From positions 96,001 to 160,000 of IMG/VR virus record IMGVR_UViG_3300042258_000071: a DNA stretch of 64,000 nt; one strand, written 5' to 3'. Shown here one piece after another: positions 1-64,000 of the stretch. Every line of letters starts with the position of its first letter. The first letter of the stretch is position 1. The notes beneath the pieces are model-generated. The model ran no database searches, had not been told where the DNA came from, and saw nothing but the letters and a program-made list of their open reading frames with translations. This stretch comes from a virus (taxonomy: Duplodnaviria; Caudoviricetes). The translations under genes were made by a program, and so were the position numbers.

Positions 1-70
1 TTAAAATGGAAATGATGGTTAAGAAATTTGATGGGAGAGTATCACAGATGGATAATAAGGCTTTAACCTA

Positions 71-1414
71 ATGGAAGCATTCATTCCCTATTTTTTAGAT
101 AATCTACATCTGCTCTTTAAACGAGACTATCTCTTAGACCTTTTTACGATCCCAGATCGTGTGATAAGTCAAGATGGCACAACACTCATAACACAATCTC
201 CTATGTATGTGGGAAAACTTGTAGTCTTCAATGAAACGCTCCATGCCATTATAGATTATCAACCCATAGACCTTGACGATCACCTGTATCAAGTAAATCT
301 ATCCTCCCTAAATGTTCCAGATCCTAAAACAAAACCAATCTTCTCCTTTAGAGATAAAGTGCTTGTTGAAAAACACAAACTTTCCACATACACAGATGAC
401 ACCCCTCTCGTATCTACAGTTGGACTGGTTATCTGGAATTACATTGCCCTAGCAGCCCCATTTGGGGAGGTTATGCCATATATTAACACGTCGTGGAATC
501 GTAAAGTTATCGAAGATCTCCTTGCACATGCGGTGATAACCGAGACCATCTCAACTGATCAACTTATGACATGCATGAAGAATGTATACTACTTAGGACA
601 TTTCACAGAATTAGGTATTGTTGCCTTTACAAAAAAATCTCTTACAACGGATCCTGAGATCCCAAAGAGACGGGAACAACTCTTACGAGAAAACCGTGAC
701 GCCCTTCTTGCTGGAGATGCGGTCGTCATGAACAAGATTGAACAAGAACTTATCAACATGGATAAGGAGTGGGTTAAAGACGACCCTGTCATGTTGTTCT
801 ATGCTAAGAATATGGGTAAGGTCTTTAATATTCAACGTAAGAAACTCTTTGCCACAGGGGGTATGACTGAGAAGTTCGGGGATAAAGGGAACTTCGATTT
901 TGTACCCTCATCCTTGTCAGAAGGATGGGATCCTGAATATTTTGATGTTCAAGCTTCTGAGATCCGTTCAGGGTCATACTCTCGTGCAAAAGAGACCGCT
1001 ATCGGTGGTGAGGATATTAAGTTTATTCTTCGTGTTTTCCAAAATAGTCGTATTCTAGAAGAAGATTGCGAAACAACTCAATACCTCCCGGTTCATATTA
1101 CTCAAATTAATCATAAATTTTTTATGTATCGGTATATGAAAACATCTGGAAATAATCTAAAGGAACTTACAGAGGACAATATTAAATCCTTTATTGGGAA
1201 GACTATCTTGATCAGATCCCCTATGAAGTGTAAAACGGATGGGGGGTACTGCCGTACCTGTATGGGTAAAATCTTCTCAGTTCTAGATCAGAAACAGTTA
1301 GACCTTAGAGCTAATATTCTAGGAAGGTACTTCATTACGAGTTCTTTAAAGGCATTCCATGGTTCAAGCTATAGTACATTTGAAATATCCAACCTGAATG
1401 ACTTTATGTTTTAA
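71..1414 (+). CDS. Virion RNA polymerase beta' subunit, C-terminal part (phiKZ gp80-like)
   Basis: Bridge-helix-like EIRSGSYSRAKETAIGG; beta' Zn site EEDC...IRSPMKCKTDGGYCRTCMG; trigger-loop-like SSLKAFHG; ~450 aa. Confidence 0.85.
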   Translation: MEAFIPYFLDNLHLLFKRDYLLDLFTIPDRVISQDGTTLITQSPMYVGKLVVFNETLHAIIDYQPIDLDDHLYQVNLSSLNVPDPKTKPIFSFRDKVLVEKHKLSTYTDDTPLVSTVGLVIWNYIALAAPFGEVMPYINTSWNRKVIEDLLAHAVITETISTDQLMTCMKNVYYLGHFTELGIVAFTKKSLTTDPEIPKRREQLLRENRDALLAGDAVVMNKIEQELINMDKEWVKDDPVMLFYAKNMGKVFNIQRKKLFATGGMTEKFGDKGNFDFVPSSLSEGWDPEYFDVQASEIRSGSYSRAKETAIGGEDIKFILRVFQNSRILEEDCETTQYLPVHITQINHKFFMYRYMKTSGNNLKELTEDNIKSFIGKTILIRSPMKCKTDGGYCRTCMGKIFSVLDQKQLDLRANILGRYFITSSLKAFHGSSYSTFEISNLNDFMF

Positions 1415-1420
1415 AACATC

Positions 1421-1452
1421 CAGTAGGAGTGGGGATTTCCCCACTCCTACTG
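1421..1452. terminator. Inverted-repeat terminator
   Basis: CAGTAGGAGTGGGGA-TT-TCCCCACTCCTACTG just after the RNAP stop codon, T-rich downstream. Confidence 0.8.
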
Positions 1453-1497
1453 AGCATATATTTTTTAATCAATGAATATACATTATATAGTCAATGA

Positions 1498-2727
1498 TTG
1501 AGAGGATTAGATATGATTGATATCAATATGGGTCAACTTAAGATGGTAATGACCCTTAAGAAATTACCAGAACCTTACAACGTCTTTGAGTCTGCAACTG
1601 TATATCTAAATACTCATCGGAAGCGAAGAGTTATTATTTTAAAAGGAAAGAATACTGCAAAAATATGGAAGGAAACAGGATTGGCATATCGAACTACTTA
1701 TGCACGTTTTCTTTATCAAATTGATTACTGGTCTAAGTATAAAAAATTAATACCCAACGGAATGGAAGTAGACCATATTGATGACAATTCTTTAAATGAT
1801 ACACTTTCCAATTATCAATTGTTAACTACTTTTGAGAATGCTCAAAAACGAGATTTCAACAATCGTAAATACACCGAAGTATCTAAAGAACTTCTCTCTA
1901 AAATTAAGCACCTTCTTGATAAGAAGATAAGTTATGTTAAGATATCACAAAAATGCGACATCTCTCCAGGTAAGTTAAAATACATTTTAAATACTCATTT
2001 TGGATATTCTTTTCCTGAGAAGTTTAAAGGTTTCGATGATGAGAAAATTAAGAAAATGCTCAAAGAAGGAAAGTCTCATAATGAGATTGGATTTGAATTA
2101 GGAATAAGTTATTCCTCGGTTCGAAGACATATCAAAGATAAACTCCCTCCAGAGTATCACGACATGGTAGGGGGTCGTAATCGTAAAGAGGTTCTAAAAG
2201 AGATTGAGTCGCTTCTTAAGTCTGGTGAAACTAGTAATTCCGTTATTGGGAAGAAAGTTGGATATACAGATAGTAATGTCTGTATTATTATTCAAAAAGA
2301 ATTCCCTGAGTATTATAAACAAATAAAAGAAAAGGAACAGGACGATCGATCTTCTATTATCACAGCTCTTAAGTCTAAATTAGATGAATATGGGATTATG
2401 GCTAACCTAACTCAAGTTAGTAAAGATTTAAATTTAACACAACAAGTTGTACATTCTTTAGTTGAGAAGTATATTCCTGAATATTCGTTTTATGAACTTC
2501 AGAAGCGTCGTATGAAATATGTTGTAGAATTGTTTCATAAAGATGCGACTCAGAGAATATCGTATTATGTTAAAAAGTCAAAATTAGGTATAGCAACATT
2601 CTTAAAAGCACTTAGTGAAGATTGTGGATATATCAATCCTACTGGAGTACGATTCATTGAAGTTAGAGATTGCTGGTTAAGATCTAAGTTTAAAGGGGCA
2701 CTATTATCTCAGAAGGTTTTAGGGTAA
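1498..2727 (+). CDS. Free-standing HNH homing endonuclease with repeated HTH-like C-terminal modules (likely start 1513)
   Basis: EVDHIDDNSLNDTLSNYQLLTTFENAQK HNH motif; repeated HTH segments (SYVKISQKCDIS, SHNEIGFELGISYSSV, SNSVIGKKVGYT, NLTQVSKDLNLT); AT-rich; bounded by terminators on both sides. Confidence 0.8.
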   Translation: MRGLDMIDINMGQLKMVMTLKKLPEPYNVFESATVYLNTHRKRRVIILKGKNTAKIWKETGLAYRTTYARFLYQIDYWSKYKKLIPNGMEVDHIDDNSLNDTLSNYQLLTTFENAQKRDFNNRKYTEVSKELLSKIKHLLDKKISYVKISQKCDISPGKLKYILNTHFGYSFPEKFKGFDDEKIKKMLKEGKSHNEIGFELGISYSSVRRHIKDKLPPEYHDMVGGRNRKEVLKEIESLLKSGETSNSVIGKKVGYTDSNVCIIIQKEFPEYYKQIKEKEQDDRSSIITALKSKLDEYGIMANLTQVSKDLNLTQQVVHSLVEKYIPEYSFYELQKRRMKYVVELFHKDATQRISYYVKKSKLGIATFLKALSEDCGYINPTGVRFIEVRDCWLRSKFKGALLSQKVLG

Positions 2728-2729
2728 AT

Positions 2730-2755
2730 AGGGAGATGGGTTAACCCATCTCCCT
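2730..2755. terminator. Perfect palindrome, terminator
   Basis: AGGGAGATGGGTTAACCCATCTCCCT. Confidence 0.75.
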
Positions 2756-2803
2756 GTCTATTTTATGATTTATTTTTGAATCTTAAATTAAGGACCATTT
2801 TAG

Positions 2804-4855
2804 ATGTTTGAAAGTTTATATCGGTATATTGGGGTTATAAGTGTTAAAGATGTTCCTGAAGGTGTTCAGATCTCAGGTCTCCCAATAAAAACGTTTTATC
2901 CTGATATTGTAAAAGCGTGGGGAGGGACATCAGTTCCTGTTAAGTACATGCTTACCTCTAAGGGATCAAGTTCTTTTACCATCCCTAATTTCTATTTACC
3001 AGACTTTATCCATACTCTTGACATTCTTATCAACTGGGATTATCGTAAAAGACTTTATACGAAACATAATGCTTTTGTAAAGTTAAAAGACGAACTCATT
3101 AAGAAAACTTGGCTGAATAAGACACAAGTGCCTTCACCCTCTATTTTGAATTTTCAGAAGTTATCGAATTTAAGATGGTCTCCACTTTCTCACCAGAATG
3201 ATTATTTAAAAGAGTTTGATAACGTTGTTCCGGCTTATAACTTAAAAGGTCTTCTTCTTTCTGCAGAGCCAGGTTCTGGTAAAACATTTACATTTATGAT
3301 GTTAGCAGAAGCCTTAGAGCGTAAGGTAAAGATATGTATTGTCCCTCAGAATTCTGTAAAGAAAGTATGGGAAGATACAGTTCTTAAAGTTTATAAGAAC
3401 CCTCAAAAATACTGGCATTCACTATCTGGAGATCCCCTAATTTTAGGGAAGGATTATTATATTCTTCACTATGAATATCTTCCTAAGTTCTTAGAGTTTG
3501 TTAAAACCAATTTACAATTTTTCAGAAATCGCCCTATCATTAGTGTCGATGAGTGTCATAATTTTAATGAGATCAAATCTCTAAGGACACAACATCTTGT
3601 TACTCTACATAAACTTCTTTGGAATGACATGTACACCTGCTTCATGAGCGGGAGTCCCATTAAAGCGATGGGACGTGAGATTATACCATTCTTAAAATGT
3701 AGCGACCCTTATTTTGATACTGTATCTGAAGATAAGTTTGTTAAGATATTTGGATTGAGTTCTGTTCGTGCATTAGAAATCCTGTCTGCCCGTATTGCGC
3801 GCATCACCTTTAAAGTGGATGAAAGTGTGGTCACTGGAGATAAGCCACCCATTTTAAAAGAACTCCATGTTAAATTACCAGTGAGTGATAAATATCTCCT
3901 CTCCACCATACGTCAAGATGTTGGAGTATACGTTGAAGAACGATCTGCGTATTATCGGGAATACATGGACGATATGATCTCGCGATATGGAGAAATTCTA
4001 GATCTATTTGAAGCAACCCTAACAACTGATCGAGAAAAAGAGGATTATCAGAAATATCGAGCATATGCTAATCTTATACGGTATCATTACGACATGATAC
4101 TTCATAAAGCAGAAGCAGCCTACTGCTCCCAATATGAAGAGCGTATTATTATCCCAACATTAAATTCTAATGATAAAAAAGAATTCCGGAAGATCAAAGG
4201 GGTTTACAAATATGTGAACCTTGTTATCATTGGGGAAGCACTTGGAAACATTGTTGGGAAGAGACGTCAGGAATGTTTTACCGAGATTGCCAATCATGCT
4301 GACATTGTACCCATCATATCTGAAGCAGCTAAAAAGACAGTATGTTTCACGGAATACATAGAGACTCTTAAAATCCTTAATCAGAGACTTCTTAAAGAAG
4401 GGTATAAAACTGAAATGGTGTATGGGGATACGAACAAGGATGTTGATAAGATCGTAGATAGATTTACACAAGATCCTACAATGAATCCTTTATGTGCAAC
4501 ATTTAAGTCGCTTTCTACAGCAGTTCCTATTCTCGCCGCTAATACTGTTATTTTTATGAACTCACCCTTTAGACATCACATTCGAAAACAGGCTATTGCC
4601 CGCGTTGCGAGATTAGGTCAGACCGAACAAACTTACGTTTATGACGTCATATTAGACACTGGAGGTGAACCTAATATTTCGACACGTTCGATGGACATCG
4701 CAGAGTGGTCTAAAGATATGGTTGACGTTATGTTCGGGGGCGCTAAGCTTGACACCCATGAAGAAGAGCTTGTACTTGGTATGGTGACAGGTAACCTGAA
4801 ATATAAAACAGCTCTTAGCAAACTCACTTCTCGTGTTATATCTTTCTTTAAATGA
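2804..4855 (+). CDS. SF2 (SNF2-like) helicase, phiKZ gp203-like
   Basis: Walker A AEPGSGKT, DECH box, motif III MSGSP, motif VI QAIARVARLGQ. Confidence 0.88.
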   Translation: MFESLYRYIGVISVKDVPEGVQISGLPIKTFYPDIVKAWGGTSVPVKYMLTSKGSSSFTIPNFYLPDFIHTLDILINWDYRKRLYTKHNAFVKLKDELIKKTWLNKTQVPSPSILNFQKLSNLRWSPLSHQNDYLKEFDNVVPAYNLKGLLLSAEPGSGKTFTFMMLAEALERKVKICIVPQNSVKKVWEDTVLKVYKNPQKYWHSLSGDPLILGKDYYILHYEYLPKFLEFVKTNLQFFRNRPIISVDECHNFNEIKSLRTQHLVTLHKLLWNDMYTCFMSGSPIKAMGREIIPFLKCSDPYFDTVSEDKFVKIFGLSSVRALEILSARIARITFKVDESVVTGDKPPILKELHVKLPVSDKYLLSTIRQDVGVYVEERSAYYREYMDDMISRYGEILDLFEATLTTDREKEDYQKYRAYANLIRYHYDMILHKAEAAYCSQYEERIIIPTLNSNDKKEFRKIKGVYKYVNLVIIGEALGNIVGKRRQECFTEIANHADIVPIISEAAKKTVCFTEYIETLKILNQRLLKEGYKTEMVYGDTNKDVDKIVDRFTQDPTMNPLCATFKSLSTAVPILAANTVIFMNSPFRHHIRKQAIARVARLGQTEQTYVYDVILDTGGEPNISTRSMDIAEWSKDMVDVMFGGAKLDTHEEELVLGMVTGNLKYKTALSKLTSRVISFFK

Positions 4856-4869
4856 TTCAAAATAGGATG

Positions 4870-4899
4870 GAGAGAAGGGTGATTAATCACCCTTCTCTC
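4870..4899. terminator. Perfect palindrome, terminator
   Basis: GAGAGAAGGGTGATTAATCACCCTTCTCTC. Confidence 0.75.
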
Positions 4900-4958
4900 T
4901 ATTATCTTTCTATATATCTCCCCTATGAAATAGATCAATCTGATGGGACAGGATTTAG

Positions 4959-5432
4959 ATGAAAACCATTACCATTCGCCCCGCTCATCCATTTTTTGGG
5001 TATTATAGGGGTGTCATTTATAGTGACCATGAAGGTCAGAAAGTTATAGATCTCATCCCTCCAAGAAGTACCTCTAAAAATAAAAGACAAGTGAAGCAAA
5101 AGACTATTCCATATTTTCACTATGTTGCACAATGCTTCATATATAAGTCTTGTGGGTATATCTTAAGTCCTGATGATCTCATTTTTATTAAGAATGGTGA
5201 CATTGCAGATCATAGACCTGGCAATCTTATTGGCTTAAGGCATTATCGTAATGCCCTTAAGTCGTCAACCCCGTATCTGTCACATAGTCCAGATGTGTTA
5301 GTAACTTATGATCTTGAAGATACAGGATCTTTTACGTATAATGAGAAATTAGCTAATTTGAGTATTCTACCAGATACCCTTAAGTGTAATAGGGGTCTAC
5401 TTATTCCAGTTTTGGCTGAAAATTATCTCTAA
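4959..5432 (+). CDS. Hypothetical protein with degenerate HNH-like motif
   Basis: YFHYVAQ...LIFIKNGDIADHRPGNL resembles HNH 'VxHxNGDxxDNRxxNL' but lacks the first His. Confidence 0.45.
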   Translation: MKTITIRPAHPFFGYYRGVIYSDHEGQKVIDLIPPRSTSKNKRQVKQKTIPYFHYVAQCFIYKSCGYILSPDDLIFIKNGDIADHRPGNLIGLRHYRNALKSSTPYLSHSPDVLVTYDLEDTGSFTYNEKLANLSILPDTLKCNRGLLIPVLAENYL

Positions 5433-5448
5433 TCCTATAGGTGTAAAA

Positions 5449-6228
5449 GTGTCTTTCTGGCACCTATTTCGAGATAAAGGATATCGGGTAATGACTAAAC
5501 GAAAAAGGGCGAAACCAATGACGCACTCTGAAAACACGACCTCCGTTAAGAAGACTGAAGACGACACTGTGAAGACCTCTGAAGTTAAGGCATCTCTTCC
5601 TGATCAGGATACTCTAGCAGAAGAAGTATATAAACACGCTGATACGGAAGAGTTCTCTGAGGAAACTCAGGATGTCAGTGATAACTCATCAGACTCTGGA
5701 GATGAGACTGAACCTGTCAAGATCGACGAGGATCCGGTTGATATGAAATTCCAGGTTCCTGTATCGTCGGCAGAGTCCTCAACTGAAGCGCCTACTGAGG
5801 AACCCCGGATTCTTAAGATTCGTGCGGAGCTCAGCCGATATAAAGAATTGATGGGTCGTCTCGTTATCTCGAATCCCAAAGATTTGCAGGCTGGCGCTAA
5901 ATCTCTAAGTTATCTCCTTCATCTACCTATCATCACAAAAGATCCTGAACTTCGCAAGAAAATGATTGAAGAACTTCTCAAGTTCTTTATTGCTGAAAAG
6001 GATGGTCTTGCAAAGGAGAATTCCCTGTTCAGGGGGTTTGATGCTCTTGAAAAAGATGTCACGCAGCGTGCATCTATGATTGCAACCATCTTTCGCATGA
6101 AAACGACCGGGCGTAGTAACGAAGCTATTAATGAAAAGTTTTTTATCACCTCCTTTAAGAAGGTTACTAATGCCGATCCTGTTGGGTTTCTACAATACTT
6201 TGAACTCCGCAGGAAGGGTATGAAATAA
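5449..6228 (+). CDS. Hypothetical protein with acidic low-complexity N-terminus (true start may be downstream, ~5518)
   Basis: Long ORF ending at a terminator; acidic disordered N-half. Confidence 0.65.
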   Translation: MSFWHLFRDKGYRVMTKRKRAKPMTHSENTTSVKKTEDDTVKTSEVKASLPDQDTLAEEVYKHADTEEFSEETQDVSDNSSDSGDETEPVKIDEDPVDMKFQVPVSSAESSTEAPTEEPRILKIRAELSRYKELMGRLVISNPKDLQAGAKSLSYLLHLPIITKDPELRKKMIEELLKFFIAEKDGLAKENSLFRGFDALEKDVTQRASMIATIFRMKTTGRSNEAINEKFFITSFKKVTNADPVGFLQYFELRRKGMK

Positions 6229-6250
6229 CCCCTACATACACATACGAAAT

Positions 6251-6285
6251 AGATAAGAGAGGGGCATTTTGCCCCTCTCTTATCT
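6251..6285. terminator. Bidirectional terminator between convergent genes
   Basis: AGATAAGAGAGGGGCA-TTT-TGCCCCTCTCTTATCT. Confidence 0.8.
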
Positions 6286-6297
6286 TTCTATGTTTTA

Positions 6298-6771
6298 TCA
6301 TCCGAGGTGATACGGATCTTCTCGAAGTTCTGTATCTTTAATAGGGTCATCGGATCCATCAATTTCAGATTCGAGATCAACCATCATTCTGTCAGATTCA
6401 TCTTTGAAAGTTGTGGTCATCCGCTCGATCGGGGATCGTGCAAGCATTTCAGTGACGATCTCTGCCATACTTTGTGCAGTGTCTGTATCTTTCTTCTTAA
6501 GTTTAAGAGATGCTCGTTTGAACTCAGCAGCTTCAGCATCTTTGACAAGTGCGAGTGCCGTGTTCACAGCAGATAATCGACCACTAGCATCTGCGAGTCC
6601 TTCAGGTTTTTTAGTGAAGTCTGTTGCATTAATAAGATCAGTTACTTTATTGAGAAGGAACCGTCGAACATCTTGAGATTCATCAACAACATTATCATGT
6701 CTCTGAAGATCTTCATCAAGAGATGTAAAAGCGATCGCTCTCACAGCCGATTCTGTTGGCATAATGGTCAT
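6298..6771 (-). CDS. Hypothetical helical protein
   Basis: 157-aa ORF, GGAGG RBS upstream on the minus strand, ends at the terminator. Confidence 0.75.
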   Translation of the reverse strand: MTIMPTESAVRAIAFTSLDEDLQRHDNVVDESQDVRRFLLNKVTDLINATDFTKKPEGLADASGRLSAVNTALALVKDAEAAEFKRASLKLKKKDTDTAQSMAEIVTEMLARSPIERMTTTFKDESDRMMVDLESEIDGSDDPIKDTELREDPYHLG

Positions 6772-6916
6772 AGTGTCAAGACCTCCAGTAGTATAATCTT
6801 AATAAATTACTTAACGTAAAATTGTGATAGAAAATGATGTCCATATTGGGACCATTCGCTATACTATCATAAAACCCTGCACGCAGGGTAGGTTTTACTC
6901 ACACTTATTTCAGCTA

Positions 6917-6931
6917 TATATAACTACTGTG
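6917..6931 (+). promoter_or_regulatory. Phage early-type promoter (variant) for the topoisomerase genes
   Basis: TATATAAC-tactg-TG matches the window consensus TATATTAC-N5-TG. Confidence 0.5.
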
Positions 6932-6980
6932 ATGTCTCTTTAATAAAAGTTTATAGGACCTCCTGATCTTATGTGGTCGT

Positions 6981-8657
6981 ATGAATTTGTTAAGTTATTT
7001 ACCTCAAAATAAAGGAAAAAGGTTACCCATGACCGAGTTAGACCTTTCCTATGAAGATGGCAGTATCGCAACGCTTAAAGGTCTTGCGATCATGCGACAG
7101 TCTCCTTCTGCATATCTTCCAGATGCCGAGCATCGGGGTATCTCTCATCTTATTATTGAAGCTCTTGATAACTCTGGTGACGAAGTTCTTTTAAAAGGGG
7201 AACATGGTCAGATTGAAGTTATGTTGTGCCCTGACCCTAAACGTCAAACTGTACAAGTTATCATTGGGGATAATGGACGTGGTATCCCTCTTGGGGACAT
7301 GTGGCGTGCTCTTACACAGCCAAGTTCTTCTGGTAAATTTAACCCTAAAGGAGGCGCTTACCAGTATAGCTCTGGGCAATTCGGTGTCGGGGGTAAAGTT
7401 ACAGCAGGACTGTCCCAAGATTATCGTGCCATCAGTTATCGTGGTAAAGATGGATATGGATCTCTCCATGTTCACAAAGGGGACCATCCAGATGAGAATG
7501 TGTGGACTAAGAAGTATCTCCATCGTGACATCAAGACCGATCGAACAGGTGTTCTTACCATACTGGAGCCCGACTCCGACATTTTCACAGGGGTAGAGTC
7601 TTATTGCCCTGAAGGATGGTTTGCACTTATTGAGCGTATGAAAAAGTATGCATTCTTTCACCCTCTAACCAATATTAAATTTTATCAATCCTCAAAACCC
7701 CTCCCATCAAATGTATGGACTGTAGATCTAAGTGGTATTGATAAGATTCTAAAAGATACGATTGCAAACTCTGCGATCATTTTTGACTCTCGTACATTTG
7801 ATCGTGAGTCATGGCTGAACAATTATCTTGGGGTAAGTAAGCCCTTCGTGTGGAGCCATCATTTCATAAAACATGCCGAACCACCCAATGATAGTCTGAT
7901 GTGTGATATCCGTATACTGTATCATGATAAGGACACTGCAGCAGCTAAACTTGGGATGGTTAATTCGGTTCCTATTGACCACGGTTCTAGTAATCACATT
8001 TCAGAGCTCCTTTCCACGCTTAAAGAGAGACTTGAAACTCAGATCTCAGATAAAGCTATTCGGACGTTTTTTAAAGAGACCTACCGTCTCCCAATTTATC
8101 TTACTGTAAACGTTAAATATCAAGGTGCTAAATTTAGTGGGACAACAAAGGATGCATTCTTCTCTCAAAAATTTAGGGATGACTACAACGAGTATCTAAA
8201 CCAGTACTTCACAAAGACAGCAGAGGGTAAGGCCTCCATTGAGGAGTTGTATGCTCTTTTAGAACCTGATATTACTGAAAAATATCTTGCGTCTATAAAT
8301 GGGGCGTCTGTTGTTAAAGTTGAAAACCGTCTCTTTAAAGATCTTGCGAACCCTAATAAGTTTGCAAACTGCTTTGCTAAAGATCGTAGTGAAGCAACGC
8401 TTTTTCTTGTAGAGGGGGATTCTGCTGGTCGTGGGGTTGCTAAACTTCGTGATGGGGAGACGATGGGGATTTACTATATGAAAGGTAAATCTCTTAATGG
8501 TTTTGCCAAATGGGGTCGGGATCAAATTTCTCGTGAGATCCGTAAAAAGAAGTATGGGACGTATCACGATATCCTTAAAATTCTGAAACTCGATCCTGAT
8601 AACCCTAATCTTAATAGTCTCTATTATAACAAACTCGTAATAATGACAGACGCAGAT
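6981..8657 (+). CDS. gyrB: Type IIA topoisomerase subunit B (GyrB/ParE-like), exon 1 (likely start 7029)
   Basis: GHKL motifs EALDNSGDE, DNGRGIP, SSGKF, GQFGVGG; TOPRIM LVEGDSAG, MKGKSLN; reading frame ends mid-motif at IMTDAD. Confidence 0.92.
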
Positions 8658-9020
8658 TAAAGAATTATAGTCCACCTGATTAGAAATAATCATAGTGAAT
8701 CTTCCTTAATTGCTGGAAAGTCCTAAAGCCACATGCACTACAACGTAGTTGGAAACGACAAGCGTGATAGTTCAAAAAGCATATGGATATATGGACGATC
8801 AGCAGCGAAGCGCCTTATACATGTCGTGATGACAGCAGTGTGGTGAACGTTCAACGACTAACCGGTTGCGCGGAGTAGGGGTCAAGGGACCTCGAAATAG
8901 GAAGCATCTAAGAGTCCTTAAGGATTTAGGATGAAGATATAGTCTCGGCATATGAGGAAACCTCATAGCAGTGCTTAAGTGCACGGGTAGAGTGACAACC
9001 TAACTTTACTGAAGATATCG
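8658..9020 (+). mobile_element. Group I intron (IA2-like, no ORF), 363 nt
   Basis: P AATTGCTGGAAA (8708), Q ATCAGCAG (8798), R GTTCAACGACTAA (8849), S AAGATATAGTCT (8934); P3 CTTCC/GGAAG; P1 GAU|UA pairs with UAGUC giving a U.G at the 5' splice site; terminal G at 9020; splicing restores MTDAD|SHGKHI in frame. Confidence 0.93.
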
Positions 9021-9914
9021 TCCCATGGGAAACATATCGCCTCCATCATCACAGGTAATATGTACGCCCTCTGTCCTGAGTTTGTAGAAGCAGGGAAACT
9101 CTTTGTGGTAACACCTCCTTATTACAAAATTCAATATAAGAAAGGTGATAAGGATAAAGCTCACTACATTAAAGATTATAATGATCTTGTGTTATGGTTT
9201 TGTGATCATGTTTATCGTCCAACCTTCAATATAAAGCTTGGGCATGTTCACCCGAACCCTAAAAATTTAAATAAGCGGGTCGAAACAATTCACGACTTAA
9301 ATGATCATCCAGAGGTGTTCGATGCTTTTATGCGAAACATTCTCACCTTTGGAGAGATCCTCATAAACCTAAGCCAAGAGCTCATGATAAACGCCCTTAT
9401 TCTTGAGAAGCTTACTTATATTTCGTACTATCTTGATGTTCACACCGTAGACCCCATTGCTATTAAACACATCCTATGTGCTGATGATGTCAGATATGAC
9501 GATGTTGGACACATCATCACCTTAACTTATGGCAGAGATGATTATGTCATTCCTCTTTTTAAAGTTAAGGAACGTCTAACAGATGAGCTTCTTCCTCTTT
9601 TAAACCGTATGAGATGGAAAGATCTGAGATTATATATTACTGCTAAGCGGTATAATGGCCTTAAAGATCAAGTCATGTCTCTTGGGGAATTTTATTCCCT
9701 TCTTAAAGGATTTGAGAAAGACTTTAAGATTGAGAAGCTCAAAGGTCTTGGCACCATGGAGCCCCAAGATACATACCAGACATGTATGGACCCAAGATAC
9801 CGGACCATGTATCAGATTACCTCTGTGAAGGATGTTAATTTGATATGGGATCTTCTGGGGAAAAACAGTGATAAACGAAAGAACCTGCTCATTGACCAGA
9901 CCATTAGAATTTGA
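9021..9914 (+). CDS. gyrB: Type IIA topoisomerase subunit B, exon 2
   Basis: SHGKHIASII..., GKLFVVTPPYY, KLKGLGTM, CMDPRYR, C-terminal DKRK; spliced product ~840 aa from 7029. Confidence 0.92.
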   Translation, partial: SHGKHIASIITGNMYALCPEFVEAGKLFVVTPPYYKIQYKKGDKDKAHYIKDYNDLVLWFCDHVYRPTFNIKLGHVHPNPKNLNKRVETIHDLNDHPEVFDAFMRNILTFGEILINLSQELMINALILEKLTYISYYLDVHTVDPIAIKHILCADDVRYDDVGHIITLTYGRDDYVIPLFKVKERLTDELLPLLNRMRWKDLRLYITAKRYNGLKDQVMSLGEFYSLLKGFEKDFKIEKLKGLGTMEPQDTYQTCMDPRYRTMYQITSVKDVNLIWDLLGKNSDKRKNLLIDQTIRI

Positions 9915-10674
9915 GCACATACCTGACTTTATAGAAGAGATGGATCGATCCATCTCTTCTTTCTCACCTCTCAACAGTATGGAACATGTTTTTAAATCTA
10001 TCTGGTTAGAGCTCAGTAGTTTCTTAATGCATCCAACGCTTCTATCTGAAGAAATGTGCTATCATGATCTCAAGCATCCAGTGCAAATTCCAGGATACTC
10101 AGAGACCATAAATTACTTCTGCAAACACAATTATGGTACCACAGATCACTGTGCCACTTCTAAAAAAATAGAGGGGTTAAGACTTTACCCTACAACCCCC
10201 TCGGACATGCTTCAACATACTCTAGATTGGTTATATATCACACGTGAAATGTCTACTCTTAGATATCGACCTTCTACTTTAAATATTTTCAAATATCTTG
10301 GATACATCGCAATGCATCACAATAAGATCATGTATACACCCTTTAACCTTCCCTATTTTGAAGAAGGTAATTTTAAACGAAGTCTAAACGTACTCCCTCG
10401 TACAGCAGTTGGGTATCGTAAACGCATCATACACGTATCAACAAAATTAGAACGTGTTATCATCAACATCCCACGCCATGACGATGATGTCATAAAAACC
10501 TCGTACATATGTCTCGTCAGTGGATGGTGTTATATCTATCTGTGTTCTTTGTTAGAACGCGCTTATCGTTATGTAGGATATGTATCTGGTCCTAACAGAG
10601 TTCCGATTTCAAAATTTATCTCAACATTTGATCTCTTTACATCAACACTTGTTAAAGGGAACCACCTCCCATGA
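9868..10674 (+). CDS. Hypothetical protein (start uncertain, possibly 9940)
   Basis: Long ORF between the topoisomerase subunit genes. Confidence 0.6.
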   Translation: MINERTCSLTRPLEFEHIPDFIEEMDRSISSFSPLNSMEHVFKSIWLELSSFLMHPTLLSEEMCYHDLKHPVQIPGYSETINYFCKHNYGTTDHCATSKKIEGLRLYPTTPSDMLQHTLDWLYITREMSTLRYRPSTLNIFKYLGYIAMHHNKIMYTPFNLPYFEEGNFKRSLNVLPRTAVGYRKRIIHVSTKLERVIINIPRHDDDVIKTSYICLVSGWCYIYLCSLLERAYRYVGYVSGPNRVPISKFISTFDLFTSTLVKGNHLP

Positions 10675-11228
10675 GCACACTTCTGTTCACCAGAGAAGAT
10701 GTGAATAAATCCAGATCGAGCGAACTCATAAGACTCTTAAGAGTCATTGCGTATCGTCTGGGTATTGATAATTCAGCCTTTGCAAAACAGCATTATAACT
10801 GGTGTATGCGAGTTGGATATCAAAAATCAAAAACACAAGGCCTGTATAATAACCACCGGAGTATGGTGACATCGAATACAACGATGTCCATCAAGACCTT
10901 TTTCATATTCATTAAAGAGTGGATGAACTTCTCTATTGTTAGACTTTCAGTAACACTCCTCGATCCCGAGACTGGGAAGGAGATGGTTTTTCACAGTGAT
11001 GACATTGTCGATGATGATGATGCTGGAAGTCATAGTCCAACGAACCTTCCTGATATTGACATGGCGATTGATTTCGCAATTCGAAATGCTCCCGCATGTA
11101 AAAGTGCTGAGGAAAAGCAGTGGTTAATTGATCAGGTATTAAGATCACTCACAAAAGATACCTATAATGAGGCGATTAAACTATCTCCAGAAAAATGGGA
11201 AGTTGGAACGCCTCCTAAGGTTACATAA
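10671..11228 (+). CDS. Hypothetical protein
   Basis: ATGA overlap with the upstream ORF; AAGGG RBS. Confidence 0.7.
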   Translation: MSTLLFTREDVNKSRSSELIRLLRVIAYRLGIDNSAFAKQHYNWCMRVGYQKSKTQGLYNNHRSMVTSNTTMSIKTFFIFIKEWMNFSIVRLSVTLLDPETGKEMVFHSDDIVDDDDAGSHSPTNLPDIDMAIDFAIRNAPACKSAEEKQWLIDQVLRSLTKDTYNEAIKLSPEKWEVGTPPKVT

Positions 11229-11331
11229 GCTGCAATAACATTCAAATACGTGAGGACACTTTATAAGAGGAGTGTCCTCACCTCTTTTCATTAACACATT
11301 TTTGACCAAAATTAGACAATTGGGAAACCAC

Positions 11332-13575
11332 ATGAGTGATGTGCAGAAAACATATGAAGTTAAGAAGGCCATTGGAATCGATGCATCAGACCTCATTAGA
11401 GATCACCATATCGAATATGGAGAAGACATCTTTAAAAATCATTTCCCTCAAATAGGGGATGGTCTTAAAACTCTTTATCGAAGAATTCTTTGGGCACTTC
11501 AAGATACAGACGACTCAATTAAGGCTACTGCAGCCATTGCCTTAGTTATGAAATATCACCCTCATGGAGATACTTCTATTTATGATGGGATCGTTCGACT
11601 TGGAGCATATCTCCCTGATCCTAAAAACAAGTCGGCACCAAGAGAGGGTATCGTCTTTAATCCGCCACTTCTAAAAGCTATCGGTAATATGGCGGACCCA
11701 AATTTCTATGCAGCACCTCGATATACCAATGTTGCTATGGGGGAGTTTGGGAGAGATTTATTCTTTAAGGGGATTGAAAAGGCATCTATACCCATCACCC
11801 TTAATAGTGATGGATTTATCGAACCTCTATATCTCATCCCTGCTATACCTACAAATCTGTATTTTGGTAATACAACCGTCGGGTTCGGCCATGGATCTAA
11901 ACTTCCCCCTCGAAATTTTAATGAGGTGTGTGATCTTGCCATTGCATACTGTGATCATATTGGAAAGTTCGGGTTCGACATCCAGTACCCTTTTGAGATA
12001 GGGAAACATGCGTCCAAGCTTCTCCCAGATTTTTATATGGATAACGTCATTCTTAATGAAGACGCTCTTCTCAAAGCATATCGTCTCGGGGAATTCGATC
12101 ACGAGATCATATATACAGGATCAGTAATACTTACAAAAGATACGATTCATATTAAATCTCTCCCATATGGATCTTCAAAAAGTGCGTATGAGAAGTTGCA
12201 AGCCCTTCTCTTAGATCGAAAAATGAAGAACTCTTTTCTAGATCAAAACATCACAGATATCATGGACGAACCTGATCGGGCAACTGTGTATCTTAAGAAG
12301 AACAGTGTGTCAGTATTTGAAGTATGGCATGCTCTAAAACAACACATCGAATTTACAACAAGCTTCCATCCGAATTATAACTATTGTACTCCAAATGGTC
12401 ATCTCAATATAGATGTGGATGTTAACGTTCTTCTAGAGGTTTGGTATAAACGAAGAAGCTCTCTCATCTTAGGGACTAAAAGGAGACAACTCGAAAGACT
12501 TGCAAAAGCGATCCGTATTGTCGATGCACGATTGAACATTATCGAAAATACGGATAAAGCACTTAGGATCATTCGAAATAATGACATGGATAATGCTATT
12601 CAACTCCTTATGAAAAGTTTTAAACTATCATACTCTCAAGCAGACTACATCGTCACATCACGACTATCCATATTAACTAAGACGGGTCGTCAAGAACTCT
12701 TAGATGAACATGTTCGTCTTAAAGAGAAATTTAAAGAATTACAAGACAGTTTTCATCTCATCCCTAAAGAGATTATCTCAGATATTCTAGATCTTAAAAA
12801 GAAGTATCATCGAACGCGAATTACAAAAGTCCCTCATTATGTTGGATGTGTGAAACTAGGCTCTGGATATGCCCAAATAAGTGACTTTTCAGAGCTTGAA
12901 ACTCTTCTTTTAGACTTCCCCCGGGTACCTACCCAGGTCATCGATTATCAGCATAATAACGTCATGGTGATCGATCGAAAAGGGCGAGTCTTACAGAACC
13001 CAAAAGAGAAGTATGGTGAAGGAGATATCTATCTCACACCCCCATCTTTTCCTCATACAGTTCACCTGGCTCCAGATAAGACAGGTATGTGTGTAAAAGG
13101 TATTGTTCCTTATAGTGGGAGTGGAAAACTCTTCTATGCATCTCTTAGATCTAAAATTGTTTATAAAGATGGTTGGGTTAAATCTGAGAAAATCACGGAC
13201 GTTCTAAGTGTTCGTAAAACCATCTCTCGGGGGGCGAAGACAGATATCATTGCTGTGTATCCTAATTATCTTAAAGAACATTTTATCGTGATTGTAAGTG
13301 ATAAAGATTTAAATGTCCTAACCTTATATCGCGTTCCTGAAGGCTCTGAAGCAAAACTTGTCATGAACCAAGTTGGCATGAAGCACGTTATTGCACATGA
13401 GACCGGTAAAGACTGGTATTTAGACATCCCTGATAAGTATCTAACGCGAGGGAATGTAAGACTGTTTAACATCATTGATGCTCATGAATTACTTGGTACC
13501 AACAATCGTACCCGGATTGAAGTCACTGCTTCTAAATGGAGACGACATTCTCTTTTTAATGTCATCTCATACTAA
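11332..13575 (+). CDS. gyrA: Type IIA topoisomerase subunit A (GyrA/ParC-like)
   Basis: DGLKTLYRRIL, KYHPHGDTSIY, catalytic Tyr in AAPRYT, PPRNFNEV, QADYI; start placed at ATG 11332 (MSDVQ). Confidence 0.92.
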   Translation: MSDVQKTYEVKKAIGIDASDLIRDHHIEYGEDIFKNHFPQIGDGLKTLYRRILWALQDTDDSIKATAAIALVMKYHPHGDTSIYDGIVRLGAYLPDPKNKSAPREGIVFNPPLLKAIGNMADPNFYAAPRYTNVAMGEFGRDLFFKGIEKASIPITLNSDGFIEPLYLIPAIPTNLYFGNTTVGFGHGSKLPPRNFNEVCDLAIAYCDHIGKFGFDIQYPFEIGKHASKLLPDFYMDNVILNEDALLKAYRLGEFDHEIIYTGSVILTKDTIHIKSLPYGSSKSAYEKLQALLLDRKMKNSFLDQNITDIMDEPDRATVYLKKNSVSVFEVWHALKQHIEFTTSFHPNYNYCTPNGHLNIDVDVNVLLEVWYKRRSSLILGTKRRQLERLAKAIRIVDARLNIIENTDKALRIIRNNDMDNAIQLLMKSFKLSYSQADYIVTSRLSILTKTGRQELLDEHVRLKEKFKELQDSFHLIPKEIISDILDLKKKYHRTRITKVPHYVGCVKLGSGYAQISDFSELETLLLDFPRVPTQVIDYQHNNVMVIDRKGRVLQNPKEKYGEGDIYLTPPSFPHTVHLAPDKTGMCVKGIVPYSGSGKLFYASLRSKIVYKDGWVKSEKITDVLSVRKTISRGAKTDIIAVYPNYLKEHFIVIVSDKDLNVLTLYRVPEGSEAKLVMNQVGMKHVIAHETGKDWYLDIPDKYLTRGNVRLFNIIDAHELLGTNNRTRIEVTASKWRRHSLFNVISY

Positions 13576-13582
13576 CCTTAGT

Positions 13583-13608
13583 ATAGGAGTGGGTTAACCC
13601 ACTCCTAT
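13583..13608. terminator. Perfect palindrome followed by T-run
   Basis: ATAGGAGTGGGTTAACCCACTCCTAT then T8. Confidence 0.85.
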
Positions 13609-13660
13609 CTTATTTTTTTTCAATGGTATGTACTTTAACACTTTAAAGGATTGATTTGCC

Positions 13661-14167
13661 ATGAGTGTTACTATAGGACTATGGGTTCTTACAATTCTAA
13701 TATCGGGTACGCTGTATCGCATCCCTCGTGGAGGTGGACTTGGACCTGGTAAATCTTTTGAAGGTGCTCTTATTTGGGCACTGACATCAGCCCTTCTTAT
13801 GTGGGTAACTCTCAGTGCACTGAACTGGTGGATGATCCCTGTTATTGTAGTCCTTATGATGTTTGGGGAAGCCCCTGGGTGGAGTCAGTGGTGGCCAAAC
13901 TCTCCTACCGCTTCTAAGGTTCGACTCTCATTGCGAGGAATGCTTCTCCTTAATCCCCTAATGGGGCCCATTTATTTTTATTTTTATGAACAAAGAGAGC
14001 GCCTTCCTCTTAATAGTGGATTTTTTGATGGATGGACGGGGTGGTCTGAAATTGTATCTGGTATGGTTACTATTACAGGTTATCTTATTTTGTTTAGTTT
14101 CTATAAAGAAGAGTATGTTTATACTTGGATCATTAAGCCTCTTCAGTCTTCATTTTTAATGTTTTAA
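13661..14167 (+). CDS. Multi-pass membrane protein
   Basis: About four hydrophobic segments; AAGGA RBS. Confidence 0.7.
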   Translation: MSVTIGLWVLTILISGTLYRIPRGGGLGPGKSFEGALIWALTSALLMWVTLSALNWWMIPVIVVLMMFGEAPGWSQWWPNSPTASKVRLSLRGMLLLNPLMGPIYFYFYEQRERLPLNSGFFDGWTGWSEIVSGMVTITGYLILFSFYKEEYVYTWIIKPLQSSFLMF

Positions 14168-14181
14168 TATAACAACGAGAG

Positions 14182-14211
14182 GATAAGGGGTAGCATATGC
14201 TACCCCTTATC
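14182..14211. terminator. Perfect palindrome, terminator
   Basis: GATAAGGGGTAGCATATGCTACCCCTTATC. Confidence 0.75.
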
Positions 14212-14255
14212 TTTATAGTGCCTGTTGGTGATGGTATAGTTTATACAGATTTTAC

Positions 14256-14939
14256 ATGAAAGTGATTGGTATGACCCCTAAACGTAAAAAAGTTCAAGAT
14301 CGTATTTTACAGATTGTTAAAACTGCAGATCCTACAGGGCTCAATGCACAGCGATATGAGAAGTTATTTGATAGGTTAGATGATAAACAATTCCACCATT
14401 GGATGGAAGAATTAAGAGTGAATAAAAATAATCGAAAATTAACGCTGTTTGCACCAAATCTTAAAAATAATCTGAAGGTAGATAATTTACTAAAAGCTGC
14501 AGATGCATTGAATCTTAAATTGTTTGAACGTGTTAGGATTTATGATGCTGTCTCCAAACGTTACTTTTTAACACCTGTAGAATATCTCATATTGGATCTC
14601 CCCGTTCGGAGACTTAAACAATCTCTTGAAGACAAGATGTCGATTCCAACTTCAGATCGAAGAACTTCACAGTTGACAGGTCAGGTCATAAAGCCAGATG
14701 CGTCATCATCGGTCTCGATGGTTGAACAACAGATTATGGTTTCTAAAGGCCTTATTAAAGTTGCAACAGAACTTGGGAACATTCGAGGGGGTAACATTGA
14801 AGGGTATGCCTCTTTTGTATCGGATATCGAAAATACCGGGACAGGTAATTTATCAGAAGTAGATCCTTCCACACGACCAAGGTCTGCCGATACTGTAAGA
14901 AGCCTCTTCCTCGCCATGCATCTCGATAATAATCTTTAA
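14256..14939 (+). CDS. Virion RNA polymerase small subunit, beta C-terminal fragment (phiKZ gp176-like)
   Basis: LPVRRLKQSLEDKMSIP...SQLTGQV...SSVSMVEQQI parallels the beta C-terminus (KLxHLVDDK...LVTQQP...RFGEME). Confidence 0.75.
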   Translation: MKVIGMTPKRKKVQDRILQIVKTADPTGLNAQRYEKLFDRLDDKQFHHWMEELRVNKNNRKLTLFAPNLKNNLKVDNLLKAADALNLKLFERVRIYDAVSKRYFLTPVEYLILDLPVRRLKQSLEDKMSIPTSDRRTSQLTGQVIKPDASSSVSMVEQQIMVSKGLIKVATELGNIRGGNIEGYASFVSDIENTGTGNLSEVDPSTRPRSADTVRSLFLAMHLDNNL

Positions 14940-14954
14940 AGGTGTAAATGTATC

Positions 14955-16625
14955 ATGAGTTTATTTGACAGAACACTCATCGGATCAACGACGTCATCCC
15001 CTTCTCTTGCAGCAACACCTTATGTTACGAAGAACTTTCCAAGTAGAGCAACTAAGATTATAAAAATGGCACAACGTGTTGGACGGGCAGTCCCTAACAC
15101 GACGGCAGAATTAGAAGACCTCATAAAGTTAAATCAGGACATGGATGCCCAGGCGTCAGCATTAGTACCGACACCTTATATTCTAAAGAATTTTCCTAAT
15201 AGGGCAGATAAGATTGTAAAGATGGCCCAGCGTGTTGGGTCATCAGTTCCTACTACAACAGCTGAACTTGAAGAACTTATACGCTTAAACAAAGAGAAAG
15301 ATGCTCAAGCTGCTGCCACCCTTGGATCATCAACACCTTCAAGTTCAGCAACTGCTGCATCCGTTGCAAATGGATCTGGGTCAGACTTGGGAACAAGTAT
15401 ATTCTCATCTGCATCTGCAAGTCGAACCACTTCTTCAACCTCTCCTCAGATTTCAAAAACATCTAAAGATCCAGTCTTTCAAGCTTTTAATACAAAAGCT
15501 AAAACAGCAGCATCCGCTTTTTCCACCAATTCTACAACAGGGGGTGTTGACCCTCTAAAGCCTGGAACGACATATGCTAAAACCGTACTCTCAGCAGATC
15601 AATTTGAGAAGCTAGCAACCATTGCAGCGCGTCTCGGTAAGGGTGGGGATGTTAATACTGCTCGAGGGGTATCAGACGTTTTATCCTTTGCAGGGGATCT
15701 TGTAAAAACACAAACCTTCACACCTGAATTCTTATCTTCTGGTAAAGGACCTTTTGAACAAGCAGAAGCTTATGTTAATACACTTGTTGATGATATCGAA
15801 GTCCCAGAGTCTCTTAAGAAAGTTGGACAGTTTATAACCAAGTCTATCAATTCTCATGGATCCCTTGTTGGTGCTGCAAATGACATTATTGAAAAAGGTG
15901 TTACAGAGGGACTTCCTTTAATTGCAGATGAATTTGGGAAAGCGATTCCTAATATTCCAATTAATTTAGATCCTAATGTTTTAAACGCTCTAAAAGGGAT
16001 CGCATCCGCTACTCTCGGTATTGCTACAGATGCGATGTGCAGTAATGCATATCCTTATGGGTATAATCAAAATTTATTCAATTCTCTTTTAGGATTTACA
16101 GCGTCTGAGGGGATCTTATGTATGCTCATGGGGTTTCTTCAAACAAATCATTTTAATGCAACCTCTCGAAATATCCTTAGGAATAACTCATGGGATATCT
16201 CAAACAAAGGTATGGCATCCATTCTTAATGCTGTTGCGATCTCAGTCGGACCAGGTACTCTTAAGAATAGCCTTGGGATGGCTACGAATATCGTGAGAAA
16301 AGGATATACGTCGTATGATGCTGCTGAAATTGCAGATACGATCGACACTCTAGGGTTAGAAGTGAAAACGGTTTTTGCCCATCAAAATAAAACAATCCCT
16401 CACACGATCTGGAATCCAGATAAGATCAATGCTGCAAATAGTTCTACTGTAGATCATCTCACACAAGAAGAGTTTTCAGTCTTGATGAATGAGTCTCGGG
16501 AGTTAGAAATCCCTGGTACTGACCTACCATGGAATACTCCTTCATCAGGATCTTCAAATATTGACAATCTTCCTTGGTTAGAAGCCTCCTCAACGGTTAC
16601 AGATCTTCCTTGGTTAAAATCATAA
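14955..16625 (+). CDS. Probable virion structural protein with internal repeats
   Basis: 556 aa; two 52-aa N-terminal repeats, S/T-rich linker, C-terminal (D/N)LPW x3. Confidence 0.6.
   Translation: MSLFDRTLIGSTTSSPSLAATPYVTKNFPSRATKIIKMAQRVGRAVPNTTAELEDLIKLNQDMDAQASALVPTPYILKNFPNRADKIVKMAQRVGSSVPTTTAELEELIRLNKEKDAQAAATLGSSTPSSSATAASVANGSGSDLGTSIFSSASASRTTSSTSPQISKTSKDPVFQAFNTKAKTAASAFSTNSTTGGVDPLKPGTTYAKTVLSADQFEKLATIAARLGKGGDVNTARGVSDVLSFAGDLVKTQTFTPEFLSSGKGPFEQAEAYVNTLVDDIEVPESLKKVGQFITKSINSHGSLVGAANDIIEKGVTEGLPLIADEFGKAIPNIPINLDPNVLNALKGIASATLGIATDAMCSNAYPYGYNQNLFNSLLGFTASEGILCMLMGFLQTNHFNATSRNILRNNSWDISNKGMASILNAVAISVGPGTLKNSLGMATNIVRKGYTSYDAAEIADTIDTLGLEVKTVFAHQNKTIPHTIWNPDKINAANSSTVDHLTQEEFSVLMNESRELEIPGTDLPWNTPSSGSSNIDNLPWLEASSTVTDLPWLKS
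15015..15326 (+). repeat. Tandem 156-nt (52-aa) intragenic duplication
   Basis: TPYVTKNFPSRATKIIKMAQRVG...AQA versus TPYILKNFPNRADKIVKMAQRVG...AQA. Confidence 0.9.
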
Positions 16626-16632
16626 TTTAGAG

Positions 16633-16664
16633 ATAAGAGAGTGGGGATCTCCCCACTCTCTTAT
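16633..16664. terminator. Inverted-repeat terminator
   Basis: ATAAGAGAGTGGGGA-TC-TCCCCACTCTCTTAT. Confidence 0.8.
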
Positions 16665-16729
16665 TTATATATCTATATGAATGAATACGGTATGTATGTG
16701 TTCTAGGAAAGTCATACCGTTCTAAGATA

Positions 16730-16744
16730 TATATTACTCCATTG
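16730..16744 (+). promoter_or_regulatory. Early (virion RNAP) promoter
   Basis: TATATTAC-tccat-TG; TATATTAC is the described phiKZ early consensus; lies upstream of the non-virion RNAP operon. Confidence 0.75.
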
Positions 16745-16788
16745 ACTGTGTAAAGTCGGAATTGTTTACAGTGTTGGAGTAAGACCTT

Positions 16789-17949
16789 ATGCGAGCATTT
16801 GGGTTGATTGATCTTAATGAATTTGACGATGTTGAACGTATTTTTATGGATAATGCAAATCAAAATATTAAAACAGATGCAGACGACTATCATTCGGAAT
16901 ATTCAATTAGAAATGAAACTGAAGAAGCAATTTATGTCAGAGACTCTTCTAATGTAAAAACAATTGTACGACCGTTCTATCCGTGGAGATCAGATGGGAG
17001 GGTTGTTATTCAGGTCTATACGACACGTAATCGTACAGGAGGCCCTGAAACTTTATCTCGGAATCCAGGTGGGAAGTGTGGTGAGTATCTCACTATAAAT
17101 ATTCAACAAAAGGATCTTTTAGAAGGCCCTATTTATGTCAAAGAAATTGATAAAATTATTTCACTTAAAGAATTTGAAAACACCGGACATCATCCTTTCG
17201 CAGAAGGTGCTGAAGAAAAATTCTTCGAGCATTTTTCGTCAAATTATTACAATAGGGCTATTTATGAGTCCACACCTTTCCAAGTTTATATTAATGATCC
17301 TTTTCGGAAATATACAGAATTTTATTTTGCGATTGGGGATGAGATTGTATCCATTCCAGTGACCCATCACCCAGAGCATTGTGCAAAACATGAATTCTCA
17401 ATACACTATCATAAAGGGACGGCAGATAAGAGAACGTGTCGGACACGCATCTATTCTTTTAAAGATTTAATTGAACTAAGTGGAAGTGAAGATTTCTGGG
17501 TGGTTGATGGGATCTCTTTCTCTCATAATAAAAGTATCTTAAGAAAAACACTTTTAGAACGTAAGAAGGAACAAGAAGAGCAGTTTATTGAAGAGATTCG
17601 ATATTCACCCTATGACCTAAGTACGATGATTAAACGCGATCTACATGAAAAAGAACTTTCTAAAAAAGATGAAGAATATAAAGATGCCCTTAAACTTTCA
17701 AAAGCATCAGAAGAAACTTGTAAATCAGAAATTAAACGTATAACCCAACTTGCAAAAACCAAGGATGATCATCTTAAAAGAGTCATAGCTGAATATGAAG
17801 ATAAGAGAACTGCTGAAAAATTAGAATGGGATTATAAAGCTTCTAAACTTAAAGAAATTACAAGAAGACAGGATCTGCTCCTTAAAACAGTAACCACCAT
17901 AAGCACTCTTGCCTTGATCTTTATAAAGTTTTTCCCTAAGAAGGCATGA
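16789..17949 (+). CDS. Conserved hypothetical protein with C-terminal coiled coil and hydrophobic tail (phiKZ gp122-like position)
   Basis: Directly upstream of the nvRNAP beta gene; coiled-coil then TVTTISTLALIFIKFF. Confidence 0.6.
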   Translation: MRAFGLIDLNEFDDVERIFMDNANQNIKTDADDYHSEYSIRNETEEAIYVRDSSNVKTIVRPFYPWRSDGRVVIQVYTTRNRTGGPETLSRNPGGKCGEYLTINIQQKDLLEGPIYVKEIDKIISLKEFENTGHHPFAEGAEEKFFEHFSSNYYNRAIYESTPFQVYINDPFRKYTEFYFAIGDEIVSIPVTHHPEHCAKHEFSIHYHKGTADKRTCRTRIYSFKDLIELSGSEDFWVVDGISFSHNKSILRKTLLERKKEQEEQFIEEIRYSPYDLSTMIKRDLHEKELSKKDEEYKDALKLSKASEETCKSEIKRITQLAKTKDDHLKRVIAEYEDKRTAEKLEWDYKASKLKEITRRQDLLLKTVTTISTLALIFIKFFPKKA

Positions 17950-17974
17950 GGCTAAACGTAGAAGGATAAGCTAT

Positions 17975-19528
17975 ATGGATGACATCATCAGAGCTGTTGG
18001 TGAGGCCCTTCCTACCTACAATAAATATCTCCTTATAGATTACCCTGAACAGCAAGTTTCCTCTATGAGAGGGTTCATTGAGGATACATTCAAAGAGGCC
18101 ATCCGTCGTTTTGATGGCATGGTGATCTATCGAGGCTGTCGTACTTTATCTCCTAAAGAGCGTGTCCTCTATGAAGTGAGTGGACCTCGAAGATCGGGTG
18201 CAAAGATTTCTAAATCTGAATTAGAATTGTTTGCTTTTGATTTTGAAATGGATGGGATTATTCATACCACCCATCAATATGTTCCTTATCTAAAAGAAAA
18301 TCAGTTAATCATCAGAGACACTCAATATGGCTTCATGTATGCCATAACTGAAAAAGTGTTCTCACGGATTGACAATGGGATCATGGTGAGAGTCATTCAA
18401 AAACCTCTCCCCTTTTGGAGGTCTCGACATTTCACCTTAAAATCTCTTACATCAAAACTTCTCTACAATGAATTTATTGTTGATACGCAAATTCATGCTA
18501 AGAAACCAAGAAAAGGGATAAGCACGACAGTTGTCCATTATCTGCTCTGTAAGTTTGGATTTCCAGGCGTACTACAACGTTTTGGAATGGACATGGATGA
18601 CATGCATTTCTCTAAAACCATCGATCCTTTAGATATGAAAGATTACGAATATTTTTATGCTAAATACATTAAGGTTCCTGAGAAAAGAGATGAGGATAAA
18701 AATCCGATATATCTGAAAGTTAAACGGCACATCTTTGACGATCCAACCCGTCGGAAATTTGTTGCCAATATCTTGTATATCACCTCAAAGTGGGAGCATC
18801 TAGATGTTGACGAATTACACAGTCCGTCCACATCAGATTGGCTTGTGATGCTAGGGGAAATACTCTACCCCTCAGTTGCAAAATTAATTGCAGAAAATCA
18901 CGCCATCACTCACATTGAGAGCATTGACCTCTTCTTAGACTCTATTGTAAAATCTCGACTAGAAGCATTTGGCGTTCGAGTTGAGTCTATTTATGATCTT
19001 CTTCAATATATATTTTGTGAGATTGATAACTTGCTTGTTAGTATGATCCATCAAAATCTGTATGATAAGCGCCTTGCTATTGTTGATGATTTCTTAATCA
19101 AATCTTTTGTTACAACAATCTTTAAGCGCGCCTATGTAAGTTCTCAGAAACTTGATCGGTTCAAATCAGACAGTCTTAAGAAGTATTGTAATATTCCAGC
19201 ATATGATTCTGTTCGGAACCTTGGGGGTATTGCTAATATATCCATGATTGGAACCTCCATCATTAATGCCAACATGTTACTATCTTTCTCTACACGGAAG
19301 ATTCGTATGAATGGTGCCCTTAGAAATCCCTCTCCTAATCTCAAAGCACGCGATGCGCGCTTCCATGGAAGCATTCCTGTGGTTGAAACAATGGTGGGGT
19401 TCTCAGGTAAATCACCTGGGATTACAGGAACCATAAATCCTTTCTTGACCATCTCAGAAGATGGATCAATTATCATTCCTGACTATGCTGAAGATATAAA
19501 CAAAATATCTGAATACCTCCCCTATTAA
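17975..19528 (+). CDS. Non-virion RNA polymerase beta subunit, N-terminal part (phiKZ gp123-like)
   Basis: YRGCRTLSPKE, YVPYL...IIRDTQY, HYLLCKFG, LYDKRL, C-terminal HGSIPVVET...KSPGITGTINPF resembling the beta fork/ETPEG region. Confidence 0.8.
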   Translation: MDDIIRAVGEALPTYNKYLLIDYPEQQVSSMRGFIEDTFKEAIRRFDGMVIYRGCRTLSPKERVLYEVSGPRRSGAKISKSELELFAFDFEMDGIIHTTHQYVPYLKENQLIIRDTQYGFMYAITEKVFSRIDNGIMVRVIQKPLPFWRSRHFTLKSLTSKLLYNEFIVDTQIHAKKPRKGISTTVVHYLLCKFGFPGVLQRFGMDMDDMHFSKTIDPLDMKDYEYFYAKYIKVPEKRDEDKNPIYLKVKRHIFDDPTRRKFVANILYITSKWEHLDVDELHSPSTSDWLVMLGEILYPSVAKLIAENHAITHIESIDLFLDSIVKSRLEAFGVRVESIYDLLQYIFCEIDNLLVSMIHQNLYDKRLAIVDDFLIKSFVTTIFKRAYVSSQKLDRFKSDSLKKYCNIPAYDSVRNLGGIANISMIGTSIINANMLLSFSTRKIRMNGALRNPSPNLKARDARFHGSIPVVETMVGFSGKSPGITGTINPFLTISEDGSIIIPDYAEDINKISEYLPY

Positions 19529-19561
19529 AAATAACCCAATCCCCAACAAAAGAAGGTTTGG

Positions 19562-21187
19562 ATGCAACAAGTTAGTCGATACCAGTATGACACAACTACG
19601 ACAATCATCATAGACATTCTAAATGAGAATGTCAGGCAAGGGAGTATATCACCAGCACTTGCTGATCAGTTTAAACGTGATCTTGCCCAAGATAGGGCGT
19701 GTCAGTCAGAAATTGTGTCGATCATCTCCGAATTTGCACAAAGGACAGGATGGCGGGATGGTGTGTATGTTGACACCAACCATCTCTCTCAGTTCATCGC
19801 ACCATATCTCGAACGCATGCTCACGGCTGCGAGTGTGAGAATGAATCAGATGACCTCTCAGTACAACCCCCAACAGAACTATATTCGGAGCACAAATAGC
19901 ATGTATAATACGGCATCAGGGTTTGATGGTTATGGTGGCAACCGTGGTACAGTAACTGTCAATCGGGATCTATATGGTGCTGGATATGCAGATGATCCCA
20001 AAGATGGGCCCTCGCGAAGCATGTTTGACCACGCAACTGCAGCTCCGGGACCAACACGAAACCCATATCACCAAGTTTCTGAACCACACATTCCTACTCA
20101 GGAGCAGGCTTCTTTCTTAACTGAGAGTCCTGTTAATACCTTCACTGATATTGATAAGATGACGATTGAGCAAATTTCCTGGTCGGACAAAATATATGCT
20201 CAAGACATCCTTGCCAAAGAAGGGGTTCACGGGGTTGCCGGTGAAGAACATCCTGTAAGTTTAAACTCATTATCTCTCAATGCGTCATTTACATCTCATT
20301 TCGATGCCTTCCGTTACGTATGGAAAAATCTCCCTAATGAAGCTAAAATGAATTACTGGGGCATTCTTGTTAATTACAAAAAGCCTTTGGTGATCAACAT
20401 TGGAGTTGATGCTTTCCGACGGATTCGTCGTCTTGTTCATGCTAAATCTGAAGGAGCTCTTACATTCGAAAATGTACATGAGGTCCTATCAGGACTCCCC
20501 ATGGGGGAATACCAAATCCTTGAAAGTGCTATTCTTCGAGGAATTAATTCTCGGACGAAAAGGTATCTTCGACTTAAAGAAGACTTCACCCGAAAAATTA
20601 ATGACATAACTCTTCTTAAGAATATCTCTGAACTTAAAGACCCTACTGTAAAGCTTACCTTGGCAAAACATCCCAATTTCTTTAAAGTTCTTGATACCAA
20701 CATCATCTCACCAGTTCTTGAAGAAATCTTTGGGACAGATGCTAATGATGCAGAAGAGGGTGTCATTGGGCCAGATAGTGATCGTCGTGGGGACTACATC
20801 TTAAGTGATGAAGTCCAGTATAAACCGTCTTCCAAGATCCACGTATCTAAACTTGATATCGCAGTTGGGAATAAACCTGACTGTGACACAATGCTAGCCG
20901 CTCTTACCAGTCGTTACTCTATTGTGCGCACATCAGCATCCTTTGGAGCTACAAACTTCCTCCCGGAATTCGATGACAGTATCGCCATTTCGAGTGGGAC
21001 ATTTGCATGGAAGATGTTTTATGTAAATGAGAAGTTTAGTGAGAAATTTGATGACACCTCGTTATTTTTCCATCTTAAAGATAATCTCCCACCTTCTGAA
21101 AATCTAACTTTTAGCTTGAAACGTCACACGCTTGATCATCACGTCATATTTGAAAAACAGTACGGCGTAATTCCTGGATTCATCTAA
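19562..21187 (+). CDS. Hypothetical protein co-transcribed with nvRNAP subunit
   Basis: 541-aa ORF, same operon. Confidence 0.75.
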   Translation: MQQVSRYQYDTTTTIIIDILNENVRQGSISPALADQFKRDLAQDRACQSEIVSIISEFAQRTGWRDGVYVDTNHLSQFIAPYLERMLTAASVRMNQMTSQYNPQQNYIRSTNSMYNTASGFDGYGGNRGTVTVNRDLYGAGYADDPKDGPSRSMFDHATAAPGPTRNPYHQVSEPHIPTQEQASFLTESPVNTFTDIDKMTIEQISWSDKIYAQDILAKEGVHGVAGEEHPVSLNSLSLNASFTSHFDAFRYVWKNLPNEAKMNYWGILVNYKKPLVINIGVDAFRRIRRLVHAKSEGALTFENVHEVLSGLPMGEYQILESAILRGINSRTKRYLRLKEDFTRKINDITLLKNISELKDPTVKLTLAKHPNFFKVLDTNIISPVLEEIFGTDANDAEEGVIGPDSDRRGDYILSDEVQYKPSSKIHVSKLDIAVGNKPDCDTMLAALTSRYSIVRTSASFGATNFLPEFDDSIAISSGTFAWKMFYVNEKFSEKFDDTSLFFHLKDNLPPSENLTFSLKRHTLDHHVIFEKQYGVIPGFI

Positions 21188-21218
21188 ACCGCCAGGGATT
21201 TTGTAAACATCTAATATA

Positions 21219-21256
21219 TAGGAAGAGGGGAGCCCATATGGGCTCCCCTCTTCCTA
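21219..21256. terminator. 38-bp perfect palindrome, bidirectional terminator
   Basis: TAGGAAGAGGGGAGCCCATATGGGCTCCCCTCTTCCTA between convergent genes. Confidence 0.85.
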
Positions 21257-21283
21257 ATATCTTTATTTATTTTTTTATCACAA

Positions 21284-22108
21284 TTAAGATGTGAGAACGG
21301 CTGTTTCACTCTGAATACTGTATGTGTATTCAAGAATATCTGATGCCGATTCTAAACTGTCACCTGTCCAGGTACGATGGAATACAAGTTGGGTCATAAT
21401 GGATTCAACATAATTAAAAGGGTTACCGAGATAATCATTTGCTGAAATGGATCGATCTTGCCCTTGATAAATACCCAATTCAGAAATCCGAGCGAGGTTT
21501 AGATTGCCACCATATTTGTAGTTGATGGCTTCATGAATCTCAGCGCCTGTCAAAAGAACTTTAGTATCAACTGATACCGTGATCTGATCTTGAGCATTCT
21601 GATTAACACCACCAATAGAGGGTACGGGAGGTGTTGGAGAGAGATTACCATAATCAAATTCATAAGGTGTTTCAACACCATTCTCATCGGTAATGGTGAA
21701 TTTGACACTAGGATCAATGATCTCTAGTTTCTTGAGATAATAACATGCATATTCAGGACCTCCACTCTCAAATGTCTCAACAACACGCATGCGCAAATTA
21801 GCGCGCTCAGCAGCACTAAGATCATTTTCAACTGGAACACATCGAATGGGGAACGGAGTATACAGGTTCATGTTAGATGTCTGAACAATGTGGGGTTCGG
21901 AAGCATTCGTATCGCTGATATTGCGATATCCGTTGATGCCCACCCCAAAATATTGAATCTTTGGAACGGTATTTACGGTTAGAACTTCGTTTGGTGCAAC
22001 GTTATACCATCGATTCAACGTGGACTGAGTGTCCTCGATGGGAGTGATCGGTAGAGCACTTTCTAGACGGCGCTGTACATTTAAGATTGTTTTTGTTTCG
22101 TTTGCCAT
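21284..22108 (-). CDS. Virion structural protein (baseplate-region, phiKZ-like conserved)
   Basis: YFGVGINGY, PFPIRCVP, YACYYLK, ARISELG motifs typical of this conserved jumbo-phage family. Confidence 0.6.
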   Translation of the reverse strand: MANETKTILNVQRRLESALPITPIEDTQSTLNRWYNVAPNEVLTVNTVPKIQYFGVGINGYRNISDTNASEPHIVQTSNMNLYTPFPIRCVPVENDLSAAERANLRMRVVETFESGGPEYACYYLKKLEIIDPSVKFTITDENGVETPYEFDYGNLSPTPPVPSIGGVNQNAQDQITVSVDTKVLLTGAEIHEAINYKYGGNLNLARISELGIYQGQDRSISANDYLGNPFNYVESIMTQLVFHRTWTGDSLESASDILEYTYSIQSETAVLTS

Positions 22109-22124
22109 AGGTAATTATCCCCTT

Positions 22125-24353
22125 TTAGTTGGCAGGTTCGAGGGTAGAACTAATACCGATCGTATCCGATATTTTAACAACTTTAGTTCTAGCTTTCACA
22201 GTATCACCTGTAAGGTAAATCATATCATCAATATGGGACACAGATTTCTTACCTTTAGAATGTAATTTGAGATTTGCAACATCAAGATCATTATGCGATG
22301 ATAACTTCTTATTACTTTGTTTAAGTGTATACCTTCCAAAATCAAATGTAACAAGACCTCTCTTTTTTAGATACCTTGGAAGAATATCTAAAAACTCTGT
22401 TAGATCATGTATGTTCCCTATTTTAGATTTGTAAGGGGTGTGTGAGGAGATATCTGGAAGGAATAGCCAGCGACGTTTATCTCTCTCGGTATCTAAGAAG
22501 AGGACTGTATAACTACAAAGTTGTGTAAAAAGTTCTTTAATTCGATTATACGAAGCACGGTCTTCATCCGCATCTAGATATGCTCGAATGGAGGGATGAG
22601 TTTCTGGCATGAGTGTGGCTATAAGAGTTTGCGATAACTCTGCGTATAAATTCTTTTTATTAACGGAATTATCATACCCTGAGATAAGAGAAGCAACTTC
22701 CCCAATTCCAGGATCTGATACCCACTGAGAATATAATGTATGATGTGAAAGATTTAGCATGTAATGCTGATTTTCAAGAAGTGAAAATATAGCTGTTTTT
22801 GTTCCAACAAGATCCGTTAACATAGATCTAGTTCTTAAGAATTGGAGTTGTAAGATGAGAGCGTTAAAAGAGGTGCTTAATTCTGTCATGAAGAAATCGA
22901 TGGTACTATATGCTACTTCCTGAGGAGAGGCGTTTAAAAAGAATGTTTCTCTATCTAAGACATTTGACATGTATTGAAGGGAATTACCGTTAAAGGTAAA
23001 TGTTTTAGGAATATCTTCATATGTTTTATTATACGAATATGCTCCAACAAGAGGTGTGTACTGAACGGGAATGTATTCAGGCTCTTGTTCAAGTGATTTG
23101 TAAAAACAGTAATATGAAAATATCAACACATCTTTAGGTTGTAGACGCAGTGTTATCCCTGTGAATTCATCAACGATAACGGATTCAAAATCATACCGAT
23201 TATTATTCACAGTGTATATTAGAGTGTCGTTCATGAAACTTCTTAAGAGTGCAGAGTACTGACGATTGATAACAACGGGTTGAATCTCAAGAAGTTTCGT
23301 AGGGAGTCTATTTGATGAGGTTGCTTGAAGGTCTTTTGTCCGTGCTTGTACATATTCAAAAGACCCGTCGATTTCATATCCCAGAGACTTTAAACGATTG
23401 GTGATATCGAATGTAGTTTGAGGGGGCTGTTGTGGTACTGAATCAGAATAGCGGGTCTCTATGGGTTCGGATACGAATTCAGGTGTCCAAATACAGGTTT
23501 CTACATTATCAAAGGTTTGTTGATAAAGCGTTTTTCCAACCATACCAACACTTAATTCACCAAGAAGCTCATTTACGAGCAGAATTAGATTGTCATTACG
23601 CCCACGACGTTCGGTGATATATCGAATATTTCGATATAAAAACATCGACTGTTTTCGAGTTAGGATATCCTTATAATTCCCAATCCCGTGAGACGTGAGG
23701 TAATCCCAAACATGATAACTATGCACATAAGACGTTCGCATATTTTGGACACGACTATCACAAATACATGCAAACAAGACCTGCCATAAAGTTCCCCAAA
23801 AGACTGGAGGATAATAAGGTTCATATGTTAAAAAAGTGTGATACCATCTTTGACCAGCATATGTGAGAAAAAGTTCTATATCCCTAATAATTTTAGGAAG
23901 TTCATCAATTTCTAGATACCCTGTTCCATAAGCTAAGATTGTTAGATCGTTTGCAGTAATCGCTTCAGCGATATCATTTACAGGAAACAGGATATTTTTT
24001 ATAAGATCAGATTGTCCAGGATAGAGAGATATCAAATCATTATACAACGGAAGCCCAGGACGATAAGCAGCTCGCGTTCTTGGATGACTGTTGATGATGC
24101 TTTTCCTAAATTCAATCTCTTGTTGTGTATCTAAAGATAAAATCTTCATGACAGTATCGGATTCGTGATACTTCCCATTTAAGTTCAGATAATATTTCCA
24201 TGTCGAAGGATCTGATTCATCGATAGCGTACCCTTTATCTAATAAAGAAGCATTTAACATAGATGCTTGATAGGAGTTTTTAAGAGTAAGTGTTTGTAAA
24301 AAATTGAGGATCTCATTTCTGTATGTTATGAGATCGGAGGCTATAGTTGCCAT
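22125..24353 (-). CDS. Virion structural protein (phiKZ gp128-like)
   Basis: TWKYYLNLNGKYH, SLDTQQEIEF, VHSYHVWDYL, QSMFLYRNI; divergent from the probable portal gene. Confidence 0.65.
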   Translation of the reverse strand: MATIASDLITYRNEILNFLQTLTLKNSYQASMLNASLLDKGYAIDESDPSTWKYYLNLNGKYHESDTVMKILSLDTQQEIEFRKSIINSHPRTRAAYRPGLPLYNDLISLYPGQSDLIKNILFPVNDIAEAITANDLTILAYGTGYLEIDELPKIIRDIELFLTYAGQRWYHTFLTYEPYYPPVFWGTLWQVLFACICDSRVQNMRTSYVHSYHVWDYLTSHGIGNYKDILTRKQSMFLYRNIRYITERRGRNDNLILLVNELLGELSVGMVGKTLYQQTFDNVETCIWTPEFVSEPIETRYSDSVPQQPPQTTFDITNRLKSLGYEIDGSFEYVQARTKDLQATSSNRLPTKLLEIQPVVINRQYSALLRSFMNDTLIYTVNNNRYDFESVIVDEFTGITLRLQPKDVLIFSYYCFYKSLEQEPEYIPVQYTPLVGAYSYNKTYEDIPKTFTFNGNSLQYMSNVLDRETFFLNASPQEVAYSTIDFFMTELSTSFNALILQLQFLRTRSMLTDLVGTKTAIFSLLENQHYMLNLSHHTLYSQWVSDPGIGEVASLISGYDNSVNKKNLYAELSQTLIATLMPETHPSIRAYLDADEDRASYNRIKELFTQLCSYTVLFLDTERDKRRWLFLPDISSHTPYKSKIGNIHDLTEFLDILPRYLKKRGLVTFDFGRYTLKQSNKKLSSHNDLDVANLKLHSKGKKSVSHIDDMIYLTGDTVKARTKVVKISDTIGISSTLEPAN

Positions 24354-24459
24354 ATCTTTCTCCAGTTAATATTACATATGCAGCAGCTTACAGTATGCTG
24401 CAATTTATAAATTAAATCTATAACGTAGCTGAAATATTACTATTTTCCAATAAGGAGAC

Positions 24460-27087
24460 ATGTCATTGGTCGAGAAAAAGTTATCCCCCAGTAGATTCGC
24501 AAAGATATTTGATCTTATTAGGGGGCAAGGGGACTATTCTAATTCAAAGGCATCTGACTATAAAAACCCCTCATCTCTTACAGGTCATAAACGGTCCTTA
24601 TATAGTCATTCTGAAAAAGTAAATCTTTTAAGAACCATTGTTCCAGCAGCTACAAATAAAAGTAAACCTGTTGAGGCAGCCTCTATTATGTCTCTGGTTA
24701 AAGAAACTGCAAATCGGATTGGTAAAAATCGTTCTGAAAATATTAAGATCCTTCAGATGGCGCCGGAAGTTTTTCAGGCTGCAGAGTCTATTATCATCCC
24801 ATCCATCTTATCTCCAAATGATTTAAGCGATTCTCTTTTAAATATTGTTATTGACTTAGAAGATGAAGTTGCAACACCTGACAAACGAGATAAAATCCGA
24901 GAGATCATATTAGATCATTTTAATAATGAACTTGATGTGTCTTCGAAATTGTTTGACTGGATTTATGAAGCCCGTTATAAATCAGGAGCTAAATGTCTGT
25001 TGACCATCCCAACTTCTGAAATGGATGCTCAATTTAATACCCCTGACAATTTCAATCTTTCCTCCAAAAAAGTCAGTATGGAGAGTCTCCACACCAAATT
25101 TAACACGATTGAAGATGAAACGTTATTTGGCCTTTCAGATACCAAAACTGGGTTCTCTCTTGAAAACTTCAAAACAGATTTTAAGATAGGAGATCACCAG
25201 AGTTTCACACGCAGTATAGCGTTAGAGATGGCATCCCTGTATACCTATCTTGAATCTCTAAAATCCGAGAAATCAGAGAAGAAAAAGCCCCATAAACCTA
25301 ACTATAATTCACAAAAAATAGATGATAAACTATTGTCTACCCTCTTCACTGACGTCGTTGGTCTTGAATCTATGAAGGTCATTGACAACCCAGACATTCT
25401 TAAAAAAGATTATTTTCAAAAGAAGAACATTTATGCTAAAGCCAATAAAGGTGTTGGCGATAAGTATAAAAATAGTGTCATGCTTTCACTTGGACAAGCG
25501 AGTGAAGATGCGGAGAATATGGATCACCCTCTTCTTATCGAAGTTGCAACAGAAGCTGTTATACCCATCGGCATGCCTAATTCTAAAAAAGATCATATTG
25601 GGTACATCATCCTTCTAGATGAAAAAGGATATCCGTTAAACGTATCAGATAAGGATCCTAATCACGCAGAGGCTCTTGATCAACGTATTTCAGAATCTGC
25701 AAAACGATCCCCTTTTAATGACTTATTTGCAGCATACGGAATCGATGATATCAAAGCTTCTATTGCGGGTTCTAAAGGCAAATCTGATGCCATGTTTAAC
25801 GTATACCAGAACATTGTTGAATATCATCTGAAAACAAAATTTAAGAAGAGTGGGTTTGGGGATGTTGAACCTGCGATGATGTCAAGTATCTATCGCCATC
25901 TCTTCTCTCGTTATCTTGAAGGGCGCCAAACTAAACTTCTTTATGTCCCAAAAGAGTTTCTTCAATATATCGCATTTGAATATAATGAAGATGGGACAGG
26001 TAAGTCTATTCTTGATAAATTTAAATTCATTCTAGCCCTTCGCATCACAACCCTTGTTGCGAATACGATGGGGGCGCTTAATGATTCCATCAATCGAAAA
26101 ACAATCAATGTCACATTCCCTGAAAATGCCTCCTCAGGAGATGCCCTCCAGCTGCTCTCTGAAATTGAACGTGAAGCAACACGGAAAGAGACGTTTGGGA
26201 TTTCATATGATCCTGATACGGTTGTTCGAGGTATTGGCCAGAAATCTCTTACCGTTAAGGCTGAGAATCTTCCAGGCCTTCAAGGGTTCTCAACCAGTCA
26301 TGACTCTACACCAAGACAGTCTGTTCGGATAGATTCAGATCTTAATGATGATCTTAAAAATCTCACAATCCTGATGCAAGGGGTCCCCCCTGCTGCTATG
26401 AATAACCTATCTGATGCAGAATTTTCACGATCTGTTGCAACTATGAACATTCTATTCGCACGTATGATTAAGACGCAACAAAAACCTTTCATCCGACATA
26501 TTTCTAAATGGATACAAAAATATCTCATGTTCGATGGCATCTTAAAGAAGAAAATCATGGTCGTTCTAGATGAATCTTTCACTAAAGAAAACTCTCCTAC
26601 TGACAGTAAAGAGATACCTTCTTCTGAAACCGGAACAGTCGAAGATGTAAAATCTACAGATAAAGAACGTGCCTTTAACATGAAGTATGTTGATGTTGTA
26701 AAATCTGTTAGGATGCTTCTTCCTGAACCTACTGTTGCACCCTCTATTAGTCAGTTTAATAATCTTAATGAGTTCTTGAACTCAGCAACAACTATCTTTA
26801 ACAACATCTATGCAGATGAACTCGTATCTTCTAACAGTGAGCTCACTGATACATTAAGATCTATCAAGGCACAAATGCTCTCAACAGCAATTCGGGACCA
26901 TATTCAAACTCTCGGATTTGGGGATGAGTTCATTGTACCAGATCTTGCAGATCTTAGAAATCATGACATCACAGATGTACATCAAGTTATCACCAACCTT
27001 AAAGCCCATATGGACAGAATCCAAAAGCTCACAGCACCTGTTAGTTCTGAAGCTTCTGGAGATCTTGGAAATGATAGTAGTTTTTAA
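24460..27087 (+). CDS. Probable portal protein (phiKZ gp129-like)
   Basis: 875 aa; ILSPNDL, EAVIP...DHIGYIILLDEKGYPL, AEFSRS; synteny with gp128-like gene; cluster of S/A/G-x-E protease sites. Confidence 0.65.
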   Translation: MSLVEKKLSPSRFAKIFDLIRGQGDYSNSKASDYKNPSSLTGHKRSLYSHSEKVNLLRTIVPAATNKSKPVEAASIMSLVKETANRIGKNRSENIKILQMAPEVFQAAESIIIPSILSPNDLSDSLLNIVIDLEDEVATPDKRDKIREIILDHFNNELDVSSKLFDWIYEARYKSGAKCLLTIPTSEMDAQFNTPDNFNLSSKKVSMESLHTKFNTIEDETLFGLSDTKTGFSLENFKTDFKIGDHQSFTRSIALEMASLYTYLESLKSEKSEKKKPHKPNYNSQKIDDKLLSTLFTDVVGLESMKVIDNPDILKKDYFQKKNIYAKANKGVGDKYKNSVMLSLGQASEDAENMDHPLLIEVATEAVIPIGMPNSKKDHIGYIILLDEKGYPLNVSDKDPNHAEALDQRISESAKRSPFNDLFAAYGIDDIKASIAGSKGKSDAMFNVYQNIVEYHLKTKFKKSGFGDVEPAMMSSIYRHLFSRYLEGRQTKLLYVPKEFLQYIAFEYNEDGTGKSILDKFKFILALRITTLVANTMGALNDSINRKTINVTFPENASSGDALQLLSEIEREATRKETFGISYDPDTVVRGIGQKSLTVKAENLPGLQGFSTSHDSTPRQSVRIDSDLNDDLKNLTILMQGVPPAAMNNLSDAEFSRSVATMNILFARMIKTQQKPFIRHISKWIQKYLMFDGILKKKIMVVLDESFTKENSPTDSKEIPSSETGTVEDVKSTDKERAFNMKYVDVVKSVRMLLPEPTVAPSISQFNNLNEFLNSATTIFNNIYADELVSSNSELTDTLRSIKAQMLSTAIRDHIQTLGFGDEFIVPDLADLRNHDITDVHQVITNLKAHMDRIQKLTAPVSSEASGDLGNDSSF

Positions 27088-27102
27088 CCAAAACATATAA
27101 AG

Positions 27103-27136
27103 GAAGGAACCTCACCCCATGGGGTGAGGTTCCTTC
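27103..27136. terminator. 34-bp perfect palindrome, bidirectional terminator
   Basis: GAAGGAACCTCACCCCATGGGGTGAGGTTCCTTC. Confidence 0.85.
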
Positions 27137-27153
27137 TTGTAATGTAACATCCA

Positions 27154-28014
27154 TCAAACGACTGTGAACTGATCCATGATATCGGTGACTTCTTTTTGGA
27201 TACCCATATTGGCCAGGTTTTCTGCAATCGTCTCGGCAACAGGTTTCGCACGATTGTAATCAGCACGATGGATCTGAACAAGCTCAGCAACATTTCGGCC
27301 AACACGACGCGTGTTATCGTTATGCTGCAAGATGCCATGAAAAGGAATGGATCGTTCGATGAGTTTGGACTCAGCGATTGTCCGTTCATATCCTGCCATG
27401 CCTGTTCGATCTGGCCACATGGCCGTGATGATGTAAGCATCGAGAATATTACGTGCTCGCATAGTGGTGTCATATTGGATAAACAGCGTATCAAAAGTAA
27501 AAGAGGATACCAATTGTGGATCGATTTCACCAGACTCAAGAATCCCTACCATAGAGGCTTGGGTATCTGGGTGTTTAATGAGATCTAAATAGGTTCCAAA
27601 GAAGTTAAAGATCACATTCCCAGTTAATTCGTTCCATGTAAATTGAGGATTAACCTGAGAGCGCCTGGCAGTTGTTGGCATGTTAAGCATTTGCCCATCA
27701 TTACCAATGTTCACCTGTTGCGCATCGATAGACTTTTCAAAGTCGATACCGGTAATGCTTTTAGCACCACGTTCGATCAGAACCTTTAGAAAGGAATCGA
27801 AATTTTGAAGTTGAGGAGAAAGAGAGAACATCGTTGGAGACTGTAAGACAAAAGGAAAGGTACCTCCCATAACAAGAGGTGTTGCAACGTCAAGCTGGGT
27901 GAGATGCGGACCGATACCAAGCTGTGCCCCTTCAGGAAGGTTGGCAACAGCAGATCCATCGAGAGATCCTAATCGACCAGCATTACGGATAAGGGAATTG
28001 ACTGATTTTACCAT
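27154..28014 (-). CDS. Tail tube protein (phiKZ gp30-like)
   Basis: Follows sheath; SQVNPQFTWNELTG, HPDTQ, LFIQYD, MWPDRTG; ~290 aa. Confidence 0.75.
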   Translation of the reverse strand: MVKSVNSLIRNAGRLGSLDGSAVANLPEGAQLGIGPHLTQLDVATPLVMGGTFPFVLQSPTMFSLSPQLQNFDSFLKVLIERGAKSITGIDFEKSIDAQQVNIGNDGQMLNMPTTARRSQVNPQFTWNELTGNVIFNFFGTYLDLIKHPDTQASMVGILESGEIDPQLVSSFTFDTLFIQYDTTMRARNILDAYIITAMWPDRTGMAGYERTIAESKLIERSIPFHGILQHNDNTRRVGRNVAELVQIHRADYNRAKPVAETIAENLANMGIQKEVTDIMDQFTVV

Positions 28015-28025
28015 GATCGTTTACC

Positions 28026-30032
28026 TTACTCTTCAATGCGATCTACAGGGATTTCGAAATGATAGATGCGGTCAGGGATATTACCTGACAGTGTCACACG
28101 AATCGTTTTGCGATATCCAAGAGCATTGTCAGCAGCTGTCTTAAAGACAGTCACTTCCACTCGGACTTGTCCCCCAAAGGTGTTATAAATCCACTGCTCT
28201 AGATTATCAGAAATTAGTTTGTTAATCTTGTTGTCCGGAAGGTTGGAACCAGAATGGGTAGCCCACTCGAGCCGACAACGCTGTTTAACATACACAAGCT
28301 TATTGACAAAGAGAGAACTTGAGAGAATGGAATTGTCATATGGGTATACCGTACGATAATCAGGCCAGTGAAGACCGTTAGTATCATAGTACTGCATGTA
28401 ATTGAGACCATTATCCCATAAGCGACGTTTCAGGCTATCCGTTGCTGGAGTCCAGTTTACTTCACTAAAGACAGTGACTGCAGAATTTGGAAGACCCCCG
28501 GGACTATCAGTGATCTGATTATTTGCAGCACCTTCATATAGAACTGTCTTAAGAAGAATATCGTAGGTAGCAGGTACCCAGTTCTTCCAAAGCGGTTCCG
28601 CTGACAGCTTACCAGCCTGCGTGTAAATATCTGCTCGTGCAACAGGTGTTCCAAAATATGTAGATTCAGGATATAAGGAAGCTGCAGCTCGAAGGGCGAT
28701 ACCGGTGGAGATATCCTGTGCTGAAGTGTTTCCAGGGTTATTAAAATCCTGTGAACACATCATCGGGCGAACATCCCCGCGAAGACCCAATACGCTAAGC
28801 ATTTTTACTTTAGTTTCGAACCGATATCCTGGGTCCCAAAGAAAGTTAAAAGGATAACGCGCTTCATCAAGCATCTCTGGGTAGAGTTCTCCCTCCAACC
28901 ATAGACCGGTTAGATCTTGGAGACCATTCCATGTCAGATCACCATCTGCTCCACCTTGAAAATAATTAATGCGGTTCGGATGGAAGAAGGTGGATCCTCC
29001 ATTAAGAACTTCCATGTGATCATATGGACGACCCTCCGTATCTGTTCCAGATAGAATATTGATACGATAAGCTGTTATCCCAAGATCTGAAAGTTCAGAG
29101 GATACCGCAAGAATGCGATCACCAATAGTTTTAACATGTTCAGAATAAACATGAAAGTCCATGGGGAAGAGACTGTGGGGATATGCACCATCCGTTGCAA
29201 TGTATTCACTCTCAAGTTGTTCATTGAGATCATAATACATGCGCGTGGTGGTATCAAGTGCGTTCTCTTTAAGAGAGATATCTAGAAACTGCCCGTTCGA
29301 AATACCCCGAACGGAGGTTACAATGTTTTCATTAACATTAAGTTTTACAGGTTCGAACCGATAGGTAATAGAATCGATCCGGTCAAATACTGAAGATTCG
29401 GCATCCCGTGTAAAATAGAGACGGAACCCCATGCTGTTTGCAAAGGCACCCAAATCTTTCGCACGAATAGCCATGATGGGATAGGTTGTAATTTCATCAT
29501 CACCAACTTGAGCTGTTGATGTGACAAGATTTGTAAGGGTCTCACCTCCAACAATATCAAGTGCACGAACAACCCATTCAATGTGGATACCGGGTTCAGT
29601 AAGAGGTGTTGCCCCATCTAAGATCGGGATGGGGAGGTCGTCTTCATCAAGGACCCGGTTACCGCTCGCATCTTTTTCATACTGGATAAGACTTGTTGTA
29701 TGAACCTTTGCTTCTAGCACAAGTGTTGATGCGCTCATATTGGATTCATCCCCAACACGAACATACCACACTTCCTGCCCAGTAAGCGCTGCCTTCATCA
29801 GCATATTTGGAGGTTGGAAGAATTTTGACTGAGTGTCGAAAATCTCTTCCCCATAGATTTCTTGAAGAAACTGGGTACTACCTCGAGTTGGGACGTTCAT
29901 TGGGCCGCGAGAAGCATACCCAATAAACAGAGGCTTATGAAGCCCCTGGGGAGTTTCAACAATCTCAGGACGTCGGGAAATATCATCCACATTGATAAGT
30001 GCATGTGGAAACCTGTCATTAAAATTCGGCAT
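28026..30032 (-). CDS. Tail sheath protein (phiKZ gp29-like)
   Basis: PLFIGYASRGP, EIYGEEIFD, YFQGGADG, FLWDPG, YPESTYFGTP, TVYPYDNSIL. Confidence 0.88.
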   Translation of the reverse strand: MPNFNDRFPHALINVDDISRRPEIVETPQGLHKPLFIGYASRGPMNVPTRGSTQFLQEIYGEEIFDTQSKFFQPPNMLMKAALTGQEVWYVRVGDESNMSASTLVLEAKVHTTSLIQYEKDASGNRVLDEDDLPIPILDGATPLTEPGIHIEWVVRALDIVGGETLTNLVTSTAQVGDDEITTYPIMAIRAKDLGAFANSMGFRLYFTRDAESSVFDRIDSITYRFEPVKLNVNENIVTSVRGISNGQFLDISLKENALDTTTRMYYDLNEQLESEYIATDGAYPHSLFPMDFHVYSEHVKTIGDRILAVSSELSDLGITAYRINILSGTDTEGRPYDHMEVLNGGSTFFHPNRINYFQGGADGDLTWNGLQDLTGLWLEGELYPEMLDEARYPFNFLWDPGYRFETKVKMLSVLGLRGDVRPMMCSQDFNNPGNTSAQDISTGIALRAAASLYPESTYFGTPVARADIYTQAGKLSAEPLWKNWVPATYDILLKTVLYEGAANNQITDSPGGLPNSAVTVFSEVNWTPATDSLKRRLWDNGLNYMQYYDTNGLHWPDYRTVYPYDNSILSSSLFVNKLVYVKQRCRLEWATHSGSNLPDNKINKLISDNLEQWIYNTFGGQVRVEVTVFKTAADNALGYRKTIRVTLSGNIPDRIYHFEIPVDRIEE

Positions 30033-30103
30033 TTTAAAGCTCCTAAACTATGCCCTAAAAGTAAAGCCATGGCCATCCTATAGGCCAATATTCATAATAA
30101 GGA

Positions 30104-31132
30104 ATGCCTATGAAACATCGCAGTATTTATGAGACAAACGTTTCGAAGACGACTCTTAATACGAATCAGATAAATGATCTTGTAAAATACTTAATCACTT
30201 ACCGTAATGAAATTATCATAGACCAAGGACAGCAAAAGCAAATTCTCTCTCAGAAATCAGGGTTGAAAACCCCAATATCGGAAATCTTTGCACATCTCAT
30301 CAGAGAAGGTATTGAGGATATTTTAAAACTGATTGTTATTCCAAAATCAATTATAGATACACCTGAAGTCTTAACATATCCTCATTTAACATTCGACATT
30401 TACCAACTGTATCCTGTTGCTGAAAATGCTGCAAGATCTTTAGGTGTTACAGACTTTAATAAGAAAATTATTACAAATGTCACTCCCTGGTATAGTACAA
30501 GAACAGAGCAGGTAACATCACTCTCTTCACTACAATCTTCTGTCGTAAGAGATCTGTTCTCACGCTCCTATTTTACGAGTGATAGAACATGGATTTCCCC
30601 CCGTGTGGTGAGGTCTACGGGAAAAGTCTATACTATGTCCCTAGCCACCACTGTGGCTGGAAAGTATCAATTAACGGCACCTCAGATGAAAATTATCAGC
30701 ATCCCTATCGCGTATTATTACTTCTCACAGATCCTCGATCCTTCTGAAATTGAACCTTTTTTAATGGGTAGTTCTGGAGCTCTTAAACTTGATCGATCTA
30801 CAGATGTTCAAGGCATTCTAGCTGTGATTAATGAGCACATTAAAGACCCTGCAAGAATGACACTTGACGATCTCTGTCTTGTCCTTAGAAACATCGGGAT
30901 TCAGAAACTTCAGATTAATCCAATGATTTTAAACACCATTACAAAATCTTGGGGTAAAGATATTTATACAAGTAAGATGTCTCTAGAATATCCCCCATAT
31001 TGGGTATACAATCTTCTTCTTGCAGGGTCTGGTGAGAAGACAGGTCTATACCACCTTCTCAAACGGATGGGGGCAGATCGTGAAATAGATGAAATTGTTA
31101 AAAACATTTTAAGTTCTCCCTCTCTTGTGTAA
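30104..31132 (+). CDS. Virion structural protein (phiKZ gp28-like)
   Basis: Divergent from sheath; SLEYPPYW motif. Confidence 0.6.
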   Translation: MPMKHRSIYETNVSKTTLNTNQINDLVKYLITYRNEIIIDQGQQKQILSQKSGLKTPISEIFAHLIREGIEDILKLIVIPKSIIDTPEVLTYPHLTFDIYQLYPVAENAARSLGVTDFNKKIITNVTPWYSTRTEQVTSLSSLQSSVVRDLFSRSYFTSDRTWISPRVVRSTGKVYTMSLATTVAGKYQLTAPQMKIISIPIAYYYFSQILDPSEIEPFLMGSSGALKLDRSTDVQGILAVINEHIKDPARMTLDDLCLVLRNIGIQKLQINPMILNTITKSWGKDIYTSKMSLEYPPYWVYNLLLAGSGEKTGLYHLLKRMGADREIDEIVKNILSSPSLV

Positions 31133-31158
31133 CATGTCTTATAATAAGGTGTGTAGAT

Positions 31159-33789
31159 ATGACCCCTGTTGAACAAACCCGAATGATTGATGCACTCAAT
31201 CGGTATTGCTTTCACAATATTTGGAATGCAACACTTCAAGAGTATCGTGTTAATGTGAAACCCAATCAGATCTTAGCAGGACGCTACCTTAAAGGTAGCG
31301 TCTCTGTTGGATCTGAGAGATTCCCCCTTCCAACCCCAACCGACCAATATATTGCGTATTATGCTCCACAACAATCTTTTTTTGGAGGATTACGCCTTCA
31401 GAAAGGAGTGTGGATACGGTCTGATACTTTTTTAACACATTACAAAACACTCCTTTACAGTTACGATACAGAAGGACGTGTTCTTCCCCGAAATTCTGTG
31501 TATCTTTATTTATCTCCTATTTCAAATCGTGTTATTATTGCACTCTTAAAGAACCCTCTTTTAAAAGTATTCGGTCCTCACTTCGATGCTTTCTATATGA
31601 CCGTCTATAGAGACAGTGATCAACCTAATCCAATCACTTTACAGACGTGGTATGTTGATCCTACAAATGCCTCTGGAAGTGTCAATGGTCTTGTAACATT
31701 TCTCAGCCAATCTAAAACAAAAAATTTTGAAGGAACACAGATTCTTATTAATGGTAGAGAATTTTCACAATCCAATCCCCTCTCCTATCAACCAGGTGAT
31801 TACATTGAGATTCTCTGTGATGAGAATGTTATTGGTGCCTACGATGTTAATGTCTCTAATAATACAACAGGTTTCTACAGTGACATAGATTCTAAATATA
31901 AAGAGATCCTACACTGTCCAAAAACGATTAATCCAAACAATCAGCTCATCACCCACAATACTTGCATGCTATCTATCCTGACATCTGAAGGTATTGGGCG
32001 ATATGTTCATCGCATCGATGATGTTGGGGTTGGTCAGATCACTCATAATGATCTTAGTATTACCACAGACGTTGTAGATGCCTATCGTACGTATCTAAAT
32101 GATCAGGATCTTAAGATCCATGTGCGAGTAAGGACCCATACAAAAGATAATGTTCTTATTAATGACTTGTTTTATGTATCCTTTTTATATATCTGTTCCG
32201 ATGAAGATATCCTTAAACATCTTCGAGGAGAGTTGGATAACACTTTATCTTTTTGGAAAGCATCTTCTCTTGAGAACAGCTTTTATACCCGTATGATGTT
32301 TGATACTCCTAACTCTACAGATAAATCCGTTCTTGATGAATATATTGCTGGACTAGGATATTACACCGTTGCAGCTATTTTATCAAATCATGTGACTACC
32401 TTTAAAACAGGTAATATGCAACGCCAATTCCGGGTTTACAAACCAGTTGCTCTTATTGGAAAATCTTGTTACCCCATGGTGTATCTTAGAGGGTATAAAT
32501 TACAAGATGACCAATTCACATATGGAGATCAGTATTCGCATTCTGTCCGTATCACACTTAGCGATGACGTGTATCTAGGGAGTGAAAATGATCTTGTGAT
32601 TGCGCTTATAGAGAACGGTTCTGGGCGTCCATATGTCTTTACGCCAGATGTGAGTCATACCACAATCACAGTTCCCTTTCGAGATGTTCGTATTTTTGAA
32701 GAACTTACAACCTCTGAATCGGTTAAAGGATACAGAGTTGAATCATTCCATCGATACATTGAGAATATAGAGACTCCTGGGTCACTTTCAGTGACAGACA
32801 ATGGAGATGGGACAACAACGCTCTTATTTGGTCTTTCTAATTACAATAAAACATTTATCATTCAAAATCGTAATTTTTCCGTAAACATTAGCACATCACT
32901 TGATGACATGATCTTTACGGAAAAAGGATCCCTGACCCTCCCCTTGCAAATTACATGTATGAATGACACTGATAAGGTTGTGCCTTTATTAGGGTATAAT
33001 ACCGTAGATGCTTATATGAACAGTTTAAAGTTAGTTGATAATCTCGATATAAGTGTCAATACTTTAAAAGACAGCGAAGACCGCCTCGCTGGATATGAAA
33101 TTTCCTTAAACACCCTTGATTATCTTAAAGAAGCCCCTGGGAATATTTTACAAACCATTGTCCATACTGGAACACAACTTTCAAATGAAGCAGGGTTTGT
33201 CTATAATGGAACCATCTCATTTGACAACAATATTAACCTCTGGTATCCAAATATCAGTCGTGCTTATGTTAAAGGTCTTCTTGTTTCAAAACTTGAAGAT
33301 TTCGGAACGTATCTGGTTCCCAACATGACGACCCACACTGGAGATGCTTACAAGATTGAGGTGCATCTTTTAGGAACAGTTGCTGAACTTCTCGATGGCT
33401 ATAGTTCGACTCCGGATATCAACAGGATTAATACAATTAGAGCTTATTTCAATCGGATATTAGAAGTAGATAAGTCTGTCGTTGTAGTTGATAGGTCTCA
33501 TCTCATTTTTTCTAATTATGTTGCCCAGATAACTCGAGATCTTGCACAAGGGGTTTTAGAGGTTGCAAACGATCCAGATGATGTGAGATTTCTAGTACAG
33601 TTTAATACCTATCGACATCTTAGAGATATTGATACAGCATTGAAAGATATGGATATCATTGACTTAACATACACTGGTATATATGGCACGTATACTAATT
33701 TCAGTGTATCTCCTGAGATTCGGAAAATCATCTTAAGGTTTGAGAAGTTAGTTCTCCCTTCAGATCCTAACAGCCTTGGAGGATTATAA
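31159..33789 (+). CDS. Virion/baseplate protein (phiKZ gp27-like)
   Basis: NIWNATLQ, FYSDIDSKYKEILH, QITHNDLSI, FWKASSLENS, LGYY; synteny. Confidence 0.65.
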   Translation: MTPVEQTRMIDALNRYCFHNIWNATLQEYRVNVKPNQILAGRYLKGSVSVGSERFPLPTPTDQYIAYYAPQQSFFGGLRLQKGVWIRSDTFLTHYKTLLYSYDTEGRVLPRNSVYLYLSPISNRVIIALLKNPLLKVFGPHFDAFYMTVYRDSDQPNPITLQTWYVDPTNASGSVNGLVTFLSQSKTKNFEGTQILINGREFSQSNPLSYQPGDYIEILCDENVIGAYDVNVSNNTTGFYSDIDSKYKEILHCPKTINPNNQLITHNTCMLSILTSEGIGRYVHRIDDVGVGQITHNDLSITTDVVDAYRTYLNDQDLKIHVRVRTHTKDNVLINDLFYVSFLYICSDEDILKHLRGELDNTLSFWKASSLENSFYTRMMFDTPNSTDKSVLDEYIAGLGYYTVAAILSNHVTTFKTGNMQRQFRVYKPVALIGKSCYPMVYLRGYKLQDDQFTYGDQYSHSVRITLSDDVYLGSENDLVIALIENGSGRPYVFTPDVSHTTITVPFRDVRIFEELTTSESVKGYRVESFHRYIENIETPGSLSVTDNGDGTTTLLFGLSNYNKTFIIQNRNFSVNISTSLDDMIFTEKGSLTLPLQITCMNDTDKVVPLLGYNTVDAYMNSLKLVDNLDISVNTLKDSEDRLAGYEISLNTLDYLKEAPGNILQTIVHTGTQLSNEAGFVYNGTISFDNNINLWYPNISRAYVKGLLVSKLEDFGTYLVPNMTTHTGDAYKIEVHLLGTVAELLDGYSSTPDINRINTIRAYFNRILEVDKSVVVVDRSHLIFSNYVAQITRDLAQGVLEVANDPDDVRFLVQFNTYRHLRDIDTALKDMDIIDLTYTGIYGTYTNFSVSPEIRKIILRFEKLVLPSDPNSLGGL

Positions 33790-35484
33790 ATGGCTGATCT
33801 TGAACTCCATAATGAAATTGAAGAACATTCTCGAACACATCGACTTATCGATATCTATGATCCCGATAATCCAGAGGGATCGGGTAATGTTGTTCCTTCT
33901 GTAGGATCTGTACTGACAAGTGGTTCTCGTATCTATGTTGTCACAGCAGTTAACTCTGTTACGTATAAGACAACATATGTTCAAGCAACCATCGTTGTTA
34001 CAGATGAGGATGCAGGAGACCAGGTTTCCATCGTGTCTTATGGAAATGATTATTTTTGTCTATACACTGATGATCGGAACAGCCCAACTCGGCTTCAACC
34101 TGACACCCGACTGGTTATTACAGGACGATCGCCAGCAAGGTATCGTCTTATTATTAACAAGGGCACTCCTAATGAAAAAGTTATTTCCAAGTATTATGGA
34201 AGTAACGGTGAAGAACTCTCTGATTACGTACCCATGTTGCAAATTCTCACCAGTGATAATCAACCTTCTGGAAATTCATATGCCTTTCCCTGTCACACAT
34301 CAGATATCCTCACTGAGGGACAGGAAGTTCACATGGTTATCTATAATGACCATGGGGCTTCTGTTGCAGAAGTCAATCTCTTCGTTAAGAATTCTGCGAT
34401 CCTAAATGAGACCCCAGGCTTTCGACCAAGGATCACAGGACTTAAAGTGACCTCCCCTCATACTCGCAGTAATGGGGAAATTTTTATCTTTGAAACTCAA
34501 GATCCTGATTCTCTTAACATGCAGTTATATGTGACTTATAATGATGGGAATGAACAACCTGTTGATATTGATAATCAAAAAACATTTGTCTTTAATCTCG
34601 AACGCTTCATTGCGTCCTATGCTGGTATGACACAGGAAGTTCTCTTTAAATATTACTTAAGTAACACAGAAGAATTAGCACCTGGTGTAACACCTGAACC
34701 TGGATCTTTTATTTCCATTCGTGTCCCGATTATTGTAGTTCCTAATGAACTTGGTGTTACAGCTAAAGTATCTGTTCAGCCAAGATGGTCTCAATCTGCA
34801 AGTCAGTGGCTCTTAAAGTATTATCTCTATACGACAGATCGTGACACCATGATTGATGTTACCCCTCACACGACAATCACGGAAGGGTCCTTTTCAGGAA
34901 CTTCTAGTTATATGGGGATATGGCAAGAATTTGAGATCGCTGTTGATATGATGGCAGCCATTCCTTCTCAGTATAGCGTTCCTCTCATGCATCGGCAACC
35001 TGTTGCTGTACGCCTTCAAAACATTTCAATTTACGAACGATACCTCCTTCGAGATGGCATGGGAAGTCCTGTCATCTATGGAGTGGATAGTCAGACGTCC
35101 AATCGTCCTATCCTAATGTATGATACTTCTCTTGAAAGATATTTTATTCCAACATCTATTTTTGAGACCAAAGATGAGTTCTTAAACTCATTTTACTTCA
35201 AAGCATCACCCCCATACCTCTCTGATACCGAAGATCTCCCACCGACCCCAACACATTTTACAGTACGCGATATGTCTAACGGTATGATGATCATCAGTGA
35301 TCCTATTTCTGTAGATGATTATAATCAAGCCTTTAGTGTTATCGGAACACCGAAGGATCGCTTCACAGGTTCAGCTTCTAATGTCACCTTTGAATTTATT
35401 TATCGTCAGGATGCTTCTACAGATCTCATTCTTTATGGGGTCCCTGTAGATGTCCGAGTATCTGAGGCTGGATACCAAGGATAG
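33790..35484 (+). CDS. Virion/baseplate protein (phiKZ gp26-like)
   Basis: DIYDPDN...VPSVG; synteny after gp27-like gene. Confidence 0.6.
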   Translation: MADLELHNEIEEHSRTHRLIDIYDPDNPEGSGNVVPSVGSVLTSGSRIYVVTAVNSVTYKTTYVQATIVVTDEDAGDQVSIVSYGNDYFCLYTDDRNSPTRLQPDTRLVITGRSPARYRLIINKGTPNEKVISKYYGSNGEELSDYVPMLQILTSDNQPSGNSYAFPCHTSDILTEGQEVHMVIYNDHGASVAEVNLFVKNSAILNETPGFRPRITGLKVTSPHTRSNGEIFIFETQDPDSLNMQLYVTYNDGNEQPVDIDNQKTFVFNLERFIASYAGMTQEVLFKYYLSNTEELAPGVTPEPGSFISIRVPIIVVPNELGVTAKVSVQPRWSQSASQWLLKYYLYTTDRDTMIDVTPHTTITEGSFSGTSSYMGIWQEFEIAVDMMAAIPSQYSVPLMHRQPVAVRLQNISIYERYLLRDGMGSPVIYGVDSQTSNRPILMYDTSLERYFIPTSIFETKDEFLNSFYFKASPPYLSDTEDLPPTPTHFTVRDMSNGMMIISDPISVDDYNQAFSVIGTPKDRFTGSASNVTFEFIYRQDASTDLILYGVPVDVRVSEAGYQG

Positions 35485-35501
35485 TAAATACGTAATACCA
35501 A

Positions 35502-35529
35502 GGAGTATGGGAGAATTCTCCCATACTCC
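35502..35529. terminator. Perfect palindrome, terminator
   Basis: GGAGTATGGGAGAATTCTCCCATACTCC. Confidence 0.75.
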
Positions 35530-35573
35530 GTGCTTTATCCTATGATTTAAGTATTTAGACATTTAAGATAAGG

Positions 35574-36926
35574 ATGTCCTTCATGGATGTAGCATATGCA
35601 TCAACATTCCACATTAAAAATCGTGAAGTATTCGAAGATAAAAATTCAGAAGAAATACTGGCCACCCTTATTGAGACGAATGCTTATGTAAGTGTTCTTA
35701 TAAATGGTCAGTATTCTGTTCTTGACATGAAACGTCTTCATTTTAAAACCTTAGTTTCCATTGATGAAACTTTGACAATCTCAAATTTTCTAGAAAATCA
35801 TCTAACAGATATGTTGTATGTAACTCTTTCTTCATCTGAATCCTTTCCCCTTAAATCCGTCTCTTCAGGAAAGTTTGAAAATAGGGTAGAAACATTCGAT
35901 CCTCATACACTTGACGCGTATAAGGTCGAGTATACTTCAATTCAGACTCCTGATATACGAAATAATGTAAATCTTAAAGATTGGTTGTATGATCTTGTTA
36001 TATCAACATCAGATGATACCTTTTTAGAACACTGTCTTGTCAGTGTTAATGGTGTTTTACATAGAACGATTTATCATAATGAGGAGCTTTATGTTTCTCA
36101 AGGATATGCGAATATGAAAACATCTAACCTCTATGAGACATTAGTCATTGATACTTCTAAAGTTGGGGGGCATGAAATTGTTGACATCACTGAAGATATG
36201 ATTCTTAATACAGAAACGGAATCTCTTTTAAAGGGTATCAGGTTAAAGATGCCAAGTGGTGTTTCTTTGAAAGATAAGAGTGTGCTCTTGTCTATCCATG
36301 GTAGATTGTGTGTATTTGACACATTTTACAAAGTAACAGGTAAGACCAGTATTAAGATTGATATTAACAAGTTTGATGGTAAACACTTCATCCTCAATCA
36401 CCCTCTAACAAGATGGTCGCGTCAGTATCGGTCACCAGGAAATTTCCCTTTAGAGGGAGACCTCCCCTCTAACAGTCAGCAGCTCTCCCCTCCCTGGCCA
36501 GAAGACAGTCCCCTCTACACAAATTTTATTGACGAGGGGGGGCGTATCAGTGCGTCCTATTTAAACAGTGAACAGTTTGTACGAGATCTACTAGCCTCTC
36601 GTCACAGTTTCATTATCTTGATTAATACATCCACATTATTTAAACGTACATTCGATCTAGAACCTACTTTTGTTCCAGGTATCCATACGGGACATCACGT
36701 AGGTACACCCAGAGGGATCTTAACGTATAATGATCTTTGGACGCTTCCTTACACGATCCTGTCTTCTCAAGACAGATACCATACTCTTATGATTAACTCT
36801 AGACGTTTTACAGATGACATTTCTAAAACAATTGAAAACCCTGAAGTTTACATCGCCCCATGGTTTAATCTGAAATTATCAGATCATATCCCACATGTTA
36901 AGCTTACAGAGTTATATGTACCATAA
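35574..36926 (+). CDS. Probable virion structural protein
   Basis: CLVSVNGVLH, SFIILI motifs seen in phiKZ-like virion proteins. Confidence 0.55.
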   Translation: MSFMDVAYASTFHIKNREVFEDKNSEEILATLIETNAYVSVLINGQYSVLDMKRLHFKTLVSIDETLTISNFLENHLTDMLYVTLSSSESFPLKSVSSGKFENRVETFDPHTLDAYKVEYTSIQTPDIRNNVNLKDWLYDLVISTSDDTFLEHCLVSVNGVLHRTIYHNEELYVSQGYANMKTSNLYETLVIDTSKVGGHEIVDITEDMILNTETESLLKGIRLKMPSGVSLKDKSVLLSIHGRLCVFDTFYKVTGKTSIKIDINKFDGKHFILNHPLTRWSRQYRSPGNFPLEGDLPSNSQQLSPPWPEDSPLYTNFIDEGGRISASYLNSEQFVRDLLASRHSFIILINTSTLFKRTFDLEPTFVPGIHTGHHVGTPRGILTYNDLWTLPYTILSSQDRYHTLMINSRRFTDDISKTIENPEVYIAPWFNLKLSDHIPHVKLTELYVP

Positions 36927-36936
36927 TGTTAAAATA

Positions 36937-36964
36937 AGATAAGGGAGGTAACTCTCCCTTATCT
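36937..36964. terminator. Hairpin terminator
   Basis: AGATAAGGGAG-GTAACT-CTCCCTTATCT. Confidence 0.7.
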
Positions 36965-37026
36965 CTATGTCTCATGATAATCCATGTTATGTTATTTGAG
37001 ATATATCAGTTGGAGTATACTGTTCC

Positions 37027-37617
37027 ATGTCAGGACAATCGTCGACCTTAACAAACATTGTTAAAGCTATAGTTGATCGTAAATATGCAGCTATTCGAAG
37101 AATCATTTCGCGGAGTCCAACGACCACTATTAAAGGGTTAGTTCGTGTTGCAACTGAACAAGAAATTTATCAGGGATCTGATGTTACTGCTATTGCAAAG
37201 CCGAATCAGCTTCACACTCTTTTAACCCCATATGACATTCCTTTTAATGCGGGATTTGATGGGGATATGGAAGCTGAAGATCTTGAAGTGAAGCAGTATG
37301 GTCGTATCATACTGTCACGTGATCTTGAGATTGTAGACTTTGTTGCACAACTCCAAACCCCCTCTGTGGGATCCTTTGTTGAAATCGATATCGAGTACTC
37401 TCTAAACTATCTTACACCATCTTGGGTATCCATTTTTCTTGTTAAACCCAGATTCGCAGAAGGTAGCACTGTTATAACAACTGTTGGAACTCTAACAACT
37501 GCCAATCTTGCCATCCCAAAAGGATCAATTATTAGATTTAGAATTACCAATACTGGAACAAGTACCCCTGGTGCTCGTTTAAATGTTGGTATTGCCGGGA
37601 GAGGGACATTAGTATAA
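37027..37617 (+). CDS. Tail-fibre-associated protein
   Basis: KGLVRVATEQEIYQG...KPNQL resembles the phage tail fibre repeat; first gene of the adhesin cassette. Confidence 0.5.
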   Translation: MSGQSSTLTNIVKAIVDRKYAAIRRIISRSPTTTIKGLVRVATEQEIYQGSDVTAIAKPNQLHTLLTPYDIPFNAGFDGDMEAEDLEVKQYGRIILSRDLEIVDFVAQLQTPSVGSFVEIDIEYSLNYLTPSWVSIFLVKPRFAEGSTVITTVGTLTTANLAIPKGSIIRFRITNTGTSTPGARLNVGIAGRGTLV

Positions 37618-38355
37618 TGATTTATACGTCACCCAACATTTTTCAAAACGCTTCTAAAAACTTTGACCTCACATTACAGAATGATTATAATGTCGTTTTA
37701 AGTAATAAAATTCTAGACTTAGGATGGAATGGACATTCTAAAGTAAACATAAACGTTCTTATACCCCAAGGCGTTGCCATAGGGTCTTTAAATACCGCAT
37801 TGGCAGCACTTCGTCCAGGTACCCTTCCTGAAGGATCAACTTTTAAAGTTGAAATACATGGAGAGATAATTGGGAAAGGAGGCACTGGTGGTTTTGGAAC
37901 AGAGCAGAGATACGCGCGAGGAGGTAATGGGACGCGTGGTGGTACAGGATTTACCTCTGAAGGGTACGAATGCACTATAAATAACTTCGGCCGTATAGCC
38001 GGTGGTGGTGGAGGTGGTGCCGGATCTGGTAATGAAGCTCCGAATGGGGAAACCTATGACGACCCTGGTGGCTCAGGGGGGGGGCGCCGGTTGGCAACCT
38101 GGCACTAGAGGATATGGTAGTCGCGCTGGTCAGAACGGGTCAAAATACTCCGGTGGTCTTGGCGGCGTAAATGATCGAGGTGATGGGGGCGGAACTGGTG
38201 GACGTGCTGGTCGAGGTGGGAACCTCGGACAGGCTGGTGGGTACTCCTATGGTAACTATGGAGGCACACCAGGTCCTGGAGGGTATTCCATTATTGGAGA
38301 CTCTACAGTAACCTGGATCAACACTGGAATCAGAGAAGGACCCATTACCTCTTAA
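37617..38355 (+). pseudogene. gp38-like polyglycine adhesin 1, frameshifted at a G9 tract (38076-38084)
   Basis: INNFGRIAGGGGGG, Gly-rich repeats, C-terminal VTWINTG; removing one G joins ORFs 37617-38108 and 38002-38355 into 245 aa, giving SGGGAGWQPG as in the paralog's SGGAGWDPG. Confidence 0.8.
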
Positions 38356-38382
38356 TCTTAACACTAAGAGGATATATCTAAT

Positions 38383-39078
38383 ATGCTGTATACCTCCCCA
38401 AGTATCTTATCTCCAAGTTCTGTCATAAAAGCGGAATTAATCATCACTTCTAATATTAATAATTTAAATCTTAAAAACTGGGTTATGTCTCAGATCGGGT
38501 GGGATGGAGTGCGACCCATCGAGGCCACTGTTACTGTGGCCTCAGGTGTCATCATTGGGAGTATTCGTCCATATGGATATGGGGGATATTACTCATATGG
38601 AACCATTCTTCAAGGATATACCGGGTTTTCAACAGGAGATTTTCCTACAGATTCTGTTGTAAATTTAATTGTAGAAGCAGGTGCTTACATTGTAGGCCAT
38701 GGTGGATCTGCCGTCGACCGAGACAAGGGTGTTCGTAAGACGGGGGGTGACGCCATGTGGATCACTTCTCCGATCTCGATATGGAATTATGGAATTATAT
38801 CTGGAGGAGGAGGTGGAGGCGGCAACTCTGTTTACTGGGGCGGCTCTGGTGGAGCTGGATGGGATCCAGGATATGGAGGGGGTGAACGTAACTATGGCGG
38901 AAACGCCTCTCTGACAACTGGCGGCTCTGCCGGTGGTGGGGGTCGTGGTGGGAACTTGGGTGCAAATGGGAACCCAGGAGATTGGGGTGCTAGAGGACTC
39001 GCAGGTTATGCCGTTAACACTGGAAACAGCCTTGTGACTTGGCAGGTTGTTGGTGATCGTCGAGGTAGTGTCTATTAA
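38383..39078 (+). CDS. gp38-like polyglycine adhesin 2 (intact paralog)
   Basis: IWNYGIISGGGGGGG, GRGGNLG, C-terminal VTWQVVGDRRGSVY as in T-even gp38; N-terminus MLYTSPSI mirrors MIYTSPNI. Confidence 0.75.
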   Translation: MLYTSPSILSPSSVIKAELIITSNINNLNLKNWVMSQIGWDGVRPIEATVTVASGVIIGSIRPYGYGGYYSYGTILQGYTGFSTGDFPTDSVVNLIVEAGAYIVGHGGSAVDRDKGVRKTGGDAMWITSPISIWNYGIISGGGGGGGNSVYWGGSGGAGWDPGYGGGERNYGGNASLTTGGSAGGGGRGGNLGANGNPGDWGARGLAGYAVNTGNSLVTWQVVGDRRGSVY

Positions 39079-39102
39079 TGAGAGGAAGGACCTATTTTAA
39101 AA

Positions 39103-39747
39103 ATGAAAAAATTTCCATATGCAATTGTTGAAGGTAAAACTGTTCTTAAAATCACACATGACACAATGGAGACTGCTTTTGAGAATCTTCCTAAAGATGA
39201 TAATGGGAACCTTCTCAAAAGACCCTTCCAAATAAATGAAACGATACCATCTGAATATGAAGAAGGATTTTATTATCTTGAAACATGGCTAGATGTTAAA
39301 CCTAAACGTGTCATTCAACGATACGTTGCCAGGAAAATTGATATTAACGAACTCTATCTCCTTAAAAAAGAAGAAGTTAATGTTAAATTGGACAGTGCTT
39401 TAAGTACTGGTGTAACACATGACGGTCATTGGTATCAAGCTGATACCTTCTCCCTCTCAGCTATTGCTTCAAATGCAGTTGAGGCTCAGGCAGCCACTGT
39501 AAAATCAAACTATACTGTTAAATGGTACGATGCTAAGAATGAAGTTGTAGAACATGACAAAACATCATTTATTGAACTGCATCGTAAGATTAACGCTTTT
39601 CACACAACATTACGTTCCAGGGCACGTGTTCTTAAAGATGATCTTTTAAAAGAACTACAGTCTGAGAACTGGGATGCTCTAAAGAATCATCCTATCGTAT
39701 TTATATCGCCAGAAGAGTATGATGAGAATGTCACTGAAGCAGGGTGA
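39103..39747 (+). CDS. DUF4376-type tail fibre assembly/associated protein
   Basis: GVTHDGHWYQAD...WYDAKN...RARVLKD pattern; follows adhesins. Confidence 0.65.
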   Translation: MKKFPYAIVEGKTVLKITHDTMETAFENLPKDDNGNLLKRPFQINETIPSEYEEGFYYLETWLDVKPKRVIQRYVARKIDINELYLLKKEEVNVKLDSALSTGVTHDGHWYQADTFSLSAIASNAVEAQAATVKSNYTVKWYDAKNEVVEHDKTSFIELHRKINAFHTTLRSRARVLKDDLLKELQSENWDALKNHPIVFISPEEYDENVTEAG

Positions 39748-39760
39748 TTTATAGATATAG

Positions 39761-39794
39761 ATATACAGAGTGGCCATCTGGCCACTCTGTATAT
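39761..39794. terminator. Inverted-repeat terminator
   Basis: ATATACAGAGTGGCCA-TC-TGGCCACTCTGTATAT. Confidence 0.8.
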
Positions 39795-39849
39795 ACTTTA
39801 TATACCTATGATCATCCTATGATTTTAACCTTTTTAAATATAGGTAATA

Positions 39850-40614
39850 TTGATCATGTTGAATTTAGAAGAACTTAAACACCTTAAACCTGTTAAAGAT
39901 CTCATGGCGTTCTTTGAGTATAATTCAAAAGATAAAACGATGACATTCACAGGTGAGACTCTTACGGTCCTTATACCTAAGAGATTTGAAGCATATGGAA
40001 TGCTAGCTCTTGGGAATATTGTTGAGACAATTGGGATCATGGAATTGTATATTGACAACAAGTATTTATCACATTTACATCTTCTTGCTAAGATTAAGAC
40101 GGACCCTTCCGATATTGCAGTTTTTACACGAGACGGTATCGACTATCAAATTCTCAGTTATCAGACAGGTGATACCTTCCTTCTTAATACTGAAGTTGTC
40201 AAAAACCCAAAAACCATGTATGCTCTTCACACTGAGTTCATTACACGTGGTAACATCCCAAGTGGATACTCCTATGATGACCTTTCCTGGATTTACGACA
40301 CGGCAGGTGAAATTGCTGATGCTAAAATTCCTGTAGATCATGCTATCTATGAAATGATGTTTGCACATCTAGCCCGTGATAATAAAGACATGTTTAACCA
40401 ATATCGATATACTGATATGACGGGAGGATATGTATTTGTAGGTCTAAGAGATGTTGCATTTGCACCGACATCTAACACTGCAAGAAGTATTGGGTCTTAT
40501 TTCTCAGAAGGTCTTAATGCAGCACTTATTAAAGAAGAGACTCAAGAGCATCTCTTTGAGAATCTCTTACGAGGGATCCCAACTCAGGAAGCATCTGAAG
40601 AAAACCCTTCTTAA
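39850..40614 (+). CDS. Conserved phiKZ-like hypothetical/virion protein
   Basis: VLIPKRF, FITRGNIP..YSYDDL, IGSYFSEGL, FENLLR. Confidence 0.6.
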   Translation: MIMLNLEELKHLKPVKDLMAFFEYNSKDKTMTFTGETLTVLIPKRFEAYGMLALGNIVETIGIMELYIDNKYLSHLHLLAKIKTDPSDIAVFTRDGIDYQILSYQTGDTFLLNTEVVKNPKTMYALHTEFITRGNIPSGYSYDDLSWIYDTAGEIADAKIPVDHAIYEMMFAHLARDNKDMFNQYRYTDMTGGYVFVGLRDVAFAPTSNTARSIGSYFSEGLNAALIKEETQEHLFENLLRGIPTQEASEENPS

Positions 40615-40676
40615 AATAAAAATTCTAGAGGATATAAATAATATGTTAAAAGTGGCGTCCATCTATTCTTAAGGTA

Positions 40677-40691
40677 TATATTTCTATTATG
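40677..40691 (+). promoter_or_regulatory. Early-type promoter of the candidate large ncRNA
   Basis: TATATTTC-tatta-TG; same spacing to TG as the other copies; predicted +1 G at 40691. Confidence 0.6.
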
Positions 40692-41270
40692 AATCACGGT
40701 ATCAGATCAACAGGGCTGATATATGTAATGCGATTCAAGGGCCATCCCAACCTCTTTTGATCAATACCTGTTGTTTCCGTCGTTAGAGATTTTCAAGACC
40801 TCTACCCTCGCACTTAAAGGTGTGTGTAGGGTTTTGTGAGAAGGTTTCTAACATTTTAATCAGGGACATTGCGGAGTCCCATTGCAACTTGCCGAAATCA
40901 TAGGGAGACTCACCATGCTTGATTTTCGTTAGTTAGGTCATCTTCCATTTAAACGTCCTCTCTTTGCCAGGGTCTGTTATCATTAAAGACCAGCTTATGA
41001 GGGGATCCAACAACCTGTGATCGCTAAAGTTGATGATCTCACCTGACATCCGAGTGAAGTTAGGTGAGATTGTCTGTCCATGAGAATAAAGGGTCAGAGC
41101 ATCCTAAGTAACTGGTTAAGGTGGTAGGTTCCACCCGAGGCTCATACTGTCACCCAAAGACAGCGGTTCCAGTAGGACGGAGAGAGTATTTAAAACCGGT
41201 ACTCTCTTGAAAGTATTCTAATCATGATAAGGGGAGGGTGGTGCGTTACGCACCACCCTCCCCTTATTTA
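40691..41270 (+). ncRNA. Candidate large structured non-coding RNA of unknown class
   Basis: No ORF of 60 aa or more; at least 12 helices found by eye, including a long-range helix and a 7-bp pseudoknot; own promoter and terminator. Confidence 0.72.
41227..41267. terminator. Inverted-repeat terminator closing the ncRNA
   Basis: ATAAGGGGAGGGTGGTGCGT-T-ACGCACCACCCTCCCCTTAT. Confidence 0.85.
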
Positions 41271-41311
41271 TTCTGCCTTTAAATTTTTAAGACAACTGCG
41301 GAGAATTCCAT

Positions 41312-42529
41312 ATGATGAATCAAGACCGTAGTCTTCAAAAGAAGTTCTTTTTGAAGAGATCATATGACTATGATCGACCTATTGGCCGACAACCCTATTT
41401 AATTGAAGATAATGTCATCGCTCCAGGGGTTCGGGTCAACCTATTTGACCTGTCACAATACGACAATCCTAACTATGACACTGAGAATTTGGATACTTGG
41501 GTGTCAGAGGGCGCTGCAGTTGAATCGATACTGGTCGAAGTGATACAAGCTTCTTCACCAGCTATTGTTGAGAAGTTCACAGTTCCGATGCCGATGGCGG
41601 CGGGGCCGTATGATGCCAGTCGATTCACAGCACCTGATAACCAGCAGGACTCTTCTGTTCGTATTGCAAAAGTGATGAATTTTCCAGTTCTCCTAATGCC
41701 TGGTATAATGCCTAGTAAATTTCAATCCAATGGTAGCCCGTCTGTCATCTTCGAAGATACTGACGAGTCTACATCCATTCATCTCTCGATCTCCTTCCAT
41801 GGGGACCTCGATCTGAAGACGGGTCATGTTTCCGGGTATCCGGAAGTTTCATCATGGGAGTGTTCCAAAAACCGAACGGAGACTAAGTCTATCATCTCAG
41901 TAAAAGCAATTGGATGGACAATCGCCGCCTATTACCTACCACCTACTTCTTCCACTGCCTTTCATGGACTTTTACAGCGTAATAACAAGAATACGCTGGG
42001 CCAAGATGTTGAAGTTATCAAAACACCTGATACCCCAAAGGAATCATTGGAAAACTCTGTGCATCAAAATGACTTGGCATTATCCGCATCACACCGGCGC
42101 ACCCAAATTTCAGAGGTGATAGAACATGTGATGGGACCTGTAGAATTTATGGGTTCAACCACGACAGATCAATACACTGAGGCGCAATATCTGTCCCCTG
42201 AGAGTTTGAAAGGAGCTGATACCTATCGTCGAAAAGAGGTCTTTGGTTTTACCATCAAAGCTCTCAAATCAGGGTCCCCTTATATGAAATGGGGGTATGT
42301 TGACACGTATGATACCTTCACCATTCGAGGAGATCGAATCGTCAGGGATTGTTGTAAAAACCGAGTCCTTCTTAAATACATATGGATCAGTTCTAACGAT
42401 GGTCTTAAAATTATGGAAGAGGGGTCTTTCATATCTATGAAAGAGGCCTATGAGCATCTTGCTAAGAAGCTGATGAGTCCAGAGTGCCAAGACATCGTTG
42501 AACATGCTTTGTATAAAATTCAGGATTAG
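41312..42529 (+). CDS. Hypothetical protein; N-half resembles an internal domain of the phiKZ-type major capsid protein
   Basis: APGVRVNLFDLSQ, SRFTAP..Q..VR, GDLDLKTG, IGWTIAAYY; GGAG RBS. Confidence 0.45.
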   Translation: MMNQDRSLQKKFFLKRSYDYDRPIGRQPYLIEDNVIAPGVRVNLFDLSQYDNPNYDTENLDTWVSEGAAVESILVEVIQASSPAIVEKFTVPMPMAAGPYDASRFTAPDNQQDSSVRIAKVMNFPVLLMPGIMPSKFQSNGSPSVIFEDTDESTSIHLSISFHGDLDLKTGHVSGYPEVSSWECSKNRTETKSIISVKAIGWTIAAYYLPPTSSTAFHGLLQRNNKNTLGQDVEVIKTPDTPKESLENSVHQNDLALSASHRRTQISEVIEHVMGPVEFMGSTTTDQYTEAQYLSPESLKGADTYRRKEVFGFTIKALKSGSPYMKWGYVDTYDTFTIRGDRIVRDCCKNRVLLKYIWISSNDGLKIMEEGSFISMKEAYEHLAKKLMSPECQDIVEHALYKIQD

Positions 42530-42598
42530 CAGCACGTGGTTTTCAAATAAAGAGGGTATTATCCCTCTTTATTTTTTTCCTCAATTAACATAGAAACA

Positions 42599-42613
42599 TA
42601 TATTACTAATATG
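42599..42613 (+). promoter_or_regulatory. Early promoter
   Basis: TATATTAC-taata-TG. Confidence 0.7.
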
Positions 42614-42661
42614 AAACTCACACTTTACAAAGAAGAATTTATAAGTAATTTGATTACAAGA

Positions 42662-42705
42662 TAACATAAGAGAGTGTGGAATAAAGTCCACACTCTCTTA
42701 TGTTA
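42662..42705. terminator. 19-bp-arm hairpin
   Basis: TAACATAAGAGAGTGTGGA-ATAAAG-TCCACACTCTCTTATGTTA. Confidence 0.65.
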
Positions 42706-42751
42706 CTTTAATGATAAAGCATAATAAAGTACCATCTAATGTCCTCTAAAA

Positions 42752-43933
42752 TTGGAGAAACCAATGCTACCACTGCCGATGTGCGCACATCCGCAACCAT
42801 GGACATATCTAGTAACCAATCTTGCAACTTCAGCACCCAATGTATCTATTCAGAACGATTCTGAGGTTTCAAAGTTTGTTCTTGAAGTTGCAGAAGATTA
42901 TACCCTTCCTGAAAAAGTGTATGGTACAATTCTACCCGATTCAGAGCGTATTATCAAGACATTCTTAGATCGTAAAGGTATCTCTACCGGGACACTCCTC
43001 ACAGGTGAGAAGGGTGGGGGGAAGACTCTTCTTATGAAAGCTATCAGTGTTATTGGACGACAATATAATCTCCCTACCTACATTATCAATAAACCTTATT
43101 CGGGAGACGCCTTTAATTCGTTTATACAGTCTCTCCCTTCAGGAATTATTAATATTGATGAATATGAGAAAGTTTATGGATCCCATGTTGCTCAAACAAA
43201 ACTTCTTACCATTTTAGATGGAATTATTAAAACCCATAAACTATGGATCTTTACCTGTAACGAGAAATATGCTGTCGATGGAAGAATGATCAATCGACCT
43301 GGTCGTCTTTATTATTATCGAGATTATTCTGGATTGTCTGAAGAAGAGATCATTGAATATTGTGATGATCAACTTAAAGATCTATCTCAAACAAAGGACA
43401 TTCTTGAAATAGCAGCTCTCTTTAAAGCCTTTACATTTGATATGGTAAAGAGTTTGGTGGAAGAAATGAACCGTTACGAGTTTACCGCTAAACGTGCTAT
43501 TGAGTTCTTAAATATTAAACCTGAAAATGCAGCTCAGGTTGAATACATTGTCTCTGTATTTACAGGGGATAAAACTCTTGAAGGTGGACAACTTAATGGA
43601 TCGACACGAATCCATGGCCACCCTAAATATTACAGGTCCCTGATTAACCTAAACTATCGGGGAGATGATAATACCTTAAAATCGATCACGATGATACCTT
43701 CAGAAGTCGGAATGAAAATCTCTGATGATGGGAAATGTTTATATGCTCAGGCAGCCACTGGTGAAGTTGTGATCTTTACAAAGAAAGATGTTCCAAAACC
43801 AGATCTTGTGAATATGGAGCGCGGGGACCTTTCACAGTTCACAGTCTCACAACAACTACAGAACACCCCTAGAGATGAGACCCTGCGACCGCAAGGGTTA
43901 TCACCTATGAATTTCCCATTTCAACAACTATGA
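42752..43933 (+). CDS. AAA+ ATPase
   Basis: Walker A GEKGGGKT, Walker B INIDEYEK, LLTILDG, sensor FTCN, arginine finger RPGR. Confidence 0.88.
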   Translation: MEKPMLPLPMCAHPQPWTYLVTNLATSAPNVSIQNDSEVSKFVLEVAEDYTLPEKVYGTILPDSERIIKTFLDRKGISTGTLLTGEKGGGKTLLMKAISVIGRQYNLPTYIINKPYSGDAFNSFIQSLPSGIINIDEYEKVYGSHVAQTKLLTILDGIIKTHKLWIFTCNEKYAVDGRMINRPGRLYYYRDYSGLSEEEIIEYCDDQLKDLSQTKDILEIAALFKAFTFDMVKSLVEEMNRYEFTAKRAIEFLNIKPENAAQVEYIVSVFTGDKTLEGGQLNGSTRIHGHPKYYRSLINLNYRGDDNTLKSITMIPSEVGMKISDDGKCLYAQAATGEVVIFTKKDVPKPDLVNMERGDLSQFTVSQQLQNTPRDETLRPQGLSPMNFPFQQL

Positions 43934-44089
43934 ATCGTGAGATGTTACTTTAGAATAAGAGTGGAGATATATTTCTCCCTCTTATTTTTTTTTGTCTCAT
44001 TTCAATTATGACGAAAATGTTATAGCATACTCCAGAGTTTTATTGGGGTACGTATTTTTTAAATAGTTTCCCATGGGGAGTCCCTTATC

Positions 44090-44911
44090 ATGAGCCTTGC
44101 ACTTGAAAAATCATTTGACACGATTTCTTTTGTAGTTGAAACCTTGATCGTCAGAAACGGTAAGAAGCTTAAACGTCTCACACCTGACGAACATGGTTAC
44201 TACGGCAATTTCCCAATTGCCGTTATTGGGGGTAAAACTCGAAACGACACGTTTTATGAAGCTCCTGAATTTTTATCTCAAATTCAATCTGAAAAATCAT
44301 ATTTTAACATGATGCTTCGCGATGGAACTCTTTATGGTGAATTGGGCCATCCAAAACTCGACAACATGAGCCATCAAGAGCAGCTCAACCGACTCGTGCA
44401 CATTGATGAAAGTCGCGTGTCTCACCATTTTCGTAAAGTTACCAATGGAGAAAAACTTTCCTCAGGTGGAACTATAGTACTTGCAGATATTAAACCCCAT
44501 GGTGAGAAGGGATATGTTGTTAAAGAAAATTTGTCTGAACCTTATATGAACACATCATTTTCTCTTCGATCCATTACCCAGGATCGTCAAGACCCATCGG
44601 GTGTTCTTTATCGCAAGATGCGCAAACTCATAACGTTCGACTATGTTCTTGCTGGTGGGTATGAAGAAGCTTCTAAGAGATACATAGTTGGGAATGAAGG
44701 TGTTCGGATTAAGCTTGATCCTGCAAACGATATTGCCCTTCTTCAGGAAGTTGCTTTAGAACATTTTACGATGAAAGAACTCTCTGATATCTTTGGAACC
44801 AAACAGGTTCTACTCCATAAACGCCAAGTTACAGTGATCAAAGGGTCCGGGTTGTTTAAAGAGAATGGTGAGAATATGGCTCGATCCATCTACCATGAAC
44901 TTATTAAGTAA
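44090..44911 (+). CDS. Prohead (head maturation) protease, phiKZ gp175-like (peptidase S80)
   Basis: LYGELGHP, VSHHF, KPHG, TSFSLRS, ITFDYV. Confidence 0.85.
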   Translation: MSLALEKSFDTISFVVETLIVRNGKKLKRLTPDEHGYYGNFPIAVIGGKTRNDTFYEAPEFLSQIQSEKSYFNMMLRDGTLYGELGHPKLDNMSHQEQLNRLVHIDESRVSHHFRKVTNGEKLSSGGTIVLADIKPHGEKGYVVKENLSEPYMNTSFSLRSITQDRQDPSGVLYRKMRKLITFDYVLAGGYEEASKRYIVGNEGVRIKLDPANDIALLQEVALEHFTMKELSDIFGTKQVLLHKRQVTVIKGSGLFKENGENMARSIYHELIK

Positions 44912-44920
44912 GGAACAAAC

Positions 44921-45637
44921 ATGTTTGAACATTTAAATATGACCACTGACAGTCTTCTCACTGTAGGGGTTGAATCGTGTGATGCGCCCGTCCCTGATGA
45001 GGTGTGTGATACCGAGGATAATGATAAAAATATAAAAGTCGAGTATGGGGTGATTGAAGTCCCATTCCCGACACTTGCAACTCGAAACATTCACATCGCC
45101 GAACGTGTCGAGAACGATGTCGTTAAAAGTTACATGGTATATCTTGGTGATCTTATCGGATGCACCCCTGAAAATGATGAAATCGTTAATCACGTATGTT
45201 CTATTCTCGACATGGCCGTACCTGGTCTAACCGTTGATATTGTCATTAACACGTATGGCGGATCTCTCATCTCGGCGTCTCGTCTCGTATCTGCTATGCG
45301 TAACACTCAGGCAAATGTTACCACGATTGCACTTGGAAATGTCATGAGCGCAGGGACGTACATTTGGGCGAACGGGAAGAACAAAGTAGTCTACCCATCT
45401 TCTATATTTATGTTCCACAGTAGCTCCCATGGATCCTATGGGTTCACTGACATGATCGCAGAGACATCTGTCATCATAACTGAGTATTGCATTAAACACA
45501 CAATTGATCCGCTTGTAGAGTCTGGTATTCTTCTTAAAGACGAAAAGGATATGATTATGTCAGGTGAAGACTTTGTCCTCTCTGGGGTTATCGTTAATCA
45601 ACGTCTTTCTAAACCCACTTCTGAAGATAAGGAATAA
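44921..45637 (+). CDS. ClpP-like serine protease
   Basis: INTYGGSL, catalytic Ser in VMSAGT, catalytic His in FMFH. Confidence 0.8.
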   Translation: MFEHLNMTTDSLLTVGVESCDAPVPDEVCDTEDNDKNIKVEYGVIEVPFPTLATRNIHIAERVENDVVKSYMVYLGDLIGCTPENDEIVNHVCSILDMAVPGLTVDIVINTYGGSLISASRLVSAMRNTQANVTTIALGNVMSAGTYIWANGKNKVVYPSSIFMFHSSSHGSYGFTDMIAETSVIITEYCIKHTIDPLVESGILLKDEKDMIMSGEDFVLSGVIVNQRLSKPTSEDKE

Positions 45638-45642
45638 TTATT

Positions 45643-46383
45643 ATGTCAAGTGTTCCAACAAATTTTGCAGTCGTGGATGCCGAAGGAAATGTCTCCTATG
45701 AGCATCTTGCTGTACCATCTGAAGATAAAAATATTCTCTTTGGAATTATGGGTGCAACTTCTAAGGAAGGTTTTGGTACAGAATCTTTTGCAGAACAAGT
45801 TGCAAATATTCGTGCATCTAAAGGTGGCGAAGGATCAAATTCTTACGCTCATTCTGTCCGTATTCATTATGTGAACGACGTTTATCACATTTATGGTAAT
45901 ATCTTTGAATTTGACAGTTTCATGGGGGTTGGGTCTCCCTTCATTGTGTGGATGCACGAACGCACAGATGCTGATACAGTTATTCTTCATCTATCCGACT
46001 GTCTTTCTAATGTAGGAGGGTCGTCTGCATATAGCATCATGCAGTATGTTGGTGTGATGGGTGCTATTGTATCTTCGAAAGCTAAAACCATTTTCTCAGT
46101 GGATTCCCTCACAGGGGGTCTTGGTACCTACTTTGCATTTTGCTGTGACGAAATAGATTATCGTCCAGAAGGTCAGTTGGCGTTCCTCCCGACGCGCGCC
46201 ATTAAGAGAGATGGTTACACTCAAGCTGTTAAATCTTTTGTAGATCACATTCTCAAAGGTGCTGTATCAAAAGGCTTCATCACTCAAGAAGATGTGGATA
46301 AAGTTTGTGGTGGCGTTACATGCATTCTTGTTTCTCTTCCTAAAGAAAACACTTCTGAAGATCCCGCATCTTTGACTGGATGA
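45643..46383 (+). CDS. ClpP/crotonase-fold paralog, predicted catalytically inactive
   Basis: DTVILHLS...GG, AIVSSKAKT, LTGGLGTYFAFCCD align with the ClpP core but lack the Ser and His. Confidence 0.55.
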   Translation: MSSVPTNFAVVDAEGNVSYEHLAVPSEDKNILFGIMGATSKEGFGTESFAEQVANIRASKGGEGSNSYAHSVRIHYVNDVYHIYGNIFEFDSFMGVGSPFIVWMHERTDADTVILHLSDCLSNVGGSSAYSIMQYVGVMGAIVSSKAKTIFSVDSLTGGLGTYFAFCCDEIDYRPEGQLAFLPTRAIKRDGYTQAVKSFVDHILKGAVSKGFITQEDVDKVCGGVTCILVSLPKENTSEDPASLTG

Positions 46384-46391
46384 TTTAAAAA

Positions 46392-46427
46392 ATATAAGAG
46401 AGGTGGGATCTCCCACCTCTCTTATAT
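46392..46427. terminator. Inverted-repeat terminator
   Basis: ATATAAGAGAGGTGGGA-TC-TCCCACCTCTCTTATAT. Confidence 0.8.
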
Positions 46428-46513
46428 CTATATATCGTGTTGCTCATATAAATACAGATATATATTCCTATCATGATCTTGCTTAAGCATCGTTATCATT
46501 TAGGGGATCTAAA

Positions 46514-46726
46514 ATGAAATGTGAAGCATTCGCTCTCACAGCGTGTATCATAGCACTTGGTGCCAGCTCGCTGATGCGCATGTGTGCACAGAAGATGGAA
46601 CAAGAGCTCATCTTCGATGCAGAGAAGGAAGGGAAAGGTCTGGTCAAGATCGGTAATGAGGATCGGACCGGTATCTTCATGTCACTTGTTGACGTGGACA
46701 TCATCGACGATACTAACGCCGCGTGA
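46514..46726 (+). CDS. Small protein with N-terminal hydrophobic segment
   Basis: AGGGG RBS; follows promoter variant TATATTCC-tatca-TG at 46461. Confidence 0.55.
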   Translation: MKCEAFALTACIIALGASSLMRMCAQKMEQELIFDAEKEGKGLVKIGNEDRTGIFMSLVDVDIIDDTNAA

Positions 46727-46768
46727 ACCAACCTTTTTCATACCTCAGATTAAAAGAGAGGCTTTAAA

Positions 46769-47050
46769 ATGCGTATCCTTCCAACCCTGCTCATCGGCCT
46801 GTCCGCAACCTTCCTTGTTATGGAGAGTAAATCTTTCCTCAACAAGAAGAAAACCTATGATGCCCTTCGCAAGCAACTCTGGGATGACGACCCAGAAACT
46901 GAAGGTGAAGTCGTAGAGTTTTCTGCACATCACACGAAAACCGATGACACCTTCGAGGCGAAAGGGCCATCACCCCACATGGGAAGTCACGTCGTCCGCA
47001 GAGATTATTCTGATGGCCCTGAACCTTACCCGATTAGTGAGAGCACCTGA
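46769..47050 (+). CDS. Small protein with N-terminal signal/TM segment
   Basis: GAGG RBS; ends at hairpin 47058-47081. Confidence 0.6.
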   Translation: MRILPTLLIGLSATFLVMESKSFLNKKKTYDALRKQLWDDDPETEGEVVEFSAHHTKTDDTFEAKGPSPHMGSHVVRRDYSDGPEPYPISEST

Positions 47051-47220
47051 CCCATACACCCAGAGGTATCATCCTCTGGGTACTCTTCTCTAAATGTTTT
47101 ATTTTTTGTATAAAAAGTCTACATATGGTCACATATTTTATGTGAGATACTGCCAATTTAGGTAGGTTCAGGTAGAGATACGTATATGGATTTTTTAAGA
47201 GTATTAGAAGGTGTTTATAA

Positions 47221-49818
47221 ATGATATTTTACAGATCAGATTGGACAGATGTAAATGGTGTTCCACAGGCAATGGCTGATCTTGGAACCCGTAATACTTC
47301 CTTTAGAAGATTAGCCCTTCTCTATCGCAAGCTTGGTATTAAAAATGATCGATTCCACCTCGCTCTTACACAACCAAGTATTGCAAAATATGACCCGCAT
47401 AATCTAACAGATCCGTCCATTGAATTGCGCATGAAGATTGCACATGAAGCATCTATCAACCCTTGGTATTATTTAAGGGAAGTTGTTAGGATTGGGGAGT
47501 CTGGTGGTAACCCTTCTTCGTTCCAAGCACACCGTGCAAATATCGCTATGGCGTGGTGTTTCTATCAGAGTATTGATTATATTGCCATTCAAGCACGTCA
47601 GACGGGTAAAGAACAACCTCTTAGATCAAAACTTAAGACCCCTACAGGGTGGTTGCATATGGGGGATGTTCGAGTAGGATCTGTTCTCCTAGCACCAGAT
47701 GGTACTTCGACTCAAGTTACTGAAGTCTTCCCTCAAGGTGTTAAAAACATCTATCGTATCACTTTTGAGGATGGTCGTACTGCAGAATGTGGCGAAGACC
47801 ATTTATGGGATGTTTATGATCAGAACCTTTCACCAAACACAGTAAACTGGGAAACCATCTCTTTAAAAGATATTCTAACACGATTTAAAATAAGTAGAGA
47901 AGGTCTTTATATTCCCCGTGCGATTTGGGATACACCGTCTCAAAACTTTATGTTACAAATAAAATCTATTAGACTTATTAGTCAAGAAGAAGCTCAATGC
48001 ATTACTGTTGATCATCCTTCTAATTTATATGTAACAGATAATGAAATCGTAACACATAATACAATTGGGGCTATTACCATTGAATCTCACTTGATTTATC
48101 TTGCTGGGAGAAACATGGAAATTGCTATGATCACAAAAGACAGTGGTCTTCTTCAAGCAAACGTTTCTCGTCTTAAAGGGATTCGAGATGAGCTCCCTGA
48201 ATGGATGATTTTTAAACAGTCTAAGGACTCTGATAATAAAGAAGGTGTCATCTATTCTAAGCTTAACAACATTTACAGTACACACATCGGAAATATGTCA
48301 CCACGGGCAGCGGATAAGGTAGGTCGTGGTCTTTCAGTTCCTGACATTCACTATGACGAACCTCCGTGGATCAATAATTTTAAAGTCATTTGGGATGCCG
48401 CTAAACCTGCTATGAGTAAAGCAGGAGAGAATGCTAGAAAGAACGGCATGCCCAGTGCAACTATCTTAACAACAACGGCCTCGAGGATCGATACACCTGA
48501 AGGGTCATTTACATATGAACTTGTTCAAGGCGCCATGCCTTTCTCTGAAAAACTCTATGATCAAGAAAATCACGAACAGACACGAAGTGTTATTAATAAT
48601 AACTCTGTCAATGGCATGGTTAATGGAACGTTTAGTTATCTTCAACTCGGTAAAACACATGCCTGGTTTATTCAAGAGACTAAGAACATTGCAAATAAAT
48701 CTTCTGTAGATCATGATTATTTAAATATGTGGAAAACCGGCGTTCATGATTCCGCCCTATCAGATAGAGATATTAAGAGACTCAAATCTGAAGAAGGGGA
48801 ACCAGTTTATGTACAGATCACCCCAGAGGGTCTTGCGATTTCATGGTATATCACTGAAGAAGAGGTTACTAGCACATCTTTTAAAAATCGTAAGATTATC
48901 TGGGGCACAGACTCTTCTCAGAATGTTGGTGTGGATTTTACAACCTTTGTAGGTGTTGATACTAAAACCCTTAAAACTGTTGGAACCTTTAGGTGTAACA
49001 CTTCTCGTATTTTAAGTATAGCTTTTTTCATCGGATTCTTCCTTGTTAATAATCCAGGGCACACCTGGATCCCTGAAGCTAAAAGTACAGGGTCGGTTAT
49101 GATAGAGACTGTCTGTGAGATCCTTAAGAAACATGGAATTAACCCTTTCACCAGGATCTTTAACTACATCATTCAGCGTTCTAATGAAGAGACTTTTGGT
49201 AAGATAGATATCACAGATATGTCACATCTTGAAACCTCTGTTCGAAAGTATATGGGATTCATGACGTCAGGTCGGACACGTCCATATCTTTTTGGGAAGA
49301 TCTTAAGTCAGGCGGTCCGTCTTGCTGCTGAAAAGGTTTTTGATAGAACCATCGTCATGGAGCTCTCTGGTCTAAGTGTTCGAAATGGACGTATAGATCA
49401 TGATAAGGGTAGCCATGATGATTCAGCTGTGGCATGGCTCTTATGCTTTTGGTTTATTTTTGAAGGTAAACATCTTCATAAATACGGTTTTAAAGAAGAT
49501 GACATTATCTCTCTAGATCTCATTGATGATGAGGGTAAAAGCTTAGACCCCGAGTATGTTGCCCATCAGAAGTCCTTACGATCTCAAATTCATCATTATG
49601 AAAAACTTATTTCAGAAACAAGTTCCCCTATGATTAAACAAAAATATAGCCAGATCATATCCGATCTTAAAGAAAATCTAGATGATGCTATGACAGAGGA
49701 AGTCATTTCAGTAAACAAAGTTTCAAAATCTATTTCAAATGCAAAATCTCCACAGACCGTAGAACGTGAGAGAGAGTTTCATTCTAAAGCATTTGAGTAT
49801 ATAAACCTGTTAAGTTAA
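47221..49818 (+). CDS. terL: Terminase large subunit (phiKZ gp25-like) containing an intein
   Basis: NPWYYLRE, Walker A ARQTGK|T, GRG, Walker B HYDE, TTTA, nuclease GTDSS, PEAKSTG, RIDH..GSHDD. Confidence 0.92.
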   Translation: MIFYRSDWTDVNGVPQAMADLGTRNTSFRRLALLYRKLGIKNDRFHLALTQPSIAKYDPHNLTDPSIELRMKIAHEASINPWYYLREVVRIGESGGNPSSFQAHRANIAMAWCFYQSIDYIAIQARQTGKEQPLRSKLKTPTGWLHMGDVRVGSVLLAPDGTSTQVTEVFPQGVKNIYRITFEDGRTAECGEDHLWDVYDQNLSPNTVNWETISLKDILTRFKISREGLYIPRAIWDTPSQNFMLQIKSIRLISQEEAQCITVDHPSNLYVTDNEIVTHNTIGAITIESHLIYLAGRNMEIAMITKDSGLLQANVSRLKGIRDELPEWMIFKQSKDSDNKEGVIYSKLNNIYSTHIGNMSPRAADKVGRGLSVPDIHYDEPPWINNFKVIWDAAKPAMSKAGENARKNGMPSATILTTTASRIDTPEGSFTYELVQGAMPFSEKLYDQENHEQTRSVINNNSVNGMVNGTFSYLQLGKTHAWFIQETKNIANKSSVDHDYLNMWKTGVHDSALSDRDIKRLKSEEGEPVYVQITPEGLAISWYITEEEVTSTSFKNRKIIWGTDSSQNVGVDFTTFVGVDTKTLKTVGTFRCNTSRILSIAFFIGFFLVNNPGHTWIPEAKSTGSVMIETVCEILKKHGINPFTRIFNYIIQRSNEETFGKIDITDMSHLETSVRKYMGFMTSGRTRPYLFGKILSQAVRLAAEKVFDRTIVMELSGLSVRNGRIDHDKGSHDDSAVAWLLCFWFIFEGKHLHKYGFKEDDIISLDLIDDEGKSLDPEYVAHQKSLRSQIHHYEKLISETSSPMIKQKYSQIISDLKENLDDAMTEEVISVNKVSKSISNAKSPQTVEREREFHSKAFEYINLLS
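47611..48060 (+). mobile_element. Class 3 mini-intein (150 aa, no endonuclease)
   Basis: Starts EQPLRSKLKTPTGW; block B CGEDHLW; block F AQCITV; ends IVTHN|T; W-C-T triplet present. Confidence 0.9.
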
Positions 49819-49828
49819 AGGTAGGTCC

Positions 49829-51100
49829 ATGTCAGCCCATATTCGAAATCGATTTCAAGAACTTGGGATCATCATTGGTCCTAAGGAGATAGAGGGGATG
49901 TTTAAGATTGTTACAAATTTTGAACTAAGATCCACACATCCCCTCGCATTAAACTCCCCACTCATTGGGGTGTATGCCATTTCTTTTATTGACAACATTG
50001 ACGCACGTGCAATGTTTGATCTCTTTAAAGTAAGAGAAGATGACCTTAGACGGATGATTAAGGAGATCCCGTCTATAGACAATTCCTTTCGCGTATTTTC
50101 AGATCCGTTCAATCTTTTATGCATATGGGTTGTACATCTAGGACTCATCACAATTAAAAACCCGACACAACGAGAAGAATTCTGTCTTAATGTTTTAAAA
50201 CTTCTAAATTATAAATTTTTTACAGGGATCGTTAATAGAGCTTTTAAATATCTTGCAGATGAAAAAGTCATGGCAGCAACTCTAGATGGACTATCTCGAA
50301 AATCTAAAATTAAAGTATATGGCACTTGGAAAAAGCTTATTGAAGCAAGATGTAAATCTATTTTGTCCTATGACAAGCATTATAAAGCCCTCATAGATGC
50401 TGCTCCTGATATAGGCTCTCCCAACAAACCCGCTAGTCTCCAATACGTCTTAACGGATACTCGCACACGCATGGTTGATCGGGTTAAAAATGTTACAGAT
50501 GCGTTTTATCAGACACGTGTATCAGGATCTGTGATTAAGAGTACGAGTTCAACACGAGGTGTTGGGGATGAAAAGTATATTGTAGAAATTAATTCAACCA
50601 TCGAATCTATGGTAGTAGGAATTGTATCTCAACTTAATAATGCCAACTCGTTCTTAGATTACAATCTCATACGGACTGTTACGAAACAGTATCGAGCGGT
50701 ATCTTCTGATAACCTTAAAAAGATTTTAACACAAATGACACTTTTATATAGAGATCAAATTTTAAATAAGACTCTAGATACACCCCTCATTGTTAAAGCC
50801 GATAAGACTGATGTTGGTATTAGAATCTTGATTAAAGACATCATTCAAAATGGATTTAGATATAGCGTAACAAATGGTGTCTCCCCTAATGATTTTAGGG
50901 CAACTTATTTCAAAATCATTGATGGGTATTCATCTTCGCGTATTGCAGATGAGGGGATTAAAAGTGTTAGAGACCGACTTATTATTCTGGTTGATAATGT
51001 AACACATATCACACGTGAGAATACGAAGTCTTCCTTTAGACTTGCAATCATCAGTTACATCATTTTAAAATCGATATCCTTAAGTAAGTCCTTTGACTAA
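49829..51100 (+). CDS. Virion structural protein (phiKZ gp32-like)
   Basis: LIGV, VFSDPFNL, YKFFT, IKVYGTW, YSSSR. Confidence 0.55.
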   Translation: MSAHIRNRFQELGIIIGPKEIEGMFKIVTNFELRSTHPLALNSPLIGVYAISFIDNIDARAMFDLFKVREDDLRRMIKEIPSIDNSFRVFSDPFNLLCIWVVHLGLITIKNPTQREEFCLNVLKLLNYKFFTGIVNRAFKYLADEKVMAATLDGLSRKSKIKVYGTWKKLIEARCKSILSYDKHYKALIDAAPDIGSPNKPASLQYVLTDTRTRMVDRVKNVTDAFYQTRVSGSVIKSTSSTRGVGDEKYIVEINSTIESMVVGIVSQLNNANSFLDYNLIRTVTKQYRAVSSDNLKKILTQMTLLYRDQILNKTLDTPLIVKADKTDVGIRILIKDIIQNGFRYSVTNGVSPNDFRATYFKIIDGYSSSRIADEGIKSVRDRLIILVDNVTHITRENTKSSFRLAIISYIILKSISLSKSFD

Positions 51101-51110
51101 CAGATACATG

Positions 51111-51140
51111 AGAGAGAGGTGGGATATCCCACCTCTCTCT
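51111..51140. terminator. 30-bp perfect palindrome, bidirectional terminator
   Basis: AGAGAGAGGTGGGATATCCCACCTCTCTCT. Confidence 0.85.
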
Positions 51141-51173
51141 ATGATCATACGACTTGAACATCTATATTACTTT

Positions 51174-52013
51174 TTAGATAAAGTATTTCATAAGAGCTCG
51201 TGCAGATTCTGGGTCAAAATAATGACCCTCTTTAACTTTACCCATGGCTTCAGCATACATCTGAGGGGAACCCTCTTGCTCATACCGATCGACCATGTCC
51301 CGAATACGGCCGATGTTTGCCCCTGCAAACACTTGACCGATGTCGATTTTGATAACAAGGTCTGTAAACAACATTTGTTTAGCTGCAATAACACAAAGTT
51401 CTGCAATGGGATCAACCATGCTCGCAGGGAGGTTTGTAAGGTTATCGTCATACGCAAGAACACACTCAATGACCAATTGATCAACTGTTGTCGTAGGTGT
51501 AATCTGAATAACGTTTCCATCCCAAAGTGTTGCAACAGGTGTTAAAATCGCACTACTTCGCGTATGACTCTCCGTGATAGCACCTGCCAGATTGTTCATG
51601 GTGTTACCTTGATTGGCATAGAGCATCGGTGATGCTCCATAACTCCTCGCGTAACCGATCCCAAAAGATACATTTCTAATAGCTGAAATATTACGATGGT
51701 CTCGAACATCTGGAGGTACTTGATAGAGATCCCCTTGAATGGAGGGTCCTAAATAAAACTCGCGAATATCATCCGCTCTTAATCGATACTCTTCTCTTAA
51801 TATAATAGGCTTAGGACGCCCTTGGGCAATGCTCACATCTTGAATAACACGACGCCTTACAACACGATCAAGAATCTTATCATCTAGTGTTGAACCTTCA
51901 CTCTCATTATGCTGATTAAACCCAAGGTCAAGAAGTTCTCTTGGTATAGTAGAATATATTCTTTGAAGAATGATGTCTAAGGGGTTAACACTTGATGTCA
52001 TAAATAGCCTCAT
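51174..52013 (-). CDS. Conserved phiKZ-like virion (neck/head completion-type) protein
   Basis: IPRELL, LDDKI...RV, ELCVIAAKQ...L...IDIG. Confidence 0.55.
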   Translation of the reverse strand: MRLFMTSSVNPLDIILQRIYSTIPRELLDLGFNQHNESEGSTLDDKILDRVVRRRVIQDVSIAQGRPKPIILREEYRLRADDIREFYLGPSIQGDLYQVPPDVRDHRNISAIRNVSFGIGYARSYGASPMLYANQGNTMNNLAGAITESHTRSSAILTPVATLWDGNVIQITPTTTVDQLVIECVLAYDDNLTNLPASMVDPIAELCVIAAKQMLFTDLVIKIDIGQVFAGANIGRIRDMVDRYEQEGSPQMYAEAMGKVKEGHYFDPESARALMKYFI

Positions 52014-52155
52014 ATTTAAGGGTGACGGTATGTCCTCTTACTCTCTTAAATATGAGAGTATTTTTCCATAAAATGACCACGATACTTCGAGATTTTAAGT
52101 TAATAAATGAGCTTAACGAAACATGGCATGATATACATCCATAGGGAGATCGAAG

Positions 52156-53061
52156 ATGCCTCTTATTAAAAGAGCTGAATCTGATATTCTAAGATTAAAA
52201 CCTATTGTTCACGGATATGTAAATCCTTGCACTGTGAACCCCTCATTTGGAGCCGGTCTTGGTAAAGTGTTTGACACTGAATTCCCCGGTCTTGCTGAAG
52301 CATATGTTAAAGAGTATGAAAAAAATAAACTCTTCATAGGGACACATTTTACGTACAAAACAAAAAATAGCCCTGTTGAAATTATTAATCTTCCAACGAA
52401 GGGCCATTTTGCAGATGCATTTGATATTAAAGATGTGAAGAAATCATTACAAACTCTAAGGAATGTTTTAGAATCTAAGAAATATTATCATTGTGCTATG
52501 CCCATGCTTGGATATGCTCTTAAGGATGCGGATAAAGAACTCTGTGAAAAACTTAATTATGAGTACTTGGATGATCTTCCATGTATTATACATGTGTGTA
52601 TGCGACCAGAAGCTTTTAAAGTACCCCCTAAATATTTAGCTATCATTGGATCTCAAGAATTTTCAGATATTAAGTATATGGAAGATAAACTTCTATCCAT
52701 TTTAAAACGATGGAACCTTAAACCAGAAGACTTCGATGCTTGGGTATCTGGCGGTGCTAAAGGTGCCGATACATTAGGATGTGGGCGATCTCTTTTAGAT
52801 AAGACGTATGAAACATCTCTTGCTAAAAAGTATAGTCCTCGCAGACCTATTCATGTCTTAGCAGACTTTGAGAAATATGGACGGTCTGCTGGGTATATTC
52901 GAAATCCGGTTATCGGAGATATTGCAACGCATGTCATTGCATTTTTAGATGAAAGGAAGAAACCTTCCCCAGGAACACGACATACTCTTAAATGGCTTAA
53001 AGGGTGGAATGAAAAATATCCTGACCAGAGAAAGGAGGTTATCGCATGCAGTCTTTCATAA
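52156..53061 (+). CDS. Macrodomain (DarG-like) fused to SLOG/YspA (DUF2493-like) domain
   Basis: N: VNP...FGAGLG..F...FP, IINLPTK, AMPMLG; C: AIIGS.EF.D, VSGGAKGAD, YGRSAGYIRN, SPGTRH. Confidence 0.78.
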   Translation: MPLIKRAESDILRLKPIVHGYVNPCTVNPSFGAGLGKVFDTEFPGLAEAYVKEYEKNKLFIGTHFTYKTKNSPVEIINLPTKGHFADAFDIKDVKKSLQTLRNVLESKKYYHCAMPMLGYALKDADKELCEKLNYEYLDDLPCIIHVCMRPEAFKVPPKYLAIIGSQEFSDIKYMEDKLLSILKRWNLKPEDFDAWVSGGAKGADTLGCGRSLLDKTYETSLAKKYSPRRPIHVLADFEKYGRSAGYIRNPVIGDIATHVIAFLDERKKPSPGTRHTLKWLKGWNEKYPDQRKEVIACSLS

Positions 53062-53073
53062 GCATTAAATGGA

Positions 53074-53412
53074 TTGGGGAGTAACATGTCTGATCATACT
53101 AGCACAAAACGTCGTATGATGATATTACAAAAGATGACCTTGAACTGTAGATATCCTCCTTTTACTATCCCACATGATTTGTCTGGGGAGATATCATCAT
53201 CTGAAGATCCCATTGTTTACCCATCTCTTGAGAGTACTGATATTAAGGTCAAAGTAATAAAACCTCGAAATACCTCATCATCTAACTGTAATTACACATA
53301 TTTCTTTGATAAAGAAAGAAGGTCTAAGATCACTAAAGATGCTAAAGAATATTCTAAGATACTCAATCAGAGCTTGCATGGGGTGATGGAAGACCCATAT
53401 GGAACTAAGTGA
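53074..53412 (+). CDS. Hypothetical protein
   Basis: ORF in a tightly packed run; GGGGAG RBS before ATG 53086. Confidence 0.5.
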   Translation: MGSNMSDHTSTKRRMMILQKMTLNCRYPPFTIPHDLSGEISSSEDPIVYPSLESTDIKVKVIKPRNTSSSNCNYTYFFDKERRSKITKDAKEYSKILNQSLHGVMEDPYGTK

Positions 53413-53735
53413 ACATGTCAGAACTTTTGGGGCCTTTTGTTATTCTTCATGGTGCCGATATCGAATCTGGATGGGGAGACTGTTTTCATAGTAAGCATGA
53501 TACTTTTGAAAGCGCCATTAATGTTCGACGCATCTACGACACACAACCTAAACTCTCTCATACCTGGGCTGAAATTGTTGATCTTGATACCTGTAAAGTT
53601 GTTGCATTTCTTTGTAGTGATATTGAACTTAAACATCCTTCTCTTGAGAAATATCGGAAAGTCATGGAAAGGTATGCTGAAGAAGCAAAAACTGAAATGA
53701 CAAATCACCTTAAATCTAAAGGAATTCCTAAATGA
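53409..53735 (+). CDS. Hypothetical protein
   Basis: Overlapping start/stop coupling; SGWGD motif. Confidence 0.6.
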   Translation: MNMSELLGPFVILHGADIESGWGDCFHSKHDTFESAINVRRIYDTQPKLSHTWAEIVDLDTCKVVAFLCSDIELKHPSLEKYRKVMERYAEEAKTEMTNHLKSKGIPK

Positions 53736-53932
53736 GATTTAATATTCCACCACCAAATTTAAAAGACCATAGAGCTTCTCCAGAATCTGTTGCAAAATTT
53801 GTACGAGAAATTTCACCGAAACATTATAATAATGACGATCTCATGGAGTTGACATATAAAGTCTATGATGTCATTAGAACCTTCTCAAATAAAAAATCAG
53901 GATCAAACGTGGAAGCTGATCCTGACCAATAA
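53732..53932 (+). CDS. Hypothetical protein
   Basis: ATGA overlap, AAGGA RBS. Confidence 0.55.
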   Translation: MRFNIPPPNLKDHRASPESVAKFVREISPKHYNNDDLMELTYKVYDVIRTFSNKKSGSNVEADPDQ

Positions 53933-53949
53933 ATAAAGGATGTTGAGAA

Positions 53950-54384
53950 ATGAGATTCCTATCACTCTTTAAGAAGGTCACGTCAAATGTCCCACCTGAA
54001 AATCTAGAATTTCACATTAATTATAAAACATTCTTAAAAGATATGTACACCCACCTCTTTATAATTAAAAAGGATTTGACAAGAGAGAATTATCGAGATC
54101 TAAGGAAATTTGTTAGGAATTCTATAAAACAGTTTAATTCTTTAGATCTTAAAGATCCTTCATATTTACTAATGGCATCGTCTACTACATATTTTACTAC
54201 TAAATATTTCTGCCATCATCTTAACTGGAGATTCGCATCTAATTATGTAACTCTTATGGCGCATGTTCAACTTGGCTGTGGAAAAATTGACACTAAAGTT
54301 AGTCAGTATCGTCTTCCTAAGACCTTCAGCGGATTAAAGCATCTTGAAGAGGAACTCTCCAAAGTAAAAATATGTACACGATAA
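53950..54384 (+). CDS. Hypothetical protein
   Basis: AAGGA RBS; ends at terminator 54391-54419. Confidence 0.6.
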   Translation: MRFLSLFKKVTSNVPPENLEFHINYKTFLKDMYTHLFIIKKDLTRENYRDLRKFVRNSIKQFNSLDLKDPSYLLMASSTTYFTTKYFCHHLNWRFASNYVTLMAHVQLGCGKIDTKVSQYRLPKTFSGLKHLEEELSKVKICTR

Positions 54385-54448
54385 ACATGCAGGAGAGGTG
54401 GGGTTGCCCCACCTCTCCTATGCACTGTTATTCATTTTTTGTCAACTA

Positions 54449-54463
54449 TATATTACTAAAGTG
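54449..54463 (+). promoter_or_regulatory. Early promoter
   Basis: TATATTAC-taaag-TG. Confidence 0.7.
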
Positions 54464-54513
54464 ATGTGCTTTATTTAAAGACATCCTTCTGACACTTAAT
54501 ATAGGAGACTGAG

Positions 54514-54915
54514 ATGGCATTATTCTCACGATGTCGAGGATTATTATACTACCTCTTTGGGGGTCATCGCGTCTACAATTTTGGGACTATAAGTGTACAA
54601 CATCGAGATGTTGTAACCTTCATAGATGATATCCGGAATAACCCGGAAATCATTAGCTTGCAAAATAGCATGATTGTGGGGGATCCCAGGATCCACTTAG
54701 TACTTCTGTTAAAGAAATATATCTTAAGTTCTGAGATACGAAATATGTACCCGGGACATGGGCCATTGAACGTCTATTATGTTCTGGTAACCCAACTTAA
54801 GTCTGGGTCTGAACTTAGTCTAGAGGAAATATTAAAACTAGATGAATGTAATATTCCTCCAGGAAACCCAGACAATCTAGATCTCCCTAGGCTGCCTTAT
54901 ACTGAGCTGTATTAG
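54514..54915 (+). CDS. Hypothetical early protein
   Basis: AGGAG RBS; downstream of the early promoter. Confidence 0.65.
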   Translation: MALFSRCRGLLYYLFGGHRVYNFGTISVQHRDVVTFIDDIRNNPEIISLQNSMIVGDPRIHLVLLLKKYILSSEIRNMYPGHGPLNVYYVLVTQLKSGSELSLEEILKLDECNIPPGNPDNLDLPRLPYTELY

Positions 54916-55159
54916 TTTAATTCTTTAAATCGTGAACACCATCCTATGGACGTGTATCCATTAAAGGAGGGTGTCATGCGACATAGTACTGACCCGCCCG
55001 AATACCCACAGATCCATCCGCAGATTTATGGGATTTGGACAGGATGACAATATATCACATAAACATGTGTTTTGATGTCATTTTGTAAGGGTTTCACTTA
55101 ATTTACATATTGACAACCTCATTTACTACCGATACATCGAATCACATTTATGCATAAGC

Positions 55160-55191
55160 AAGGGTAGGTGGGGTTAACCCCACCTACCCTT
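55160..55191. terminator. 32-bp perfect palindrome, terminator
   Basis: AAGGGTAGGTGGGGTTAACCCCACCTACCCTT. Confidence 0.8.
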
Positions 55192-55239
55192 ATTATTTTC
55201 TATTTCCATAACCTCGTTATCTCTCAATAGGGGAACATT

Positions 55240-55650
55240 ATGTTCACAATTACCAAAAACTTCACACGTGCCTTTGCCTTAGCAGCTTCCATCCTGGGAG
55301 TTTCTGCTTGTTCAAGTACCCAATATGGAGTACTTGGGACTCCAACAGCTCAGGAGAAGGTACTTACATTCTTGGAGGCTAACTCCGAGAAATGTGAAAG
55401 GGAGGTCTTGTCTAAAACCGAAAGTCTTATCATTTCGGTTGATGGGGATACTGTAGACACAATGTCTAAATATCTCCCAAATGCGACTACCTTTGGGACT
55501 GATGGAATCCTGGTTGCTAAAAAATATATTCAGATAAACGGGTTCTTGTCACCCGCTTATCAGAAAAAAGTGATATCGGCACTTGAATGTGTCGATACCA
55601 TCAGGGTACCTACCTCCTTGGTGGATATAGAAGTTGCATCTGCTGACTGA
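55240..55650 (+). CDS. Putative lipoprotein
   Basis: Basic N-terminus, hydrophobic stretch, lipobox-like VSAC-SS. Confidence 0.65.
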   Translation: MFTITKNFTRAFALAASILGVSACSSTQYGVLGTPTAQEKVLTFLEANSEKCEREVLSKTESLIISVDGDTVDTMSKYLPNATTFGTDGILVAKKYIQINGFLSPAYQKKVISALECVDTIRVPTSLVDIEVASAD

Positions 55651-55687
55651 CAACTGATCTAAAATGAGGAACCTTTCAATATCAACA

Positions 55688-55731
55688 TATACATGTATGA
55701 GATGAGGGGTTCCTCATCTCATACATGTATA
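55688..55731. terminator. 20-bp-arm hairpin plus T-run
   Basis: TATACATGTATGAGATGAGG-GGTT-CCTCATCTCATACATGTATA then T7. Confidence 0.85.
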
Positions 55732-55849
55732 CTTTTTTTATTCATTAATGATTCCCTTATATATTACGTGTGTAGAGAATTCTAAAAGAGGGAAGCGATT
55801 CCCTTATATGAAAAATGTAAATCCCTCATGAACAGAAAAGGTCTTCATC

Positions 55850-56827
55850 ATGCCCCTTATTAATGTCATAGAGCTTTCTGGAAAACTTAATAGTGGAATC
55901 GTGTCATGCTGGTACAACAATACTGAATTTGAGGTGAGATTAACTGATGAATATACCAGTATGCTTGCTCAGGATGTTACGGTTGTATTTGTTGGCGCAG
56001 ATGTTCCATCGGTGAAAATAACCCAAGGTTGTTTCTACAAAGTCTATGATAAGGAATTTATTGAATTAAACATCTATCATGTGGCCAGGAAGTGTAAGAT
56101 TTTAGGATCTTGGGATCGAATCTCAACCATCGGAGATGCTCTGCAAGCTTTACGACTTGGGTACTATGACATCTGGCTGTCAACTATGAACGCATGTCTT
56201 TTAAAAAGGAGGTATTTAACCATTGAGCATTATGCAGCTATCATCCCAGAAGAACATCTTAAATATGCATGTGTTATCTATCCGGAATCTGAACTTTTCA
56301 CACTCAGATTAATCGACGAGGTTGATAAAGCTAAAGTTTCTAGACCGCTTCCCCTCATGAAAGTTCATGAGAGCTGCCAGCTTGTTGATGGCGTCATCTG
56401 TATCGATGACCTAGATGCCAAATATAAGATTATGGTGAAACCTTCTTTTAAAACCCTCTCTAAAAAGAAACGTAAACATTCTAAAAGTGTTCGGGTCGCA
56501 TATGTTCGAAACCCTAAGGATGATACCTACATTTTTAGGGTGACGGATCAGAAAGATGACGTTCTTGAAGTTTTTCAGGTCACAGAGTTTAAAGACAAAA
56601 AATGTCATCCCCTCAAAATCATGTCCAGTCATGAACAAACTAGCATCTTAAAAAAGAGGTATCCGATCTGGCATGCTCTTGTCGCCCGTAAACTCAAAAC
56701 TGACACTCTTAAAATATTCCAGGAATTAACAGATGAGGAAAAGTTTTTCGGGTGCCTGTTGTACGCATCTGATGAAATCCATGAACGTCTCATGGCGCAT
56801 GTTCCACTTCTAGACACAAGGACTTAG
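55850..56827 (+). CDS. Hypothetical early protein
   Basis: 325-aa ORF downstream of TATATTAC at 55760. Confidence 0.7.
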   Translation: MPLINVIELSGKLNSGIVSCWYNNTEFEVRLTDEYTSMLAQDVTVVFVGADVPSVKITQGCFYKVYDKEFIELNIYHVARKCKILGSWDRISTIGDALQALRLGYYDIWLSTMNACLLKRRYLTIEHYAAIIPEEHLKYACVIYPESELFTLRLIDEVDKAKVSRPLPLMKVHESCQLVDGVICIDDLDAKYKIMVKPSFKTLSKKKRKHSKSVRVAYVRNPKDDTYIFRVTDQKDDVLEVFQVTEFKDKKCHPLKIMSSHEQTSILKKRYPIWHALVARKLKTDTLKIFQELTDEEKFFGCLLYASDEIHERLMAHVPLLDTRT

Positions 56828-56831
56828 TAAG

Positions 56832-57107
56832 ATGATGCTTGCAGCACTGATGATCTGCCACATCTATTCTGGGACTCTCATCTTTAACGACCTACTGTAT
56901 GCAGATTTGTATGCACAATACCAAGAGGAGAAGAGTTACTTAAACACGATGCGTCTTGTCACGCAACATCGGGGCAGTTTTCAAAATGAACGATTGGGGA
57001 GAGATGTTTTAATGCGCACACTCCCTCACACAAAGATAGCTCTCGTAGTAGGTGAACAGCGGTTTATCGTTAAACAGGATCTTAAAAACTGCTCCCCTAC
57101 AAAGTAA
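56832..57107 (+). CDS. Hypothetical protein
   Basis: AAGGA RBS; operonic. Confidence 0.5.
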   Translation: MMLAALMICHIYSGTLIFNDLLYADLYAQYQEEKSYLNTMRLVTQHRGSFQNERLGRDVLMRTLPHTKIALVVGEQRFIVKQDLKNCSPTK

Positions 57108-57271
57108 TGCCAAGTGTGCGTTCAGACCTGACTATTGTCCTATGGTGAAGGTTTCAGTATTGCCGTGCAGGCACATCAGTATCTAACACAACCGACGCAC
57201 TCTTGAACAGTGCTCTAAGTTAGATTGACTCAAATCACCAATAGTGGTGAAAACGCAGGAGGTACCCCCTT

Positions 57272-57922
57272 ATGGGTAAAATTGCATTTAAAAAAGAATT
57301 CACACTTGCCATGATCAAATCACATGTGGCGATATCACGTGAAACTTGTGACACTATATGGACATATGGTACGTATGAAATGTCACACGCCTTTCCCCCA
57401 TCCCATTGTCCTACTGTAATGGCACGTCTTCGGTGTGTCATGCCAGTTCCTTTTGCAAAACTGTTTTATGCGGAACATAAGTATAAGCCTTATTTTGAAG
57501 GACTCATTCGCTCAGTAACACATGGTCCGGTTGAATTTGCTCTCCTGGTCACCAAATCTGAACCCGAATGTGACACAAGCATTGTGGACGTGTGGCGATC
57601 TGTCATCGGAACGACAGACCCTCTCACTGCGGAACCTGGAACCATTCGGGCCATGTATGGTATCCAACTTCCTTTCAATGCCGTACATGGCTCTGATTCA
57701 GAAGAGGCGGCATTTCATGAGGCAAGACTCATCTATGGATCCGATTTCCTGTATTCCGTTCTTGAGTTCAAATGTTCATCAAACATGGCATCTACGGGTG
57801 GTGGAACGGATAACAATACTAAAGTTGAAAATGCTAAGGTAAAGAGTCCTACCTCCCAGTATGGGAAACCTCCGACCCTTCCGATTGAACCCAAGGATCG
57901 AATCTCCCGGGAAGGAATTTAA
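57272..57922 (+). CDS. ndk: Nucleoside diphosphate kinase
   Basis: TLAMIK, FYAEH..KPYF, IGTTDP..AEPGTIRA, catalytic NAVHGSDS; AGGAGG RBS. Confidence 0.92.
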   Translation: MGKIAFKKEFTLAMIKSHVAISRETCDTIWTYGTYEMSHAFPPSHCPTVMARLRCVMPVPFAKLFYAEHKYKPYFEGLIRSVTHGPVEFALLVTKSEPECDTSIVDVWRSVIGTTDPLTAEPGTIRAMYGIQLPFNAVHGSDSEEAAFHEARLIYGSDFLYSVLEFKCSSNMASTGGGTDNNTKVENAKVKSPTSQYGKPPTLPIEPKDRISREGI

Positions 57923-58042
57923 GATCAGCAGTACTGAGTTGACTGATCATGGGTGAGAGAATCTCTCACCCATATGCTGTGGTTTATTTACATTCACACA
58001 TGGTCATTCACTTAAAAGTTGTCACTCATGCACACTCAGATA

Positions 58043-58057
58043 TATATTACTAGCATG
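58043..58057 (+). promoter_or_regulatory. Early promoter
   Basis: TATATTAC-tagca-TG. Confidence 0.7.
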
Positions 58058-58118
58058 AGTATAACACAGTGCCTTCATCAGGTAGTGTGTTAAATGTGAG
58101 AAATTAAAGGAGACTAAA

Positions 58119-58805
58119 ATGCAGCTCGAATTCACTCTTGCAGACATCAGCGGGAAGAAACTCTCTGAGCGGTTTAAAACCGCAATAACTGAGGAAGACG
58201 TTGGATGGGAAAAACTTAACAAGGGGACTCTCCAGGCCGAACTTACGGTCGATGACGATGACGAGTCTCGACCAGTCTGGAAGACTGTGACGTCAGGATT
58301 CTCTTATACGATCATGAATCCTGATGATACGCAGCCCGCTAAAGTGCTATACCAAGGTGCAGTTAGGGGATTCCTAATGCAGTCGTTAATCCCTGAAGAA
58401 TTGAAGGGGAGAACTGCGTTTGCCAAAATCACCGAGGGTTCGGTGTTCAACCACGAAAAATTTGAATTAGTGAACACCGACGCGGAGGTCCTATCGGGCA
58501 TCTATGCTATTATTCAAAAGACCCAAAGGCCGATTGCGCATGTCGTGGCAGCATCTTCTATAGTGAAATCACTTAAGGTGATGCACCTGATCACGAAACT
58601 GCCTTCTCGGGCAGGACTTAATCGTTTCGGGGATCCGGCACTAATCCTAATACTGGCAACGCCAGACGATGTTGAAATTGTAATTTCACCCCGAATTGGG
58701 TACGGGGACCCGGACGCCACCGATGAAGAGTTAACAGGCGCGGCAACTGCCGACTTGCTGCATCGGACGGCAAAAGTCGTCAACATGCTCGCCCCACGTG
58801 AATAG
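58119..58805 (+). CDS. Hypothetical early protein
   Basis: AAGGAG RBS; more GC-rich codons. Confidence 0.75.
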   Translation: MQLEFTLADISGKKLSERFKTAITEEDVGWEKLNKGTLQAELTVDDDDESRPVWKTVTSGFSYTIMNPDDTQPAKVLYQGAVRGFLMQSLIPEELKGRTAFAKITEGSVFNHEKFELVNTDAEVLSGIYAIIQKTQRPIAHVVAASSIVKSLKVMHLITKLPSRAGLNRFGDPALILILATPDDVEIVISPRIGYGDPDATDEELTGAATADLLHRTAKVVNMLAPRE

Positions 58806-58897
58806 TTAAGAAACCATCTTTAGTTAGCATCATCATTACCCCTCTATAGTCGAGGGATGATCTTTTCAAAAATCTAAATCAAGACCGGAGACGCCTT

Positions 58898-59425
58898 ATG
58901 AATATAAATGGAATCTACTTAGACGTGGAATCCAACGGGCTCTATGGAGAACCATGGGCCATCTGCGCCAAGAGCATCATCATTGATGCTAAGAATGAAG
59001 TGAAGGTACTCTCTGAATTTGCCTTCCGCCAAGCTAACTTTCCAATAACTGACTCCTGGACAAAGGAGAACTGTTGGAGTTATAACTCCGATATCCCAAT
59101 GACCGCCAATCTCCAAAAGGAGTTTGCAGAGTGGTGGTCATGTCGCCGAGAAGGGGCCCAATCGAGGGTCTGGGCGCACATGTGCGCCCCAGTGGAAGCG
59201 GGGCTATTTATATCCCTTGTGCAGAAGGGGTATATTGGACCATTTGAAGGTCCGTTCCCACTGATTGACATCTCTGGGGTACTGGTGGCCAGGGGGGAAG
59301 ACCCCACATCAGTAGATACAGCCCTCCGACGTCGGGGGATTCATATTGATGGTCATCCTCATGACTGTCGGTATGATGTCAATGCGACGATCAAGCTTAT
59401 GGAAGCCATCTCTAAAGAAGTATAA
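58898..59425 (+). CDS. DEDDh (DnaQ-like) 3'-5' exonuclease
   Basis: ExoI YLDVES, ExoIII HDCRYD. Confidence 0.7.
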   Translation: MNINGIYLDVESNGLYGEPWAICAKSIIIDAKNEVKVLSEFAFRQANFPITDSWTKENCWSYNSDIPMTANLQKEFAEWWSCRREGAQSRVWAHMCAPVEAGLFISLVQKGYIGPFEGPFPLIDISGVLVARGEDPTSVDTALRRRGIHIDGHPHDCRYDVNATIKLMEAISKEV

Positions 59426-59430
59426 CTAAG

Positions 59431-59463
59431 GGCGAGGTAGAGTAAATAATACTCTACCTCGCC
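59431..59463. terminator. Hairpin terminator
   Basis: GGCGAGGTAGAGTA-AATAA-TACTCTACCTCGCC. Confidence 0.75.
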
Positions 59464-59591
59464 TCCCTTATTGATTCTTTGATTTTTAGATATGTTAGAG
59501 TTTAGTATGCTATGGCCTGGGTTTAAATGTATGGATATGCCGATGTCTGTCATGGAGATATTTCATACAGTTCGTAACAGAAAGGTAGCAC

Positions 59592-59768
59592 ATGAATCTC
59601 ACAAGGAGACTTTCACTTCGCATTCCAGAATTTGAAGAACGACTCATTAGAAAAGCTGCAAGTCTTAACAGTCAAACTGTATCTGATTATCTTCGAACTG
59701 CAGCTCTTAAACAATCTAAACTGCTTCTTGAGAGAGTCCCCACGCCGGATGATGAAGAAAAAATATAG
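59592..59768 (+). CDS. 58-aa ribbon-helix-helix protein, DUF1778/TacA N-terminal domain-like (not in the ORF track)
   Basis: MNLTRRLSLRIPEFEERLIRKAASLNSQTVSDYLRTAALKQSKLLLERVPTPDDEEKI; AAAGGT RBS. Confidence 0.75.
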   Translation: MNLTRRLSLRIPEFEERLIRKAASLNSQTVSDYLRTAALKQSKLLLERVPTPDDEEKI

Positions 59769-59853
59769 GCGTTCTATAAAGCTCTTGACAATTACAATAA
59801 CGACTAACCCAACGTTAACTTCGATTTGAAACTTTTTACACAGGAGACTTAGT

Positions 59854-60825
59854 GTGAGCAAATGGACTTTCTATCGGATCATCCCCCATCAGGATAATCC
59901 CGACTTCAGTTCTATGGAAGTCGTGACATATTCCAACCAGATTTTCAAGCATCTCTCTATTTTTGAAGATGCATCTTTTAAAACTGAAGATTGCCAGGAG
60001 AAACTCAATCATCTCCTCTCGGCTACACGACAGCCTGAATGGGGATACGGTCCTCTCCATGCTGATAATTCAGAATTTGGAAAAGCAATCCTTAAAGGGA
60101 ATTGGCCTGAGAAACAGACTGTAGATACTCATGATGATGAGGGGGTGACTATTACAGACATTCTTCTCGATACAGAATTTATTCCAGATTCAGAGGTGAT
60201 GGATCCGTATGAAAAAGTTTCATCAGAGAAACTACAACTTTCAGTCATCACCATGCTTGTAAGTCGTTTTCTTAAAGAAATGGCATCTCAACTTCGTGGA
60301 CTTGACACATCAAAGTTTCCAAAGGTATCCCCCTATATTGAGTACATTGAGAGGGAGAAACTACTGGAGAAGTATACTCCATATGGTTCATCTGCGAAGT
60401 CCCACTGTATGTCGGTTGTTAACAAAGTGTCCCATCAATTACATCAGATAGCTCTGGAATCTTCAAATGGTGGAGGTCTCTCCACTCCACGAGAGCTTGC
60501 GAGACTTGTCAGAAATTTTGGAAAAGATACGAGAAAAATGTTGGATCCAGACTTGTACACTTCTCTATACCGAGAGATACAAGTCTGGGCACAAGAACTT
60601 TCTCACAATGATCACATCAACTCGATGATACATTCTTATGTATGGGATGAAGTTCTTCGTATCAAGAAACAAGAGTATACTGATATGAAGATTGCGGCTG
60701 CTGATCGGACGGAGTTCAATCTTGACCCTGACAAGGCAGAAGAATTCTTCAATGAACTTGACACCCCCTCTGGGCCGAATGAAGCTCTTCGGAAACTGAT
60801 GACAACGCCATCAACCTTCGAATGA
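59854..60825 (+). CDS. Hypothetical protein with C-terminal DUF1778-antitoxin-like tail
   Basis: Ends DRTEFNLDPDKAEEFFNELDTPSGPNEALRKLMTTPSTFE; AGGAG RBS. Confidence 0.7.
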   Translation: MSKWTFYRIIPHQDNPDFSSMEVVTYSNQIFKHLSIFEDASFKTEDCQEKLNHLLSATRQPEWGYGPLHADNSEFGKAILKGNWPEKQTVDTHDDEGVTITDILLDTEFIPDSEVMDPYEKVSSEKLQLSVITMLVSRFLKEMASQLRGLDTSKFPKVSPYIEYIEREKLLEKYTPYGSSAKSHCMSVVNKVSHQLHQIALESSNGGGLSTPRELARLVRNFGKDTRKMLDPDLYTSLYREIQVWAQELSHNDHINSMIHSYVWDEVLRIKKQEYTDMKIAAADRTEFNLDPDKAEEFFNELDTPSGPNEALRKLMTTPSTFE

Positions 60826-60905
60826 CTTGACAAGTCAATTAAGAAGATCGCGAAATTCATAGAGTATGTCGCTTACCTCTTTGTTATGTAGAATAGGAGA
60901 CTAAG

Positions 60906-61286
60906 ATGTCAAGGATAACTGCCGAATATATGATCATAGAGGTTAGGGCGGAAACCATAAATCCGGGCTCAATCATGCGATTACAGACTTTAATTTCGAC
61001 ACTCTATCGAGAGTCAGCCCAAGAAAATCGAGGACCTGTTGATCTGATTGACATGGCCTATTTTCCATGTACTTGCAACAATGTGGGTACAATATTTATA
61101 AATTCTACCGGTAGTTTTGCCGACTACCATGCCTCAAATTGCCACTCCGTGGCATTGCGCCATATCCGAGAAAATATCGCTTCATTGAGGACTCATGATT
61201 CCCAGGATATATCGTTATCGACAATGATTATCCGACGCCAAGAAGAAAATGGTGGATCCGATTCAGTATCAGTCTTAATCGACTAA
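60906..61286 (+). CDS. Hypothetical protein
   Basis: AGGAG RBS. Confidence 0.65.
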   Translation: MSRITAEYMIIEVRAETINPGSIMRLQTLISTLYRESAQENRGPVDLIDMAYFPCTCNNVGTIFINSTGSFADYHASNCHSVALRHIRENIASLRTHDSQDISLSTMIIRRQEENGGSDSVSVLID

Positions 61287-61639
61287 TTTTTATCGGGCGT
61301 CATCGATCTGATGAGGTTCTACCTATTCCACATGATACCGTCTGGATATGCTTTAATACGTCTCCAGACGGTATCTTACTCTCAAAGAATTTCTCACGTA
61401 TAGTTATCACCTTAAAGATCTTAGCATCACAAAGTGATACCTTAACCGTTCACTATTAGCATATTGTTGACGCTCATTTAGCAGGCGATACTCGACATGA
61501 AACTGAGGAGGCTCTTGATGGATGACACCCTTCACCAATACCTTCTTTACTTTCTAGGGTGTTGCGTTATTTCTTTTTTTGTAAAGACCATGAAATTTGT
61601 ATGTATATATCACTAGTTTGATATTTATATACAGGAGTA

Positions 61640-62173
61640 ATGACAATGACTGATGAAATAACAGACTTTCAATCGGAAACTATTAATTCTTCTACTTACC
61701 TTATTATTGGGTGTGAGTGGGACGGGACCCCGTATATTAAAAAATCTCTTCTTGCATGTTCTCAGGATCTTAAAGATTTATTATTTCATAATAAACTTCT
61801 TTCATCCATCATCAATAATGGCCATCATTGGTATGAAATGTTTGACGTTCTAAATGATCTGGAAATCTCTATATGGGCCATCAGTGGGAATGATCATATC
61901 GTAGATCATAGTCCAATTATCTCGGATTTGTTAATTGAGAAGAGTCGGAATGTTCAACACTTCTGCTATAATCTCAGAGATCTAGTGTACAACTCGTCTC
62001 CATACAGATGCAATGTCATTTATTCAAAAGACGCCCTATGGGACTCTGATAAGAACCTATTAACATTAAAGCTGAAGCTCGAAGGTAAAAATTGTGAATC
62101 TGTTATCATGGAAGGTATCGGAACCCTGGCAGACACACATGGCATAACTGTTGTATATGAAATCATTGACTAG
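61640..62173 (+). CDS. Hypothetical early protein
   Basis: AGGAG RBS; promoter variant TATATCAC-tagtt-TG at 61606. Confidence 0.65.
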   Translation: MTMTDEITDFQSETINSSTYLIIGCEWDGTPYIKKSLLACSQDLKDLLFHNKLLSSIINNGHHWYEMFDVLNDLEISIWAISGNDHIVDHSPIISDLLIEKSRNVQHFCYNLRDLVYNSSPYRCNVIYSKDALWDSDKNLLTLKLKLEGKNCESVIMEGIGTLADTHGITVVYEIID

Positions 62174-62188
62174 AAAGGTAAATTACTT

Positions 62189-62866
62189 ATGACGACAATT
62201 GTGTGGGATGGTCGGTATCTTGTTGCTGATCGACAAGGAACTGCAAGAATCATCAACTGTGATGAACCAACATTTTGTAAAAAATGTGATGCACCACAAA
62301 ACGAGAGGTATGTTCTTACAACAAAAATTGCCTTCTTAGCGGATAAAGGATATACAGTTAAAAATCAAAACATTTTAGCGATCGGATGGTCGGGTCGAGC
62401 AGATCTCTATGAACATATTCAACCCCTACTTAAGACGGGTCGAGATTTTTGGGAAGAACTTCAATATTGTCACGAGCTTGAAGTCCCCTTCACACAGAAA
62501 GCTTCTGGGAAACTTCTACTTGTCTTAGAAACAGATTGTCTCATCTTCGAGTTCAGAGGGGGTGGTTCAGGGGTCGCATGTAACACCTGTTACAAAGATG
62601 TAACATTAAGTATCGGATCCGGATCTGGTATTGTTTATGGGTATGATGCATTAGCTAAAATGTCTGCAATCGATCTCGTTAGCATTGCATCTCATGGAGA
62701 TGATCGAACGGGTAAAGGTTTAAGTGTCATTGATTTTGAATCTGATCCCACTAAGATTGTTGAGATGGACATCTTGTCCAAGGAAGAAATCCAAAATAAA
62801 TGGTTTAAGAAGTCTGCAAAACCCACCCATCTTCCTAAAGAAAAACCCAGTACATCTTCGATTTAA
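62189..62866 (+). CDS. Ntn-hydrolase, HslV/proteasome-beta-like protease
   Basis: N-terminal MTTIV nucleophile, VADRQ, K, IGWSG, SIGSGS, D..TG; CxxC insertion. Confidence 0.72.
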   Translation: MTTIVWDGRYLVADRQGTARIINCDEPTFCKKCDAPQNERYVLTTKIAFLADKGYTVKNQNILAIGWSGRADLYEHIQPLLKTGRDFWEELQYCHELEVPFTQKASGKLLLVLETDCLIFEFRGGGSGVACNTCYKDVTLSIGSGSGIVYGYDALAKMSAIDLVSIASHGDDRTGKGLSVIDFESDPTKIVEMDILSKEEIQNKWFKKSAKPTHLPKEKPSTSSI

Positions 62867-63094
62867 CAGATACTATTTTTACTAAAGAAGCATTACTGGC
62901 ACTCGTTTCTGAAGGTGAATTATCGGAAGCAGTTTCTAAGATAGAAGAGATGGCTAAGAACCCTGAAACTACTGTCACTGTAACTCAATCTTTTGCATTT
63001 GTCTGCTGGGAGAGAATGGGCCGACGCATGTAACGCCAATGCTCTTAAGAATTGGGTTGATGATCTAATGTTTTATTACCCTCAGTATTGAAAT

Positions 63095-63125
63095 AGGAAG
63101 AGTGGGTATATACCCCACTCTTCCT
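63095..63125. terminator. Hairpin terminator
   Basis: AGGAAGAGTGGG-TATATAC-CCCACTCTTCCT then T-rich. Confidence 0.75.
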
Positions 63126-63183
63126 TATTTTAAATTAAATGGATTTTTGATAGTGTGATATTGACATCTTAGGAGACGGTCTC

Positions 63184-63441
63184 ATGGAAATATCTATTTA
63201 TAGCTGGATTCTCATTCTTTTAATTTTAGGGTTATTTTTAGTTTTGTTTGTACCTTTTAATAGCATGTCTCTACTTCATGTGGGTTTTGGGGTTGGTATA
63301 ACTCCTGGTATCATAATCGGAATACTGTGGTCTTTGTGTAAAGTAGTATTCATTATGCGTGTGTCTTTTGCATGTTTCAAATATGTTTTCCTGAAATTTT
63401 TGAAACTTACATTTCCAATTAGATATTCGAGGGTACTATGA
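63184..63441 (+). CDS. Small membrane protein
   Basis: Two or more hydrophobic segments; AGGAG RBS. Confidence 0.55.
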   Translation: MEISIYSWILILLILGLFLVLFVPFNSMSLLHVGFGVGITPGIIIGILWSLCKVVFIMRVSFACFKYVFLKFLKLTFPIRYSRVL

Positions 63442-63818
63442 TAGAACTTGCTAAAGGCGAAAAGATTGTAACGATTTCAGATATACCCGGTAATACACGT
63501 ATATGTGAACATGATAGTTGTGGGTGTTTTAAATTTCGATACGATGGACTTGCTTATACTTGTGTGAAATGTCGTAGGGTGAGACATCTGTCTCCAAATG
63601 AACACATAAGCCCCTACCCAAGACCGGGAATGGAATACTGGGATCAGCTCTGTGATCTTCCCTCTTATTCATTCTTTAACATTAATAATTGCTGTAAACG
63701 AATCCCTGACGATACGGGAAGGTATCTTGAGAAGAGTGATGTTGAAAAACTCCTTGATGATGCCCAAAGCGAGATCAACCATCTTAAGAAGGAATTAGTA
63801 AATCTTAAACACCCCTAA
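63438..63818 (+). CDS. Hypothetical Zn-ribbon protein
   Basis: CEHDSC...CVKC; ATGA overlap. Confidence 0.6.
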   Translation: MIELAKGEKIVTISDIPGNTRICEHDSCGCFKFRYDGLAYTCVKCRRVRHLSPNEHISPYPRPGMEYWDQLCDLPSYSFFNINNCCKRIPDDTGRYLEKSDVEKLLDDAQSEINHLKKELVNLKHP

Positions 63819-63879
63819 TCTTTATGAGTAGTTGAAATACTGCTTGAATTTTGAAGCCTATAACCCAAGGAGCCTCACT

Positions 63880-64000
63880 ATGTCATCCGTAGAAAATGGA
63901 TATAATCTTAAAACTAATCCGGCTGGTTTTGTTAACTATCGTGATCTTAAAGTTGGAGATCGTGTTGAATTAGATGATGGGATGCAGATCATCCCCGGCG
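63880..64000 (+). CDS. Partial ORF running off the window end
   Basis: AAGGAG RBS, MSSVENGYNLKTNPAGFVNYRDLKVGDRVELDDG... Confidence 0.6.
   Translation, partial: MSSVENGYNLKTNPAGFVNYRDLKVGDRVELDDGMQIIPG

What the first reader, a model, noticed from the sequence alone, without database searches (positions are those of the whole stretch)
8643..9059. ORF-less group I intron in the TOPRIM metal-binding motif of the topoisomerase B gene, beside the T4 gene 60 bypass position
Seen: the frame stops at IMTDAD-TAA; the next 363 nt carry P, Q, R and S elements, P3, P7 with P7.1/P7.2-like hairpins, a P1 U.G splice site and a terminal G. Removing 8658-9020 gives MTDAD|SHGKHIASII in frame. Known: phage group I introns are mostly reported in td, nrd, DNA polymerase, terminase, lysin and (in phiKZ-like phages) RNAP genes. 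In T4 gene 60 the 50-nt ribosomal bypass starts at the Gly of MTDADHDG, three codons from this site. Inference: this motif is a recurrent homing-endonuclease target that has been interrupted independently by two different RNA-level repair devices.
Basis: partly seen in the sequence, partly recalled or inferred. Interest (0 to 1): 0.78.

Follow-up and report, generated by a model that had tools for sequence, protein, structure and literature searches.

The report
Self-splicing intron in phage topoisomerase
A giant bacterial virus has a 363-base self-splicing RNA intron, without a homing-enzyme gene, inside the metal-binding motif of its DNA topoisomerase gene; related viruses carry the same intron with a DNA-cutting enzyme at the same spot, nine bases from where phage T4's topoisomerase gene carries its 50-base translational bypass gap.

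Summary
Window 8658-9020 (363 nt) is a complete group I intron: Rfam RF00028 scores 74.5 bits against a cut-off of 50. It interrupts a GyrB/ParE-like type II topoisomerase gene directly after the codons for IMTDAD.

An uninterrupted homolog (68% identical, 843 aa) reads ...IMTDAD-SHGKHIASIITGNMYALCP..., and its DNA reads GAT|TCC. That is exactly the predicted exon junction.

The intron has no ORF. It is one of five paralogous ORF-less introns in this 236-kb phiKZ-like phage. Their shared fold is supported by covariation: 47 of 95 pairs show compensatory changes, including pairs in the P7 pseudoknot.

Three more distant homologs (33-46% identity) also end at TDAD. Each is followed at once by an orthologous NUMOD4/HNH_3 endonuclease ORF. 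In two of them the same intron family's core follows, with the ORF folded out in the P1 loop.

The intron cores resemble the phiKZ gp179 and PhiPA3 gp210 RNA polymerase introns. The HNHs show no pairwise similarity to T4-type MobA. The T4 bypass gap lies three codons downstream of the homologous site.

Verdict: a real, probably functional intron of a known family in a host gene for which I found no earlier report. The 'recurrent homing target' idea is supported by sequence but not by enzyme assays. No RNA evidence for splicing could be obtained.

The scan had already noted this same stretch from another window, and the RNA polymerase introns of this genome.

The parts
7029..8657 (+). Exon 1 of the GyrB/ParE-like topoisomerase II large subunit (543 codons, ending ...IMTDAD). 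The start is taken as ATG 7029, by comparison with homolog P0002.
   Evidence: The ORF 6981-8660 is. Pfam gives HATPase_c, and Toprim truncated at profile position 66 of 96. Exon 1 is 68% identical to P0002.
8658..9020 (+). Group I intron of 363 nt with no ORF. Its first triplet, UAA, is an in-frame stop.
   Evidence: RF00028 scores 74.5 bits. The junction is confirmed by the intron-less L006. No + strand ORF of 40 aa or more lies inside it.
8655..8672 (+). P1 hairpin. Exon GAU plus intron UA(A) pairs with the guide sequence UAGUC (8668-8672). U8657.G8670 is the wobble pair at the 5' splice site.
   Evidence: The cmscan alignment is and the sequence. Four paralogs have exon GAU with guide GUC, and the fifth has exon ACU with guide GGU.
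8677..8692 (+). P2 hairpin, UGAUUA-GAAA-UAAUCA.
   Evidence: All five counted pairs (8678-8682 with 8687-8691) show compensatory changes among the paralogs.
8701..8706 (+). P3, 5' strand (CUUCCU). It pairs with 8899-8904.
   Evidence: 100% paired, and 3 of 6 pairs are compensatory.
8711..8804 (+). P4-P5 domain with the P5a-c extension. P4 is 8711-8716 paired with 8799-8804, which are the P and Q elements.
8805..8850 (+). P6 and P6a.
   Evidence: This segment is 93% identical to the virion-RNAP beta' intron.
8847..8860 (+). R element and the 5' strand of P7 (GACUA, 8856-8860). It pairs with 8940-8944.
   Evidence: The P7 pseudoknot is 100% paired, and 2 of 5 pairs covary (CU/AG to UC/GA).
8862..8892 (+). 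P7.1 (8862-8873) and P7.2 (8879-8892). These are the subgroup-IA peripheral hairpins between P7 and the 3' strand of P3.
   Evidence: Both show compensatory changes.
8899..8904 (+). P3, 3' strand (AGGAAG).
8905..8933 (+). P8 hairpin.
   Evidence: The stretch 8891-8940 is 100% identical to the intron at genome 231171-231553.
8934..8944 (+). S element and the 3' strand of P7 (UAGUC, 8940-8944).
8950..9007 (+). P9 (8950-8968), P9.1 (8971-8984) and P9.2 (8989-9007).
9020..9020 (+). Terminal G (omega-G) at the 3' splice site.
   Evidence: The shared ending CTGAAGAYAYCG| is also seen in the non-virion-RNAP beta intron.
9021..9914 (+). Exon 2 (297 codons plus stop): SHGKHIASIITGN..., the rest of TOPRIM and the GyrB C-terminal domain. 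Its first 13 codons have no start codon of their own.
   Evidence: Pfam gives DNA_gyraseB_C. The first 13 residues are 13/13 identical to P0002, with 6 synonymous and 0 non-synonymous differences.
11272..13575 (+). Partner subunit, GyrA/ParC/gp52-like.
   Evidence: Pfam DNA_topoisoIV, E 1.2e-51.

Best explanation
Window 8658-9020 is a subgroup-IA-type group I ribozyme. It removes itself from the topoisomerase pre-mRNA by the standard two-step, guanosine-initiated transesterification.

**Inferred mechanism.**
- The guide sequence UAGUC (8668-8672) pairs with exon GAU and the first intron bases to form P1.
- U8657.G8670 marks the 5' splice site and G9020 marks the 3' splice site.
- Ligation joins GAU|UCC. 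This yields one 840-residue GyrB/ParE-like subunit with an intact TOPRIM motif, IMTDAD-SHGKHI.
- The in-frame UAA that opens the intron stops ribosomes on unspliced RNA.

**Likely origin.** The element belongs to the intron family of phiKZ-like jumbo phages (phiKZ gp179, PhiPA3 gp210). Relatives carry it at this exact site with an HNH homing endonuclease ORF looped out of P1. The copy here has most likely lost that ORF, so it is no longer mobile by itself. It persists because imprecise loss would destroy an essential active-site motif. It may also persist because it splits the DNA target of the HNH carried by related co-infecting phages.

**Shown:** ribozyme homology, fold covariation, the exact junction, and HNH-bearing relatives at the same site.
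**Inferred:** splicing itself, ORF loss rather than ORF gain, and any protective role.
For: **Ribozyme**
- RF00028 scores 74.5 bits, E 4.5e-17, over the full-length model.
- The genome holds five paralogous introns.
- Their common structure is 92.8% paired, against 35-41% when partners are slid. Of 95 pairs, 47 carry compensatory changes, including in the P7 pseudoknot. None of 500 shuffles reached the observed covariation score.

**Junction**
- The intron-less homolog P0002/L006 (843 aa, 68% identical) reads ...VIMTDADSHGKHIASIITGNMYALCP, and its DNA reads GAT|TCCCATGGGAAA.
- The 13 ATG-less codons that open exon 2 differ from L006 by 6 synonymous and 0 non-synonymous changes. They are therefore translated, which requires splicing.
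- The junction is colinear and gap-free with solved ParE, ILADADSDGLHIATLL.

**Relatives**
- P0003, P0015 and P0016 end at TDAD, followed by orthologous NUMOD4/HNH_3 ORFs that are 43-53% identical to each other.
- The same intron family's core follows the ORF in L007 and L009.
- Cofolding pairs the 5' splice site GAUU with AGUC next to P2, and a long helix closes off the ORF loop.

**Family**
- The core is 66-72% identical to the introns next to phiKZ gp179, PhiPA3 gp210 and the Serratia phage 2050HW endonuclease. All three sit in RNA polymerase genes.
Against: - There is no RNA evidence.
- P1 is short, about 5 base pairs. P10 with the 3' exon is essentially absent, with one U-A pair (sequence).
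- A weak AGG lies 5 nt upstream of ATG 9060. A separate 284-aa exon-2 product, as with T4 gp39/gp60, therefore cannot be excluded as a side product.
- The 3' halves and second exons of the HNH-bearing introns are missing, because every contig ends inside the intron core. For those relatives, 'same site' rests on the 5' junction only.
- The direction of change, ORF loss versus ORF gain, is not resolved.
Confidence: 0.9

Rival explanations
1. The gene is truly split. The ribozyme is dead or irrelevant, and the phage makes two polypeptides (exon 1 ending at TDAD, and exon 2 starting at M9060) that assemble non-covalently, as T4 gp39 and gp60 do.
For: - T4-type phages tolerate a split in this same domain.
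- ATG 9060 has a weak AGG 5 nt upstream.
- Gene callers report two proteins, P0001 and P0123.
Against: - The intron keeps every core helix, with covariation across five paralogs.
- The 13 codons upstream of ATG 9060 encode residues that are invariant in the clade (G, H, I). They show only synonymous differences from the intron-less homolog, so they must be translated.
- There are no C- or N-terminal extension tails of the kind the MobA-split proteins carry.
Confidence: 0.05
2. The intron splices, but it is a recent intragenomic copy. It transposed or was converted from one of the RNA polymerase introns of the same genome into the topoisomerase gene, for example by reverse splicing at a GAU site. 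On this view it does not descend from an HNH-driven homing event at this site.
For: - Four of the five introns follow GAU and share the guide sequence GUC.
- The topoisomerase intron is a mosaic. Fifty bases are identical to the intron at 231171-231553, P6 is 93% identical to the virion-RNAP beta' intron, and the 3' end is most like the non-virion-RNAP beta intron.
- The topoisomerase introns of L007 and L009 are no closer to the window's topoisomerase intron than to its RNA polymerase introns.
Against: - Three relatives with 33-46% identical host proteins are interrupted at the identical codon boundary. Their HNH ORFs are orthologous. This is more simply explained by homing or descent at this site.
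- The mosaic pattern can arise afterwards, by gene conversion among paralogs.
Confidence: 0.25
3. The interruption is handled at the protein or translation level, by an intein or by a T4-like ribosomal bypass, rather than by RNA splicing.
For: Both devices are known in topoisomerase II large-subunit genes of T4-related phages.
Against: - The insert opens with a stop codon and has no long ORF on the + strand, so it is not an intein.
- It is 363 nt of highly structured RNA that matches a ribozyme model, not a 50-nt gap with matched take-off and landing codons.
Confidence: 0.01

Closest known systems
Group I introns of phiKZ-like jumbo phages: phiKZ gp179 intron, PhiPA3 gp210 intron (Birkholz et al. 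2024, PMC11620839) and the Serratia phage 2050HW intron
   Same: - The ribozyme family is the same: the core is 66-72% identical over 160-260 nt.
- The relatives L007 and L009 share the architecture exon 1, HNH ORF, ribozyme core, exon 2.
- The HNHs of the relatives are most similar to those phages' endonucleases.
- Insertion is in an active-site motif of an essential enzyme.
   Different: - The host gene is a type II topoisomerase, not an RNA polymerase subunit.
- The window's copy has no endonuclease ORF.
- I found no report of an intron in a phage topoisomerase gene in the searched literature.
T4 gene 39/60 MobA cassette with the 50-nt translational bypass (Bonocora et al. 2011, as described in bioRxiv 10.1101/2022.08.31.505936)
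   Same: - It is in the homologous gene and interrupts the same TOPRIM IMTDAD(x)(D/H)G stretch.
- The bypass gap lies 9 nt downstream of the homologous position. The reported MobA nick lies about 11 nt upstream of it.
- An HNH-superfamily endonuclease is associated, and the insertion breaks up that enzyme's target.
   Different: - Repair there is by ribosome hopping plus a physical split of the protein, not by RNA splicing.
- MobA (HY01, 272 aa) shows no pairwise similarity to the intron HNHs (E 0.58).
- MobA gives only a weak match to Pfam HNH (PF01844, below its cut-off), not to the HNH_3 and NUMOD4 families found in the intron HNHs.
- The phage lineage is different (Straboviridae).
T4 td, nrdB and nrdD introns and the SPO1/Twort introns (subgroup IA phage introns; I-HmuI-type nicking HNH enzymes)
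   Same: - The order of helices is P7, P7.1, P7.2, P3', P8, P7'. There are P9.1 and P9.2 extensions and an in-frame stop near the 5' splice site.
- ORF-less derivatives of mobile introns are known; the reference list of PMC4177764 cites the nrdB intron deletion mutant and the S. thermophilus phage lysin-intron deletion derivatives.
   Different: - The host gene and the sequence family differ.
- In the relatives the ORF sits in the P1 loop. From memory, in the T4 introns it sits in P6a or P9.1; I did not check this here.

Membership tests
Group I catalytic intron (Rfam RF00028) | Covariance-model score above the curated gathering threshold over the full model | tested here: met
   74.5 bits against 50, covering model positions 1-253 of 253, E 4.5e-17.
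Group I catalytic intron (Rfam RF00028) | Conserved core helices P3-P9, including the P3/P7 pseudoknot, maintained by compensatory changes | tested here: met
   Five paralogs give 95 pairs, 92.8% paired, with 47 pairs compensatory. Two of the five P7 pairs covary. Slid controls are 35-41% paired.
Group I catalytic intron (Rfam RF00028) | P1 with a U.G wobble at the 5' splice site, and a terminal G at the 3' splice site | tested here: met
   U8657.G8670 and G9020. The guide sequence covaries with the exon in the fifth paralog, ACU with GGU.
Group I catalytic intron (Rfam RF00028) | Removal restores a colinear host reading frame | tested here: met
   The intron-less homolog L006 has an identical protein and DNA junction. 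The region is colinear with solved ParE.
Group I catalytic intron (Rfam RF00028) | Guanosine-dependent self-splicing | not testable with these tools
This needs RT-PCR or an in vitro assay.
Subgroup IA phage-type intron | P7.1 and P7.2 hairpins between the 5' strand of P7 and the 3' strand of P3 | tested here: met
   8862-8873 and 8879-8892, both covarying. No subgroup-specific covariance model was available, so the finer call (IA2) was not tested.
Mobile intron with a homing endonuclease gene | An endonuclease ORF inside the intron | tested here: not met
   - No + strand ORF of 40 aa or more lies in 8658-9020.
- tblastn found no homolog of the relatives' intron HNHs in the genome.
- The only HNH_3 gene is a free-standing 409-aa gene at 1498-2727, which is syntenic in a relative.
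- The feature is met in the relatives L007, L009 and L011.
T4 gene 60-type bypass / MobA cassette | A 50-nt untranslated gap with take-off and landing codons, a MobA-family endonuclease, and C- and N-terminal extension tails | tested here: not met
   The insert is a 363-nt ribozyme. There is no MobA similarity and there are no extension tails; exon 1 stops immediately after TDAD.
Intein | An in-frame Hint-domain ORF continuous with both exteins | tested here: not met
   The first triplet of the insert is TAA, and no long ORF follows.
Type IIA topoisomerase B subunit (GyrB/ParE/gp39+60) | GHKL ATPase, TOPRIM and GyrB C-terminal domains, with a partner A subunit | tested here: met
   - Pfam gives HATPase_c (26.3 bits against a cut-off of 26.4) and Toprim (21.7 against 23.1) in exon 1. 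Both fall just below their curated cut-offs, and the Toprim match is truncated by the intron.
- Pfam gives DNA_gyraseB_C in exon 2 and DNA_topoisoIV in the ORF 11272-13575.
- The junction region matches solved ParE and GyrB structures.

The most novel reading that the evidence does not exclude
The roughly 20 bp of DNA encoding the TOPRIM IMTDAD(x)(D/H)G motif may be a convergent hotspot. Two HNH endonuclease lineages with no detectable pairwise similarity target it: MobA in T4-like phages, and gp179/gp210-like enzymes in phiKZ-like jumbo phages.

On this reading the ORF-less intron here is more than a fossil. It would be kept as an immunity device that splits the target site, protecting the topoisomerase gene from the HNH of co-infecting relatives. 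That is the role reported for the T4 bypass gap against MobA.
Probability: 0.35. Interest if true: 0.65.

Novelty: new member of a known kind. Interest (0 to 1): 0.45.

Why it matters
- **Annotation.** Standard gene calling reports this essential topoisomerase as two truncated proteins (559 and 284 aa), with the metal-binding motif cut in half. Recognising the intron restores one 840-residue enzyme.
- **Host range of the intron family.** The phiKZ/PhiPA3 intron family has so far been discussed for RNA polymerase genes. This case extends it to a DNA topoisomerase.
- **A natural comparison.** The same conserved DNA stretch is invaded in two phage lineages by different endonucleases. One lineage repairs the damage by RNA splicing and the other by ribosomal bypass. 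Because PhiPA3's intron endonuclease was shown to act as a weapon between co-infecting phages, a genome with five endonuclease-free introns in active-site motifs is a good system to ask whether 'empty' introns serve as shields.

Tried and rejected
- **Close DNA relatives in GenBank phages.** None were found by megablast. The nearest isolates' topoisomerases are only 22-42% identical.
- **Exon-2-only ORFs from other split homologs.** Only the window's own protein was found. The 3' splice sites of the HNH-bearing introns could therefore not be seen.
- **Longer contig for P0003.** The 66,954-bp contig was fetched, but it ends at the same base inside the intron core as the two shorter ones.
- **IMG/VR, close relatives of exon 2.** None were found.
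- **IMG/VR, profile search.** The search returned 80 topoisomerase loci. None is interrupted at this site and none matches the intron HMM. One of the two search patterns spans the junction, so this scan is biased against interrupted genes.
- **Pattern ATGACNGAYGCNGAYTAA.** It gave 12 hits in viral contigs, and the first 120 hits in metagenome contigs (scan truncated). None is a topoisomerase with an intron.
- **Earlier reports.** Literature searches for an intron in a phage topoisomerase or gyrase gene found nothing. The library lacks most subscription journals, so absence is not proof.
- **Alternative splice junctions that would restore the third Asp of DxDxD.** Rejected. The in-frame stretch upstream of 9021 has no Asp codon, and DADSHG is native to the clade.
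- **MobA homology of the intron HNHs.** Rejected.
Full report
**1. What is there**

The window is bases 96001-160000 of a 236,443-bp virus record with direct terminal repeats. An ORF on the + strand (6981-8660) encodes the N-terminal 543-559 residues of a GyrB/ParE-like protein. Its likely true start is ATG 7029. Pfam gives HATPase_c and a Toprim match that breaks off at profile position 66 of 96, both scoring just under their curated cut-offs. The ORF ends ...NKLVIMTDAD, followed by TAA at 8658-8660.

From 9021 the same strand encodes SHGKHIASIITGNMYALCPEF... through a DNA_gyraseB_C domain to a stop at 9912-9914. A GyrA/ParC-like gene follows at 11272-13575.

**2. The insert is a group I intron**

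cmscan against Rfam gives a single hit in the 64-kb window. It is RF00028 at 8648-8968 on the + strand, with 74.5 bits against a gathering score of 50, E 4.5e-17, covering the full model. In that alignment the splice-site U is U8657, its wobble partner is G8670, and the R and S elements match the consensus.

The genome holds five such introns. By sequence they are paralogs. I placed their boundaries by exon frame and guide-sequence pairing; for three of the four RNA polymerase introns I used the exon junctions from earlier scan notes as leads:

| Intron | Length |
|---|---|
| Topoisomerase, 104658-105020 (window 8658-9020) | 363 nt |
| RNAP beta'-like gene (virion RNAP per the earlier notes), 57899-58261 (- strand) | 363 nt |
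| RNAP beta-like gene (virion RNAP per the earlier notes), 51741-52095 (- strand) | 355 nt |
| RNAP beta-like gene (non-virion RNAP per the earlier notes), 10922-11364 | 443 nt |
| Second RNAP beta'-like gene, 231171-231553 | 383 nt |

RNAalifold on the five sequences recovers P2, P3, P4, P5 with its extensions, P6/P6a, P7.1, P7.2, P8, P9, P9.1 and P9.2. I added the P7 pseudoknot by hand and counted pairs. Of the cells, 92.8% form standard pairs, against 35-41% when partners are slid by 1-3 columns. Of 95 pairs, 47 carry a compensatory change. P7 itself switches from GACUA/UAGUC to GAUCA/UGAUC in two paralogs. None of 500 shuffles reached the observed covariation score. The ribozyme fold is therefore under selection in all five copies.

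The helix order is P7, P7.1, P7.2, P3', P8, P7'. From general knowledge, this is the subgroup IA layout typical of phage introns.

**3. The boundaries are exact**

- The protein search found an uninterrupted homolog, P0002 (843 aa, 68% identical to exon 1). It reads ...LVIMTDADSHGKHIASIITGNMYALCPQF....
- Its DNA (L006) reads ...ATGACTGACGCCGAT|TCCCATGGGAAACAC.... The window reads ...ATGACAGACGCAGAT[363 nt]TCCCATGGGAAACAT....
- The 13 codons between 9021 and the first ATG (9060) are 13/13 identical in protein to P0002. They differ at six synonymous positions and at no non-synonymous position. A stretch with no start codon of its own is thus under purifying selection as coding sequence, which only exon ligation explains.
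- The joined sequence aligns without gaps to solved ParE (ILADADSDGLHIATLL) across the junction.
- The unusual DADSHG, with His where the classical DxDxD has its third Asp, is not a splicing artefact. Thirteen of 19 uninterrupted clade members have DADxHG and six have DADxDG.

**4. The intron is ORF-less, but relatives at the same site are not**

No + strand ORF of 40 aa or more lies in 8658-9020.

Among the 23 clade members in the 5.8-billion-protein collection (E below 1e-50), four are split, counting the window, and all split after TDAD: P0001 (the window), P0003 (46% identity), P0015 (35%) and P0016 (33%; it reads two more codons, NE, before its stop).

In each of the three relatives an ORF follows within about 80 nt. 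These ORFs carry NUMOD4 and/or HNH_3 and match phrog_59, 'HNH endonuclease'. They are 43-53% identical to one another, so they are orthologs.

In L007 the ORF is followed by P2 to P8 of the same intron family. RF00028 scores 45.8 bits there, cut off by the contig end, and nhmmer with the five-intron profile gives E 6e-36. In L009 the family's IGS-P2-P3-P4 segment follows the ORF (E 7e-10).

Cofolding the leader and the post-ORF segment pairs the 5' splice site GAUU with an AGUC directly upstream of P2, just as in the window. A long extension helix closes the loop: GAGAAACCAC with GUGGUUUACUC in L007, and CUGUGGUAAGGA with UCCUUACCACA in L009. The sequences differ but the pairing is kept. The endonuclease gene therefore sits in the P1 loop, and in the window that loop is only a few bases long.

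All three assemblies of the P0003 phage stop at the same base inside the intron core. This is what a multi-copy repeat would cause, and it means the 3' splice sites of the HNH-bearing versions were not seen.

The window's genome has no homolog of these intron HNHs. Its only HNH_3 gene (1498-2727, 409 aa) is a free-standing gene with several HTH-like regions. It has a syntenic ortholog in the P0003 phage, and it shares only the HNH motif with the intron enzymes.

**5. Family relations**

- The intron core is 66-72% identical over 160-260 nt to non-coding stretches next to phiKZ gp179, PhiPA3 gp210 and an endonuclease of Serratia phage 2050HW.
- Annotation retrieved for PhiPA3 and 2050HW shows each stretch lying between two halves of an RNA polymerase beta-like gene, in the order exon 1, HNH ORF, core, exon 2.
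- The L009 HNH is most similar to those phages' endonucleases.
- The PhiPA3 gp210 intron endonuclease is the one shown to mediate interference between co-infecting phages (PMC11620839; review PMC12908238).

This is therefore a known intron family in a host gene for which I found no earlier report. The library is incomplete, so an earlier report cannot be ruled out.

**6. The T4 comparison**

In NC_000866 the first segment of gene 60 translates to ...NYANVAIMTDADHDG, followed by the annotated 50-nt bypass and then LGSIYPSLLGFF.

According to bioRxiv 10.1101/2022.08.31.505936, which summarises Bonocora et al. 2011:
- MobA always inserts in the Toprim domain.
- MobA nicks about 20 nt upstream of the bypass insert.
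- The bypass insert is what protects the DNA from further MobA nicking.

The MobA nick, this intron site and the T4 gap therefore fall within about 20 bp of homologous coding sequence.

Full-length MobA of phage HY01 shows no pairwise similarity to the intron HNH (E 0.58). It gives only a weak, sub-threshold match to Pfam HNH (PF01844), not to HNH_3 or NUMOD4. The two interruptions are therefore independent events involving different endonuclease lineages. Target cleavage by the jumbo-phage HNHs at this motif remains an inference.

**7. Mechanism and standing**

- **Most likely (0.9):** a functional self-splicing intron that restores one topoisomerase subunit. It descends from an HNH-bearing mobile intron at this site and has lost the ORF.
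- **Origin rival (0.25 as an account of origin only):** the copy spread or was homogenised within the genome. Evidence for this is that the topoisomerase intron is a mosaic. Bases 8891-8940 are 100% identical to the 231171-231553 intron, P6 is 93% identical to the RNAP beta' intron at 57899-58261, and the 3' end is 73% identical to the RNAP beta intron at 10922-11364, against 43-46% to the others. In addition, four of the five introns follow GAU and share the guide sequence GUC.
- **Split-protein reading, as in T4 (about 0.05):** the synonymous-only substitutions in the ATG-less start of exon 2 argue against it.

**8. Verdict**

In kind this is ordinary: a group I intron in an active-site motif of an essential phage gene. 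The notable points are the new host gene, the exact overlap with the T4 MobA/bypass target region, and the genome-wide set of endonuclease-free introns. Splicing itself remains to be shown.

Noticed in passing
Genome G000:C1 10922-11364 (+), 51741-52095 (-), 57899-58261 (-), 231171-231553 (+); window 8658-9020: The genome holds five paralogous ORF-less group I introns. All sit in catalytic-core motifs of essential genes: two beta-like and two beta'-like RNA polymerase genes, plus the topoisomerase gene. The copy at 231171-231553 lies about 35 codons upstream of NGDYDGDE and was not among the earlier notes shown to me. Its boundaries (TCGAT|...TTACG|T) are inferred from the guide-sequence pairing and the reading frame only.
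   Followed up: partly
Window 8891-8940, and the other segments of the intron: The intron similarity is mosaic. Fifty bases spanning the 3' strand of P3 and P8 are identical to the intron at 231171-231553. P6 is 93% identical to the beta' intron at 57899-58261. The P9.1-to-end segment is 73% identical to the beta intron at 10922-11364, against 43-46% to the others. This suggests gene conversion or domain shuffling among intron copies within one phage genome.
   Followed up: partly
Window 8649-8657 and 9021-9029; alignment A2: In the window, and in 13 of 19 uninterrupted clade homologs, the third acidic residue of the classical TOPRIM DxDxD triad is His (DADxHG). Six homologs keep Asp. What this means for metal binding was not examined.
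   Followed up: no
Window 1498-2727 (+): A free-standing 409-aa protein carries an HNH_3 motif and HTH-like regions. It has a syntenic ortholog, 34% identical, upstream of the topoisomerase gene in the P0003 phage (L229 6093-7325). It is the only HNH_3 gene in the genome and is not the intron type. Its function is unknown.
   Followed up: partly
L007, L008 and L229 (contig ends); L009, L010, L011 and L012: Independent assemblies of the relatives all end inside or just before the intron core. This is consistent with multi-copy introns breaking short-read assemblies. It also means that intron-bearing alleles are systematically truncated in public contigs and under-counted in surveys.
   Followed up: partly
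Genome G000:C1 10922-11010 (L004 1471-1560): The RNA polymerase beta intron at 10922-11364 has about 80 nt between its 5' splice site and its guide sequence. This is the same place where relatives of the topoisomerase intron carry the HNH ORF. It may be a scar of ORF deletion.
   Followed up: no
Window 9868-10674 and 10671-11228 (+): Two ORFs of unknown function (268 and 185 aa) lie between the two topoisomerase subunit genes. I did not examine them.
   Followed up: no
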